A stretch of DNA of 64,000 bases. It comes from Glaucostegus cemiculus (taxonomy: Eukaryota). The notes under the pieces were generated by a model. That model was not told the DNA's origin and made no database searches. It was given only the letters and a program-made list of their open reading frames with translations. Location: positions 5,766,001 through 5,830,000 of the forward strand of contig CDPCPM010000164.1 of NCBI GenBank assembly GCA_976551045.1, read 5' to 3'. Positions 1 through 64,000 of the stretch are shown here, one piece after another. Position 1 is the first letter of the stretch, and each line of letters begins with the position of its first letter. The position numbers and the translations under genes were made by a program.

Positions 1-644
1 TTTTGTGGGATGTTGCTATGTGCAATGCTACCCCTGTCATCTTGAGATATATAGTTGGTAGCTTGCCATATGTTGAGGTGTTGTTGAGTTATGAACATTT
101 GAAGTTATAAGGTATAATTCTTTACTTAACTCAGTCTAAATGTGTAATATTATATGCACAAACAAGAGGGAATGGCAGGACCTGATATCTAAATCTATAG
201 CGTGACAAGGTTGACCTGTGGTCTGAGGAAAGCCCAAATGGCATGGCTTCTTGTCTCAAGTTACGCTTTTGCTCTGAACCACAATATGTAGTTTGCCCTT
301 GACTTTGATCTCAGAATCAAGGGTGATGTCCCCACCATCTGTTGCTATTCCCCGGTGACTTCTAATTAACATTTAATCCTTCCAAGTCACAGTTCTACAA
401 TGTTTCCTCTACAGACCCTCCAGGCAGTCTGACCAATCCAGCTTGAAGAACATGGGTCTAAATTTGAGAAACTCTTCCATCTCCCCGCTAACTCTTCCCT
501 GTTCTAATTATTTGCTCCACACAATTAGTTATTTGTCCTGTGATCTTATTTTGCAAGCAAGAAAATTATTTGGTATCTCTGTCTCTTTAAATCTAATGAC
601 GTACATTGGAAGTGTAGCCATCATTGTAATGTAAGGAAAACTGC

Positions 645-745
645 CGCTAAAGGCAACTCACCACTGTTTGCTCAAGGGTGCTTAGGAATGGGCAATAAAT
701 GCTGGTCTTGTTGGCAATGCCCAGATCCTGAAAATGAATATAAGT
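645..745 (+). mobile_element. 3' end of a CR1/L2-superclade LINE (second family, 'family B')
   Basis: aaggcaactcaccac...ctcaagggtgcttaggaatgggcaataaatgctgg; the same tail recurs at ~4770, ~9620, ~36270 and ~50450. Confidence 0.6.
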
Positions 746-799
746 TAGAAAGAGCTGACTTGCATACAGCTTGCTCTGATGTTGACTGCAATACTTAAT

Positions 800-1350
800 A
801 CCACTGTGTGAGGGATCAATATAGGTCAGGACACCAGGAATAATTCACCTGCTCTTCCTCAAAAACATTGCCATGGGATATTTTAAGACCAACTGAGAGA
901 AAATACAGTAATTCAGTTTAATGTTCCATCCACAGTGTGGCACCTCCAGCAGTGTAGCACATGCTCAGAGCTTTCACTGAAGCGTCAGTCTAGACATGGT
1001 AGTGTAGCAGTTAAATGTATAACAACCAGGGTTCAATTCCTGCTGCTGTCTGTAAGGAGTTTGTATGTTCTCCCCATGACTGCATGGGTTTCTCCAGGTG
1101 CTTGAGTTTCCTCCTACATTCCAAAGACGTACAGGTTAGGAAGTTGTGGGTGTGCCATTTTGGTGCCAGAAGTGTGGTGACACTTGCGGGCTGCCCCCAA
1201 ACATTCTATGCAAAGATGCATTTTGCTGTGTTTCGATGTATGTGTGACTAATAAAAAAAAATCTTATCTTTCGTGCCCAACATTTTGGGAGTGAATCTTG
1301 ACCTGATGACTCAAGAGGTAAAACGACTAGTAACTGAGCTACAGTTGACT
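800..1350 (-). mobile_element. Deu-domain SINE (SacSINE1-like) split by a V-SINE insertion at 995-1270
   Basis: caggacaccagg...ctgctcttcctc...gccatgggatatttta...cacctccagcagtgtagcac...gtcagtctaga, resuming after 1270; matches the copy at 22050-22430. Confidence 0.6.
995..1270 (+). mobile_element. tRNA-derived V-domain SINE with Rex1/Babar-like tail
   Basis: A-box-like tggtagtgtagcag, B-box ggttcaattcc, V-domain ggtgc...tttcctcc..cat, tail gtgactaataaa-atcttatctt; close copies at 7054, 26766 and 39321. Confidence 0.8.
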
Positions 1351-1512
1351 CAAAGTTCATGGGTAAGATCCAGGAGGAGTTGACCCACTGGTGATTCAGT
1401 ACATCTCTGCAAGGTTCTCCCAGCAAGGAGGTTTTGTACCCTAACAGCTGTAAATCAAGGTCCCAATCCTACTTTGGCTTCATTTGGGTTCCAGTTGTCA
1501 TTTGAATATGTC

Positions 1513-2236
1513 TGATAAGAGGCAGTACATTCTTAAGGGTGAGACCCTTAACAGTGTTGAAGAGCAGAGAGACCTTGGGGTGCAACTCCATGATTCATTG
1601 AAAATGGATGCACAGGTAGATAGGGTGGTTAAGAAGGCTTATGGAATGCTTGCATTTATTAATCGGGGTATTGAGTATAGGAGTCAAGAAGTTATGATGT
1701 ACCTCTATAGAACTAGTTAGGCTGCATTTAGAGTATTGCGTGAAATTCTGGCCACCTCACTATAGGAAGGATGTCGAGGCTTTAGAGAGGGTGCAGAGGA
1801 GGTTTACCAGGATGCTGCCTGGATTAGAGGGCATGAGCTAATAGGTGAGGCTGGACAAACTTGGACTCTTTTCTCTGGAGTGGCAGATGCTGAGGGGTGA
1901 TCTGTTGGAGGGGCATAGATAGGGTGGACAAGCAATATTTTTCCCAATTACGGAGTGATCCAATACCAGAGGACATGCATTTAAAGTGAGAAGAGGTAGG
2001 TTCAGAACAGACGTGAGGGGTACGTTTTTACTGAGTGGTGGATGCCTGGAATGTGTCGCCTGATAGGGTGGTGGAGGCAAATTCATTGGGGGCTTTTAAG
2101 AGGGGCTTAGATGGGCACATGGATGAGAGGAAAATGGAGGGATATGGGCATTCTGTAGGTGGGAGGGATTAGCTCTATCGGCACAACATTGTGGGCTGAA
2201 GGGCCTGTTCTGTGCTATACTGTTCTACATTCTAAG
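1513..2236 (+). mobile_element. 5'-truncated CR1 LINE (ORF2 C-terminus plus 3' UTR)
   Basis: ORF 1484-1720 QRDLGVQLHDSLK...VVKKAYGMLAFINRGIEYRS; tail gggctgaagggcctgttctgtgct. Confidence 0.92.
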
Positions 2237-2749
2237 ATGATGTGTACAAACTTAATGTCACTCTAGCTGCTGATTTTTAGCCACTGAGTGGGAAGAGTGG
2301 AAATTCTTGCCTTAGGCATTTGCCTCAGCTCTACACTCTTGCGTACTGGTGGCTTTGTAGCAGTGTGAAGTTCTGGGCTCAACATGAGGATGCAACCTTG
2401 AACTTGGAGCCAAGACAGTTGCACACCTCCAACCATGTTTTTTTTAACATAAACTTAAGGTATTGCCTTCTTTTGTCACCAGACACAGCCCGTTTCATGA
2501 CTGCTACTTTAGCATCAGTGGAAGTAATTCTGGCTTAAACCTATATCAATGGAATTAAAATGGGAAGATGTGTGGCTGTCATGTACACCTGGTGTATTCA
2601 AATGAGAAATGACCACTGACAAAGGTGGAACACAATTAGAAGCCCAAGAAGAATGACTTGTGTATGTTTGGTATAATGGCTAATAACCAAATATCACCCA
2701 TTATACAACAAATAGTTTTTAACAGTCAAGGCAGCAGAGGGCCAATGTT

Positions 2750-3260
2750 ATGAGTTAATTCCAGACAGAGGGGTTAATGCAGCTGAAGGAGGGTTGTGCC
2801 AAATGGAGGGGTACACAAAAGGTTAGAGTCAGCAGGCTGAAAGAAGCCACAAAGTTATAAGGTTTAATAACATGCATTAGGATTTTGAAATGGGAGCATT
2901 GGAGATCAGAGATCTGTGAGTACTGAGGATGATGATAACCCAAGAATGGCTTAATGCGTAGTGTGGGGCAGTGCAAGTTAGAGCTAATGGGGAAACACAA
3001 TGGAAGGTCATAAGAGAGCATTAGTGAACACTGAATCCAGAGGTGGAAAAAAACATGGATAAGAATGTCAGTGGTAAAGGGTTGAGAATGGGCTAGAGGT
3101 GAGGAAAGTTAGAGGGTGAGAATGTGGAATTTGAACATAGTTCTGAGTGGAAAATAAAGCCAAGATTTCATTCAATGTGAGTGTGTGTTAGTGAACATTG
3201 AATCCAGAGGTGAGAAAAATATGGATAAGATTATCAATGTTACAGGGGCTGAGAATGGAC
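2750..3260 (-). mobile_element. Decayed L2 LINE fragment with an internal ~70-bp duplication (3021-3092 / 3188-3260)
   Basis: Minus-strand translation HFKILMHVIK resembles the L2 LHWLP..RI.FKIL motif; ttagtgaaca.tgaatccagaggtg occurs twice. Confidence 0.55.
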
Positions 3261-4101
3261 CAATTCAACATGACTCTTGAGTGTCCACTTGGATGAGAAA
3301 GAAAGGACAAGCACCTCAAATACTCGAGAGGTTAGATGGAGAATAATAACCACTTTTTTTGGGTTGAAGTCCATTTTTGGAAGAGGTGAGACTAATGAGG
3401 AAAGTCTGAAGTTTCAACTCTCTGTGCTGAGTTATCTGGTCACCAGGACAGGGTGCAAGGAGAAAACTAAATAGAGTTGCAATGCCCTCATGGGTCACTG
3501 ATCTGCTGGACAATATCCCAGATTTTGTTGACTTAATTAAGCTTTTAAAGAAATATAAATGAGTCAGAGTTATATCATCCACATAATTACCAACAGTCAC
3601 CAGCAGATATGAGCTCATGAACCCATGTTGTCTCCAAGTAATATTTCATGGCTGGCATGTTACTCTCATTGTAACTCTGTTACACACATGGCCATTGCCT
3701 ATGGAAGCTGGCTGTCTTCAATTTGAATAAGAAGGCTTCAAATAAAACATTTTGCAAAGTAACAATAATTGGAAGTGGATTCTGTAAAGGACAAGTGAGC
3801 AGAATATAATTAAAGCTTAAATTGAACTACTTTTCCCCCCAATAATAAGTGCACTCTGAATTTCAAGGTAAACTCAATAATAGTTAAAAATTCTATCATC
3901 CTATGCAGTGATATATAAAAGAAATTGCACTTGTATAAATGATCTTCACATCATTTTCATAATGTCCTGAAGTGCTTTACAGCTAGTGAATTTTTTATTC
4001 TCTCTCATGGAAATGTATAAAGATTATATTCTTCCACAAAGTGGTATATAAACATTTTATCCCTCACTCTACCCAGTTAAACACAATTTAACACTTGTGT
4101 A

Positions 4102-4391
4102 CGGGTTGTCCCCAGGTAACAAACAGATTCTGTGTTATAGACATCTGTGGGTCGGGAAGTACACACAATCACTTGATATGGTAACTGTACCTCCACAGTA
4201 GTGTAATTAATAGCATCAAAAGCACAAGAATGATAAAGAACAGTTACTAAAAGTGGAGAGAGGAAACTAGTTTTGCTGTTTTAACAAATACATGTACATT
4301 GGTTGGACTTTTGAATTTAATAGTATTATAGGAGCACATGCATATGTAGGGGTGTCCATAAGTTGGACATTCTTAACCCAGGGACAGCCTG
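4102..4391. mobile_element. Tc1/mariner (pogo/Tigger-like) non-autonomous MITE
   Basis: Imperfect TIRs ta|cgggttgtccccaggtaac and ttaacccagggacagcctg|ta, both flanked by TA. Confidence 0.6.
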
Positions 4392-4769
4392 TATCTCCCT
4401 TTAAAACAGTGGATTATTTGAACCAAATTGAAGGATGTCATCTTGTGGGGAGGGCAGGGAGGAATTAGTATTTTGTTAATTGACTAACGCAATAAGAAAG
4501 CCAACATTACACAAACCTAAATAAATAGTGGAGAGTAGAATTTCACTCCCTGTTGTGAAATTGTGCTTCCCGTTATTGGTTTGTGAGTGAATTGGGAACT
4601 GGTCAATGAGTGTGTGCCATCCAAAACATGGGTAAGAATCTCAATGGTAAAAGCACGGCAGCAAATCTCTAAAGCGTCTTGTGATCATGTGACCTTTAGC
4701 AGCTGGCAGCAGGTGCATGGGAAAATCACCACCAGCTGTTTTGCCTCCATGTCATAATCTACCACCCCA

Positions 4770-4960
4770 ATCTGGAAGTACAGAAGGCCACTACTTCATA
4801 GTCACTAAGTAATGAAACTTCATACTCAACAAGACTGTGGAAGTACCTTCACCAGAAGGATTGTAGTGAATCATGAAGGAGGCTAACCACCTTCTTGGAC
4901 CCTTCAGGGCAATTAGGTCAATAAATACTGGCCTCTCCAACTATGCATTTAAAAAAAAAC
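4770..4960 (+). mobile_element. LINE family B 3' end
   Basis: ctgtggaagtaccttcaccagaaggattgtag...aaggaggctaaccac...gggcaattagg...caataaatactggcc. Confidence 0.55.
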
Positions 4961-5089
4961 CCCATATGAATAGTGGTAAATTCACCTCCAAAGAACTCAC
5001 GTAGCACAACTTTAGTGTGCAAGTAGAGGTAGACTCCTACCCTCTTGAAATTGTTGCATGATTCAATGATTTAGGAGCAACTACTTGCC

Positions 5090-5250
5090 CTCTGCAATCA
5101 AGTTTCTGAATGATCCATGAGCACTACCTCATTAAATTACAAAAATAAATAAGAATATAGATTTTTACATCTTTGCGCTGTACTGCTGTTGCAAAACAAT
5201 GAATTTCACGTCATATGCCAGTGATAATAAATCTGACTTTGATTCTGATG
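5090..5250 (+). mobile_element. Rex1/Babar LINE 3' tail
   Basis: tttctgaatgatccatga...cactacctc...gaatttcacgtcatatgccagtgataataaatctga; related to 23870-24250 and 54675-54990. Confidence 0.65.
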
Positions 5251-5909
5251 TTAATGTGTCTGCTCCTTTCCCGTCACACCTCACCCTTGTCTCTTTCACA
5301 AGAACCTCTAAAGTCAAACCTGTTGCAATTTGACTTGGTTTGGCAGGGAGAAGTGAGATTACTTTAAGCTCAAAGATCCAAACAGAAGCCTCCTTGTTGT
5401 TTGTATTTAATTGGCAGAGGGAAGGGGATGGCTGAAACCTCTGTTGCAGCTGCAGAGGCTTAATTGGGGTTTGGTGGCTAAGAAATGCTTGAAAATTTAA
5501 GCTGCTTGAAATTGAATGAATTTTACTGTATTTCCTGGAAGTCAGCTGGCTGGCTTGCAAATATTTGTCCAGAAACCTAGTTCCAATTTGAACAGTCACA
5601 CTTTCAACTGGGGATGTTCTATTCTGCGTAAAGTTACCTAAGTTTCGTGCACTGTACTCTGGCCAGGATCACTCACTGTTCTATTCATGTATATTAATAC
5701 ATGAACAACTGTACAAAAGGAGGTGGTTCCTGTCTGTAACACTAGCATTGCAGTTCTTCCCTCGCACCCTGATGTTGATCAGATGAAATAAAATCAAAAG
5801 AAATATCAAGGCAATAACTCATAGCTAACTCGCAATGATTTATTAACTTGGAAATGTAGCCAATGTGATCACTTAGAATACTTCCTGCACAGAAAACAGT
5901 TAAATAACA

Positions 5910-6210
5910 AGGTTCCAGCAACATAGGTTCAATTCTAACCTTTGCATGGAGTTTGCATGTTCCTCCTGTGGCCCTGTGAATTCCTTTGGGCACTCCAGTT
6001 TCCTCCCACATCCTAAAGACATGCAGGTTGGTAGGTTAATTGGCTGCTGTCAATAACCCCTAGTGTGTTGGTGAGTGGACTAATCTGGGGGGAGTTGATG
6101 AAAATGTGGGGAGAATAAAAACAGGTAATTTGTGTCAGATCAGTGGTTGGCACAGACTTGGTGAGCTGAAGGGCCTGTTTCCATGCTGTATCTCATGCTC
6201 CATGACTCTA
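5910..6210 (+). mobile_element. HE1-like V-SINE with CR1-type tail
   Basis: ggttcaattct...tggagtttgcatgttc...tccagtttcctcccacatcctaaagac...ggtaggttaattggc, ending gagctgaagggcctgtttccatgctgtat. Confidence 0.75.
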
Positions 6211-6739
6211 AAGTATTTTAAAAATTCAAAACATCATGCTAAAATCTACATATTGAATTATCTGTATTTGCCCATTATCTGTGTCCACCTGGAAACCTGC
6301 TAAAACTGTTGGAACCCAGGTTTTATGGTTATGTTGTGTTGCAGCTGCTTTTCCTGACTTTCTATCCTCCTTTATTGTCTAAGGGTCGTAACCTTCAATT
6401 TTTCTTCTTTCCAAACGTTTTTCATTAGATTTCTATACCTCTGTGACGTAAAATATAATTGACTTTGTTTAAAAACCTTAATTACTTAGAATTTCAAGAA
6501 GTGAGCTTTTATTCAATGTTGTGGGGGTCATGGGGATGGGTAGGGGTGGGGAGGAGTAATTCTCTCAGCTGCTTTCCACAGCTTTGTGGAAGTGATGAAA
6601 ACCCCGGAGAATCATCTTACCACTGTAATGCCAGGTAACTCCTGCCCCACTGCTAGAGGAATTCAGTCCCTAAGGATAGGTTTGGCTTTATAACCTCAAA
6701 CTTCAAGTCATTAAGTAATTTGCAGAAGAAGCTTCAAAG

Positions 6740-6920
6740 ACAGACTTGCATTTAAATATCCCTTTCACATTGTCTCAAAGTTTTAAAGGCAATGAGTACT
6801 TTTAAAACCTACTCACTATTCTCATGGGAAATACAGCAACCAATTAGCTTGCAGGAAGCTCCCAGCAATAGCTCTGTAAAATTGACCAGATGATCTGCTT
6901 TGGAAATATTGGAGAAAAAT
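6740..6920 (-). mobile_element. Deu-domain SINE 3' part
   Basis: gacttgcattta...caatgagtactttt...gggaaatacagcaaccaatt...gaccagatgatctgc. Confidence 0.5.
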
Positions 6921-7053
6921 ATATATTGATAAGGACACTGAAGAAATTGAATAATGGGAATTTAATATTCTGGATGACAGAGCATCTTATCCAGAAACCA
7001 ATTTTCTTTCTCGTATACAAAAGTGTTACAAACGAAGTGACAGTTGACACACA

Positions 7054-7302
7054 AGATATCTTTTAGTCACGTGTACATCTTTTGTGTAGTGTTCTGGGGG
7101 CAGCCCACAAGTGTTGCCACGCTTCTGGTGCCAACATAGCATGCCCACAACTTCCTAACTGGTACATCTTTGGAATGTGGGAAGAAACTAGAGCACCCGG
7201 AGGAAACCTACACAGACACGGGGAGAACCTACAAACTCCTTACAGACAGATCATTGGTGCTGTAATAGAATTATGTGAACCACTACACTACCATGCCTGC
7301 CC
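7054..7302 (-). mobile_element. V-domain SINE with Rex1-like tail
   Basis: Reverse complement of the 995-1270 / 39321-39615 family. Confidence 0.8.
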
Positions 7303-7476
7303 TTAAATGACAAATGACCATATTTACTTTTTCTATACATATTTTCAAAGTACCATGTTTTTGCTAGGGTATACCACTCTTTATTGTCTTTAAAGGTCTG
7401 TCTTTAGCTGGCTCCTTGAGTTGTGGGTATAGAATCCTTTTACTCAGTGCCAGGTGTAGTGAGGTTTCTCAGCGGA

Positions 7477-7912
7477 TACAGGAGAATGAGAGGGGACGTA
7501 ATAGAAACGTACAAGATGTTGAAAGGAATGGACAAAGTGAATGTGGTCAAGCTGTTTCCCTTGGTGGGGGAGTCCAGGATTAGAGGGTACAACCTTAGAA
7601 TTAGAGGAAGCAGGTTCAAAACAGAGATAAGGAGGAATTTCTTTAGCCAGAGGGTGGTGAACCTGTGGAACTCCTTACCACAGATAGCAGTGGGGGCCAG
7701 ACCATTGGGGATATTCAAGAAGGAAATAGATAGATATCTAATTGGTAGAGGTATCAAGGGATATGGAGATAAGGCAGGAATTTGGAGTTAGAATAGTTTT
7801 TTCTCATTCTTTTTCATCCTCTTTTTTTTCCCTCTTTTTCCCCACCCTCCCTTCCCTTTGGAGCAGACTCGATGGGCTGAGAGGCCTGCTTCTGCTCCAA
7901 GATCTTGTGATA
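7477..7912 (+). mobile_element. 5'-truncated CR1 LINE, fairly young
   Basis: Uninterrupted RRMRGDVIETYKMLKG...RNFFSQRVVNLWNSLP. Confidence 0.92.
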
Positions 7913-8339
7913 TGGCTGCTTCTCCTTGTGCTTTAGCTGTGGCAACTGGAGCTGTGACCTCTGACCCCATTTCCCTGCTCTGTCTAATCTTCCTTTGCAA
8001 TTGCAGCAAACATTCCCCATGTCACAATGTGTAGCATTTCTCATTTCTCACCCTTGCTATCCTGGGCCTCTGATCGAGATTGTCATTAGGGTCTGATTAT
8101 AGGCTGATGTGGATCCAAATCTACCAGCAAACACAACTGAAAATATCCAAACTCAAAGCCAACATTTTTTGCATAACTGCAGTCCCAAAAGGAAGTTTCT
8201 CTACTACAGTCTGAGCACCATTAATAAAATATGTGCCACAGTTTTTATGCTGCATAGCAAGCTGGATTTTGAACAAAAGATTCTCCTGGCCAAACTCCTG
8301 TCTTCCATCTATCATGAACTTGATCTAAACCAAATTCTG

Positions 8340-8700
8340 GTGCTCCTTTTTTAACTGGTACCAAGGACACACTCTGTTACTCCCCCATATTGGTTCCTAG
8401 TCCAGCGATGTCACAGTCTTTAAACTCTCATCCTTGTTCTTAAATCCATTCCCTACCTGTGCAGCCTCCCTCAACCTTGCAGCCATCCAAACATTTGAGG
8501 TCCTCCAGTTTTGGTTTCTTATGACTTCCTTGACTTTGATCAGCTCTGTTGACCAGGCCTTCAGCTGCCAAGCTCTGGAGTTGAGTGTGAAATAAACCTC
8601 TCTGCCTCTTTTTATTTTTATTTTCCCTTGCCCTCCTTTGTTTTAGACAATCCATAAAACTAGCTTTTTGGTCACCCTTTTATTATTGCCATTTGTTTCT
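8340..8700 (+). mobile_element. Decayed L2 LINE 3' fragment
   Basis: tattggttcctagtcc...tttaaactctcatccttgtt...gccttcagctgccaag...tttggtcacc. Confidence 0.5.
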
Positions 8701-9619
8701 TGGAGGCAAATTCAGTCTGACATTCTGTGTACGTTTTATTGCTATAGAAATGCCATTGATAGAATTTTCACAGAAGTTTTCAGCCCATCATAACTATGGT
8801 GGTCTGTGGTGATGTTACTGTACTGTTTTGTACATTTTCCTGTTTCAGTTTTGTTATGGAGGTCCAGAATGATATTCCTAAAATACATTAAAAAACCTGA
8901 TGACCTTCGCTGTCTGTATATCAATGGAAAACAACAGGGTTGTGACTGGGAAGTACTTCCATAGGAGCTTCCTAGGTCAGTTCATCTGCATTTCCACCAG
9001 ACCTGTGCATGACAGAACTCAGGGCACTGAATGTTACTTATCTCAGCCTTCAGGCTTTGTGCCAAGCTCCCCTATCTTTGCCTAGGGACTGGAAGACTGC
9101 ATTCAGGAGATGTACAATTCAACGTTTAATCATGTTGAGTGATGGGGACTGGCAGTGATCTTCCCTACTATTAGTGTCAATCTTCCTGAGATCAGTAAGT
9201 CTTGGGAGCAGGGATGAGTACTCTACACACAAGTCATCTGTTTCATGATTTTCTTTTCTTGAAGAGGTCAGGGAAGGTAACATAAATCAAATCAGCTTTC
9301 AGTACATCTCGTGCTGACGTGCTGGATTCTGTTGCCCTGTAAGATCATAAATCTTTCATACTGATGTATTTGAGGGATTTTCTTTTTCTAAAGAAGCTTG
9401 CATGGGACATGGATGCTATTGACTTTACCCTGGAATTAATGAAAACCAGGAACTCTGTAAACCAGGAATTCTGTCACTGCCCTTGCTGTGACAACATATC
9501 TATGAACTTCCTAGCTCCCTGTAATCTTCATCAGTCAGGTGATTAGACCAGTTTGATGGGTATTAAGTAGAACAAAGCAGCTACTCAAACTAGTCTGTGC
9601 ATTAATTTTTTAATATATG

Positions 9620-9860
9620 GGAGTTTCAGCAGGACCAGTCTGTTATACCCTTCCTCCCACAGCCCCTTGAAGAGGGGGTGAGCTGCCTCCTTGGACTGCT
9701 GGAAGTCCATTTGCTGGAGGTGCTCCCATGGTGCTTTGAGGTAGTGAGTTCCAATAATTGGACCCAACATCAGTGAAGCAATGGCAATATGTTGCCAAGT
9801 GACATCAGTGATTCAGCTGGTGTGCAACATGGAGGAAAACTATGATTGGTGGTGATGTGG
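9620..9860 (-). mobile_element. LINE family B 3' end
   Basis: cccttgaagagggggtgagctgcctccttggactgctg...gagttccaataattggaccca. Confidence 0.6.
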
Positions 9861-9865
9861 AGGAT

Positions 9866-10240
9866 TTAGAACATAAGAAACAGGATCAGGAGGGAGGAGG
9901 CCATCTGGCCCATTGAGCCTGCTCTGCCATTCAATAAGATCATGGCTGATCTGGCTGTGGACTCAGATCCACCTACCTGCCTTTTCCCCATAACCATTAA
10001 TTCCCCTACTATGTGTGTAATAAAAAAAAAAAGTGTCTTAAATATATTTAATGAGGTAGCCTCCACTGCTTCCCTGGGCAGAGAATTCCACAGATTCCCT
10101 ACTCTCTGTGGGGTGGGGGGGGGGAGCAGTTTTTCCTCATTTTAGTCCTAAATTTACTGCTATGAATCTTGAGTCTATGTCCCCAAGTTTTAGTCTCATC
10201 TACCACTGGAAACAACATTTCTGTCTCAATTTTTATCCCA
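9866..10240 (-). mobile_element. CR1 LINE 3' end
   Basis: tagaacataagaaacaggatcagg...cattcaataagatcatggctgatct; minus ORF MLFPVVDETKTWGHRLKI. Confidence 0.85.
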
Positions 10241-10281
10241 TTATTAATTTTGTTTCTAACATAAACAGGGCTAACAAAGTG

Positions 10282-10396
10282 GAGACACGAGATTTTGCAG
10301 ATACTGGAAATCTGGAGCAACGCACACAGTGCTGGAGGAACTCGGCAGGTCAGGCAGCATCTATGGAGGGAAATAAACAGTCAATGTTTCAGGTCC
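10282..10396 (-). mobile_element. Penelope-like pLTR fragment
   Basis: gcagatactggaaatctggagcaa...tgctggaggaactcggcaggtcaggcagcatctatggagggaaataaacagtc; same family as 23075-23210. Confidence 0.75.
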
Positions 10397-11074
10397 CAAA
10401 AAATGCAGGGGTCTGTGAGGTGCTTGCATTGTTCCCTACCTGCAGACCCCTGACTTTCCCCTGTTGGCTGCCCCCTTACATTAGGAGAGGAGCATCTTCC
10501 TGAGCTGAAGATACTGCTCAGAACTGGATGAAGATGCCTCCCATCTCCATCTCCAGCTCCCTATGAAGTGTTACCTCAGTGATGCAACAGATATGATGGG
10601 GTACACCTCAGCAGAGAATTCTTCAAATCATTTTCTTGTGAATTTTGTCCTCATCAAGGAGACAGATCCATTTAGCAACCTAGTTAAAAGTTCTTGATCT
10701 GTTTAAATAAATAGTGCTCAAGGAGGTAATCTCACACCATCAACATTTTATTGGTTGTACCACATCTACGCTGGGGTGAAACTGACCTTCAATATTCTGC
10801 AATGTACTGCAGTGATATTCTAGCTTGCAGACCCTAAGTATTGGTATTGGATTATTATTGGACTAATTAGTCCAACAGATTGCACTAGTTCTTTCTTGCT
10901 TCTTCTCTCTCTCCCTCTAATACATCAAGTAAACCTTACAGTGTAACTCTAACTTAATTTATTATATTTATTTAATATTTAAGTTCTGTGCCTATTGTCT
11001 GACATGGGAGTGCCAATGAAATCTCACTGTTCTGTTGTCTCAATGGCTCAATGACAATAAAACAATCTTGAATC

Positions 11075-11168
11075 TTATTGTCACTTGTACTGAGGTACAG
11101 TGAAAAACATGTCTTTCATAGATATGCAAGACAAGTTTTTCACTGTACCTCAGTACAAGTGACAATAA
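11075..11168. repeat. Perfect 34-bp inverted repeat formed by two opposed Rex1-type tails
   Basis: ttattgtcacttgtactgaggtacagtgaaaaac (11075-11108) and its exact reverse complement (11135-11168). Confidence 0.9.
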
Positions 11169-11879
11169 TAATCCCAACACCAATACCGATTACCATTTCT
11201 CACTGTGGGGAGAGGATAGTTCAAAATGCCCATGTGGTCCTACACTATGTGATGCGTTTGTGTTTAGGAAGGCCTGTGTAGAAGCACAGGGGACTGATTA
11301 AACAGTAATGCAGAGGTGAGAGTATAGCTTAACTCATGCAGGAACTGGTTCCTATAGCATAAAATGTTCTCTTCATGCAGAAGGATAGAGAATTTAGTGA
11401 CTTAATCACTGGGGATCATGAAACCAAGGTGCATATTTATAAAGCAAATGGTCAATGCAAGACATTATCACTTTACCTGTCATTCATGTGTTTACAATCA
11501 TATTAATAACTGCTCCTATTCTTTGGTTGTGAACCTGTGGTTCTGCAGTGAAGTCTAGCTTATTTTTAAGCAACAAATTTCCTTCTAGTTTATGATAATG
11601 ATTTACGACACAGATTCTAATGTCATAAACCAAGCGGGGAATTCAGAGGAGATTGTGCCTGTGTTGGTCAGGAGAGCTTGACACTGGCCACACTGGAATC
11701 TGATCCAGCTGCTGTGTGAGGTATCAGAATAGCAGCTGCTTGCAGGCTGATCCTGCACCTACTGGGTGACTAATAGCATTCCAGACGCATCAACTATAGA
11801 CGGCATGTATATGTCCTCGTCTGGTCTCCGTCAATTGCACTTACTGAGAGACAGCTCGGCCTATCAGCAGGAGCTGGGC

Positions 11880-12172
11880 GACCCATTGGCTTTCTGTTGG
11901 TTTCTTCTGTAAATTCACCAGTTTTCCCACCTCATCCTTTGAAGGCGCTCCTCAAGTGCGTGAATGAAGTTGTCAGAGAATCCCGGCGGGGAAATCGGAG
12001 AATCAGAGGATTCGGGAGCTTGACCTAGGCTTTTATTGGCTTTGAGCACATCAGCCAGCTCCCGTCCGCTCTTTAAAGCGACAGCCACGGGGATTTTAGT
12101 CGCCGTAGTGCTGCTGGCGGGATTGGACTCGTCAATTAGAGTAGAGGGAGATAAATAGCAGGTGTCGCTGGC
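11880..12172 (+). promoter_or_regulatory. Candidate promoter / 5' UTR
   Basis: Locally CpG-rich, with three inverted CCAAT (ATTGG) boxes at ~11885, ~12035 and ~12122, directly upstream of an ATG-to-donor segment. Confidence 0.4.
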
Positions 12173-12303
12173 ATGAAGAAACAAACCGGTGACTGCGGCG
12201 TTAACAAACAAGCCGATAAAAGTACTGGTGACATGGCTGCCCATACCTCAGGCTCCGAACCAGTGACATCAGGACAGCCACCGATTCCACAGACTGCACC
12301 AAG
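12173..12303 (+). CDS. Candidate first coding exon of an unidentified gene: MKKQTGDCGVNKQADKSTGDMAAHTSGSEPVTSGQPPIPQTAP, phase 2
   Basis: Open frame from ATG 12173 (second ATG at 12233 in gacATGg context) to donor caag|gtaatc at 12304; non-repetitive and CpG-rich; no homology recognised. Confidence 0.4.
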
Positions 12304-13289
12304 GTAATCAGAGCATAGCTCAAAGATTCACACATTGCTGTGAAGCATAAAATTCCCTGTTTCTTTTCTGACAAAAGCTGAGAATGAAATTATGAATGTG
12401 CATGTCGAAAGATATCTTTTGAGGGCATCTGGTACCATGACTAATGCACAAGTGAGTGGTTCCTCCACAAACAGTAGAAATCATCTTGAAACGCTTCTGT
12501 CAGAGTAGTTCGAAAAATCAGTGAGAGGAAGTCGGCATCACAAGCTGCCCATCTGGAGTCCATGCTGATATTAAAGAAACGGCTGTCAGTTTTTGAGTTG
12601 AGCCAATTTGTGCAGCTGTGATCTTAAGCAATATATACTTAATTAGGAGCAGACAAAATTGTGTGTCGGACGCACTTATAATGCTTGGGATGGTGGGGGG
12701 AGAGAGCGAGGGAGCATTTTGCTGGTTAATTATCAGTTATTCTCAGTAATTCTTTATTCATTAAGAGTAGATAATTGGTGGTTATTGCACTGCAGATCAT
12801 TAGTACTGGAAGCTTAGTCCCATATCACATGCAATGGTTCTTTTCAATTAAGATCTTAATTATTTAAGAACTCTCATTAAGCAAATATTACTTAGAAATA
12901 TACAGTACAAGTGAAAAAAGACTTAAATATCCTTCTGTTTTTCCCTCAACTGGCCTATGTAATTCTGTTAATGGAATTGTAAGTTGCAAATTTTAAAAAG
13001 TAGTGTGTCTTGTTACTTGTTATCAAATATAATATTTTTGCACATCAATGTTTAAGCAACAGTTAGGTTAATACTGCAGAGCTTCTCTCCAAGTTAACTC
13101 GTACATTAGGACAAAATAAAAAGGTAATTCCTGGAAAGTTACAGCTCACAGTAGGAAAGTTTCAAACATTGCTGGTAACTGAGGGAAATCTTCATTCCAA
13201 TAGCAATGCCCAATGTCACCCAACTTCCTTGAATGCCAAAAAGTCCTTTATATCTTTCCAAATACACAAAGGCACATATGCAATCTTGC

Positions 13290-13480
13290 ATTGCTTCTGG
13301 CAAAAAGATTTCTTTGTAGCTAAAAATTGGGCAGTAGCTTACTTTCTGTTTATTGTTATTTTAAAAGTCACCTTTTTTTAAAAAAAAGTATTGGGTCCGT
13401 TCAAAATAATTCATTGGCTGCAAAGCTCTAGTGGATATTCTGTGGATGTGAAAGGCTTTGTGTAAATGGAAGTTCCTTCA
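13290..13480 (+). mobile_element. Deu-domain SINE 3' tail, decayed
   Basis: aattcattggctgcaaagctctagtggatattctgtggatgtgaaaggctttgtgtaaatggaagt. Confidence 0.45.
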
Positions 13481-15539
13481 AGGTGCTTTTAGTTTAATGA
13501 TTAATGACTAGCAAAACAATATTTTTAATTGTTTATTTTAAGTTTGCAATGTTGCAGCTTTTTCATTTAGCTCAGGTTACTGCTGTATGGTGTGGTAAGC
13601 TTTGAGCATGTGGTCTGAGGAAAATAAGAAATTGCGTGTAAATGGTAAGATCTCTGGATAACATAAGGGAGCATGTTGGAGCTCCCAGGTTAGTACAAAA
13701 TGGGCACTTGGACAGTGATTACTTCGACTTCTAGTGGCTTCACTCAAGTAAGCAAGGAGACATAGAGCAAAACCCGGGTCCCTTTCCACCCCCCCCCAAC
13801 AGAAAAGAGCCAATGGCTAGACTGTCACCTTTTTGCTGCCTGAGGTATTAACAAGAGACCTGTAAACAACTCTAGACCTATTCCACCCACCCCCCAAAAA
13901 AGATACCGGAAAACGCGTGTTCGGGGAGAGAAGGAATCTAAGGATAAAATAAATTAAAGGGGAATGGGAAGGATAAACCAGGGAGATAATACTGATACTA
14001 TTTTCTAAAATGTCGCAGCTAAATTGATATATTTGAAGTCGGCAAAATGAAATGTAAACAGCTGAGATGCATTTTTAAGATAATCTTATTTCAAATCAAA
14101 CTGTAATAGATGAACAAATCTATAAAATTGAACGCCAAGCAAGCCTAGTAAATTTTGATTTTCTGCGTCTGAGTTGATAACAAGGAAAGTCACGGAGAAA
14201 TCCTGAAGCAAACATAATTTTAGTCGTAATGGTACAAAGGTTTGTTTTAATAAATTGTACGAGGATGTGTCTGGGTCCAGTATACAAGATGTAAATCGCC
14301 GACACGGCTAATGACAGCCCAGTGTTACAACCCTGACCAGTTTGTGGCAGATTAGTGTGCAAAAGTAGGAAAAGGACTTCCAATTATATACTGCATTTTT
14401 CTTTTGACGTTTTAATTAGCCTCAAAGCCCAGTTTGGAAAGTGGATTATGATGACAGTAATTTCAATCTGTCAGTTTCTTCTAAATAAAATTTACAATGG
14501 CCTTTCAAAAATCTCGTCAAAGGCTTAACACTTCACACTTTGTATTTTCATTGTCGTTTCCTTCTGTAAAGTGTTCTTTGGGGCTGTGTAAAAGCGCAAA
14601 TGTTTATCATGAAGTGCTAATTCGACAAAGCCGTAAAAGATACTCAGTGGATATAGCCACATTCAACTGTGAAGCACCCATCTTAAACCCAAGGCAGTTC
14701 GTTCCACGCTTCAGTCCCCTTAAATAAAATTTACCGACTCCCCCTAGTCATTAACACTAATGGGAAGAAGAGCGTTCCAGGTAAAGTCTGGAGTTTCGCC
14801 TCAGTATGCGTTTGAACATCAGAAGCAGTAGCTTCTAAATCGATCTGTGCATCGTAAGAAAAGGGCAATGCATTTGCAAGCCAGGCCTAGTTCCCCGGTA
14901 ATAGAAATGAGTTTTGCCATTATATGATTTCCTTACAATATCCATTCCTTTGTCTATATAAACCGCTTCAGACAGTGGACCTTTCCCGGCGACGCGGAGT
15001 TTAGAATGGGATCCCGCTTTAGAATGTAATCTTGTTAACAATAAAATGAATCGGGAGTCCCTGAGAACTGGTGTAAAATGCGAGGCACTTGTACAATCCA
15101 GCATAAATCCATTTTAAAAGATTCACCTTGCAGGTAAGGTTAGTTAAAGCACGTGGGAGAAAATGGAACTCTTTTTTTGTCAACCACCTCGGCATTTATT
15201 GCAACAATTTTCATTCCATTGTGGTCTTGCTGCCGTTTAGTCATTTTCAAATGTATATAATGCAAAATACTGGAAGTATGAACGCGTGATGCATTTCAGA
15301 CGAATGTGTCACTTTACGAGAGACGCACGTTTACGTCTGTCTTCAAGTAAATGTGCTGCTCCTTTTCTGTGTAAATGTCATGCGCATTTTTTCTATTGTT
15401 GCAACCAGTGCATTGTGAAAACAAATCAAAAACTGGCCTGATGTAGTCTTTAAAAGGTCATTGCCACTGGTAGAAATAATGAGCCCGGTCTGAAGCCTTC
15501 ACGATGTTGAAAGTTCATAGTGTCTAAATATCGTGGGAG

Positions 15540-16048
15540 TCTCCTTTATTGGTCCCCTTTCCTTAAGAAAGGACATAAGATTGGAGGTAACCCAGAAAAG
15601 GTTTATTGGGTAAGTTCCTGGAATCAGAGGATTGTCCTATCAAGAGAGGTTACAGGTTGGGTTTGCATTCTTTGGGGTTCAGATGAATGAGAGGTGATCT
15701 CATTGCAATGCCTAAAATCCCAAAGAGACGTGACGGGAGATGTGGAGACTGGTGGGAGAGACGCTAACGAAGGAACAGAAGGGGGTGGTCATTGAAGACT
15801 GGTGTGCGTAGGAAGTTCTTGCAGAGGATGTGAATTTCTGGAATTCTCTAACCCCTGTTGGTTGTGGAGACTAGATCTCTGGAGGTATTTACTCGGGAGG
15901 TAGATACTTTTTGAAAGATATTGAAATTGAGGTCAGTGGGGAACTGGCACAGAAGAAGAGATGAGATCTGGGGCAGATCAGCCAGAATCATAATGAATAG
16001 CAGGGCAGGTTTGAGGTGCAGAGTGTCCTCCTTATGTTTTCTTGTGTT
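15540..16048 (+). mobile_element. Decayed CR1 LINE 3' end
   Basis: tggtcccctttccttaagaaaggacata...gaatgagaggtgatctcattg...tctggaattctcta...cagatcagcca. Confidence 0.8.
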
Positions 16049-16049
16049 C

Positions 16050-16360
16050 CAGTATCTAATCATTCCAGTAACGACCCAGGACATGAGCCCGGCTGAGATC
16101 TCCCTAGTGTGACGACACATTCTTTATTCTATGTTCTCCCACTCGCTCATTGGCCGGACAACCTTGTTTACAGTCTATCCGCTTGGTCACCCCAGTTTTA
16201 CTCCATCAGAAACACCCTCCCTTCTGTCTGACGAAGGGCCCCCCAACCGAAACTCTTCTTTCTCCCCCCCCCCCCCCCAGATGTGGCCGGACCTGCTGAA
16301 GATTGCCAGCATTTTCTGTTTTTATTTTAAATCTCCAGCTTCTGCAGTATTTCCTTGCAC
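16050..16360 (+). mobile_element. Penelope-like pLTR with degenerate hammerhead core
   Basis: CTGACGAagggccccccaaccGAAA (16228-16252) followed by gacctgctgaagattgccagcattttctgtttt. Confidence 0.65.
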
Positions 16361-16994
16361 TATCACCTTGAACGCCCCTTTACACGGCAAATGATGTCCT
16401 CCTTTAAGAGTGTTTTTGAAGTATTTGAAATTGCTTCTCTTCCAAGGTCCCATTGGTTTATAAACAGAGGGAAGCGACAAAGAACGAGGAGGCAAACTAG
16501 CAGTTCGAATTTCGGTTATTTCTACATCAGGAGTTATAATTTCCATCACATTCATATTCAGTTTTAATTCCTTTTATTAGAACTTTGGTTGGCACTCTTC
16601 TTTAAAAAAAAAGTTTGAATACTCACGAACCAAAATCTATAACGCAGGAAATGCGGCAAATACTCAACACAATGGGCGGCATTTGATTTCAGATCTACAG
16701 TATCCGCAGCTTTTTTTCTGATTTTTCAAAAAATTGTACAATGCCGGTTTAAGTGACAGATCCCTTCAGCACACCGCCTTACTGAATATTTATACCTTCT
16801 TGATGTTGGTTGAAATGCCCTGTTCAGTGTCATAGTAATCCAAATATAAACATTATTCACAATAAAATATATTTACAAAAGGGGAAAAAAGCACAATGCA
16901 AAACTCTTACGATTTGCAAAGAAGATGCAGAATTATTAATGGCTGTTTAGCGTAGAAAGTTCATCATCAGAGTGCCCACCCAGCATTAAGTTAT

Positions 16995-17200
16995 TTAAAA
17001 GACAGACTTCCATTCGTATACTATCTTTCACATTGCTTTCAGAGGCACCCAAAACATCTCGCTGTCAATGGGGGTACTTTCTGAGGTGTTGTAAGATCAT
17101 TCTCTCAGTTCTGCATTGAAGTGTCGGCCTGAACTTTCGCTCAAGTCTCTCAGCTCAAAATGGAACCATCATTTGGGAAATCAGCAACCGAAAGATACTG
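16995..17200 (-). mobile_element. Deleted Deu-domain SINE
   Basis: aaagacagacttccattcgtata...ctcagttctgcattgaagtgtcggcctgaactttcgctcaagtctct. Confidence 0.45.
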
Positions 17201-17881
17201 AAGGATCCGTCCCGAGATTTATTTTCTGTCGGGCTGTGAAGGTGATTGGCTCGGCGGTAATTGTTAGTATCCACCCCCCCGAACTAAGCGATTTACTGAG
17301 CTATTTCAGCGGGTTGTTAAGAGTTAACATCACCGTCTGTTTAGAGTCAGATATAGACCATTCTGGGTAAGGATAGACACCCATCCTAAAAACACCCTTC
17401 CCTGGAATATCATTGCTGAACAGATATTTTTTTTTACCCATTTGTTTCCATTTTCACATTGGGGTTTAAAGTCATCACACAAGCCCTCAGGTTATAAGTA
17501 ATATTGACAAGGGCGCACGCAGTGCACGGGCTCCCGCCACTGCCAGCAATCGTTCTGCTCCCTAAGGGCGTGTCCACATATGCGTAAAATATGTCTGTTT
17601 AAACATTTAAATTCCTGTAAAAGTTCCTCTGAAACCTTTCGCACTATTATCAACCAATAGCTACGGACACTTGTTCATTGTTTTTAAAGCCAATGGGCTA
17701 TGTACACCAAAATATATGTTTACCAAAGTTAACCAATTCCAGAATGTATGCCTAGTGAATGATCGAACGGTTCCCGTGTGTCGGTGTTGCCTTTGATTGA
17801 AAGAATTAACAATTATAATATCAATCTCCGATCCAGTTTACATCACTTATGATTTCTCCGTTCTTTCTAGCAGAGTTGCAA

Positions 17882-18958
17882 GTGAGGGAGAAAAAAGGAA
17901 CACATTTCTTCCGAAATTTTAATTTAGTACTTCCGACTGCTTTCCAAAATGTTTTTGTTTGCATACTGTACACTTTTGGGTTCCGCGGAAGCTGAGTGTA
18001 TTCTGAACACAATTGCTGGCAGTCTGTGCCGTGTTCAGTTTGTTATGATTTGCCTTGAAACGTTGTTGCAACATTTGATAAGCGTGTAGCGGGATATTTA
18101 TTCCCCTCAGGAGGGAACTGTTGCAAATTACAATGTATCGAAATGTGCTGGTTCCCACTGGTGGTACTTTCTAGACCATATACAAAAAAAAATCCTTCAA
18201 TGAGAATTTTTTGCCGGTTTTGGACAGAGCACCACAATAAAGGTTGTGTTTATGACATACTTTAGACAATGGGACAAAATATACATTAAAAAAGGAATCA
18301 ACCGTTAGACTTGTTCTCTGTCAAATGTTGTTCTAAAAACAGCCCGATTACAGCGTGACCTATAGCTCATTACTTGATACTCAGCACGCAAACTATCATA
18401 ACCCATTAGACTTGTAAATCCCGAGGCTTATTCAACGCAGTGGGAATCTGTGTATACAGGAAAATAGTCGTATAAAGTTTATATAGGTGTGTGTGTATGT
18501 ATATATATATATACATTTAAGCAGGCAACACATCCATATGTTGCTGATAATTATTTTTCTTTTCAGTTTTTTTTTTAAATACGTACTTGTGTGAGCTTTT
18601 CTGTGACTGAATTGATATTTGCAACTATTTGTGGTTACACGTTTGTGTACGTGATTGAATGGCTGTCGGTGTTTGTACGTTTGACTGTATGGTTGTGTCC
18701 GTGTTTGTACTGTATGTTTCACTATGTTCCTGTTTAGATGCTGATGTTTGTGGCTGAGTTGGGCTAAGAGCGATTTTATTTATTTGTGTTTAAATGTAGG
18801 TGCCCGTGAGGGAGAAAAAATGAACAATTTTATTCAGAAAATTTAATTTAATACTTCCGACTGCTTTCCAAAATGTTTTTTGTTTGCATACTGTAAACTT
18901 TTGGGTTCCATGGAAGCTGAGTGTATTCTGAATACAATTGCTGGCAGTCTGTACCGTG
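17882..18958 (+). repeat. Local direct duplication of ~150 bp of non-TE sequence (17882-18033 and 18806-18958)
   Basis: gtgagggagaaaaaa...tacttccgactgctttccaaaatgttttt...ggaagctgagtgtattctgaa.acaattgctggcagtctgt.ccgtg present twice. Confidence 0.9.
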
Positions 18959-20149
18959 GTCTGATTTGGATATCAGTTCTCGAGTATGCGCTTCTACTCG
19001 ATTGGAGTGTAGTTTATTGTGGGTCTAGGGGTCCTTGTGGTGAGACATTTATACATTGAGGACTCCGTGAATAAAGTTCTGTTCTCACGCGCTGAGAATA
19101 AGTTGGAAACGTACATATAAACTAATACTTGGATGTGAAGCAAACAAAACCCTACAATACCATCAATGTTCTTAGTGTCTGCTCTTTAACTTCTAGTGTA
19201 ATATCCTTAACGAACTGAACTTTTAACTTCGCGAGTGTCATACTGCCACTCAAACATTCCTGTTTTTCTTATATACCGCATAATATTTTATCACTTTTGG
19301 ACATATCACATTTTGATCTATAGTCAGTGAACACGGACCTGGAAGTATGACCAGCTTATACCGGACATTTATTATTATCACTAAGGTACTTCTGTGACGT
19401 TAGTTTATAAACTAATGAAATATGTTTTTCTTTGTCTTTGTGTGTCTCACAGTCACGATGTGTTAGTGAAATTCGTTGCAGACGATTCACCGTTGCCTTA
19501 AGCTTCATGTCTTCGGTGCCCGGATTTCTTTCTGGCCAAATTAGTAACAAAGTCCTTGAGAAAATCTTTCATTCTCCGACCTTCTTGTCTGCTCCCCCCT
19601 CCCCCCCCCCTTCCCGAATCCAACATATAGAGGTTTTCTTAATCTGTGCTCCGAGGGTCCTGTACAAAGATACCCAGTGCTGGCTATTAATTTTAGAAAC
19701 AAACTCATTCCCAAAACATCCCCACATGTGTTAGGATTACAGTTAAAACTAATTGTACATTTTTTAACATCGGATTGTTTTTAGAAGTACCTATGGACCT
19801 TTCTGCGCTGAAAGCAAACGGCATTTTAGTGTTTTCTCAAATAAATTTAAATATCTATTTATAAATACCCCATAAATGTCACGAAGGAGCAAATTGCAAG
19901 GAGGAATTTTCTACTTCTCGCTTAACGTGAAAATCTCCAGAATCCAAAATCATCAAAATAAAAATTTACAATTTTATTCCAGGGTCTGATTTTCACACGA
20001 TTACAACGAGGCCACAAACCGGCCCTGTTGGAGTGAGAAACGTTCTGGAGGTATTCTAAACATGCGTGTTCCTCTCAGAATAAAATAAGGCCCCTTTGCA
20101 AAGAAAAAGACCAGAAGCACAAACTATTCCTCCCTCCCCAGCCTGAAAT

Positions 20150-20520
20150 AATAGTTCCTCATTTTTCAACCATAGAGTGCAATTTTAGTTACCATGACAG
20201 TAACTAATTACTCTTTAAGATGGGCTGCTATATAAACAATTTGACAGCTCTTTGCTGGGAATCTCATCAGAAATAATTCTGGGTAGAGAACATGTGGGTA
20301 TTTTTGATGTGAGGCTCTCCATTTAGATCATCTTAATTAAAATTCTTTTGGTGGAGAAGAGGAGGTAGAATAAAAGCTAATTGCAGACACTAATTATAAT
20401 AGTACTGGGCTGCAGTACTAGACCACTTACACCAAAAATATTATCCATAAAAATATATGAATTAATTGTGATATATAAAAAGCAAATATATACCTGTCAG
20501 CATTTAAAATTGTTGCAGAA
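20150..20520. promoter_or_regulatory. Enhancer-like block / possible conserved non-coding element
   Basis: TE-free and AT-rich, with clustered TGACAG/CTGTCA (TALE-type) and TAATTA homeodomain motifs; motif inference only. Confidence 0.35.
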
Positions 20521-22049
20521 TTAAATGGAAATCAACCATTCTTTTGTTTGGCATAGTTGAGGATTTCAGTTTGGGTCATTAATTCTGAGTATAATCCAAG
20601 AGTAATTGGGAGTGCACTCGTATAATCCATTGTGTACATATTTTACAAGTGTGTGTGTGTGTTTTTCATTGTGTGTGACTGACCTTTCTTGAATACCTGT
20701 GGACAGATGGAAGGCTCATTTCTTTTTATACATTATATATATGTAGTAAATCACGCTCTCTTTGCCCTAAAGGCAGTAAGGCTGAAACTCTCCTGACAGA
20801 ATATACGTAACATTTATACTTGTCATTAAACTATTGAAGTGGAAAAAATACTGGCTGACTTCACCAGCAAAAATAGGAGCTCCCTTGTCCTTGATCATTC
20901 CTCAGTTTACCAGCTTACAGCTCTTACATCAGAAATTTTCAAACAAATATGAACCACATATACTTGTGTTCCTCTGTTTTACAAAGGAATGACTTATGGA
21001 TGAGGTAGGTGAAAATGATTTGTGTCAGGGCCATGCACACAACGGGAGGGTGGGGTTGGGGGTGGTGGGGGGGGAGTAGAAAGGGTTGCCAACAGTGGAC
21101 TGCCCCAGCCAATTATCAGCTTAAAAATATCTATGGCATAAATAATGGATACACACACGTGTTCACCGCATAGCATTTAAGACATGCGTGCTTGACCGCC
21201 AAGGTCCAGCAAATTTGCATTTCGGCATGCGGCCTAGATTTGGCAGAGATTTCCTTTTTGACAAGTGACAGTGTCATCCCTGAACATTCAACTATGTTGT
21301 TGAAAATTGTGCTGCACACTTAGTTTAATAAGTAAACGTTCCTTGCCGGATTTGTTCAGGATTTGTTTAGAACGGTGCAGAGTGTCGCTGGCAGCACAAG
21401 TGTCACTAAAGAAACACTGCATCTGAAAACTGCTGAGCTAAAGTCTTTGCAGTGCGTCTCCAGTATCGAATTATCCCCTTCGCTCCTGCCCCCCACTGCC
21501 CCACCCACTCCTCTGACGCTGTCCCGCTTAGTTGGTTGTGTCATGCACTCCTTATAAAGCAGACAGTGTGGTTTCCTTTCTAAATTCAATCTGAACGAGG
21601 TGTTCCAGACACTTGGCTGTCCAAGCAACAGACTATTTCAATGCTTCCATTTTCCTCTTCTCCTTCTTTCCCTAGTTTCAGTTTGAAAAGCTGAATGTCC
21701 AAGTCAAGCCAGATCATCTATTTGTTTTCCAGTGGCAGTTTTTTTACTGTATAATTACTGTTTTTGTTTCAATTGATTCCCCAGGGACAAACAATTGAAA
21801 CTAGTAATGCACTTTTGGTTTAACACTTAAGTGAATATCGTAATAAATGTCACAAATTCTACAAGCATTGAAATCTGTGCACCTGTCAATCACAAGTGTG
21901 TAGAGATTATCAACCTGAAAGATTATAGAAATTGTAGCTAAAGTTTTCCACTTGCAAAGATGACAGTCATAAAAGGAATGAATTATAAAGTTATGATGAT
22001 CATATAAATCTAGGTGTTAAGATTAACAGGTGGTCACATTTATATACTA

Positions 22050-22430
22050 ACCTTTACAAAGTGCCTTTGCAGTCAATGAAGTATATTTTAATGTATAATG
22101 TAGGAAAATGTGATTCCAAATGTCACACATCATTTTCCCCATAACCAGCTATGAATCACTGATAGATGTGATAAGGGTATACTGGCCAGGATTACAGGAG
22201 AACTCTCTTGTTCTTAATCAGATTGTGGCATGGGATCTTTTACATCCATGTGAGAGGGCCGATATATCCTTGGTTTAAGCTCTCACTTGAAAGGCAGATC
22301 TCACCTGGTTGTGCAGCATCTTCTCAGAGAGTCAGGCTAGATTTTGTGCTCATGTTTTGGGGTGTGGGAGTTAAACACACAATTTGCCACTTAGGAGGTG
22401 AAGTTTATGCATTAAGCCATAGCTAACATC
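22050..22430 (-). mobile_element. Near full-length Deu-domain SINE (SacSINE1-like)
   Basis: tggccaggattacaggagaactc...gcatgggatcttttacatccatgtgagagggccga...ggtttaa...gtcaggctagattttgtgctca. Confidence 0.7.
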
Positions 22431-22829
22431 ACAATATGTTGTTTCACAGAGGTATGTGTTATTGGCTCCGTCTGTTTGTTTACATGTTTACACCACAGGT
22501 GCTTGCCACCTCCCTGCATTAGAGAAGGGGGAAAGCGACCAGTGCCCTCAGTGGAATAGGCACATAAAAGTCTTGGTTGATTTAGTCAATGTTAGATTTT
22601 TTTTCCAGTAGATATTATTTTGGAATACAGTTTGTGAGTAATCTGAGACAAGATATGTAAATGTGGTGTACCTGGGAGGAGCAGGTCTCTTCGGACATAG
22701 AGTTCCCAAAATTTTTGCCCACTGAGGGGTGGGTTTATTATGGATTAACTGACAGTGAATCAATGTCTTGATTGGTTAACAATCTCATTACTGCTGCAAC
22801 ATATTACTACCAGAATAGTAAGTGAACAA

Positions 22830-23210
22830 GATCCCATCCTTTATTCCTTGGTCCACTGCCCTCTCCTACCGGATTCCTCCTCCTTCAGTGCTTGGCCTCT
22901 TTTACCTATCACCTCTCAGTTTATCACATCTTCTCCCCCCTCCCCCACCCACCTACCTTCCCCCTCTCATCTGGACTCACCTATCACCTGAACTGACCTA
23001 TCCCCTGCCTGTGTGTGCTCCTCCCCCTACCTGCCCCCTCACCTTCTCATTCTGGCTTCTTCCCTCTTCCTATCCAGTCCTGATGAAGGGTCTCGGCCCG
23101 AAACGTCGACTGTTTATTTCCCTCCATGGATGCTGCCTGACCTGCTGAGTTCCTCCAGCCCTTTTTTTTATGTATTACTCCAGATTCCAGCATCTGCAGA
23201 ATTTCTTACG
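22830..23210 (+). mobile_element. Penelope-like pLTR (pyrimidine-rich tract, hammerhead, conserved 3' block)
   Basis: C/T-rich tract, then ctgatgaagggtctcggcccgaaacgtcgac...gatgctgcctgacctgctgagttcctccagc...cagattccagcatctgcag. Confidence 0.85.
23075..23112 (+). ncRNA. Minimal type I hammerhead ribozyme motif
   Basis: Helix I CAGUC/GACUG; core CUGAUGA plus one extra A; helix II GGGU-cucg-GCCC; GAAA; palindromic ACGU helix III; predicted cleavage after GUC (C23107). Confidence 0.75.
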
Positions 23211-23869
23211 TCAAGTGAACAAGATGGATTTTGGGCCTCATGGCTTTTGCTTATTGCTGTCAAAGTGTGATTCTTCTTGTAGTTTCTAAGGAATTGCCTT
23301 TTTTTGTTTTCTGTCAAGTTAACAGGGTGAGGAGGCATTTCTCTTTCATGTCTTGCTACAATATTTTGATTTTTTTAAAAATTCTCGCAAAATGTAACTC
23401 CAAAATATATCTGTTTGTAAAAAATCTAGTTCAGGGAGACTTGTTTCTCTTTGCCTTTCAAAAATGCTCATTTACACACATATTCGGTATGAACCTCAGC
23501 AATCGTTCCTCTATCTTCTGGCAGGGGAAGGCAAAACAGGGGTTTTAAGTCATAAAATTAAACCCCAGTCATTTAGGGATGACATCAGGAAGCAGCTCAT
23601 CATATGAGTGATAGTGGAAGCTCCAATCTCCATTCCCCAAAATGCTGCTCAGGTTGGTGGTCAATGAAGTCTTCTCAGTGGAATCTGGGAAATCCTGACT
23701 AAATGTTCAGACTGAGGGCAAGCAATGGCACCAGACAACTTCTCTGATTTGAAAATTGATAGCTGATTGGAGACGAAATGAAAGTCATGTCTAGACGCTA
23801 AAGATGAACTCTTGATTTCCCAATCTAACTCATGGCAGTTCTTTGCATTTTTTTGTTTACCTGGACTAC

Positions 23870-24250
23870 ACTTATCATCGAGGAGGGGATACAGGAGCCT
23901 GAAGACCCACACTCAACGATTGAGAAACAGCTTCTTCCCTTCTGCCGTCAGATTTCTGAAGGGTCCATGAATCCAGGAACACTACCTCGTTATTCCTCTT
24001 TTGCACTATTTATTTATTTTTGTAATTTATAGATCTTGTGTCTTTGCGCTGTAGTGCTGGCACAAATTTCATGTCATGTATATCAGAGATAATAATTCTG
24101 ATTCTCTGTAGCTACAACACTATATTCTGCATTCTATTTTCTTTTTACTACCTTAGTGTACTTATGTACGGCATGATCTGCCTGGAGGGCACACAAACAA
24201 AGGTTTTCACTGTATCTTGGTACATGTGACAATAATAAACCAAACCAACC
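23870..24250 (+). mobile_element. Rex1/Babar LINE 3' ends (two adjacent tails)
   Basis: acaggagcctgaagacccacactcaacgattgagaaacagcttcttccc (RSLKTHTQRLRNSFFP); tails gataataattctgattct and catgtgacaataataaacc. Confidence 0.75.
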
Positions 24251-24284
24251 AAATCAGCTATCAATTTTAGGGGGGTTTTGAAAT

Positions 24285-24580
24285 TCAAAACAACTGCAGA
24301 TGCTGGAAATCTGAAATAAAAACAAAGTACTGTAAACAGTAGAGGGCAGGCAACATTTGTGGAACAAGTAATAAAATTAATGTGTTAGGTCAACAATGCT
24401 TCATCAGAACAGGATTGAGCTTTGATAGGCAACAACACATGTAGATTAGGCTAAAATACGAAGTAACCATAATCTAATTAAATAGTTGAGCTAAAAACAA
24501 TCTGCTGGAGGAACTAGGCAGATTGAGCAGCATCTGTGGGGGGCGGGGGGGAAAGAAGGAATTGCTGATGTTGCGGTCAA
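24285..24580 (-). mobile_element. Two Penelope pLTR fragments
   Basis: ctgcagatgctggaaatctgaaataaaaaca...cttcatcagaac, and ctgctggaggaactaggcag...gcagcatctgtgg. Confidence 0.6.
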
Positions 24581-24689
24581 TAGTTGAGCTGCTTGGAGCA
24601 TCTAAGTGACATATTTCTGTCCTCTGTATAAATGGGAAGGAAAACACTCCAGGCATTTAACTTTTGGCTAAATCTCACTGTTAATGGAA

Positions 24690-25710
24690 CTGCCAGTTAA
24701 ACACTTCTTTCTGCAGTTGAGAATCTGTGCTCCATCCGCTATGGCCACACTGTCCTTGTCCTCCGCTGTCAGGGTGAGGCTAAATGCAAACTAGAGTAAC
24801 AGCACCTCGTATTCCACCTGGGTTGTCTACAACCCAATGGCATGAATACTGATTTCTCCAATTTCAGGTAACGAGCTTCCCCTCTGTCCTTTTCTCTCTC
24901 CTCCTGATCTACTCAGTTCCTCCTCCACCGATCCCAGCTCCCTATCACCTAGTTCCTTTCCCCTTCTCCACCCTCTCCATATGCCCATCACTTAATCAAT
25001 ATTCCCACTCAAGACACAAGAGTCTGCAGATGCTGGAAACCTGAGCAACACCTGGCACTGGGAGGGTCTTGACCCAAAACGTTGACTATCTATTTCCCTA
25101 CATAGATGCTGCCTGACCCACTGACTTCCTCCAATGCCTTTGTGCATTACTTCACCCACTGGGTCTCCTCCCCCTAGAACTATGGCACAATACAGGCCCT
25201 TCGGCCCACCATGTTGTGCCGTCCATCAAACCACACCTCACACTATCTAACCTTTTCCTCCCACATATCCCTCTATTCCACATTCCTCCATATGCCTATC
25301 CAACAATCTCTTGAACCTGTGCAACTGATACCATCTGCCTACCCCACCTCCCTTATTTGGTTCCATGCTCCATCTTCCTTCCCTATCAGATTCCATCACC
25401 CGCAGCCCTTTGTTGTCTCCACTCATCACCTTCCAGCCTCTTATCGCTGTCTCCACCATTCCCTCCTCCACCTGCCTACCACCCCTCCTCACCTTGATCT
25501 ACCTATCCCTTGCCAGCTCTTGCTCCACCCCTTCCCCTCACCTCTTCAACTGACTATCTCCCCTCTATCTTTCTGTCCAGATCAAGGGTCTTGACCCGAA
25601 ATGTCGACTGTCCATTTTCCTCCACAGATGCTGCTTGGCTCGCTGAGTTCCTCTAGTAGTTTGGTTTTTTTTTGCTCCAGACTCCAGCAGCTGCAGTCTC
25701 TTGTGTCTAC
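24690..25710 (+). mobile_element. Penelope-like element 3' end (GIY-YIG C-terminus plus pLTR) with nested pLTR and CR1 insertions
   Basis: EAKCKLE*QHLVFHLGCLQPNGMNTDFSNFR* at ~24775-24871; degenerate hammerhead at ~25575-25610. Confidence 0.8.
25176..25325 (-). mobile_element. Short young CR1 3' end nested in a Penelope pLTR
   Basis: Minus-strand RFKRLLDRHMEECGI, same subfamily as 26801 and 47385. Confidence 0.85.
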
Positions 25711-26765
25711 ATTTTTTCTATAGTTTGGCTCAGAGAGGAATTTTTTTTTCACTTTTAAATGTGTACAAATATCTTCTTAAATATCCCTGGATAAAAACCA
25801 AATTATGTTTGACTGGTTACTTTCAGATAGATATAATTGGATTAACTTTTTCAAAAAGACTTGCTTAGATCATATTAACCAAGGGCCAGACATATCATGA
25901 ATTCAGTCAATCTAGTGTTACAGCTTTCCAGTCACTATGTGGGTGCAGTGCAATTTAATATTTTGCAGTTCAGTTTAAATTTCACAAGGCCAAATCTTTC
26001 TTATTGATCAATCACTGGACCCATTCAACGACAACATTGTATGCTCTTGCAAAACCCTATTGGCTTCAGAGAGTGTTAGTTGGAAGTAACTATTTAACTG
26101 TTGTCGGTTAGTTCCTGAAACTTGTGTAAACAAGACATTGGATTGGTTGAAATGACGGTTTGGATGACTACAGGTCTCAGCTGCTCTAAGTCAAGACAAA
26201 CCGAGATTGTACTTTTTGAAATGAATTTCTGTGGGACATTGTACAACTTCCTGAGACAGCTGAATGTTTGGTAAAGCTGACAGAGCAAACTGGATATTTT
26301 AATACTTCCTAAGTTTGGTCAGTTCACTGAAACCCATTAATAGTTTCTGCAAGGTTCAAATACCATTTTGCAATATCAGATTAAAACTTCTGATTTCCAA
26401 ATTTTCAAAAATGCCTTCCTGAATCTAATTTTAACTTTCTGAAAACACAATGATAAAATCATAGCTTCTTAATTTACATTAGAGCTATAGAGTGCTAATT
26501 ATCTAATTTCTAAAGCACCATAAATGTTTATGAAAGTGATACTTCATTTTAAGCCATTAAATTATTTTTAGTTTTAAATTTTATTTTAAAATAAGGATTC
26601 AACCAGTCCTGTTGCCCTTGCCCCCGGATACTTCTGTCATACTCAGTCCAAAATATTCCTACCTGCTTCAAATGTTATTTGCTTCAATTTCACAAACTCC
26701 TATTTCACCTTCACTCCAGTGCTGTAATGTAGATTGCCATGCTGACTGGCAATAAGTCCCTTCAG

Positions 26766-27643
26766 CAGCATGGTACTGTAGTGGTTAGCATAATGCTTAA
26801 TGAGTTCAAGAGCAGAGAGGTGATGATGCTGCTTTACAAAACTCTAGTTAGGCCGCACTTAGAATATTGTGTTCAGTTCTGGTCGCCGCATTATAGGAAG
26901 GATGTGGAGGCGTTGGAGAGGGTACAGAGGCGATTTACCAGGATGATGCCTGGATTAGAGGGTATGGAATATGAGGAGAGGCTTAAGGTGCTAGGGCTCT
27001 ACTCGTTGGAGAGGAGGAGGATGAGAGGGGACTTGATAGAGGTGTATAAGATATTGAGAGGAATAGATAGAGTTGACAGCCAGCGCCTCTTTCCCAGAGT
27101 ACAGATGCACAAGACAAGAGGGCATGGCTTTAAGATATTGGGTGGAAAGTTTAGGGGGGATGTCAGAAGGAAGTTTTTCACCCAGAGAGTGGTTGGCGCA
27201 TGGAATATGCTGCCTGGGGTGGTAGTAGAGGCAGATACGTTGGACAGGTTCAAGAGATTGTTAGATAGGCACATGGAAGAATGTGGAATAGTAGGATATG
27301 TGGGAGGAAAGAGTTAGATTGTGAGACGTTTGAAGGATGGCTCAACTTGGTGGGCTGAAGGGCCTGTTTTGTGCTGTATTGTCCTATGGTTCTATGGTTA
27401 ACAGCACCAGCGACCCGTATTCAATTCTGGCCATTGTCTGTAAGGAGTTTGTATGTTCTCTCCATGTCTGCGTCGGTTTCCTCCCACATTTCAAAGACGT
27501 ACAGGTTAGGAAGTTGTGGGCATGCTATGTTGGTGCTGGAAGTGTGGCGACACTTGCAGGCAGTCCCCAGAACACTCCACGCAAAAGATGCAGTTCACTG
27601 TGTGTTTCGATGTACATGTGACTAATAAAGCTATCTTATCTTA
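26766..27643 (+). mobile_element. V-domain SINE split by a CR1 insertion
   Basis: Head gcatggtactgtagtggttagcataatgct (26768-26797) resumes as aacagcaccagcgacccg...tcaattc at ~27400 and ends gactaataaagctatcttatctt. Confidence 0.8.
26801..27397 (+). mobile_element. Young 5'-truncated CR1 LINE with stop-free ORF2 C-terminus
   Basis: [38 protein letters not shown]...FFTQRVVGAWN; possible TTAA TSD at 26797-26800 and 27398-27401. Confidence 0.95.
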
Positions 27644-28119
27644 CCTCAAATTAACACCATATCCTTATGTTGGATGAACTTGTGACTGACCCAGATAGAC
27701 CGGAATGAATGGGAGGTCTCATAGCCTTTCTTTCAGTTTGGGGGTGAGACATCATTCAAACCAATCTCTTTGGGGTTGCAAAAAATAAATGGGGGTCAGG
27801 GAGTGGTTTCAAAGCAAATGTGTATGGAAGGTTGTAAACTTAACTGTAAATTATGCTGGGTAATTAACAAGACTTCAATAAGCATAAGACTTTTTAGCAG
27901 GTTTTGGATATTTCCTGGCTGGTGCTCAATATGCTTCTTCACATATCCCACCCTTGTCTTTCAATAATCTCTGTTGGTCCATTTGATGGTAATGGGTAAA
28001 GTCTGAATACAGCAAGACCTTAAAGCTACTAATATTTAAAAGCACCAGAAGGAGCCTTTAACAAACATGGGCAGTTGCACCATAAATTAAATTTAATGGA
28101 AAGAGGAATGTGTCTGAGT

Positions 28120-28340
28120 TTCAGATTCGTATCTGGATTCAGATTGGTTTATTGTTATATACACCAGATTGCAATAAAATTCCTTGCTTGCATGAAGCTC
28201 ACAGAGCGAACGGTGTACATGGTAACAATAAATACAGCGACATGCGTAAAAACAACAGAGTGGTGCAAAGGTGGTAGTACAATCTGAGGTAGTGCAAAAA
28301 GAAATGCTAAAGTGATGGTATATATAAATGTGTATGTAAT
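28120..28340 (-). mobile_element. Rex1-like LINE tail
   Basis: cagattcgtatctggattcagattggtttattgt...tgcaataaaattccttgcttgcatgaagctcacag; related to 55460-55565. Confidence 0.5.
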
Positions 28341-28869
28341 ACTCTAAATAAGCAATCATAGAAAAAGAAACATAAAATTGTCATATTCTGGCAATTAATT
28401 CTGCTAATTACAGCAGTTTATTTGGCAGAAAGTTACTCCAATTTTATTTCTAGGTTTTAGGCAAAGCTTCCCATTGAAGCTTGGAAGAATCAATTTAAAA
28501 CAAATAATCTCCGAATTCTGCGCGCATTAGTTTTGCAGATCCTCTGAAGGTTACTGAATTCTGCTGTTCATATTTGCTGAGATAACTAATCCATGGTGAA
28601 AGTCTCAGCCCCCAATCTAATGATCAAAGTGAATATCCCATTGCATGGAAAGACAATCCCAGTGCAGCAATTACAAGGAAGATGATGTTGTTGGTCTGCA
28701 ATGCCTGTTTTATCCAGTTTTATGCATTTTTAAAATCAAAACCATTGTTCTGTGATTTTCTGACCAGTAAAATCTTTTCCATTCCACAAGAGAAATAATG
28801 CATCTCTTGCTCTTGGAATGCTCCCAATGTGTTTTATGAACAGTTAAGTTCTTTTAAAATTTAGTCATT

Positions 28870-29080
28870 GTTGTGACATAGGAAGTGTAACCTTCAACAT
28901 GCACAACATGATATTTCAAGCAGTAACGTGATAATAACAAGATAATCTGTCTTAGTGACATTGTTTGAGCACAAAAATGTTGCCAAAACATCTGGGACAA
29001 ATTCCTCTGCACTTTCCTGAATCGCTGCTGAGGGATATTTTAGTTTCAACGCTTAGTGTTTCATCCAAATGACGGAAGTG
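28870..29080 (-). mobile_element. Deu-domain SINE fragment
   Basis: cagtaacgtgataataacaagataatctgtcttagtgacattgtttgag...tgttgccaaaacatctggga. Confidence 0.5.
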
Positions 29081-29244
29081 TTAGTGTGTGAAATAAGTAG
29101 ACGAGAAGTGGCAGAGATGGCTTCTGGAGGCCTCCTGCCTCCAATATTGGCAGTGAGCACACTGGTAGATTCATTCCCACAATAACATTCAGCGAGTCAC
29201 AATCAAAGAATCACCAGGTCATTCCTTCCTATTGAAAAATCTCT

Positions 29245-29687
29245 AACTGGATTAGAGGGCATGTGCCATCAGGAGAGGCTGGACAGACTTGGGGTCTTTT
29301 CTCTGGAGTGGTGGATGCTGAGGGAGGGATCTGTTGGAGGTGTATAAAATTATGAGGGGCATAGATAGGGTGGACAAGCAATATCTTTTTCCCATTACTG
29401 AGTGATCCAATACCAGAGGGCATGCATTTAAGGTGAGGGGTTAGGTTCAGAAAAAACGTGAGGGGTAAGGTTTTTTACTCAGACAATGGTTCAGCCTGGA
29501 ATGTGTTGCCTGATAGGGTGGTGGAGGCAAATTCATCGGGGGCTTTTAAGAGGGGCTTGGATGGGTACATGAATGAGAGGAAAATGGAGGGATATGAGCA
29601 TTCTGTAGGTAGGAGGGAATAGCTATGTCGGCACAACATTGTGGGCCAAAGGGCCTGTTCTATGTTGAACTGTTCCATGTTCTATGA
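29245..29687 (+). mobile_element. CR1 LINE 3' end, same subfamily as 1513-2236
   Basis: ctggattagagggcatg...gcctgatagggtggtggaggcaaattcat...tgttccatgttctatg. Confidence 0.9.
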
Positions 29688-31672
29688 TAAATAAAGATGT
29701 TTTCTCCTTTAAGTGTTGATTTCAATGTTGTAGCAAATTCAGATTTCCTGTGCTTGGATGGAGCACATTGAAACATTTGGTAGCATCAGTTTCAAACTCA
29801 ATAATGAAAGAAATGTTAACATTTAAGTTATATAAATTAGCCAGGAGCTTTTCTGCCATGATTGTTGATGGAGCTGAAGGTTTGAAATTAATTTTTTGTG
29901 GAGCTGTTGATAATTCCAGGTCACTTTTGAGACATCACAATAGGCTGCCTGAAAGAGCACATCAGCCAAGGCTTTATCATTTTTCATAGATGTGGACTTC
30001 TGAGATAATGCATGGATTATAGTTTGAGAAAAACCTCACTCTTGGGAGATTTTGGCTCCAAACTGTCCTTGTATAACTATGTTATTTTTGCTGTTTCCTG
30101 CAGAGTGCTGCAGGGAGACAGCTGAAATAAATTTGATCCATTTGAAAATAAGACTCAAGAACAAGTCCTTCAGCACAACCAGTCAACACTGGTTTTTAAT
30201 CTCCTGATGAAAGTAGTCCAAATTTAAGTTCCCATATCCTTTTACACTTCATTTGTTTAATCGCTCATCTCTCCCCTTCTGTTTTCTCTGCTTTAGTCAC
30301 CAACTCAGTTGACAGTCCACTGCCTTCCAACCTGTTTATAAAAAAGTTTCTCTTGGTCAGTCTTCTCCCATTTAATCCTATGCCCCTAGTTTTAGCTGGC
30401 TCAGTTATTGGAAGCAGCCTGGGGCTTCGTTAGGTTGGTCAATGAACCAAGTAATGATGGGGTTGGGTAGCTGAATATCAATGGACTCAACCAAATCAAT
30501 CAAATCAATTGAATTGACAAAATAAAATCAACAGAATCAATAAGATCAATGAAAGTGAAGATCAAAGGGTTTCCACAATGGGTCTGCTTACAAACCACAA
30601 TGAAAGAGAAGAAGGTGACCCATTGATATGCTCCATCTCGTCACTTTATGTTTCTGCAAACCCTTAAGTCAGCTATTCATCTGTTCTGTTGCAATGATCG
30701 TAGCCTCAGTGTTTTAGAGATTCCCCATTGAGGAGAGGAAGGCGTCTGTGCATGCACGGTGGTGTAGCCCAATAACTTGTGATCAATTAATGCCCTGACT
30801 CAATGCAAGGCCATTCGGAGGAGGTCGCTGAGGATAGCTGCGAGACTTGTAGTGGGCACTTCAGAGAAGAGGAAGAAGACTAGAAGATTAATGCAAAAGA
30901 ATTGTTTTGTTGTCTTCGGCAATAAATATGCCAGGAATTCACACTATAAAATGTGTGTCTAAAATTATAAAGCTGTTGGGAGCTGTTCCCACATTCTCCT
31001 GAATTTTACCAATTATATATTTTTAGAAATGTGGAAAAATATAAGGTTTAACATAATATCCAGAGGAGCTTGCTTATAAATCAGATGGAAAATAGAGATC
31101 ATTAATCAGAAAGAAGACAAGTATGCTGAGCTGGCTGAATCTGTAGATTTCAGGCCAGACATCGAGTTCCATGAATAATGATGTGTAAGGGATAAGAGCT
31201 ATCAATGGCCCATTCATTCAACCAAAATACAAATCATCACAGTAGATTTTGACTGGTCTCTAACAGCAATCTGGCCTTTGTTCTATTCTCTATAAATCAG
31301 CACTGAATCACAGTTATAGAGAAAATACTTAAGTTTGGTTTTCTGTTAAAACACACAGAAGGAAACATCTGTCATCTGGGGCCTGATGGCTCATTTAAAG
31401 TGCATACAGTTTATTTGGTTATTTTGTCAATTTTCATTTTGTTCTTTATTTTTTGTCCTGGAGGACCTTATTCTCTCCACAATTTATCCCACTGATCATG
31501 GTGTCGGTAAAAGGAATGGATATGTTGGATACATTACAGAAAGGTATTTGAGATAGTGAGGAAAATGGATTCAAAGGACAATAAGATGTTTTTCTGATGG
31601 TACATTGATAGAGGGATATAGTGTGATGGACTCTGAGTTAATAAACATTGGTCAGGCTATTTTGAGTCTTTG

Positions 31673-31803
31673 GAGACACAAGAGGATGCAGATGTAGGAA
31701 TCTGGAGCAAAAACAAACTGCTGGAGGAACTCAAAGGGTCAGGCAGCATCTGTGGAGGCAGAGGGATGGTTGATGTTTTGGGTCAAGATCCTGCATCGGG
31801 ATT
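31673..31803 (-). mobile_element. Penelope pLTR fragment ending at a degenerate hammerhead
   Basis: gagacacaagaggatgcagatg...ctgctggaggaactc...gatgttttgggtcaagatcctgcatcggga. Confidence 0.75.
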
Positions 31804-31842
31804 CATGCATCAGTTTTTTGTTTGTTATTTAGATTATATGAC

Positions 31843-32772
31843 TATAAGACATAGGAGCAGAATTAGGCCATTTGGCCCATTGAGTCTGCTCTGCCATTTG
31901 ATCATGGCTGATTTATTATTCCCTCTCAACCCCATCCTCCTGCCTTCTCCCTGTAACCTTCCATGCCCTTACTAACCAAGAATATATCAATCTCCACTTC
32001 AATTATACCCAATGACTTGGACTCCACAAGGTGTCTGTGGCAATGAATTCCACAGATTCACCACCCTCTGACTAAAGAAATTCTTTCTCATCTCTGTTCT
32101 AAGGGGATGTCCTTCTATTCTGAGGCCATGCCCTCTGGTACTAGACTCTCGCACTGCTGGAAACATCCTCTCCACATCCACTCTATCCAGGCCTTTCAAT
32201 ATTTGGTAAGTTTCAATGAGATTCCCCCCTCATCCTTCTAAATTCCAGCGAATACAGGCCCAGAACCATCAACTGCTCCTCATGTGTTAACCCTTTCATT
32301 CCCAGGATCATTCTTGTGAAACTCTTCTGGACTCTCTCCAATGCCAGTACATCCTTGCTTAGATATGTGGCCCAAAACTGCTCACAATACTCCAAATGTG
32401 GTCTGACCAAAGCCTTATAAAGCCTCAGCATTACATCCTTGCTTTTATATTCTAGTCTTCTCGAAATGAATGCTGACATTGCATTTGGTTTCCTTACTAC
32501 TGACTCAACCTGCAAGTTAACCTTTAGGGAATCCTGCACTATCCCTTTGCACCTCTGATTTCTGAATCCACTCCCCATTTAGAAAATTAGACTATGCCTT
32601 TATTCCATCTACCAAAATGCATGACTGCACACTTCCCTACACTGTATTCCATCTGCCACTTCTTTGCCCATTCTCCCAACCTGTCCAAGTCCTTCTGCAG
32701 ACTCCCTGCTTCCTCAACACTACCCGGCCCTCCACCTATCTTTATATCATCCGCAAACTTGGCCACAAAGCC
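31843..32772 (-). mobile_element. CR1 LINE (RT C-terminus to 3' end, internally deleted)
   Basis: Minus ORFs LYKALVRPHLEYCEQFW and RKNFFSQRVVNLWNSLP. Confidence 0.93.
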
Positions 32773-33279
32773 CTCACTTGAGTCCTTTCCGAATTCTGAA
32801 ATGCAGACTTTCAGATCCTTTCTATCTTACCATGCTTTGTTTATTACACCTACAACTATATTGATATTTTAGGGACACTTTTGGCTGCTTTGTTACTTCT
32901 TGCAATGATCTAAAATTTAAAAAAACTTAAAAAAAAAAAGAAAATGTTTTCTCGAGATCTCAGACTGTTGACTCAAGCGGTTGTGCATTTGTTGTATTGT
33001 TATATTGAGCTTAGTTCCTGCAGGGATATTACCAGATATTGCAAGATTTCCGTGGAGAGGTGTTTATCCTTGAGGTGCTGTATGAAAATTAATATTTAAA
33101 CATGGTAAATTTATAGGAAATTCTCTTCTCAGCTATTTTTTAGAAAGGAACTAACTCACAGCTTCACATTTTAGAAGCAGCAAAGGAATTTAAAACGGAT
33201 AAAAATGGGAGATGCATTTTGTTATTGCACTAATAGTCTTGCTTATGGTATTAACTGGACAGATATATATGCATTTATG

Positions 33280-33710
33280 CATCTCTGAGGAAAGATTTGA
33301 TAGGCTGGTTTTGTTTTCCTTGGAACAGAAGACTCTCAGGGGACACCTGAAAGGGATATTCAAGATTATGGTTATGGATAGAGTTGATAGTATGACACTT
33401 TTCCACATAGCAAAGGTGTCTAAAAATAGAAGGCAGAGGTCTCAGGTAAGATGTAAAACGTTTAGAGGGGTTGTGAGGAGAATGTTTTTTCACTGTGGTT
33501 GGAATCTGGAACGCACTGCCTGAGGGGGAGGTTGAGACAGTTGCTCCCACAACATTTGAGAAATATTGAGAGGAACGCTCGACTCTCCAAGGTGTAGAAG
33601 GCTATGGAACAAGTGCTGGTAAATGAGATTAGTACAGGTGGTTCTTCGATGTTTGGCATGGACACGATGGGCTGAAGGGCCGGTTTCTCTCCTGTATCAC
33701 CTGATAACTC
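33280..33710 (+). mobile_element. CR1 LINE 3' end
   Basis: LFSLEQKTLRGHLKGIFKIM; tail gggctgaagggccggtttct. Confidence 0.85.
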
Positions 33711-33946
33711 ATTGATTTTTCACTTTCTGATGAAATATGTGGCAAATATTGCTGTTTGTGATCAGACATTTGAAATGCCAAAGAACAATAATGTTAAAAA
33801 CAATGGTCATCATTTAGTTCAGATTACACAATTTCTATGAATATTTCACAATATGTTTAATGATTCACATCATGAAGATAGCTGGAGTGTTGGAGCCTCC
33901 ACTGGACCATGAGTTTATTAACAAAAAGAGAAACAGCTTGTGTTTA

Positions 33947-34255
33947 TAGAGCCATACAGCATGGAAACAGGCCATTTGGCCAACCACATCCATGGGGACT
34001 AGTGGTATTGACCCTTATTAGTCCTGTCTTCCAGCACTTGGCCTGTCGCCTTCTATCCCCAGGCAATGCTCGTCTAGACACTTCCTGAATGTTGTCAGCA
34101 AATCCACATCCACCACTCTCTCAGGCAGCGTATTCCAGGTACTCGCTGCTTTCTAGGTGAAAAAGGCCTCCTTCAGACCCCCTTAGAATCCCTTACCCCA
34201 CCCTTAAAATCTCTTACCCCTTACTATAAATCTATATCCTCTAGTTTTATCCTCT
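33947..34255 (-). mobile_element. CR1 LINE 3' end
   Basis: tagagccatacagcatggaaacaggcc...tctcaggcagcgtattccagg. Confidence 0.8.
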
Positions 34256-34274
34256 CCAGGTCTTCAGGACAGTG

Positions 34275-34600
34275 CAAAGTCTTTCCCAGAAAATGAATCA
34301 TTTTTACCAATGTAAGACAACATCCTTAGCACAGTAAAATGCCATAAATATTAATGAGATAGATAAGCCAATCTATTTTGCTGATGTGGATTGAGAAAGA
34401 AAATGTTGGCTTCATAGTCGGGAGAACTCCCTTGCTTGTCTGAAAATAGTTCCATTGGTTTTATTTAAGGCCAGTTGAACAGGCAGTTTAACACCACACA
34501 GAAGGGACTGCCTGTACTGCCTCAGTGCTCCACTGAGATGCTGCCTTTCTTGAGTCGAGTGTGTGCCTGTGGCCTCTGCTCTCGGAGCTAAGTTTTACAC
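34275..34600 (-). mobile_element. Deu-domain SINE, decayed
   Basis: gatgtggattgagaaagaaaatgttggc...gggagaactcccttgc...aaatagttccattgg...cctcagtgctccactgag. Confidence 0.5.
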
Positions 34601-34728
34601 AGAACTGGAAGGGTGTTACTCAGGCTGAAGAGGTTTCCAAAGCAAGAAGGTACAGCAGCAACTGCTGCAGGTCTAAGAAATTGTCCCACAATCTATTAAA
34701 ATCTTGGGATCTGAGAAAATAGAGGCAT

Positions 34729-35095
34729 CGAGTCATGGAGCAATGCGGCATGGATACAGGACCTTCAGCCCAACAAGTCCATGCCAACCACAGTGTCCAC
34801 CCAGCTAGTCCTAATTTTCTGCATTCGGCTCATATCCCCTTAAACCTCACCCCTCCATGTACCAATACAAGTGCTTCTTAAATGATACTCTTGTACCTGC
34901 CTCAACCGCTTCCTCTGACAGCTCATTCCATCTGCTCACCACCCTCTGTGTGAAAAAGTTGCCTCTCAGGTTCCTTTTAAATCTTTCCCCTCTCAGCCTA
35001 AATCTACACCCCTAAGTTTTGGACTCCCCTACCCTGGGGAAAAGACTGTTACCATCCATGTTATCTATACCTCTCACAATTTTAAAGACTTCTTT
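34729..35095 (-). mobile_element. CR1 LINE 3' end, same subfamily as the insert at 42036-43040
   Basis: gagtcatggagcaat...cccagctagtcc...ccaccctctgtgtgaaaaagttgcc. Confidence 0.88.
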
Positions 35096-35974
35096 AAAAT
35101 CTTCAGAATAATAACATGGATATACCTTACATATAAGTAGTAGTTAAGCAAGATATCTAGTTTCACAGTATATCTTTCTTTCCATTAGGGGCTCTATACT
35201 GTGTAAAAATTTCTGTTTCTCTATTCTTTAGTTCAAGTCCTTAAAAACCTTCTGGAGAATTAATGAGGTTCTGGGTATCATCTCGCATGGGCATCACAAT
35301 TAGAATATGATATGATGACTTTGTACTGAGGCACAATCAATCTTCCTTGCTCAAGATTGTTGTCATTTGTGAATCTGGCCTACGAAAGTTATGTGGCTTG
35401 CTTCTCACGACACTTCCATGTCTTATTGCCAGCCAGAACAAGCCAGAGTGAAGTAAAATTTTATTCCTGCGTGAAGCAGTTGTCCAAGGGGCAGTTTTTC
35501 TATTTATTTTAATCAGCAATGCTTTCACAATACTCTTTTTAGTAAAGACGGGATTGTCTTATATTTCTGGGTGCTTCCTCAGAGATATTATAGTCTCTCA
35601 CAGGGCTTTTGAAATTCAAAGCAACGTACAAGTGCTGACCCATGCATGATGGAGAAGCCACTGTCACTGAGGAATGTTTCAGCACTTGGGAGCTGAGCTG
35701 GACCATGACATTAGCAGAGAAAAGGGCAAGAAGTCACTGCCTGTAATTTATGGTGCTCATGTGACCAACCATTCAGCTGGTCTTGTTAGGGCAGCACTTT
35801 GCCATGAAATGTAAACCAGAGACCCTGGTTGGTAAGTGGAAACTTGTGGCAACAACTGTTTTGTTTCTTTCTTCCCTCTTTGACGACCATAGCCTGATTT
35901 GCTGCAGAAGTATGCAGTTATTATATAAAAGGCAACCTTTCCACTGTATGTTTTTTCATCCATGGATTTAGGTA

Positions 35975-36260
35975 CAGGGTAAAGGGCAAGGGATTTTGCA
36001 GGGATCAGGACAGGAACTTTTTCACCAAGAGGATGATTAGAATCTGGAACACACTGGGTGGAGGCAAAGACTTTCCAGACACTTAAGTATCTAGACAAGC
36101 ACTTGAATCCCCAAGGTCTAGTTGGCTACCGACCAAGTGCTGGTAAATGGGATTAGTGCAGATGTGTCGATTGGTTGAGAAGTGTGGATAATGTGCTTGA
36201 TGGTCAGCATTAACATGATGGGCTGAAGGGCCTCCTTCTGTGCTGTATGACTCGATGACT
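35975..36260 (+). mobile_element. CR1 LINE 3' end
   Basis: aactttttcaccaagagg...tctggaacacactg...gggctgaagggcctccttctgtgctgtatgact. Confidence 0.8.
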
Positions 36261-36654
36261 GCTATCTTTTTTTCCTGTTTGTTTATTTTTTGGGGGATCC
36301 TTAATGGCCTTTGAGAAGGTGGTGGTGAACTGCCTCCTTGGACTGCTGTTGTCCTTTTGGTGCTGTTGGGACAGCAGTAGCCATCTCCTTCATTCCCATA
36401 ATGTTTGAGAGATGACCCATGGCTAGGTAGTTTCAAGATTGATGAAAAACCTTGGGATGAGCATTGGGAGAAGGTACAAAGGATGAAGGACTTCAGTTCT
36501 GTGGAGTGACCAATGAAACTTGATAATTGTCCATAGAGTAGAGATGGCCAAGAGGAGATTGAACAGAGATGTTCAAACTTATGAAGGATTTTGAAATGAG
36601 AGGAAACTATTCACCTGGCTATGTGACAGAAGACAGAGTAAGGCTAAGGGAGAA

Positions 36655-36890
36655 ACACACACAAAATGTTGGACAAACTCAGCAGGTCAGGCAGTACCTA
36701 TTGGTGTGGAATGAACAGTAGAAGTTTCAGGCTGAGACCCTTCATCATGTCCAGGACACGGTGAAGGGTCTTGGCCTGAAATGTCAACTATTCATTTCCC
36801 TCCAATAGATGCTGCCTGACCTCTGAGTTCCTCCAGCATTTTGTGTGTGTGCTGCTCCAGATTTCCAGCATCTACATTCTCTCTCATGTA
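36655..36890. mobile_element. Fold-back pair of Penelope pLTR ends joined at their hammerhead ends
   Basis: Arms 36655-36752 and 36754-36850 are imperfect reverse complements around the axis tgtcc-a-ggaca. Confidence 0.85.
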
Positions 36891-36919
36891 AAGATAAGGG
36901 ATATTTTTAACTCAATTTT

Positions 36920-37330
36920 TAGGAACCTGGGCCAGCATTTATTGTCCATACCTAACTGGTCATGGGAAGGTAATGGGAAGCCATTGTACCCTGAACTGGT
37001 GCAGACCCTCTGGTGTTGTTGGGTGAGGAGTTCCAAAATTTAGACTCAGTGACGATGAAGGAAAAGTGATATATTTCCAAGAGGTTAGTGTGTGACTTGG
37101 AGAAGATCCTACAGATCATGGAATTCCTCTGTGCCTGTGGTCCTCATCCTTCTTGGTGGTGGAGGTCATAGATATGGGAGGCTTTATTGGGGTAGCTCAG
37201 GTAAGTGACCACAGAGTATGTTGTAAATGGTACACACTGCAGTCAGTGTTCTGGGGATGGAGCAAAAGAACGTTTAGAGTGGTTGATGAGGTGTCAATCA
37301 AGTGGATGGCTTTGACGAGTTTCTTGAGTT
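36920..37330 (-). mobile_element. LINE family B 3' region (another piece at 36270-36440)
   Basis: ggccagcatttattgtccatacctaa...gagttccaaaattt...gtgacgatgaaggaaaagtgatatatttccaa. Confidence 0.6.
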
Positions 37331-37852
37331 ATTGGTAAAATTGGTTTATTATTGTCACATGTACTGAGGTACAGTGAAAAACTTCTCTTGTATACCATTC
37401 ATACAGATCAATTGATGACAGTGCATTGAGGCAGTACAAGGGAAAACAATAACAGAATGCAGAATAATTGTTAGTTACAGAGAAAGTGCAGTACAGGCAG
37501 ACAATAAAATGCAAGGTCATAATGAGGTAGATTGTGAGGTCAAGAGCCCATCTTATCATACTAGGGAACCATTCAATAGTCTTATAATACCAGGATAGAA
37601 GCTGTCCTTGAGCCTGGTGGTACGTGCTTTCAAGCTTTTGTATCTTCTGCCCAATGGGAGGGGGGAGAAGAGAGAATGTCCAGGGTAGGTGGGGTCTTTG
37701 ATTATGTTGGCTGCTTTACTGAGGCAGTGAAAAGTGTAGACAGAGTCCAAGGAGGGGAGGCTGGTTTCCATGATGTGATGAGCTGTGTTCACAACTCTCC
37801 ACAGTTTCATATATTCACAGGCAGAGCAGTTGCCATATAAAGCTGTGATGCA
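37331..37852 (-). mobile_element. Rex1/Babar LINE 3' end
   Basis: Minus ORF CITALYGNCS...LPSLDSVY...IIKDPTYPGHSLFSPLPLGRRYKSLKARTTRLKDSFYP, a typical Rex1 C-terminus. Confidence 0.9.
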
Positions 37853-39244
37853 TCTGTGACCCATGATCCATGATCCATGATGCTATTGGAACTCCATTCA
37901 TCCAGGCAAGTAGAGAGTATTCCACCAGGCAAATGGAGAGTATTCCATTGCATTCCTGATCTGTGTCTATTAGTTGATGGAAAGGCTTTGGATCACTTGC
38001 CACAGGATACTTAGATCTGCTCTGCTCTTGTAACTCATGTTGAAAAGAGGTGTCTAGTGGTGTCCTAGAAGGATCTGTGCTAGGGTGTTAGCTATTCACT
38101 ATATTTGTTTTACTTACTCAGATAACACAATAAAGTGCATTGTATCAAAGTATGCCGATGACATAAAGGTTGATGGGATAATAATTAGCGTAATAAAGAG
38201 CAGAAGGGAACACAGTTCACTTTAAATGAGAAATTGCATGCATATTTCTGTCTAATTACCTAAATAGGCTGGAATTATCTCATTTGTTTCAGTCCAGTGT
38301 ATTCTAAGGTAGAGCACAGCTGGTAAATTTCTTTCACTTCACATTGCAACACTACATAGAATTACAGACATATTTGACTACAAGCACGTTATATACTGTA
38401 TCTGCAGAGGTTCTATGATACATGTGTAGTTCTGTTGATCTGTAAGTGCTGCTAAGCTTGTCAATACGTGTCCTTGGGAATAGGCTAAACTGAGAGAAAC
38501 ATGCATCAGAATTTTGGCCATTACTAAGTGTACATTGGTTATTGGAGATTTCTGCAAATCTGAAATTAATGCTGGGACTATACAATAACACCTGAAGTAA
38601 AATATCTCTGTAAATTACTTCTTTGTGTAGTTAATGGTAAAAAAAAATCTAAGGGGTATTGATGGGCTTAAGAGAATAAAAAGGTTGTGGGACCATAAGG
38701 TAAAAAAGGAAAGGGTCAGTTGGACTAATGGGATAGTTTCCCCAGGAGCTGGCATGGACTTGATGAATTGAATGGCCTCCTTCAGTGTCTTTACACGTAT
38801 AAGAAAAGTTTCTGATTAATATTCTGTATCATCAGAACATTTTCTGATTTTATTTGTTCAACAGATAAGAATTTATATCTTTCAGTTTTTGTTGATTTGA
38901 GAATTTACATAATTTTTCTTGTACTTGCCTTTAGGTTGTCTGCTCTTGAACAACTCACACGTGTACTAATGCCTTTGACGTGGTAAAATGTCTCTTGATG
39001 CTTGATGATCATGAGATCAATGCTTAGCCAAATAAATCAAAACAGTCGCAGGTTAGGTTTTAAGTGGACTTCAAAGAAAATGGGGAAATGATGGAGAATT
39101 CTACACTTTCATGTGTTTTGTTGCTGCAAGGTTAAATACAAGTGTCCATCCCTAAGTGTCTTTGAGTGGTGATGGTAAGCCACCTTCCTGAACTATTGCA
39201 GTCCTTATTGTGAAAGTATACTCTTAGTAATATTAGGCAGCAAG

Positions 39245-39870
39245 TCATAGAGTGATATAGCACAGAAACAGTCTCTTCAGGCCCATCAGGGTCCTGCTGC
39301 CCATTGTACCTATTACAGGCAGGCATGGTAGTGTAGCGGTTAGTTTAATGCTATTACAGTGCCAGTGACCCAGGTTCAATTCCAGGCACTGTCTGTAAGG
39401 AGTTCGTACATTCTGCCCGTGTCTGTGTGGGTTTCCTTCGGGTGCTCTGGTTTCCTCCCACATTCCAAAAGACGTACAGGTTAGGAAGTTGTGGGCATGC
39501 TATGTTGGCACCGGAAGTGTGGCGACACTTGCGGGCTGTCCCCGGAACACTGTACACAAAAGATGCAGTTCACTGAGTTTTGATGTACATGTGACTAATA
39601 AAGATATCTTATCTTCCATTAATCCCACTTACCCACATTAGGTCCTTCTATGCCTAAACTGTTCAAGTACTAGTCTAGATGCTGCCTGCATGTTGTGAGA
39701 GTGTCTACCTCCATCATTTCCTCAGTCACTGCATTTCCAAACTCCCAACAACACTCCATGTGAAAAAATTCCCCCTCAGATCCCCAATGAACCTCTTAGA
39801 CACCCCCAACATGAGAAAAAGATTTTTACTATCTACCCTATTTATTCCTCTCATCATTTTATATAAGTAA
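39245..39870 (-). mobile_element. CR1 3' end interrupted by a V-SINE
   Basis: tcatagagtgatatagcacagaaacag... before the SINE and ...gtgaaaaaattccccctcagatcccc after it. Confidence 0.7.
39321..39615 (+). mobile_element. Full-length V-domain SINE with Rex1-like tail
   Basis: ggcatggtagtgtagcggttag (A box), ggttcaattcc (B box), gggtgctctggtttcctcccaca (V domain), gtgactaataaagatatcttatctt. Confidence 0.88.
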
Positions 39871-40029
39871 CACGATTTAGACCCAATGATGATTTAGCAA
39901 TGGAGATGTGTTTCTTTGTCAGGATGAAATGAGACCTATAGGGGAACTTAAAGTTGGTGGAGTTCCCATGTACCTACTGCCCTTGGCCTTGTAGACGATA
40001 GCGGTTGTGTTGGAGTTTGGCCAGTGTGG

Positions 40030-40420
40030 TTGTAATGACAAATTTTCAGATCATCTCATCTAATTAGCTTGTACGTAGAGAGAAGCAGCTCATTAAATTA
40101 CACTTCAGATCTCTACTCTGTGTAATTTAGTTTACATCAGTGGACCAGCACTAAAAGGTCAAAATGTCTCAGTGCATAATCTCCATTTCATTTCAGCTAA
40201 TGAGTAACAGTTATTAATAGCAACTGCTAAAATGTTTTCTTTTTTGAGTTTGTGACTACTCACCAGAAGTAACAGCTTATCAGGAATTTGGCTTTGTGAA
40301 AACAATTAAACCGACATATCTGAAGCAGGCTGCATGCTGTGCCGGCTGGTAGCCACGGCTCAGATTATCAGCGCTGACAGCCAAATATAAACTAGGCTGT
40401 GACAACCTAACGTAGACCTT
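40030..40420. promoter_or_regulatory. Enhancer-like block / possible conserved non-coding element
   Basis: TE-free; ctaattag, ctcattaaattac, aaaggtca, gctaatgag and tgacag motifs; motif inference only. Confidence 0.35.
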
Positions 40421-41711
40421 AAGCAGATCATCCAACTTTCTAATCAGAAGATTTCCTTTTAAATGAGGTCTAAATTCTTGGGACGCTCATATCTCCTTTT
40501 GCCTACGGAGCACTCATTAGAATAAGGCCTGGTATTTATGGCTTCTGTCTCTAAATAGCAAATTGGTTAATGATTTTTTTTAGAAACTGTGTCATGCCAA
40601 CATGACAGCCTGGCAATGTGATGTAGTTCAGTTTAGTGGGCAGGCGATAGAACTCTTGAGGGTCATTACACGTAAAAGTGCCATCTTCTATCAAGGTTGA
40701 TGCAGCTGCCTCGCACTGACATTGGGCCACAATGTTGGCTATCAGTGAGGTAAGTCGATACGTGGGATTTTAGCACTTGGAAGGTGGTTGTCCTTTGAAT
40801 GTTGGGCAAGATCTCAAAAGACAAGGGATTCCTTGCTTGTATTGAGGAGATAATAGAATAGTTTCAATAATTTTCCTGGGGGATCCTGCTTATCACAGCT
40901 CACTCAAGGTCAAACTGGAGTCAAAGTATGTATTCGAAGTGATGTTATCCAGCACAGCAGAATTTTTCAAACTTAAATGATGCCGCAATTCTTACTTTGA
41001 TCTAATTGAGATGCAGTTGAGACAGAATGTTATGAGTTTTTATTATGAATTGCTGGTAAAAATGAAATAGATTACTAAATGCAGCCAATCAAAAGCAACC
41101 ACATATATATTAAGTTAACTGTATCCAGCAACTTGGTTATATCTTACTTAGAATGCTGTACTCAGTTCTGGCCTCTACAGAGGCCTTTAAATGACATAGG
41201 GGTTCAACAGGATAAGCATTGAGAAGATATTTCCCTGTGCAATAGCCTAAAACTAGGGACAATAAGTGTAAGATTATCACAAGTACATCCATTAAAGCAT
41301 GTAAGAGAGCCTTCCATACACAGTTCCATACTAGAATGAGGAACTCACTGCCATATGGAACTGTTAAGGTATTTAGCTCAGGAACATTTAGAGGAAGTCT
41401 GACACCTGTGGCAACGTAATGGTGCTAGGATGAGAAGAAGCAAATTGGGTTGAAGTTCTTAGGACTTCAATCCAACTGGGCAGCTGTAAAATTTGTAATG
41501 CTTCCATGATCATTAATTTTTTTAGCCAATAACTTTAATGATCTTGTTGGATATCAAGATCAGATTTCAACAGAAGTTTGACTCCATGGGTTTCAAACAG
41601 GTTCTTGGTAGCTTTGTATGTAAAGAATTCTAGGTATCATAACTATGCACGTTCTTCTGAGGGCATAGCTGATACTTGTCTCTTGGGGAATTATAGGTGT
41701 GGACATATACA

Positions 41712-43985
41712 ACATAGAACAGTACACCATGTCTGCACTGACCATGATGCCAATCTAAACTAATCCCAACTGCCTGCACATGGTCCTCATCCCCTCATTT
41801 CCCTACCTGTTCATGTGTCTGTCTAAATGCTTTTGAAACATTGCTATCACATCTGTTTTTACCACCTCCCATAACAATGTGTTCCAGGCACCTACCACCC
41901 TCTGCATTTAAAAAAACTTGTCTCATAAATTTAAACTTTCCCCCTCTCATTTTCAACTTATGGCCTCCAGTATTTGACACTGAGAAAAAGATTCTGACCA
42001 TCTATCCTATCTATGCCTCTCATACTTTTATATGAATCATAGCGTCTTAGAGTTATGGAGTAATACAGCACAGATCCAGGCCCTCTGTCCCAACCAGTCC
42101 ATGCTGACCACAGTGTTCACCCAGCTAGTCCCAATTTCCTGCGTTTGGCACATGTCCCTCTAAGCCCCGCCCCTCCATGTACTGATACAAGTGCTTCTTA
42201 AATGATCCTATTGTACCTGCCTCTGCCACTTCCTCTGGCAGCTCATTCCATATAATCACCACCCTCTGTGTGGAAAAAGTTACCCCTCAGGTCCCTTTTA
42301 AATCTTGCCCCTTTCACTCCAAACCTATGCCCCCTAGTTTTGAATCCCCTTTCCTGGGGAAAAGACTGTTACTGTCCACCTTATCCATGCCCCTCAAAAT
42401 TTAAACATTCCTGGCTAATATCTCCCTATAACTCAGGCCCTCTAGTCCTGGCAATATCCTCGTAATTCTTTTCTGTACTCCTTGAAGTTTAACCACGTCT
42501 TTCCTGTAACAGGGTGACCAAAATTGTACACAGTACTCTAAGTGCGGCCTCACCAACGACTTATACAACTGCAACATAATGTCCCAACTCCTATACTCAA
42601 TGCCCCGACTGATAAGGCCATTGTGCTGAATGCCTTTTTCACCACCTGGCTACCTGTGATGCCATTTTCAATGAACTCTGCACTTGTACTCCAAGATCCC
42701 TAGATCCCTCTGTCCCATTATACTCCCTTAGTGTCCTGCCATCCATAGTATAAGTCCTATGCTGGTTTAACTTTCCAAAATGCATCACCTCACACTTTTC
42801 TGTACTGAAATCCATTTGCCAATCTTCGGCCCACTTCCCTAACTGATCAAGATCCCCCTGTGATCTATGATAACCTTCACTATCAACAACACCTCTTGTG
42901 TCATCTGTAAACTTACTGACCAAGCCTTGTGCATTTGCATCCAAATCATTTATATAAATAATGAATAACAGGGGTCACAGCACCGACCCCTATTGTGCAC
43001 CACCTGTCACTGGCCTCCATTCTAAGAAACAGCCTTCCCTCTGCTTTTATCTGGTCGCCCTCAGCCTCCGTGCTCCAGCGAGAACAGTCCTAGTCTGTCC
43101 AACCTCTTCTAATAGCTAATACTCTCCAATCCAGGCAACATTGTAGTGAACCTCTTTTGCACTTGTCTACAAAGCCTCCACATCCTTCCTATAATGTGGT
43201 GATCAGAACTGCACAGAATACTCCAAAAGTGGCCGAAGTAAAGTTTTATACAGCTGCAACATGATTTGCCAACTCTTATACACAGTTTATACACCTCTTT
43301 ATGCCTTCTTTATCACCCTATCCACTTGTGTTACCACTTATAGGGAGCTATAGACTTGCACCCCAAGAACCCTCCGTACATTAATGCTCCAAAGGGTCCT
43401 GCCATTTACTGTATATGTTTCTGTTGCATTTGACTTACCAAATGCATCTCTTCACACGTCCTGATTAAACTCTATCTGCTATTTCTTTGCTAATTCTTTG
43501 TTGATTTATATCCTGCTATATCCTAACCTTCCTCACTATCCACAATCCTACCAATTTTTGTCTCATCAGACCACCTACATTTTCATCTAAGTTATTTAAC
43601 TATATTACAAACAATAGAGGTTCTAGCATTGATCTTTACGGAACACCACTGGTCACAGACCCCCAATCAGAATAACACTCCTCCACCACAGCCCTCTGTT
43701 TTCTACAACCAAGCAAATTTTGAATCCAGCCAATCAAGTCACTGTGGATTCCATGTGATTTAATCTTCTGGATCTGCCTACCATGAGAAACCTTGTCTAA
43801 TGCTTTAGTAAAGTCCATGTCGACAACATCCACTGCCCAACCCTCATCAATCATTTTTGTTACCTCCTCGAAACACTTAATCAAGATTGTGAGACGTAAC
43901 CTCCCTTGCACAAAGGCATGCTGACTATCCCTAATAAGTCCACGCTTTTCCAAATGCAAGTAAATCCTCTAAGAATCTTCTCTCT
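41712..43985 (-). mobile_element. Nested CR1 LINEs: host at 41712-42032 plus 43045-43985, insert at ~42036-43040
   Basis: RT motifs SQHAFVQGR, VDVVDMDFTKALDKVSH, SVTSGVP, SKFTDDT; two separate 3' tails. Confidence 0.9.
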
Positions 43986-45826
43986 TCCACATCCTCCAAT
44001 ATTACCATTCTCTGTTGAGCTGGATACTCATTCACGTGGAAGGCATCTATAGAGCTCATTCAGTCATTGTGAGACACCTGATTGGTATTGTGGAAGTGAG
44101 CTTACATCTGACAAGCACTGGCCTGGTGTTCCCCAATGTTCATAGAGATGGGATTTGAAGGGCTTTAGTTATTGTGATTAATGCAAAAATCCTTATGCTG
44201 CCATAGCACCTGCTATTCATTGCCCTATCTCACAAGGGAGGTGATAAATCAAACTTCATTAATCCTACGCGTCCATGGCAATGCAAGCACATTGTGAAAT
44301 ATGATAATCATTGCATCTCTGAAGAAAATGTCTTTTAGCTGCCAGAATTGCATGCTGTCATCAAGTAGAAACGTTTCTGCTCATGCTCCAATTCAAAGCT
44401 TTTGCCATTGTTTTGATAATAATTGTAAATAGACAATGGCAGATTGGAAACCTATGTTCTAAAACCATGGCAGGTAATTTATCCATATTCTGAAACTCTG
44501 GTCTATCACTAGAATTTTTCTCAATAGAAAAGTCTAATCTGGTGGCACAATTAGATACAAAATTTGATTTCCATTGTATCTGAGCTTTATAAAAGTAGAG
44601 AATGATAAAATATGGTTTTTCCAATACGAGTGAATAAGTATTTCTGATTTCTCAGTTGATAGCTCTCCCATTTTTGATTCAGAAAATTGGGTGACGTAAG
44701 CACATGAGCTTGGTTAGGATTCCTTTACAGAGCTGAGGTGCTGCCATGTCATCAGAGCTGCCTTTCATTCAGATGTGAAGTTGAAACAGGATCTCATCTG
44801 CTGCCTCCAGCAGTGCAGATGGATGTTAGTGAATTGAAAAACATTAGGAGATTTAAGCTCCAGTTTATGTATCTGGAGTTAAAAAATAACAGCCAGTCCC
44901 ATTGTTTGGTTGGTATCGTGAACCATTCCCACTTACCCCTCCTCACCACTCTACCATCTCCACATCCACTCCTGATGCCTTTCACCCTGAGGAACAAAGG
45001 AACTTCAGGGTCTTGTATTGAAGATTCATTTCTGATCATTCATGGCATTTCAGGCAAGCAATCAAAGTTTCTAAACTAACTAATTATTTTCTAGAATAAT
45101 TTATTTCTGCCTACAATAAGTATCATCTCCTAATTTTGTTTTACCAAAATCTAACACCTTCATCTGTAAGCAGCCAGACTCCATTGCATTCCAGCCCTAC
45201 CACCTCATTGTGCCCACAGTTTTAACAATCTTTGGTTCTCCAGTATTTTTGAGATCTTGTGTGTATTAGTTAGACATCACTTTGAGAAATTTGTGAAAGA
45301 GGGGATAGTGCTGTGTAAGTATTTCTTTTTAATGTGAAGACTGCCAAGAAAGAGACAACTGTACTTGTAATAGGATATTCTTATTGAATGTCTATTCAGT
45401 CTTGAACATGGATGCAGGGAAATTAGCAGCCTTTTAAGCCAGTGAATTAATTTCCTACTTCTGTAACTTTCTCCTTCTTTCCTCTTTGCTCCATCCATCA
45501 TTGCCTGATAGGTTGTCATTGTGTTGAGTAGAGTTACGTAAGGCTCAGAAATTGCTCTCTGCTGTTTCTCACCATTAAAACAGCATTATGAGTCACACTA
45601 ACATTCTTTGTGAAATTTGCATAAACAGGGAGATCTTCAATTGCATAATTAATAGGTCGGAATTGTTGTGTTTCTCTGTGTGATGCCGCCCTGAAACTGA
45701 TGTTGGTTTCAGCACACTGTTCTGTATTGACGCTTGCAAATCTTTGCAGTTGTCATAATGTTCTACAGCAGGTGCAATATTTGCAGACAGCTCTTAAAGG
45801 GGATTACTACTATACAAACAGCACCC

Positions 45827-46061
45827 TGTAGCAGCCAGCAGGGTGCGACTTAAAAGAACACGAGGACACGGAGACTCGATCGAGCATGTTTTTAATAACT
45901 CACCAAAAGCCGCACATATCCTGAACTACAAAAAACATGGCCGGCGGAAGTGACGTCGTACTCCCGCCAGAAGTCCCGCCTTCCGGCACTATCGCAGGAA
46001 CTTGCGCGTTTCCCCGCGACGGCCGACGGCATTTCAGATCCCGATATCGTGAGTCGCTACA
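45827..46061 (-). mobile_element. Solo LTR (Gypsy-like), 235 bp
   Basis: TGTAGC...GCTACA termini, 4-bp TSD ACCC (45823-45826 / 46062-46065), ATTAAA on the minus strand, very CpG-rich. Confidence 0.85.
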
Positions 46062-46629
46062 ACCCTTTCGGCTACGCAGGAGTGTTGCTAATGAATGAAT
46101 GAATGAATGCTACAATGATGGGAGTGCACTCCCAGGGGCCAGGTGGACCTGTACAAGCTGGTGAAGGACAGTATCTACAAGAGGCATGTTCTTTGTGCAG
46201 GGTGGCCACAGAGACCCTCTAGAGCTGCAGCCAGTTGCTCCTACAGGAAGTTGCTAAGGAGTCTCTGCATTAACATGAGTGCAATAACTGAACACACTTG
46301 GGGAAGGACTGCAGTGCAGAAAACTGCTCATGCCCACTCTACTTGCTCCTCTGAAGGGACAGTAATTGAAGTCTCCTCTCTTTAAGAATGCAGTTTGGAT
46401 GACCTCCGGAGTGCAGTAGTGAGCTGCAAGCTGTGAGATATTACAGAGATCAGAAGCAGTAGCCAGGACTGACCTTAAGGCTAGTTAACCAACAGTGACC
46501 ATAATGCTGGCCACTAGAGGTAAAGCAGTTACGTTACGTATGTTAAGTTATATTTGACTGACAAATTCTGTCAATTATGAGGCTGTTAAGTGATGTAGAT
46601 ATTAGATCTGGTCCTGGATAAATTCTATG

Positions 46630-48250
46630 CTTCTGATCAATAACATCAAGTTTTGTTTGACAAACTTGATTTACCTTTGAAGAATGTGACTGATTCAGTA
46701 GATGTAAGACAGTAATTTATTTTGATTTTCAGTTGATGTTTGATGATGAGATTTGTGATAACAGAAATCAGACGTTTAAGAATTGCAAGGGAAATGTAGA
46801 TCTAAAAGTGGATAAACAGAGAGGAAGTAAAGTGTTGGGAGTTAATGGCCATCAGAGAGAGGTTGAATGGGATCAAACCTGGATGCAAAATTTGTATATG
46901 ACCAATAAGGAGGAGGATGTACAAGAGGTCAGAAGAATACAAACTGGTTTACAGAATGTGCAAAAGCAAAATATTCCAAATGATGGAAAATAGAGAATGC
47001 TGGAAAAAGCACGCAGGTCAGGTTGCATCTGTGCATGACTGAAACATTAGTTCTGTTCCTCCCTCCACAGGTGCTAACTGATCTGATGAGTATTTCCAGC
47101 GCTTAGTGTTCTATTACAGAATGGGCAGTCAGGTGGCAGTTGTAACTGCATGTGGGGAAGAGTGAACTATTGCTTTTTGGGAATAAAAGCAAAGGGTGAA
47201 AGTACAGTGTCAGTGGAAAAACGCAGAAGAGTACGGAGGAACTAAGAGATGGCAGGATGCCAATAGATAATTCTCTGAGTGCAAGTAGATAAAGCTAAAG
47301 CAGATAATAGTATTTTTAGTTTTAAGTAAGGAGGCAAGAATGTAACAGTTGTGAGTTAGTGATAAACATAAACTGAGTTTTGATACAAAACTCTGGTTAG
47401 ACCACACGTAGAGTACTGTGTTCAGTTCTGGTCACCGCATTATAGGAAAGATGTGGAGGCATTGGAGAGGGTGCAGAGGAGATTTACCAGGATGCTGCCT
47501 GGATTAAGGCATATGGAATATAAGGAGAGTCTTAAGGTGCTAAGGCTTTACTCATTGGAGAGGAGGAGGATGAGGGGAGACATGATAGAGCTGTATAAAA
47601 TATTGAGAGGAGTAGACAGCCGGCGCCTCTTTCCCAGGGCACCATTGCTCAAGACAAGAGGGCATGGCTTTAAGGTTATGGGTGGGATGTTCAGGGGAGA
47701 TGTCAGAGGGAGGTTTTTCGCCCAGAGAGTGGTTGGTGCATGGAATGTGCTGCCTGGGGTGGAGGTAGATACGTTGGACAGGTTTAAGAGATTGTTGGAT
47801 AGGCATATGGAGGAATGTGGGATAGCGGGATATGTGGGAGGAAGGGGTTGGATAGTGTGAGGTGTGGTTTGATGGACGGCACAACATGGTGGGCCGAAGG
47901 GCCTGTATTGCGCTGTATTGTTCTATGATTCTATGCAAGGCAATGGCTATTTTGCTAACTCACCGGATTTTGAAGGGACGTTAATGCCAATACATTTGGC
48001 ATGGTTTAATCAAAAATAAGGAAGCTGGCTTTCTTTATGAGGGAAAACTTATGGTGCTGGGCCAACTTCTATTAAAACAGGGAAAGGCAGGAGATTTCAA
48101 AGATGAGTTTTAAAAAGGGCAGCACATTAATAACGTAAACTGAGTAAGTTTATTTCCTTTGGTTGAAGAGTCAATGATGAGACACCTTCCTTTTTAAATT
48201 ATTAGGGTGGAGAAAAGATCTGAAAATTGATCTATGCCAGAGCGCTTTAC
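46630..48250 (+). mobile_element. Old, heavily decayed CR1 with nested pLTR fold-back (~46985-47120) and a young CR1
   Basis: tttgacaaacttgatt...gatttt...tttgatga (TNL..F / DF..FD remnants); gaatgggca..caggtggcagttg. Confidence 0.55.
47385..47935 (+). mobile_element. Young CR1 3' end, same subfamily as 26801-27397
   Basis: [17 protein letters not shown]...FFAQRVVGAWNVLP...RFKRLLDRHMEECG. Confidence 0.93.
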
Positions 48251-48889
48251 CATTGGGCAATCATGGTTGCAGGGATATCTGTGTCGTTTTGCACGTGTAA
48301 AGGCAGAGGGCTGTGGGGAGAGTGAAGAGAAGCAGTATTTGTTCTGCAGTCCTTGAGTAGAAAAGTTCCAGCGACTACATCTGAAATTTTATGGCTTTCG
48401 GTCAGTGCAGACATTGGTTTTGGCAAGTTGTTCAGGCAAACTGTCTTATGTTGTTGACAAGTAGGATCGACTCGCTGTCATTTAACATGCGAGTCCTACG
48501 AATGGTGCAATATGATGATCTCATCCCAAGTCTTTAAAAAGCTGTATATCATATTGACCTATCAGGTATCTTGTGCAGGAGTCCCAGCCTCTTGAAAATT
48601 CTAGAACAAAATGGTCTTGTGTTCAGGAAAGTTGCAACGTGTGCAAGTAGTATCAGTTTATACAGCCCAATTAAAGTGAAAACTTCATTACACTGTTGAA
48701 AGAGCTGATTTAAAATAAATGGAACAGGTTGTTGGCAGGCATGCATGGTTACAAGGTATTGAGCTTACCAAAGGGTTCTGATAATGTCATTACTCATAAG
48801 AGCAAAGCTGAAGAGCCATGTGGCATCTAAAGTACTAGATGTGATCAACCTTCTACAATTTCATCTGGGCATATACTTGATAGACTCAG

Positions 48890-49960
48890 TGATAGAATGA
48901 TAAAGCACAGAGAGGAGCCATTCAGTCCATTGTGCTAGATCCCCTTTCTTTAAAGAGCTATCAAATCAGTCCCTCTGCCCTGCACTTTTTCCAGAATGTG
49001 GTAAATTGTTCCCTTCAACCATTTATCCACCTTGAGACCTCCTGGTGAATCTGCTCCCACAATCTGTTCAGGCAGTGTATTCCAAGTCAAAACTTGCTTT
49101 GTAAGTTATTCTCTTCCTTTCATGCCCCTGTTTCAAAATTGCACTGAATCTGGGTCTTCTTGTTACCAAGCCTACTGCCCTGTTTAGATAGACTTATTCT
49201 AGCAGTATAACTTAGATGGCTCCATCAAATCTCTCATTAACCCGCTCTGCTCTGAGAACAATTCTAGCTTCTCCAGCCTCTGAACATAATTGATGTCCCA
49301 CAGTCAGGTTAACCTCCTCTACACTCTGTCCAATGCCTAGAGGCTAGTGCTGGCACTGGCCATAATACTCGGTGCTCCTTAAACATTTAGCATTCCATCC
49401 TTTGTGATTCTATTTATCGGACTAAAAATCCTACATAACAGTCTGGCACACACATGTCCTTCTATTCATGCTCCCCATTTAAAACTGTACCATTTAGTTT
49501 ATATTATCTCCCTTCATTTTTACAACCAAAACAAATCACTTACTCTCCTCTATATTAAAGTTCATGTGCCTGTTCTGCTAGTTCACATCTTCCCCATATC
49601 TGTGGCCAGCCTCTTCATCATTTGTTACTTTTCCAAATTTCATGTTGTCTGCAGACTTTGTGCATTCATGCCCAGTGCATTACCACAGAGAGGACAGTGA
49701 TCATAACGTCGATACCTGGAGGACAGCACTGCATACTCCTTTTCTCTTTGACATGCAGCAATTCAGTATGCTGGCGTTATTACTTGATTCCATTGGCACC
49801 AGTTTTGCTAACTAATCTATTACATGGCATTTTACCAAATGCTTTTTGGAACTCCATATACACAACACCAATCACATCATGTTCATCAGCCTCATCAAGG
49901 AACTTAATCAAGTTCCCTTTAATAGGTTCACGATGACCATTATCTAATGACCTGTATTCA
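48890..49960 (-). mobile_element. Old CR1 LINE, decayed
   Basis: Minus ORF NLIKFLDE...VVYMEFQKAFGKMPCNRLVSK; tail acagagaggagccattcagtcc. Confidence 0.7.
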
Positions 49961-50199
49961 TCTATATGCCAATAACCTCTCACTGATATTTATCTTGGGT
50001 CTGCCTGAACCACTTCACTCCTGACCTCATTATAACTGTTGTGGTGAGGTGTGATTGGTTGTCTTTCACAGTGAGGTGTCATGGTACCTAGGATCCTTTT
50101 AAACCTGAAGTCTGTGGATTAGAGGAAAACCTCTCCACTGGTTGGTGTCATATTTAGGATGAAGGAAGATGGTTATGGGAACCTTATCTATCATCTTAA

Positions 50200-50760
50200 A
50201 CATTCACTGTTCCACAGTGGCTCACATGAACTGCAATGTGTGCATCTACAAGAATCCCTGCAGCAACTCACCAAGGCTTCTTCTGCACCTATAATCTGTA
50301 TCACCAAGGAAGATCTGGGAATAGATATGATTCCTAGTTTCCCTTCAATTCATACGGTACCCTGGCTTGAAAAGAGAGCTCATAGATTCTTCACCAAAAC
50401 TGGCTCAATATCCTGGAGCCTCTCCCTTTATCACTGCTGTGGGAGTAGGTTTGCTACAGACTGTGGCAGTTCAAGAAGATTGTTTACCATGAATCTCTCA
50501 AGGATAGTTAGGGATGGATAATAAATGCTGAGCAAACATTGGAATCTCTCAGGCCAAGGAGCATCAATGGGAAGAAGAACAGAGAGGGCTTTTCAAGTCA
50601 TGAACCCTTCATCAGAAGTCCACAATAATGCTGCCTGACTTGCTCAATGCTTCCAGCATTTTATGTTTTATCTTGGGTTTGCAGCAGCTGCCGTTTTCTA
50701 TTACAGTTAATATGACAGTATATGCTGGCCTTGTTAGTAATGCCACCATGTTCTTGAATA
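50200..50760 (+). mobile_element. LINE family B 3' end with nested pLTR fragments (~50540-50700)
   Basis: ctgcagcaactcaccaaggct...aatatcctggagcct...ttagggatggataataaatgctg; cccttcatcagaa / tgctgcctgacttgct. Confidence 0.6.
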
Positions 50761-51339
50761 GATGATGTTCTGTTTTAAATCAAGTATTGTGCTGAGTTAT
50801 TGTCCCTAGAGTTTCATGACTACCGCTGCTCAGTTGACTGGCTTGTCCTTGCATGGTTTGTCTCCCTCCAACTTTTTCAGCAGAAGTGTAGTATTTGTAA
50901 TCCTCCAGCCCTCTGGTTTCTCTCCCATGTGGGCCTTTTCAGTCAAGAACTGTCAATACGATGTGATGTTACATAATATTCAAGGAGGACCAGAAGAAGG
51001 TAGCCAAAGCCTTCACAAGTTCTACACTTTCTTGGAAACCTAGGTTGCTTCCCATCCCAATTGGACAATTGTTCCACTGGGACTCTGTAATATTTCCCCA
51101 TCAAATTTCTCTGCATTGTGACACCAACAGCATTCTTTTCTTCAGTAGACTGACTTAGACTGCTGGCATTTTTCATGTGCCTCAATATTGACTACCAGTT
51201 GTATCAACATTTGCCTCTGCTAACTTTTTGATTGGAGTGCAGTATAATGGTCTGTCAATACTATTACACACGTCAAACCTTTGAACTGGGACTGGGATCT
51301 CGGCAAGAATCCAACAGCTGAAATGGGAGAGGATCAGAT

Positions 51340-51790
51340 AGTTCGACAGATGGTTTAGTTATGAGGAGACACTGGATAGGCTGGCTCTGTTTTCCTTGGA
51401 GCAGAGGAGGCTGGGGGTACCTGATAGAGGTGTACGGAATTATGGGAGGCATAGACAAGGCTAGATAGTAAATAAAAAGTTTCCCCATGGCTGAAGTATC
51501 TAAAACCAGTGGGAATAGGTTTATGGTCACGAGTAAAAGGTTTAGAGGGGATCTGAGGAAGATTGTTTCACCCAGAAGGTGGTTCCAGTTAGGACACACT
51601 ACCTGAGAAGGTGGTGGAGGCAGGTACCCTTACAACATTAAAGAAGCATCTGGACAAATACTTAAATCACCAAGGCACAGCAGGCTACGGTCCAAGTGCT
51701 GGTGAATGGGATTATATACCTTGATGGTGGTCTTGGACCTGGTGGGCTAAAGGACCTGTTTCTGCCCTGTATGATTCTAGGACTCCATGA
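51340..51790 (+). mobile_element. CR1 LINE 3' end
   Basis: tttccttggagcagaggaggctg...gacctgtttctgccctgtatgattcta. Confidence 0.85.
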
Positions 51791-52034
51791 GATAGGTGAA
51801 CATGCGAAATGGTTGGTAACTATCCCTATTTCCATTTGTACAAATGTTAACTCTTCATTGTTCAATTAACCACATCTATGAAGTCCACTTAACATTATTC
51901 TTTTTGGACTGGGGTCTGGATCATCTATATTGGAGTAAAATCTATAATTCAAATAATACTTAATGTGTAAAGTCATTAAGTAGATACACAACGATGGCAC
52001 ATTATCAACTGTAAGGACTGAGAAACTATCTCAG

Positions 52035-52140
52035 GGAGGCTGCGGATGCTGGATGCAGGGTTTTGACCCGAAATGTCGACAATTCCTTTCCTCCCACAAA
52101 TACTGCTTGACCTGCTGAGTTCCTTCAGCAGATTGTTACT
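52035..52140 (+). mobile_element. Penelope pLTR fragment with degenerate hammerhead
   Basis: gatgcagggttttgacccGAAAtgtcgac...cttgacctgctgagttccttcagc. Confidence 0.7.
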
Positions 52141-52379
52141 AACTAGGAAAAAAACTGGTTTAAGTTGTGTTGTCCTTATTCATATTCAGTGGAGTGAAAA
52201 CAGATTTCTCTTAACTGCCTGCTAAATTGTTACCATGACAACATGGGACATCTAATGCATTTTTCACAAGTATCAATGAAAGATATTGAGTATCTGGAGC
52301 GAGATCTTAAAGGGATAAGTAGGTAGTGCTTTATTGAAAGGGTAAACTATTACTTGCAAAGTATGATAAGGTTACTAAC

Positions 52380-52750
52380 TATGTATTGTTGTAAATGAAG
52401 GGTTAATGTTTGTGTTATATGTGAAGACCATGTTATTTTTTGTTATATATGAGGGGTACCAATTATATTTTGTTATATATAAAGAGCATATGCTATGTGT
52501 TTTAACATATGAAAGATATAAACTGTTGTTATAAATGGAGGTTATAACCTACATATTGTTACTTGTGAAAGGTACAGATTGTATGTTATTATATGTGGAG
52601 GCAAGTCATGCCTTGCAAAATATGAAGGGTACAGCTATTTATTTTTGTACAAGAAGGGTGCAAGTTATGAACGTACATGAGAGAAGAAGCTAAGTGATGC
52701 TATATAAGTAGAGGAAAGAGATGTATTGCTATATATAAAGGCAACATTAG
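52380..52750. repeat. Degenerate ~30-bp minisatellite, about 12 units
   Basis: Recurrent core TGTTATATATGAAGGGT, e.g. tgttatatatgaggggtaccaattatattt and tgttatatataaagagcatatgctatgtgt. Confidence 0.7.
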
Positions 52751-53084
52751 AGTTGTATTTTCTTTCTTACAGAATTAAAATAGATCAAGCCAGTTAAAGA
52801 TTTATTTTGACTTAATTTAAATATGTTTATTTTAAGGACTCAATATATGCTATTAAATTATTCTAGTCTATTGTAGTCCATCTCATTCTATTCTATCCCC
52901 CTCCCCCACAGCATCCAGCTGTGTTGTTGTGGATTTGGGAACAATCTGATTGCCTGAATGAAATTTAATGTCAGGCTGTAGGGAGTTTTAGCCGTTGGCT
53001 GGCAGCCATGGTGATTGGATTAAGCAGGCTCCATTCCACTCCTTCAGGCAGGAGCTCATTGCCCAGACAAAATCTGATACGATA

Positions 53085-53900
53085 AATAAAACCCTGCAGA
53101 TGCTGGAAATCTAAAATATAAACAGAAAATGCTGGAAATACTCAGTAGGTCAGGCCACATCTTCGGGGAAGAGAACAGAGTTAACGTATCAGGTCAAAGA
53201 CCCTTGGTCACAATTTGGAAGGAAACTTGTAAACTGCAGGGTGGATAGGAGAGAGAGAGTGTCTCTGATAGGACAGGACTGGGGTGACCATGGGGATATG
53301 CTGTAAACAAGGTTGTCTGGCCAGCGAGTGAATGGGAGCAGCTAGAGAGTGAGACCACAGACAGAAGTATGTAGGAGCTACAAAAATGGAGACCAGGAAG
53401 ACACGCCTGGCAGGTCGGGGTGTTACAATGAGCCCCAATGCAAGCTTGAGGAACAGCACCTCATGTTCCCTCTGGGCACATTGTGACTTTCTGGACCCAG
53501 TGATGAACTCCACAACTTCAGGGATTTAATTTCTCGTTCTATGTCAGCTGACCATCTGTGACATTGGCTCAACTTGTTTGTATTTTTTTCCTTCCTTCCT
53601 TTTCTTACTCTCCCCCTCAGTGGAGGGCATTCCCAGCCTGACCTGCCAGGCATGTCTTCTTGCTCTGCATTTTGTCTATGTTTTCCCTCTCTGACTGTTC
53701 CCATTCACTCATTGGTCAGAGCTCCTTGTATGCAGCATATCCCCATGGTCACCCCGGCTTTACCCATTCAGAGACACCCTCCCTGCAGCTCAACAAACTT
53801 CTCTGATGAAGGGTCTGTGGTCTGAACCACTGAGTCTGTTTCTCTTCCCACAGATGTGACCTGCTGAGTATTTCCAGCATTTTCTGTTTTTTATTTTAAA
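53085..53900 (+). mobile_element. Truncated Penelope-like element: inverted pLTR, GIY-YIG C-terminus, direct pLTR
   Basis: ~300-bp inverted arms (~53110-53420 / ~53630-53895); centre CKLEEQHLMFPLGTL; ctgatgaagggtc at ~53803. Confidence 0.85.
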
Positions 53901-54674
53901 CACCAATATGAGTTGATTTGAAGGTAGGTTCCAGCTGGAAGGAATACCATCCAGTCCATATAATGTGTCTACTTCTAATGACTAAAAATATCCTTCAGTA
54001 ACTTATACATCTGAAACAAATATGACTGTCTCCTTAAAATATTTTATTTCTTCCCTAACTACTTAACTCAAAACAAATGTTTGTCTACCATTCATGAAGT
54101 TATGGGTGATGCAGGTGTATATATAGTACTGAGTGAAGGCTGTATTTAGTGCAAAAGCTGTGGCTGGGACAGCAATTTATGTACTTGTTGTCATGGGGAT
54201 CTGTGTCTAGCTTCTCCCCTTCTGCTAGATGTATCTGTACAAACTGGTGTTGAGCAAAGTCAGGGGGCACTCAATTTAGACATTCTAATCAGGGCCTTTT
54301 TGCTTCCCCTGCTGTAGATTCAAAATTTGCATGGAACTGCTCCTGTTAATGTAGGTTATTCAGACTTCTCTAAGCTGCTCTCTACTGCATTTCCACTTCA
54401 TGCCACAGTATTTTTTAATGTAGAAGTATATTTGAATTCCAATGCAGATATTTAATCCTGGATTACTGGTTACATAAAATGGTCTCATATTGCATGTCTG
54501 CAATTTGCTGCCATTGGCAAGTTTCTGTGGTGATGATATTATAAGCTATACATTTACAGCTGGATTAATGTTAAAACACTGGACAGGCATTCACCTAATG
54601 GGTGTATTTGTATTCACAGCTAATAACATTCAATAATAACTTCAAGCCATGTTTAATGTCAGTATCTTGGATGA

Positions 54675-54990
54675 ATCAGAATCGGATTTATTATCACTGA
54701 CATATGTCATGAATTTGTTGTTTTCCAGCAACAGTACAGTGCAAGACTTAAAGGCATAAAAATTACCATAAGTTACAAAATAGTGCAAGAGAGGAATAAC
54801 GAGGTAGTGTTCATGGGTTCATGAACCGTGCAGAAATCTGATGGCGGAGGGGAAGAAGCTGTTCTTGAAATGCTGAGTGTAAGTCTTCAAGCTCCTGTAC
54901 TTACTCCCTGATGGTAGTAACGTGAGGAATGTATGTCATGGGTGGTTAGGGTCCTTAATGATGCCACTTTCTTGAGGCACCGCCTCTCTT
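54675..54990 (-). mobile_element. Rex1/Babar LINE 3' end
   Basis: gaatcagaatcggatttattatcactgac...gggaagaagctgttcttgaa...tcaagctcctgtacttactccctgatgg. Confidence 0.8.
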
Positions 54991-55219
54991 GAATAGAATA
55001 GGATAGAAGAACATTCAAAAGAGGAGCAGCTTTTCCACTTAACATTGCCTTAATTCAGTGCTGTATAAATGCATGTATGGCCTGTAATTTCATGGACAGT
55101 AGTTAAACATTTGTGAGTTTAAAAAAGTTAGGAAAGAAATAAAATATATTTGTTTTAGATGTGCAAATTACTGAAAGATATACTCATTCTTTAAAAGCAC
55201 ACATATTACATGAACCATA

Positions 55220-56020
55220 GCATTCCTTCCAACTAGAACCTGCATTTAAATCTGCTCCACCTTTCACCAGGATCATTGCTGATCTACTTCAGTGCCATTT
55301 TCCTGCACAACCCTCATTTCTCTTGTTTTCCTTAATATAGAGTCAAAGAGAGATACAGCCCCTTCAGCCCACCGAGTCTGCACCGACCATTTTTACCCTA
55401 ATCCTACATTAACCCATTTTATTTTCCCCACATTCCCATCAATTTCCCTCCGAGTTAACCACTTGTATTTATTTGTACCATGTACACTGCTTACCCTGTG
55501 AGCTTCATGGGAACAAAGAACTTCATTGCACAGTAAATGAATATGAGAGTAAACTAATCTGAATCATTTACACAGTCAGGCATTTTACATTGTCCAATTA
55601 ACCTAGCAATCTGCACTTTTTTAGGATGTGGGAGGAAACCAGAGCACTCGGAGGAAACTCACATGGTCACATGGAGAATGTACAAACTCCACACATGGCA
55701 TCAGAATTGAACTTGGGTCAAAATTGAACTTGGGTCACTGGAGCTGTGCTGCTCTTAATATCCAGAAGTCCTTTAATCTCTGTTTTCAGTAAACCCAATG
55801 AATGAGCCTACACAGTCCTTCAGAACAGAGAATTCCAAACATTCATCACCATCTCCATGAAGGAATTTCTCCAACTCAGTCCTAATTGGCCCACACTCTG
55901 CGACTGTGACTCCTGGGTCTAGCCTGGAGAAAGATCCTCTCTGCATCCAGCTTGTCGAGCCCCATAAGAATTCTGTGTGTTACAATGAGATGCCCTCTCA
56001 TTCTTTGAAACTCTAAAAGA
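55220..56020 (-). mobile_element. Triple nest: CR1 host, HE1-like SINE (~55338-55750), Rex1-like tail (~55460-55565, +)
   Basis: ggatgtgggaggaaaccagagcactcggaggaaactcac is the V domain on the minus strand; flanks align to a CR1 3' end. Confidence 0.65.
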
Positions 56021-56729
56021 ATATCAGCGTTTTCCTTCACAACTTTCAAGCAGCTTTTTGGAACTTGTGCACAAGTGTGTGAGAATGAGGATGCCTTGAA
56101 CTTCCTGACAGATGCTTACAGGCAGCTTCCTGGCTGCAATCCCATAACAGTGTTCAGTTCAGCAATTAGGCTAGAAAATCTGTCCACTGACCCTGGGTTA
56201 GATCAAACATGGCACAGGTTCAGTGTCTCTGTTCATTTGAATGGAAAAGAACAGTTGTGGGGGAGAAAAGTAAGGTTCAGGTAATTAACATACTTTTGAT
56301 TAGTTGAACTAAATGCATATAATTGTTTTAACTTGGTTTTAGGTGCTTTGAAATAGCTTAAATTTAAATATTTTTTATAATGTTTTATTTAATAGCGTGA
56401 CTAATTTTGACCAGTTTTAGTATTATTTTTCAGAGATTGAAACAGCCACAAATTTTGTCAGCTGTCTCCACCATTTAAACCTGTGGGTAGGAGAAAGGGG
56501 ACTTGGTGGCTTAACTTGTTGTCAAAGTAATTCTGTGGCAGTGCTTGTTCTGATCCTGCCATGTGACACCATTCACAGTAGAGCAGAAGGGAGGAAGATT
56601 TGCTCAGGGGAGGTGGAAACCTAATATGCCATCTGCCAGGGAATTCTGGACAAATCCCTAAAGAGTAAGGAAGCACTTCCTGAAGTTTACTTCAATGTAG
56701 AAAAGTATAATTAGCACATGAAACTAAAG

Positions 56730-57270
56730 ATAAAAACCTGCCGATGGTGGAAATCTGAAATAAAAATGTTGGAACCACACAGCAGGTCGGGCCTGCATCT
56801 GTGGAAAGAGAGACAAAGTTAACGCTTCAAGTCAGAGAACCTTTGTCAGAAATTAGCACACAACTGATTCAAACATCGAATTTTTAAAAATAAAATTAAA
56901 AAGCTGCAGATGCTAGAAACCTGAAACAAAAACAGAAAATGCTGGAAACACAACAGCTGGCAAAAGGGAAAATGGGTACAACAATGTAAATATCTCTAAT
57001 AGGGTGAGACCAAATGACCTCATGACACAGATACGTAGCAGTTAAGATCAAACTAAGCTTCAATGTCTGTGTAATGTGTAGCTAATAGTAAGGTTGCAGG
57101 ACATGCTCAGGGCACCAGATTATACAAACAAAGAAAAACTGAGCCAAAATAATAACAAGCAGAAATGGCCATTTCTAATACAGATAGAAAGAAAGAATGA
57201 GTTACTTAATGTTGGAGAATTTGATATTGAGTTCTGAAAGCTTCAATGTACCCAGACAGAAGATGAGTCT
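56730..57270 (-). mobile_element. Penelope 3' end with tandem partial pLTRs
   Basis: Minus-strand LIFCLGTLKLSELNIKFSNIK* at ~57200-57268; pLTR blocks at 56735-56850 and 56900-56960. Confidence 0.65.
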
Positions 57271-57319
57271 GTGGAAAGTAAATCTTTCTGCTTTATCAGG
57301 ATCATGGCAGAGTTATCTT

Positions 57320-58350
57320 AAAGAAAGACTAGCTTTTCTAAAGTGCCCTTCCTAGTGATGGGTATTTCAATGAACTGTGCAGACAATTAAGTGGTTGTTG
57401 AAGTTATAATCACAGTTGTGTTGCAGGAAAAACAGCAGCCAAACTGCATGCAGCAAGCTTGCATGAACAAGAATGGGTTGAATTTCACTGATCTCTAGAG
57501 AAGGAACACTGGCAGCTACAGTGATTATGTTAACACATTCCAGACTTCCATGCCTGCCTATTAGAAGTCAGGTGCCAGTTCATCTGAGCTCCTGACATGC
57601 CCTTGGACTCACCACGGAGTCCAGCAGTGGTCCTGTAATGTACCAAGCAGAGGGATCAGATCCACTTCCTACCTGGCCCCTCAACCTTACATCAGGCATA
57701 GAAAGTGGATCTAATCTGGCCTGTTCATTTGAATTGGGTCACTGAAACACACTAAAACAAAATAAATGAAGACTAGTGCTTTTTACAAAAATATATTTTA
57801 ATCACCATTAATGATTTTTAGTTATCTTACATTAGTTAAATATGGCTTTTAAATGGTTTTATTTTTTAAATTATTTAAATAAATTGCAACTGTTTCCAAA
57901 TGTGTTTGATTATCAGAGTCATTTGAAAATAGTGCTGTCACACAGCCTTCAGAGTGCATCCATGGACTGTCCCTGGGTTCCCACTGCCTGTCCCTTAGTT
58001 CCTCAGCTTGTTGCTTGCTTGGCACCCTGATACCCCATCTCCTTACGGAATGGCCCCAGCAACAAAGTTGTGAGCAACGGGGAGCCACGGAGCTGCCAAT
58101 GGTAAGTGAAACGGCAGGAGGTGGATCTGGCCAGATCCTGTGTGGTTCAGCCGAGTGCAATCATGATCAGATACTCAGATTTTAGGGATGTTGATGGAGA
58201 GGTAAATATTGTCCATAACATCGAAGAGAGCCTTTCTGCTTTTCTTCAAACCAGTGCCTTCAGTCTTTTACATTCATTTGATAGGCCACCTGTCCATCAG
58301 TGCAGTAGTTGGTGTGCTGTAACCTGCAGCACAAGAGCTGGGAAGTGAGA
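57320..58350 (-). mobile_element. Deu-domain SINE split by a ~680-bp insertion (57475-58152) with short terminal inverted repeats
   Basis: SINE sequence stops at gcagcaagcttgcatgaacaagaat and resumes at gcaatcatgatcagata...gatgttgatggagaggtaaatattg; insert ends gggttgaat / gttcagcc. Confidence 0.5.
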
Positions 58351-59012
58351 TTAACTTAAACAGGTCTTCCTTTTGCTGCCACAGACACAATGGGCCAAAT
58401 GGCCCCCCTGCATCTTCAATATGTTTGATTGAGGAAATTGACTTTGACTTCAAAATGACTGAATGCAAATACAACCAGTTGAGGAATCATCGTTGTTGGA
58501 TGCCATCAGTTCTCCTCAGTCCTCCTGACAGAGGACAGTTACTTGAAAACCAAAGAGACTAGGTAGGACTGACTGGGGCATGGTTTCCTTTGGTGATCAA
58601 GGATTGACTTTGAAGATTATTGATGAGGATTGGCCATCTTGAAAGGCCTTTTTCTTTAAGCATTTACACATTTTGTGATGGGTGCTATGGGAATGCACTG
58701 AATGTAATAAATACAAGCAGATCCATCCACTCATCTTGTTCGTTTGTAGACCATGTCATTAATGTTTCATCTTCCCTTTTGTAACCTCCTTGGTCTCTGG
58801 TAAAATACTTTGTCTCATACTATGCAGAATCCTTTGACCTTCCATAGGTTTAATCACATTTTCTATTACTTTTAAAATGTTTCTGATGTTAGTGGACATT
58901 TAAAAATAGTTCAGAGGGATTTAAATAATTTTTAGAAACGTAAACACAATTCAAATACAAAACATTGAAGCACGTAATTAGAAATAGATGTGAATGCCAG
59001 AATTAATTAAAA

Positions 59013-59350
59013 TTATAGAATGTTATAGCACAGAAACAGGCCTTTGGCCTACCACATTGTTACCATCCATGTTGCAACCTATGCTAGACCCATTTGCCCG
59101 CATTAGGCCTATATCTCTCTGCCTTTCCTATCTAAGCACCTGTCCAAATACCCTTTAAATGGCATAATTGTAGCTGCCTTTACCACCTCCTCTGGCAGCT
59201 CGCTTCAGATAACCATCACCCTGTGTGGAAAAACTTATTCCCTGCATCTCCTTTAAATTTCTCTCGGTGCCCTCTGGTCCTAGACTGCCCTGGGGAAAAT
59301 AAAATGTAGTTTGCCGACCAGAGCATTAAACAATACTCCAAGTGCGGTCT
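59013..59350 (-). mobile_element. CR1 LINE 3' end
   Basis: atagaatgttatagcacagaaacaggcctttggcc...accacctcctctggcagctc. Confidence 0.8.
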
Positions 59351-59469
59351 AATGTTAGTATAAAACAAAATTCTGCATATCTTTACCTGCACTTACCTTT
59401 CCGATCAGGTTGGATGACCCCGTTTGAATGAATGGGGCCATGATACTTAGTTGTGGGATTGAATGCAAA

Positions 59470-59970
59470 GTGTCAAGTTGAGTTTATTGTCACGTGCACA
59501 AGTACGGTGAGGTACAGGTACAATGAAAAACTGGCTTGCAGCAGCATCACAGGCACGTAGGTTCAGACAACACACAACACAAATTATACATAAAATATAC
59601 ATAAATTATATGAGAGTGAAGAGACAAAAAGGACTGTGCAAAACAATGCAATGGTGCAAAAAAACCCCACAATCAGAGACAAAGACACAAGAGAGTCTGC
59701 AGATGCTGGAATCTGGAGCAACATACACAAAATGCTGGAGGAACTCAGCAGGTCAGGCAGCATCTATGGAGGGAAATAAACATTTCGGGTCGAGAATCTT
59801 CATCAGGACAATCAGAGACAAGTCCATGGTAGTGCAAGAGGTGGTCCGTAGTGTTCCATTGCTGAGGTAGGATTAGGTTTGTACAGGTCGGTTCAAGGTC
59901 TTGATGGTTGTAGGAAAGTAGCAGCTCCTGAACCTGGTGGTGTTGGACTTCAGGGTCTGGTACCTGTATG
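59470..59970 (-). mobile_element. Rex1/Babar LINE 3' end hosting a pLTR insertion
   Basis: gagtttattgtcacgtgcacaagtac...gtaggaaagtagcagctcctgaacctggtggtgttggacttcagg. Confidence 0.8.
59683..59807 (-). mobile_element. 125-bp hammerhead-initiated pLTR unit with 14-bp TSD
   Basis: acaatcagagacaa at 59669-59682 and 59808-59821; the minus strand starts cCTGATGAagattctcgacccGAAA. Confidence 0.85.
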
Positions 59971-60249
59971 CAGCTTCTGACCTCAGCACATTTACACTGT
60001 GCCTGTGCACTCAGCATTGTGTCCAGTGGTGGAACAGGAGGCCAGATCTGCCAGCACCCAACCATCAGTTTATCTCCTGCAATGTGCAGCTGGAAGACTA
60101 AGATGAGCTCACCCATGAAGAGCATCTCGCCAATGGACTTCCACTGAAGCACAGCAAAGGAAATGATTCAGGCCCATATTGACCTTCATTCTATGCTCTT
60201 TCAAATTCTTAAGTATTAAACTGCAGTTTTGGAATCATAACTCAAGCAA

Positions 60250-61010
60250 TTAGGAAGTAAATGGCACATGTGCTTTTATTGCAAGCCTGGGGTGCAGAGG
60301 TGAGAACATTTTGTTTACAGAGCTTTGCTGTAACCACATCTGGAGTACTGTGTGCAGTTGTGGTCTCCATTCTTAAGGAAGGAAGTACTTACCTTGGCAG
60401 CAGTGCAGCTTAGGTTATTGAACTGATAGCTGGATTGAGGACTTTAAACCTGAATTCACTAGACTTCTGCATCTCACTGAAACTTATAAGAGGTGGAGGG
60501 GCTCGACAGGCTAGATGCTGAGAGTCTGGCAGGAGAGTCCAGAACTACAAGACATAATGACAGGATTAGAACTTTCAAAATTTAAGACAAAATTATATTT
60601 AAAAAATTCTTTATTCTTTACAATGTTTTCATCCAGTGGGTGGTCTGTATATGGGATGAGCTGCCAGAGGAAGTGGTTGCGGCAGGTACATTAACAACAT
60701 TTAAAAGGTACTTGTACGGGTACATGGACAGGAAAGGTTTAGAGGGACATAGGTTAAACACAGACAAATGGGACTGACTTAGATGGGCATCTTGGATGGC
60801 ATGGATTGGTTGGGCTGAAGGGCCTGTTTCTGTGATGTATGACTCTATGACTAGAAGGCTATGGACTTCTGTCATTTGGTATATTCAGAACTGTGCCTGA
60901 TAGATTTGTGGGCACCAAGGTGATTGGGTTGTTTTCTGAACTTAAGGTGGATGATCAGCTATTATCTTACTGAACAGGCTTAAAAATGGCTCTTGCTGTT
61001 ATTTCTTATG
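60250..61010 (+). mobile_element. Old CR1 with a younger CR1 3' end (~60620-60852) inside
   Basis: ccacatctggagtactgtgtgcagttgtggtctcc; second tail gggctgaagggcctgtttctgtgatgtatgactctatgact. Confidence 0.75.
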
Positions 61011-61483
61011 GTTAATTTGACATAGCCTACTCAATGCTGGAAAGGTAGTTAATCATTAATCTGACAGTTTCCTGTCTCAGTATCTTCTCTTATTCACTCC
61101 TGGTGGATTGTTGGTTATTTAAAGTAACAAAAATACTTGATATGTAAAAGAAGTTACAGTGTGCAAAGTACTACTCAGTACATGCACAGATAATAGTAGG
61201 TCACAAGGTAGCATTCTTACATGTTATATTATCCACTTACATAATCCACATACATCACATGCCCATTTTATATTCTGCATCATTTTTCTTTCCATTGTAG
61301 TCAGCCAGTGGGAAGTAGAACCAAAACCTTTGCTTAGTGGTTAACTACCCTACCAATGTATTCCAAAGATACCCAGCTTCACGCTGTCTGATTCAAATCC
61401 ACCCAGGACGTTCCAGATGAATGGAGACTGGAGCTCCAACACTGAGTTCTCAAGGAATATCCATGAGGAAGTTCTTGTTAGGG

Positions 61484-62362
61484 TCATAGAGTACTACAGC
61501 ACAGAAACAGGCCCTTCGGCCCATCTAATCCATGCCGACCTGATCTGCTTAGTCCGATCTACCTACACCTGGACCATATCCCTCCAAACCCCTCCTAGTC
61601 ATGTAGCTATCCAAACTTCTCTTAAATGTTACAATTGAACCTGTATCTACCACCCATGCTGGCAGCTCATTCCACACTTGCACCACCCTCTGAGTGAAGA
61701 AGTTCCCCCTTCTATCCCTCTTAAATATTTCACCTTTCACCCTAAACATAAGTCCTGTAGTTCTAGTCTCACCCAACCTTAGGGGAAAAAGCCCGTATGC
61801 ATTCACCCTATTGATACCCCTCATAATTCTGTATACCTCTGTAAAACTCCCCTCATTCTCCTGCGTTCCAGGGAATAAACTCCTAGCCTATTCAACCTTT
61901 CCCTATAACTCAGGTCCTCAAGTCCTGACAACATCCTGGTAAATTTTTTCTGCACTCTTTTAAGCTTATTGATATCTTTCCTGTAGGTAGATGACCAGAA
62001 CTGCACACAATGCTCTAAATTTGGCCTCACTAATGTGTTGTACAACTTCAAGATAACATCCCAACTCCTGTACTCAGTGCCCTGATTTATGAAGGCCAAA
62101 GTGCCAAAAGCTCTCTTTACAACCCTACCTACCTGTGATGCCACTTTCAAGGAACTATGGACCTGTATTCCCAGGTCCCTCTGTTCTACCACACACGTCA
62201 GAACCCTACCATTCACTATGTAAATCCTACCCTGGTTTGTCCTCCCAAAGTGCATCACCTCACACTTGTCTGTATTAAATTCCATCAGCCATTTCTCAGC
62301 CCATTTTCCTAGCTGGTCAAGATCACGTTGCAAGCTTTGATAGCCTTCCTCGTTGTCCACTA
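61484..62362 (-). mobile_element. 5'-truncated CR1 LINE
   Basis: Minus ORF LQRDLDQLGKWAEKWLMEFNTDKCEVMHFG...LVRPNLEHCVQFWS. Confidence 0.95.
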
Positions 62363-63469
62363 TGTCTTCAAGTGTTCTGCCATATAAGATGACCACTCCA
62401 TGGGGTGATAAGTAGGTGCCCCAGAAGGAGTGTCTCTGTTATAATTTATCAGCCTGTTAAATGAATCCATCCACCACCTCTGAGGAAAGAGTGTGAAAAT
62501 CTTCTGAAACAAAAAGGAAGTGATAACAGGCTGCTGTAAATCTGATCTGAGTCTGTCAGTTTCCTGCTGTGTTGGTTTGGCTAAAATTATCCCCATTACA
62601 TTTCACAGTGTAGAATGAGGCTGTTCTGACTGCCTCTCATGCTTGTGTTGGCTTTCTGAAGCCCTACCTGATTAGTTCAGTTTCCCCCCTCTATCATTGT
62701 AATTTCTCATTGTAATTTATGGGATTTGCTTTCCTCAATGAGTTCCAAATCCCAGTAACCCAATGCATCAGAAATATAGTCCCCTAATTTTTCCTTTTGT
62801 TCTTTAGGTAATAAAATTAAATATAACTTCTAATACTAGCAGGTGTCATGTAAAGCACAAGCTCTGTCTTGTGGAGCTTAAACATAAGCCATGACGTTTA
62901 TGGCTGGCTGATTAACGGTAGTTAACATGAAGCATATCAGTTCCAGAGAAGTGATGTGGCCTGGACAGATGGTGTTCAAACAAGGATGTTTTGTACCTCA
63001 ATTCACATCATAATGTAGATTGGACTGAAGTGCAGTGACAATATAGCCCATGCACTGACCATATTGACTCACAGAAGTCTAGTGGGCCTTGGAAACCATG
63101 ATTGATGAATGATGGGGGATTGGGTATGTAGAGCATGGGCTTCATGAATAGTTTGGTGGGATCAGGTAGGTATATGCCAGGCCTTGAGTATTGTTGGGTT
63201 TGGGAGGCTGGTAGTGTTTGGGAGTGTTGTAAGAAGGGTACTAGGAGGTCAGTGACAAGATCGGGGAGAATTTGGAGGAGGTGACAATATGCTGGAGTTG
63301 GGAACTCGTAGAGGGGTCAGAGATCTTGTGATCCAGAGCAGCCGTGACTATGACAAGCTATAATTTTTGTTTTGACTTGTATGTCTTTCAATACCAGTGT
63401 GTTTGGTGATAATTAACACCAGCACTCCCAGCCCTGAACAAACCAAAGATCCAGCAAGAACCAGCTCAT

Positions 63470-63920
63470 AATAACAAGATAACGTTAGAAATAGAGTAGA
63501 CCCTTTGGCCCTTGATGCTTTCTCCATCTTCAATTTGATCATGCTAATCTTTTACCTCAGCAACACTTTTCTGTACTTGTACCTTATTCCTTGTTTCCCT
63601 TAGTATCTAGAAATCCATCAATCTATGTATGAAATACACTCTGTGATTAAGCCTCCACGGCCCTCTTGGGTTGGGAATTCCGAAGGTTAACTACCCTAAT
63701 TATTTTAAGAACTCTGGTTGTAGATACTCAGCGAGAGAAACATCAGCTCCACTTCTACCATATCATTTTGATAACCAACAGTAATAATTTTGATAGTCTC
63801 AATGAAATTACTTCTTATTCTTTTAAACTCAAAAAGTAAGTACCTGGTATGCTGAAATATTCCTCAGGCAACAAACCTGTCATCCCAGGTATCAATCTAA
63901 TGGACCTTTGATATACTCTA
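63470..63920 (-). mobile_element. Old CR1 3' end
   Basis: ttcaatttgatcatgct...gcctccacggccctcttgggttgggaattcc...catcccaggtatcaatcta. Confidence 0.65.
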
Positions 63921-64000
63921 TTGCATGTTTAGATTAACTTAGGCTTCAATTATAGGAAAAGGATGCCAATTTGGCACCCAAGATGTTTGCACACCATTCC

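Follow-up and report, generated by a model that had tools for sequence, protein, structure and literature searches.

A sequence-intact minimal hammerhead motif in a lone, truncated insertion of likely Penelope-like origin

The hammerhead motif, its insertion and its surroundings

In the window (the whole stretch of 64,000 nucleotides analysed here) a minimal type I hammerhead is located on the plus strand at 23075..23112, as found by direct reading, a type I descriptor and comparison with copies placed in register. Helix I is formed by CAGTC (23075-79) and GACTG (23108-12) with 5/5 Watson-Crick pairs, the core by CTGATGA (23080-86) and GAAA (23100-03), and helix II by GGGT (23088-91) and GCCC (23096-99), which pair at 4/4 positions around the loop CTCG (23092-95) and include the G10.1-C11.1 pair (G23088-C23099). 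An extra unpaired A (23087) is situated between positions 9 and 10.1, while CG (23104-05) followed by TC (23106-07) separates GAAA from GACTG. The sequence ACGT (23103-06, positions 15.2-16.2) is palindromic and the hammerhead has no monomer helix III. A previous sequence-only reading had proposed this structure, and its complete core, both helices, the ACGU palindrome and the placing of the cut at 23107/23108 all proved correct.

When the descriptor was run on both strands of the window this motif was the single match, and in Markov-shuffled windows an equally strict match appeared in 0/30 cases (one looser match in 3/30), which rejects a chance motif; the family pattern gave 3 matches in the window against 0.00 expected. 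Rfam returned nothing in the window at gathering score and none of its hammerhead families at E<=10 within 22500-26000, and when metagenome, viral and prokaryotic collections were scanned with the pattern there were 0 matches. The motif is confirmed as a real, sequence-intact minimal type I hammerhead.

The hammerhead is carried by a single 380-bp, 5'-truncated end piece, likely of a Penelope-like element (PLE), at 22833..23212 (+), delimited by target-site duplications (TSDs), homology and a read-depth gradient. The left TSD, AAGTGAACAAGAT (13 bp, 22820..22832), is identical to the right one (23213..23225). The piece consists of a 242-bp pyrimidine-rich 5' part, assigned to the pLTR, the hammerhead and a 100-bp family tail (23113..23212) ending 105 nt beyond the predicted cut site, and a search between the TSDs for a second hammerhead or tandem partner found none, the motif being present once. 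The copy at 25340-25716 is homologous to the insertion along its length (z 9.0). An ATG is located 25 nt upstream of the predicted cut and its frame stops after 21 codons. A polypyrimidine tract with CAG (23053..23077, +) forms a candidate 3' splice site that shares bases with the 5' strand of helix I; by a crude score the acceptor at 23077 ranks 13 among 4,222 plus-strand AGs, and at 23072 most of the family carries T, which makes the tract better. Splicing at 23077/23078 would take away 3/5 helix I bases, as in D. virilis Penelope.

At least 29% of the window is repeated within the window, and we take most of these repeats to be CR1/L2-like LINE pieces. A Pfam search for a host gene among 292 non-repeat ORFs (>=48 aa) gave three matches, all below cut-off, one of them to a CR1-type RT piece and the other two likely due to chance; the homologue search with a 109-aa ORF near 12 kb was blank, and a crude splice-site scan of the window gave few and unconvincing exons. 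By eye, an ATG-led candidate first exon with donor was seen at 12233-12303 (+) and a strong acceptor near 19452 (+) with a stop after 15 codons, possibly opening a last coding exon from 19453; CpG is raised from 12 to 21.6 kb. A plus-strand gene, if real, may thus end before the hammerhead. A CpG-rich, promoter-like stretch at 45900-46056 contains CCGGAAGTGACGTC, has a GTGAGT donor on each strand and resembles, by eye, a bidirectional promoter; a minus-strand gene starting there, if reaching 23 kb, would put the hammerhead antisense. At 57999-58101 (+) a further candidate exon was noted, which is GC-rich, has a GTAAGT donor and gave no Pfam match. The sense orientation to a candidate host transcript that the sequence-only reading had proposed was not confirmed by these searches; sense, antisense and intergenic positions of the hammerhead are all conceivable.

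Relation to Penelope-like elements and to other copies

The insertion likely represents a truncated PLE end, as judged from its sequence features and relatives. A neighbouring insertion contains, at 24752..24871 (+), what protein homology identifies as the broken C-terminus of a PLE GIY-YIG endonuclease ORF, with 24 proteins matched at E<=1e-3 by a full phmmer scan; a word-index search with the same ORF-tail peptide, unlike that scan, gave no match. Profile and protein matches further revealed an older family unit at 53086..53916, in which an inverted copy, an ORF tail (~53421-53522), a 3' UTR, a hammerhead remnant (53798) and the family tail stand in line, and this second ORF tail matches the same C-terminus as the first (53%). 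Both match the C-terminus of a database relative (P0023) having a C-terminal GIY-YIG endonuclease, internal cysteines and a CX2-5CxxC linker, and through this one relative of a neighbouring ORF fragment the source element is probably of Neptune type. The GIY-YIG tail is absent from the focal stub, the Pfam match of the neighbouring tails is below cut-off, and neither a PLE RT nor a full ORF was found in the 64-kb window. Alignments of the focal 5' part with the UTRs following both ORF tails were not significant (z 1.9 and -1.2), so the PLE assignment is based on the hammerhead and tail held in common, together with the gradient of truncation and the pairs in inverted order.

Insertion traits of EN+ PLEs are present, with 5'-truncated copies, inverted adjacent copies and variable TSDs (13 and 14 bp), and head-to-head pairs are found at 36.6-36.9, 50.5-50.7 and 53.1-53.9 kb. 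According to the available part of Craig et al. 2021 (PMC8557442), the Neptune clade of EN+ PLEs shares 5' truncation, inverted adjacent copies, variable TSDs and a GIY-YIG at the C-terminus, for the latter of which the neighbouring fragments are candidates here. At 36649-36884 and 50535-50696 the stub pairs are joined head-to-head at the hammerhead, and the junction at 36649-36884 is palindromic, TGTCCAGGACA, in place of both C3-U4 starts. One database protein (P0001) combines a rhodopsin-family GPCR body with a C-terminal PLE endonuclease tail and is likely a gene-model artefact or an exonised repeat.

In the available portion of Cervera and De la Pena 2014 (PMC4209133), minimal hammerheads (min-HHRs) are described in the pLTRs of metazoan PLEs, including the fish elements Xena, Poseidon and Neptune. 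The motif studied here resembles these in its core, the extra base 9/10.1, the G10.1-C11.1 pair, the palindromic 15.2-16.2 and a helix I of 5 bp (4-5 bp being the min-HHR criterion), and all four recurring min-HHR traits given there are matched. Thousands of dispersed single copies and, at the 5' end of helix I, a site resembling a splice acceptor are likewise shared, while helix II has 4 bp here and 7-8 bp in Schistosoma. The host of the focal copy is likely a cartilaginous fish, judging from the repeat types; shark, Callorhinchus and Leucoraja are absent from two of its supplementary files, and file 1 may list cartilaginous-fish motifs. These likenesses, together with the PLE endonuclease tails of related copies, support the earlier proposal of a Penelope-like pLTR origin and of the use as a dimer that a palindromic helix III implies.

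A closer comparison is offered by PAc (Poseidon of Anolis carolinensis), whose hammerhead, in the part of Frangieh et al. 2024 (PMC11167929) available, cuts in vitro only with PLE protein, its mutants leaving in vitro insertion unaffected and no RNA-seq ends being reported at the site. PAc and the focal insertion would have in common, besides a pLTR hammerhead, copying that starts downstream of it and an uncut RNA as template. In PAc the copying start lies 111-118 nt and the cut 26 nt after the ATG, compared with a cut 25 nt after the ATG and an end 105 nt past the cut in the focal copy; PAc is, however, arranged in tandem with an intact ORF whereas the focal copy is a lone stub with an ATG frame of 21 codons. 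Animal non-LTR retrozymes, as far as described in the portions available (PMC7229834; bioRxiv 10.64898/2026.07.22.740005), also are type I, PLE-derived and in need of two motifs, but form tandem units of 170-400 nt that have circular RNAs and whose hammerheads are mostly canonical, in contrast to the single TSD-flanked stub. The conserved intronic hammerheads of amniotes (PMC7229834, available part) are comparable to the focal one as hammerheads possibly acting on a host transcript. They are few and highly conserved, whereas the focal motif is one of ~10^4 decaying copies without monomer helix III. Amniote intronic hammerheads can fold as monomers; a monomer-competent host intronic hammerhead was rejected for the present motif, which has no stable helix III. 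A literature search for cleavage of host pre-mRNA by dispersed PLE min-HHRs found none, which is not proof of absence.

A profile search of the window revealed 21 family pieces, 9 on the plus and 12 on the minus strand (no strand bias, binomial p 0.66), of which 13 could be placed in register, the rest being tail-only pieces or too worn. Only one of the 13 registered copies has all 12 core positions, in agreement with the claim that 23075..23112 is the only copy in the window keeping every core base. On the same strand a hammerhead remnant at 25051..25088 has 5 core positions broken, and the copy at 25573..25610 has a broken core (U4, G8) with an intact substrate side, making it the only plausible cis partner, in the substrate role only, with a cut that would fall at 25605/25606. 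The copy at 16223 (+) has the core bases present but pairs only 2/5 positions in helix I and 2/4 in helix III. On the minus strand, the stub at 59683-59807 (125 bp, with a perfect TSD of 14 bp) begins at the helix I edge; its hammerhead (59806) keeps CUGAUGA and GAAA, but 7 nt are deleted after GAAA and helix II is broken.

Decay of the family in related species

The state of the family was analysed in a DNA run from another species (X14, 1,922 Mb read), with 21,815 reads placed on 23060-23130. Reads at least 80% like the focal copy were kept and pooled over all copies, giving marginal counts without linkage, and this identity limit leads to too low a count of divergent subfamilies that have compensatory changes. 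Going from the 5' end of the insertion toward the hammerhead the depth rises from 661 to 1,853 in two upstream bins and to 18,326 over 23010-23143, with 0-4 in the unique flanks, indicating 22,000-49,000 family copies in that species for an assumed genome size of 2-4.5 Gb. In 1,150 and 1,017 of the 21,815 reads the sequence ahead of 23076 and 23077, respectively, is an unrelated flank (agreement 0.3); many family copies begin at the helix I edge (23075-23078) and head-to-head joints cluster there.

The catalytic G12 is changed to A in 5,788 of 21,112 reads (27%), as often as the loop CpG bases are changed (18% and 23%), and the other CpG positions behave similarly (C11.1 26%, G16.2>A 26%, C15.2>T 24%, G1.1>A 22%, C17>T 20%). 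Among non-CpG core positions U4 is altered in 20% of the reads, 16% having U4>A; this change (23081), also present in the 25573 copy, likely marks a subfamily whose core was broken when it spread. No partner-side change of at least 4% was found in helix I or II of the X14 reads, despite loss of G1.1 in 22% and change of C11.1 in 26%, and the sole structure-compatible non-CpG polymorphism is at 23096, which is A in 61% (U-A) and G in the focal copy (U-G). In the window alignment, with 6/14 rows having a 5-nt loop out of register, helix I/II covariation was 0.209 compared with 0.216 when shuffled, 299/500 shuffles being as high. The covariation of helices I and II that the sequence-only reading had put forward as a refutation test was negative in both data sets; compensatory changes are a published min-HHR trait across families, whereas none were seen within this one family.

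Assuming independent sites and 3% change at the eight unlisted core positions, ~44% of the X14 copies are estimated to retain the core, ~25% core and palindrome and ~12% all 8 CpG bases. An intact focal copy is then expected by chance with p ~0.12 per copy and ~0.54 over 6 comparable copies, and since about a quarter of the family copies are estimated to be intact, one such copy per window is what would be expected. A special status of the sole intact copy, as suggested earlier, is not needed, chance being sufficient (~12% for all 8 CpG bases, ~25% for core and palindrome), and was rejected because catalytic bases decay like loop CpG bases. A contig of a relative (X5 record 12) spans 23182-23896 and is ~91% alike with 63 other letters; 31 letters only lie inside the element, in the tail, the hammerhead being beyond its reach. 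This sequence comparison suggests that the insertion is shared with a species ~9% diverged, and the focal copy, old enough for such sharing, still has every catalytic base, which chance explains although selection may have contributed.

Three RNA runs from a further species contain family reads on both strands, with G12>A in 18-23% as compared with 27% in the DNA run. The dead G12A form is not enriched, and the difference, which was not predicted, is not interpretable as selection since the species differ. A joint between 23075 and 23101 on opposite strands was noted in 109, 66 and 14 reads of the three RNA runs and in 2 of the DNA run; a fold-back at the hairpin may have produced it as an artefact, or it may stem from a single locus transcribed in that species.

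Folding, partners and possible cleavage

The folding stability of the motif is unremarkable (z -1.6; 10/200 shuffles as good). For the 38-mer alone a rod makes up 73% of the ensemble and the open hammerhead 2%, and in the model the rod pairs G5-A6-U7-G8 with C15.2-G16.2-U16.1-C17 (probabilities ~0.95), which would hide both the core and the cut site. The active double hammerhead is predicted at -19.9 kcal/mol; two rods reach -25.4, which places the active homodimer 5.5 kcal/mol above them, and the best dimer reaches -33.7. When the whole 380-nt insertion is folded both helices are lost (P 0.03-0.04), while local windows of 60-150 nt give 0.42-0.93 for helix I, 0.30-0.54 for helix II and 0.37-0.61 for the rod, and with global and local folding differing in this way the folding in context is model-dependent. 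Nearest-neighbour energies omit non-canonical core pairs and under-rate hammerheads, and the energies given here exclude tertiary core contacts.

Taken together, it is highly probable that this likely PLE end carries its sequence-intact hammerhead as silent cargo at this site, intact by chance. From PLE biology, an RT-endonuclease would have nicked the target, initiated copying ~105 nt downstream of where the ribozyme cuts and broken off 380 nt later, and as the insertion DNA crosses the cut site the template RNA would have been uncut or re-ligated. Judging from the reads of the relative, the ~10^4-copy family would in this genome too decay at CpG regardless of catalytic importance, so that some copies would stay intact by chance. 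In a lone transcript the catalytic GAUG is predicted to pair with CGUC in an inactive rod, and cleavage would depend on another intact copy and likely on PLE protein, both of which the tandem transcript of the source element would offer and this site lacks. Host RNA would likely remain uncut, no neighbouring copy having intact the parts needed in a partner.

That a partner copy pairs with the hammerhead and host pre-mRNA is cut at 23107/23108, as the sequence-only reading had envisaged, appears very improbable. The focal core, helices and palindrome are all intact, thousands of intact family copies are likely and family RNA occurs in a related species, making a trans partner conceivable, and in the available portion of PMC4209133 a lone min-HHR is inactive while dimers cleave weakly in vitro. 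The double hammerhead swaps helix I (established model; PMC4209133, same portion), so a cut at 23107/23108 needs the core of the partner, and among the other same-strand copies 0/6 offer a usable one, five being core-broken and 16223 (+) poorly pairing, in addition to the predicted cost of the active dimer. In the three RNA runs no end pile-up was listed and the sense-side depth drops by ~1% across the site, as in DNA, the test being weak with other species, pooled copies, an uncertain library strand and a threshold of one fifth of the depth. An asymmetric cis dimer, in which the focal copy as the enzyme half cuts the 25573 copy 2.5 kb downstream at 25605/25606 in a plus-strand transcript, is given equally little credence. 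The pairing is formally complete (helix III 4/4 with one G-U, helix I 5/5), yet the pair reaches -14.5 kcal/mol against -20.8 for two monomers (a cost of 6.3), to which a rough ~12.5 for loop closure is added, and opposite-strand copies are predicted to pair far more strongly with the focal copy (-36 to -201 kcal/mol).

An effect on the host by exonisation at the cryptic 3' splice site (23077/23078) and not by catalysis would agree with the strong pyrimidine tract and CAG at the candidate acceptor, with D. virilis PLE introns ending at helix I (PMC4209133, available part) and with P0001, where the fusion between a GPCR and a PLE tail indicates that such tails do enter gene models; it is nevertheless most unlikely, the splice score being crude and favouring pyrimidine-rich repeats and no spliced read having been seen for the locus. 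Hardly any weight is given to the copy being a non-LTR retrozyme unit, or the source gene of a SINE-like family cycling via circular RNA. The short end in high copy number would fit, and the available part of bioRxiv 10.64898/2026.07.22.740005 traces animal retrozymes to PLE pLTRs and reports them for the one chondrichthyan it includes, but the focal copy is a single unit without tandem repeat, so that no monomer can be excised, its hammerhead is minimal and not canonical, and family 5' ends vary as truncation predicts. A retrozyme array was rejected, one motif being found between the TSDs and no tandem units with complete hammerheads.

With silent cargo as the preferred reading, the hammerhead at 23075..23112 is a further copy of the motif described in 2014. 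The focal copy, with its intact motif and exact TSD, is a clean natural substrate for addressing the role of PLE hammerheads, and the read data measure the genomic loss of the catalytic G12 directly, at the neutral CpG rate. It is a very unlikely prospect that scattered PLE stubs complement each other (through the 25573 copy or trans copies), a fossil family of 10^4 copies then making up a protein-gated network cutting host nascent RNA, but if paired stubs did cleave host RNA this would be a new route for transposon debris to act on transcripts.
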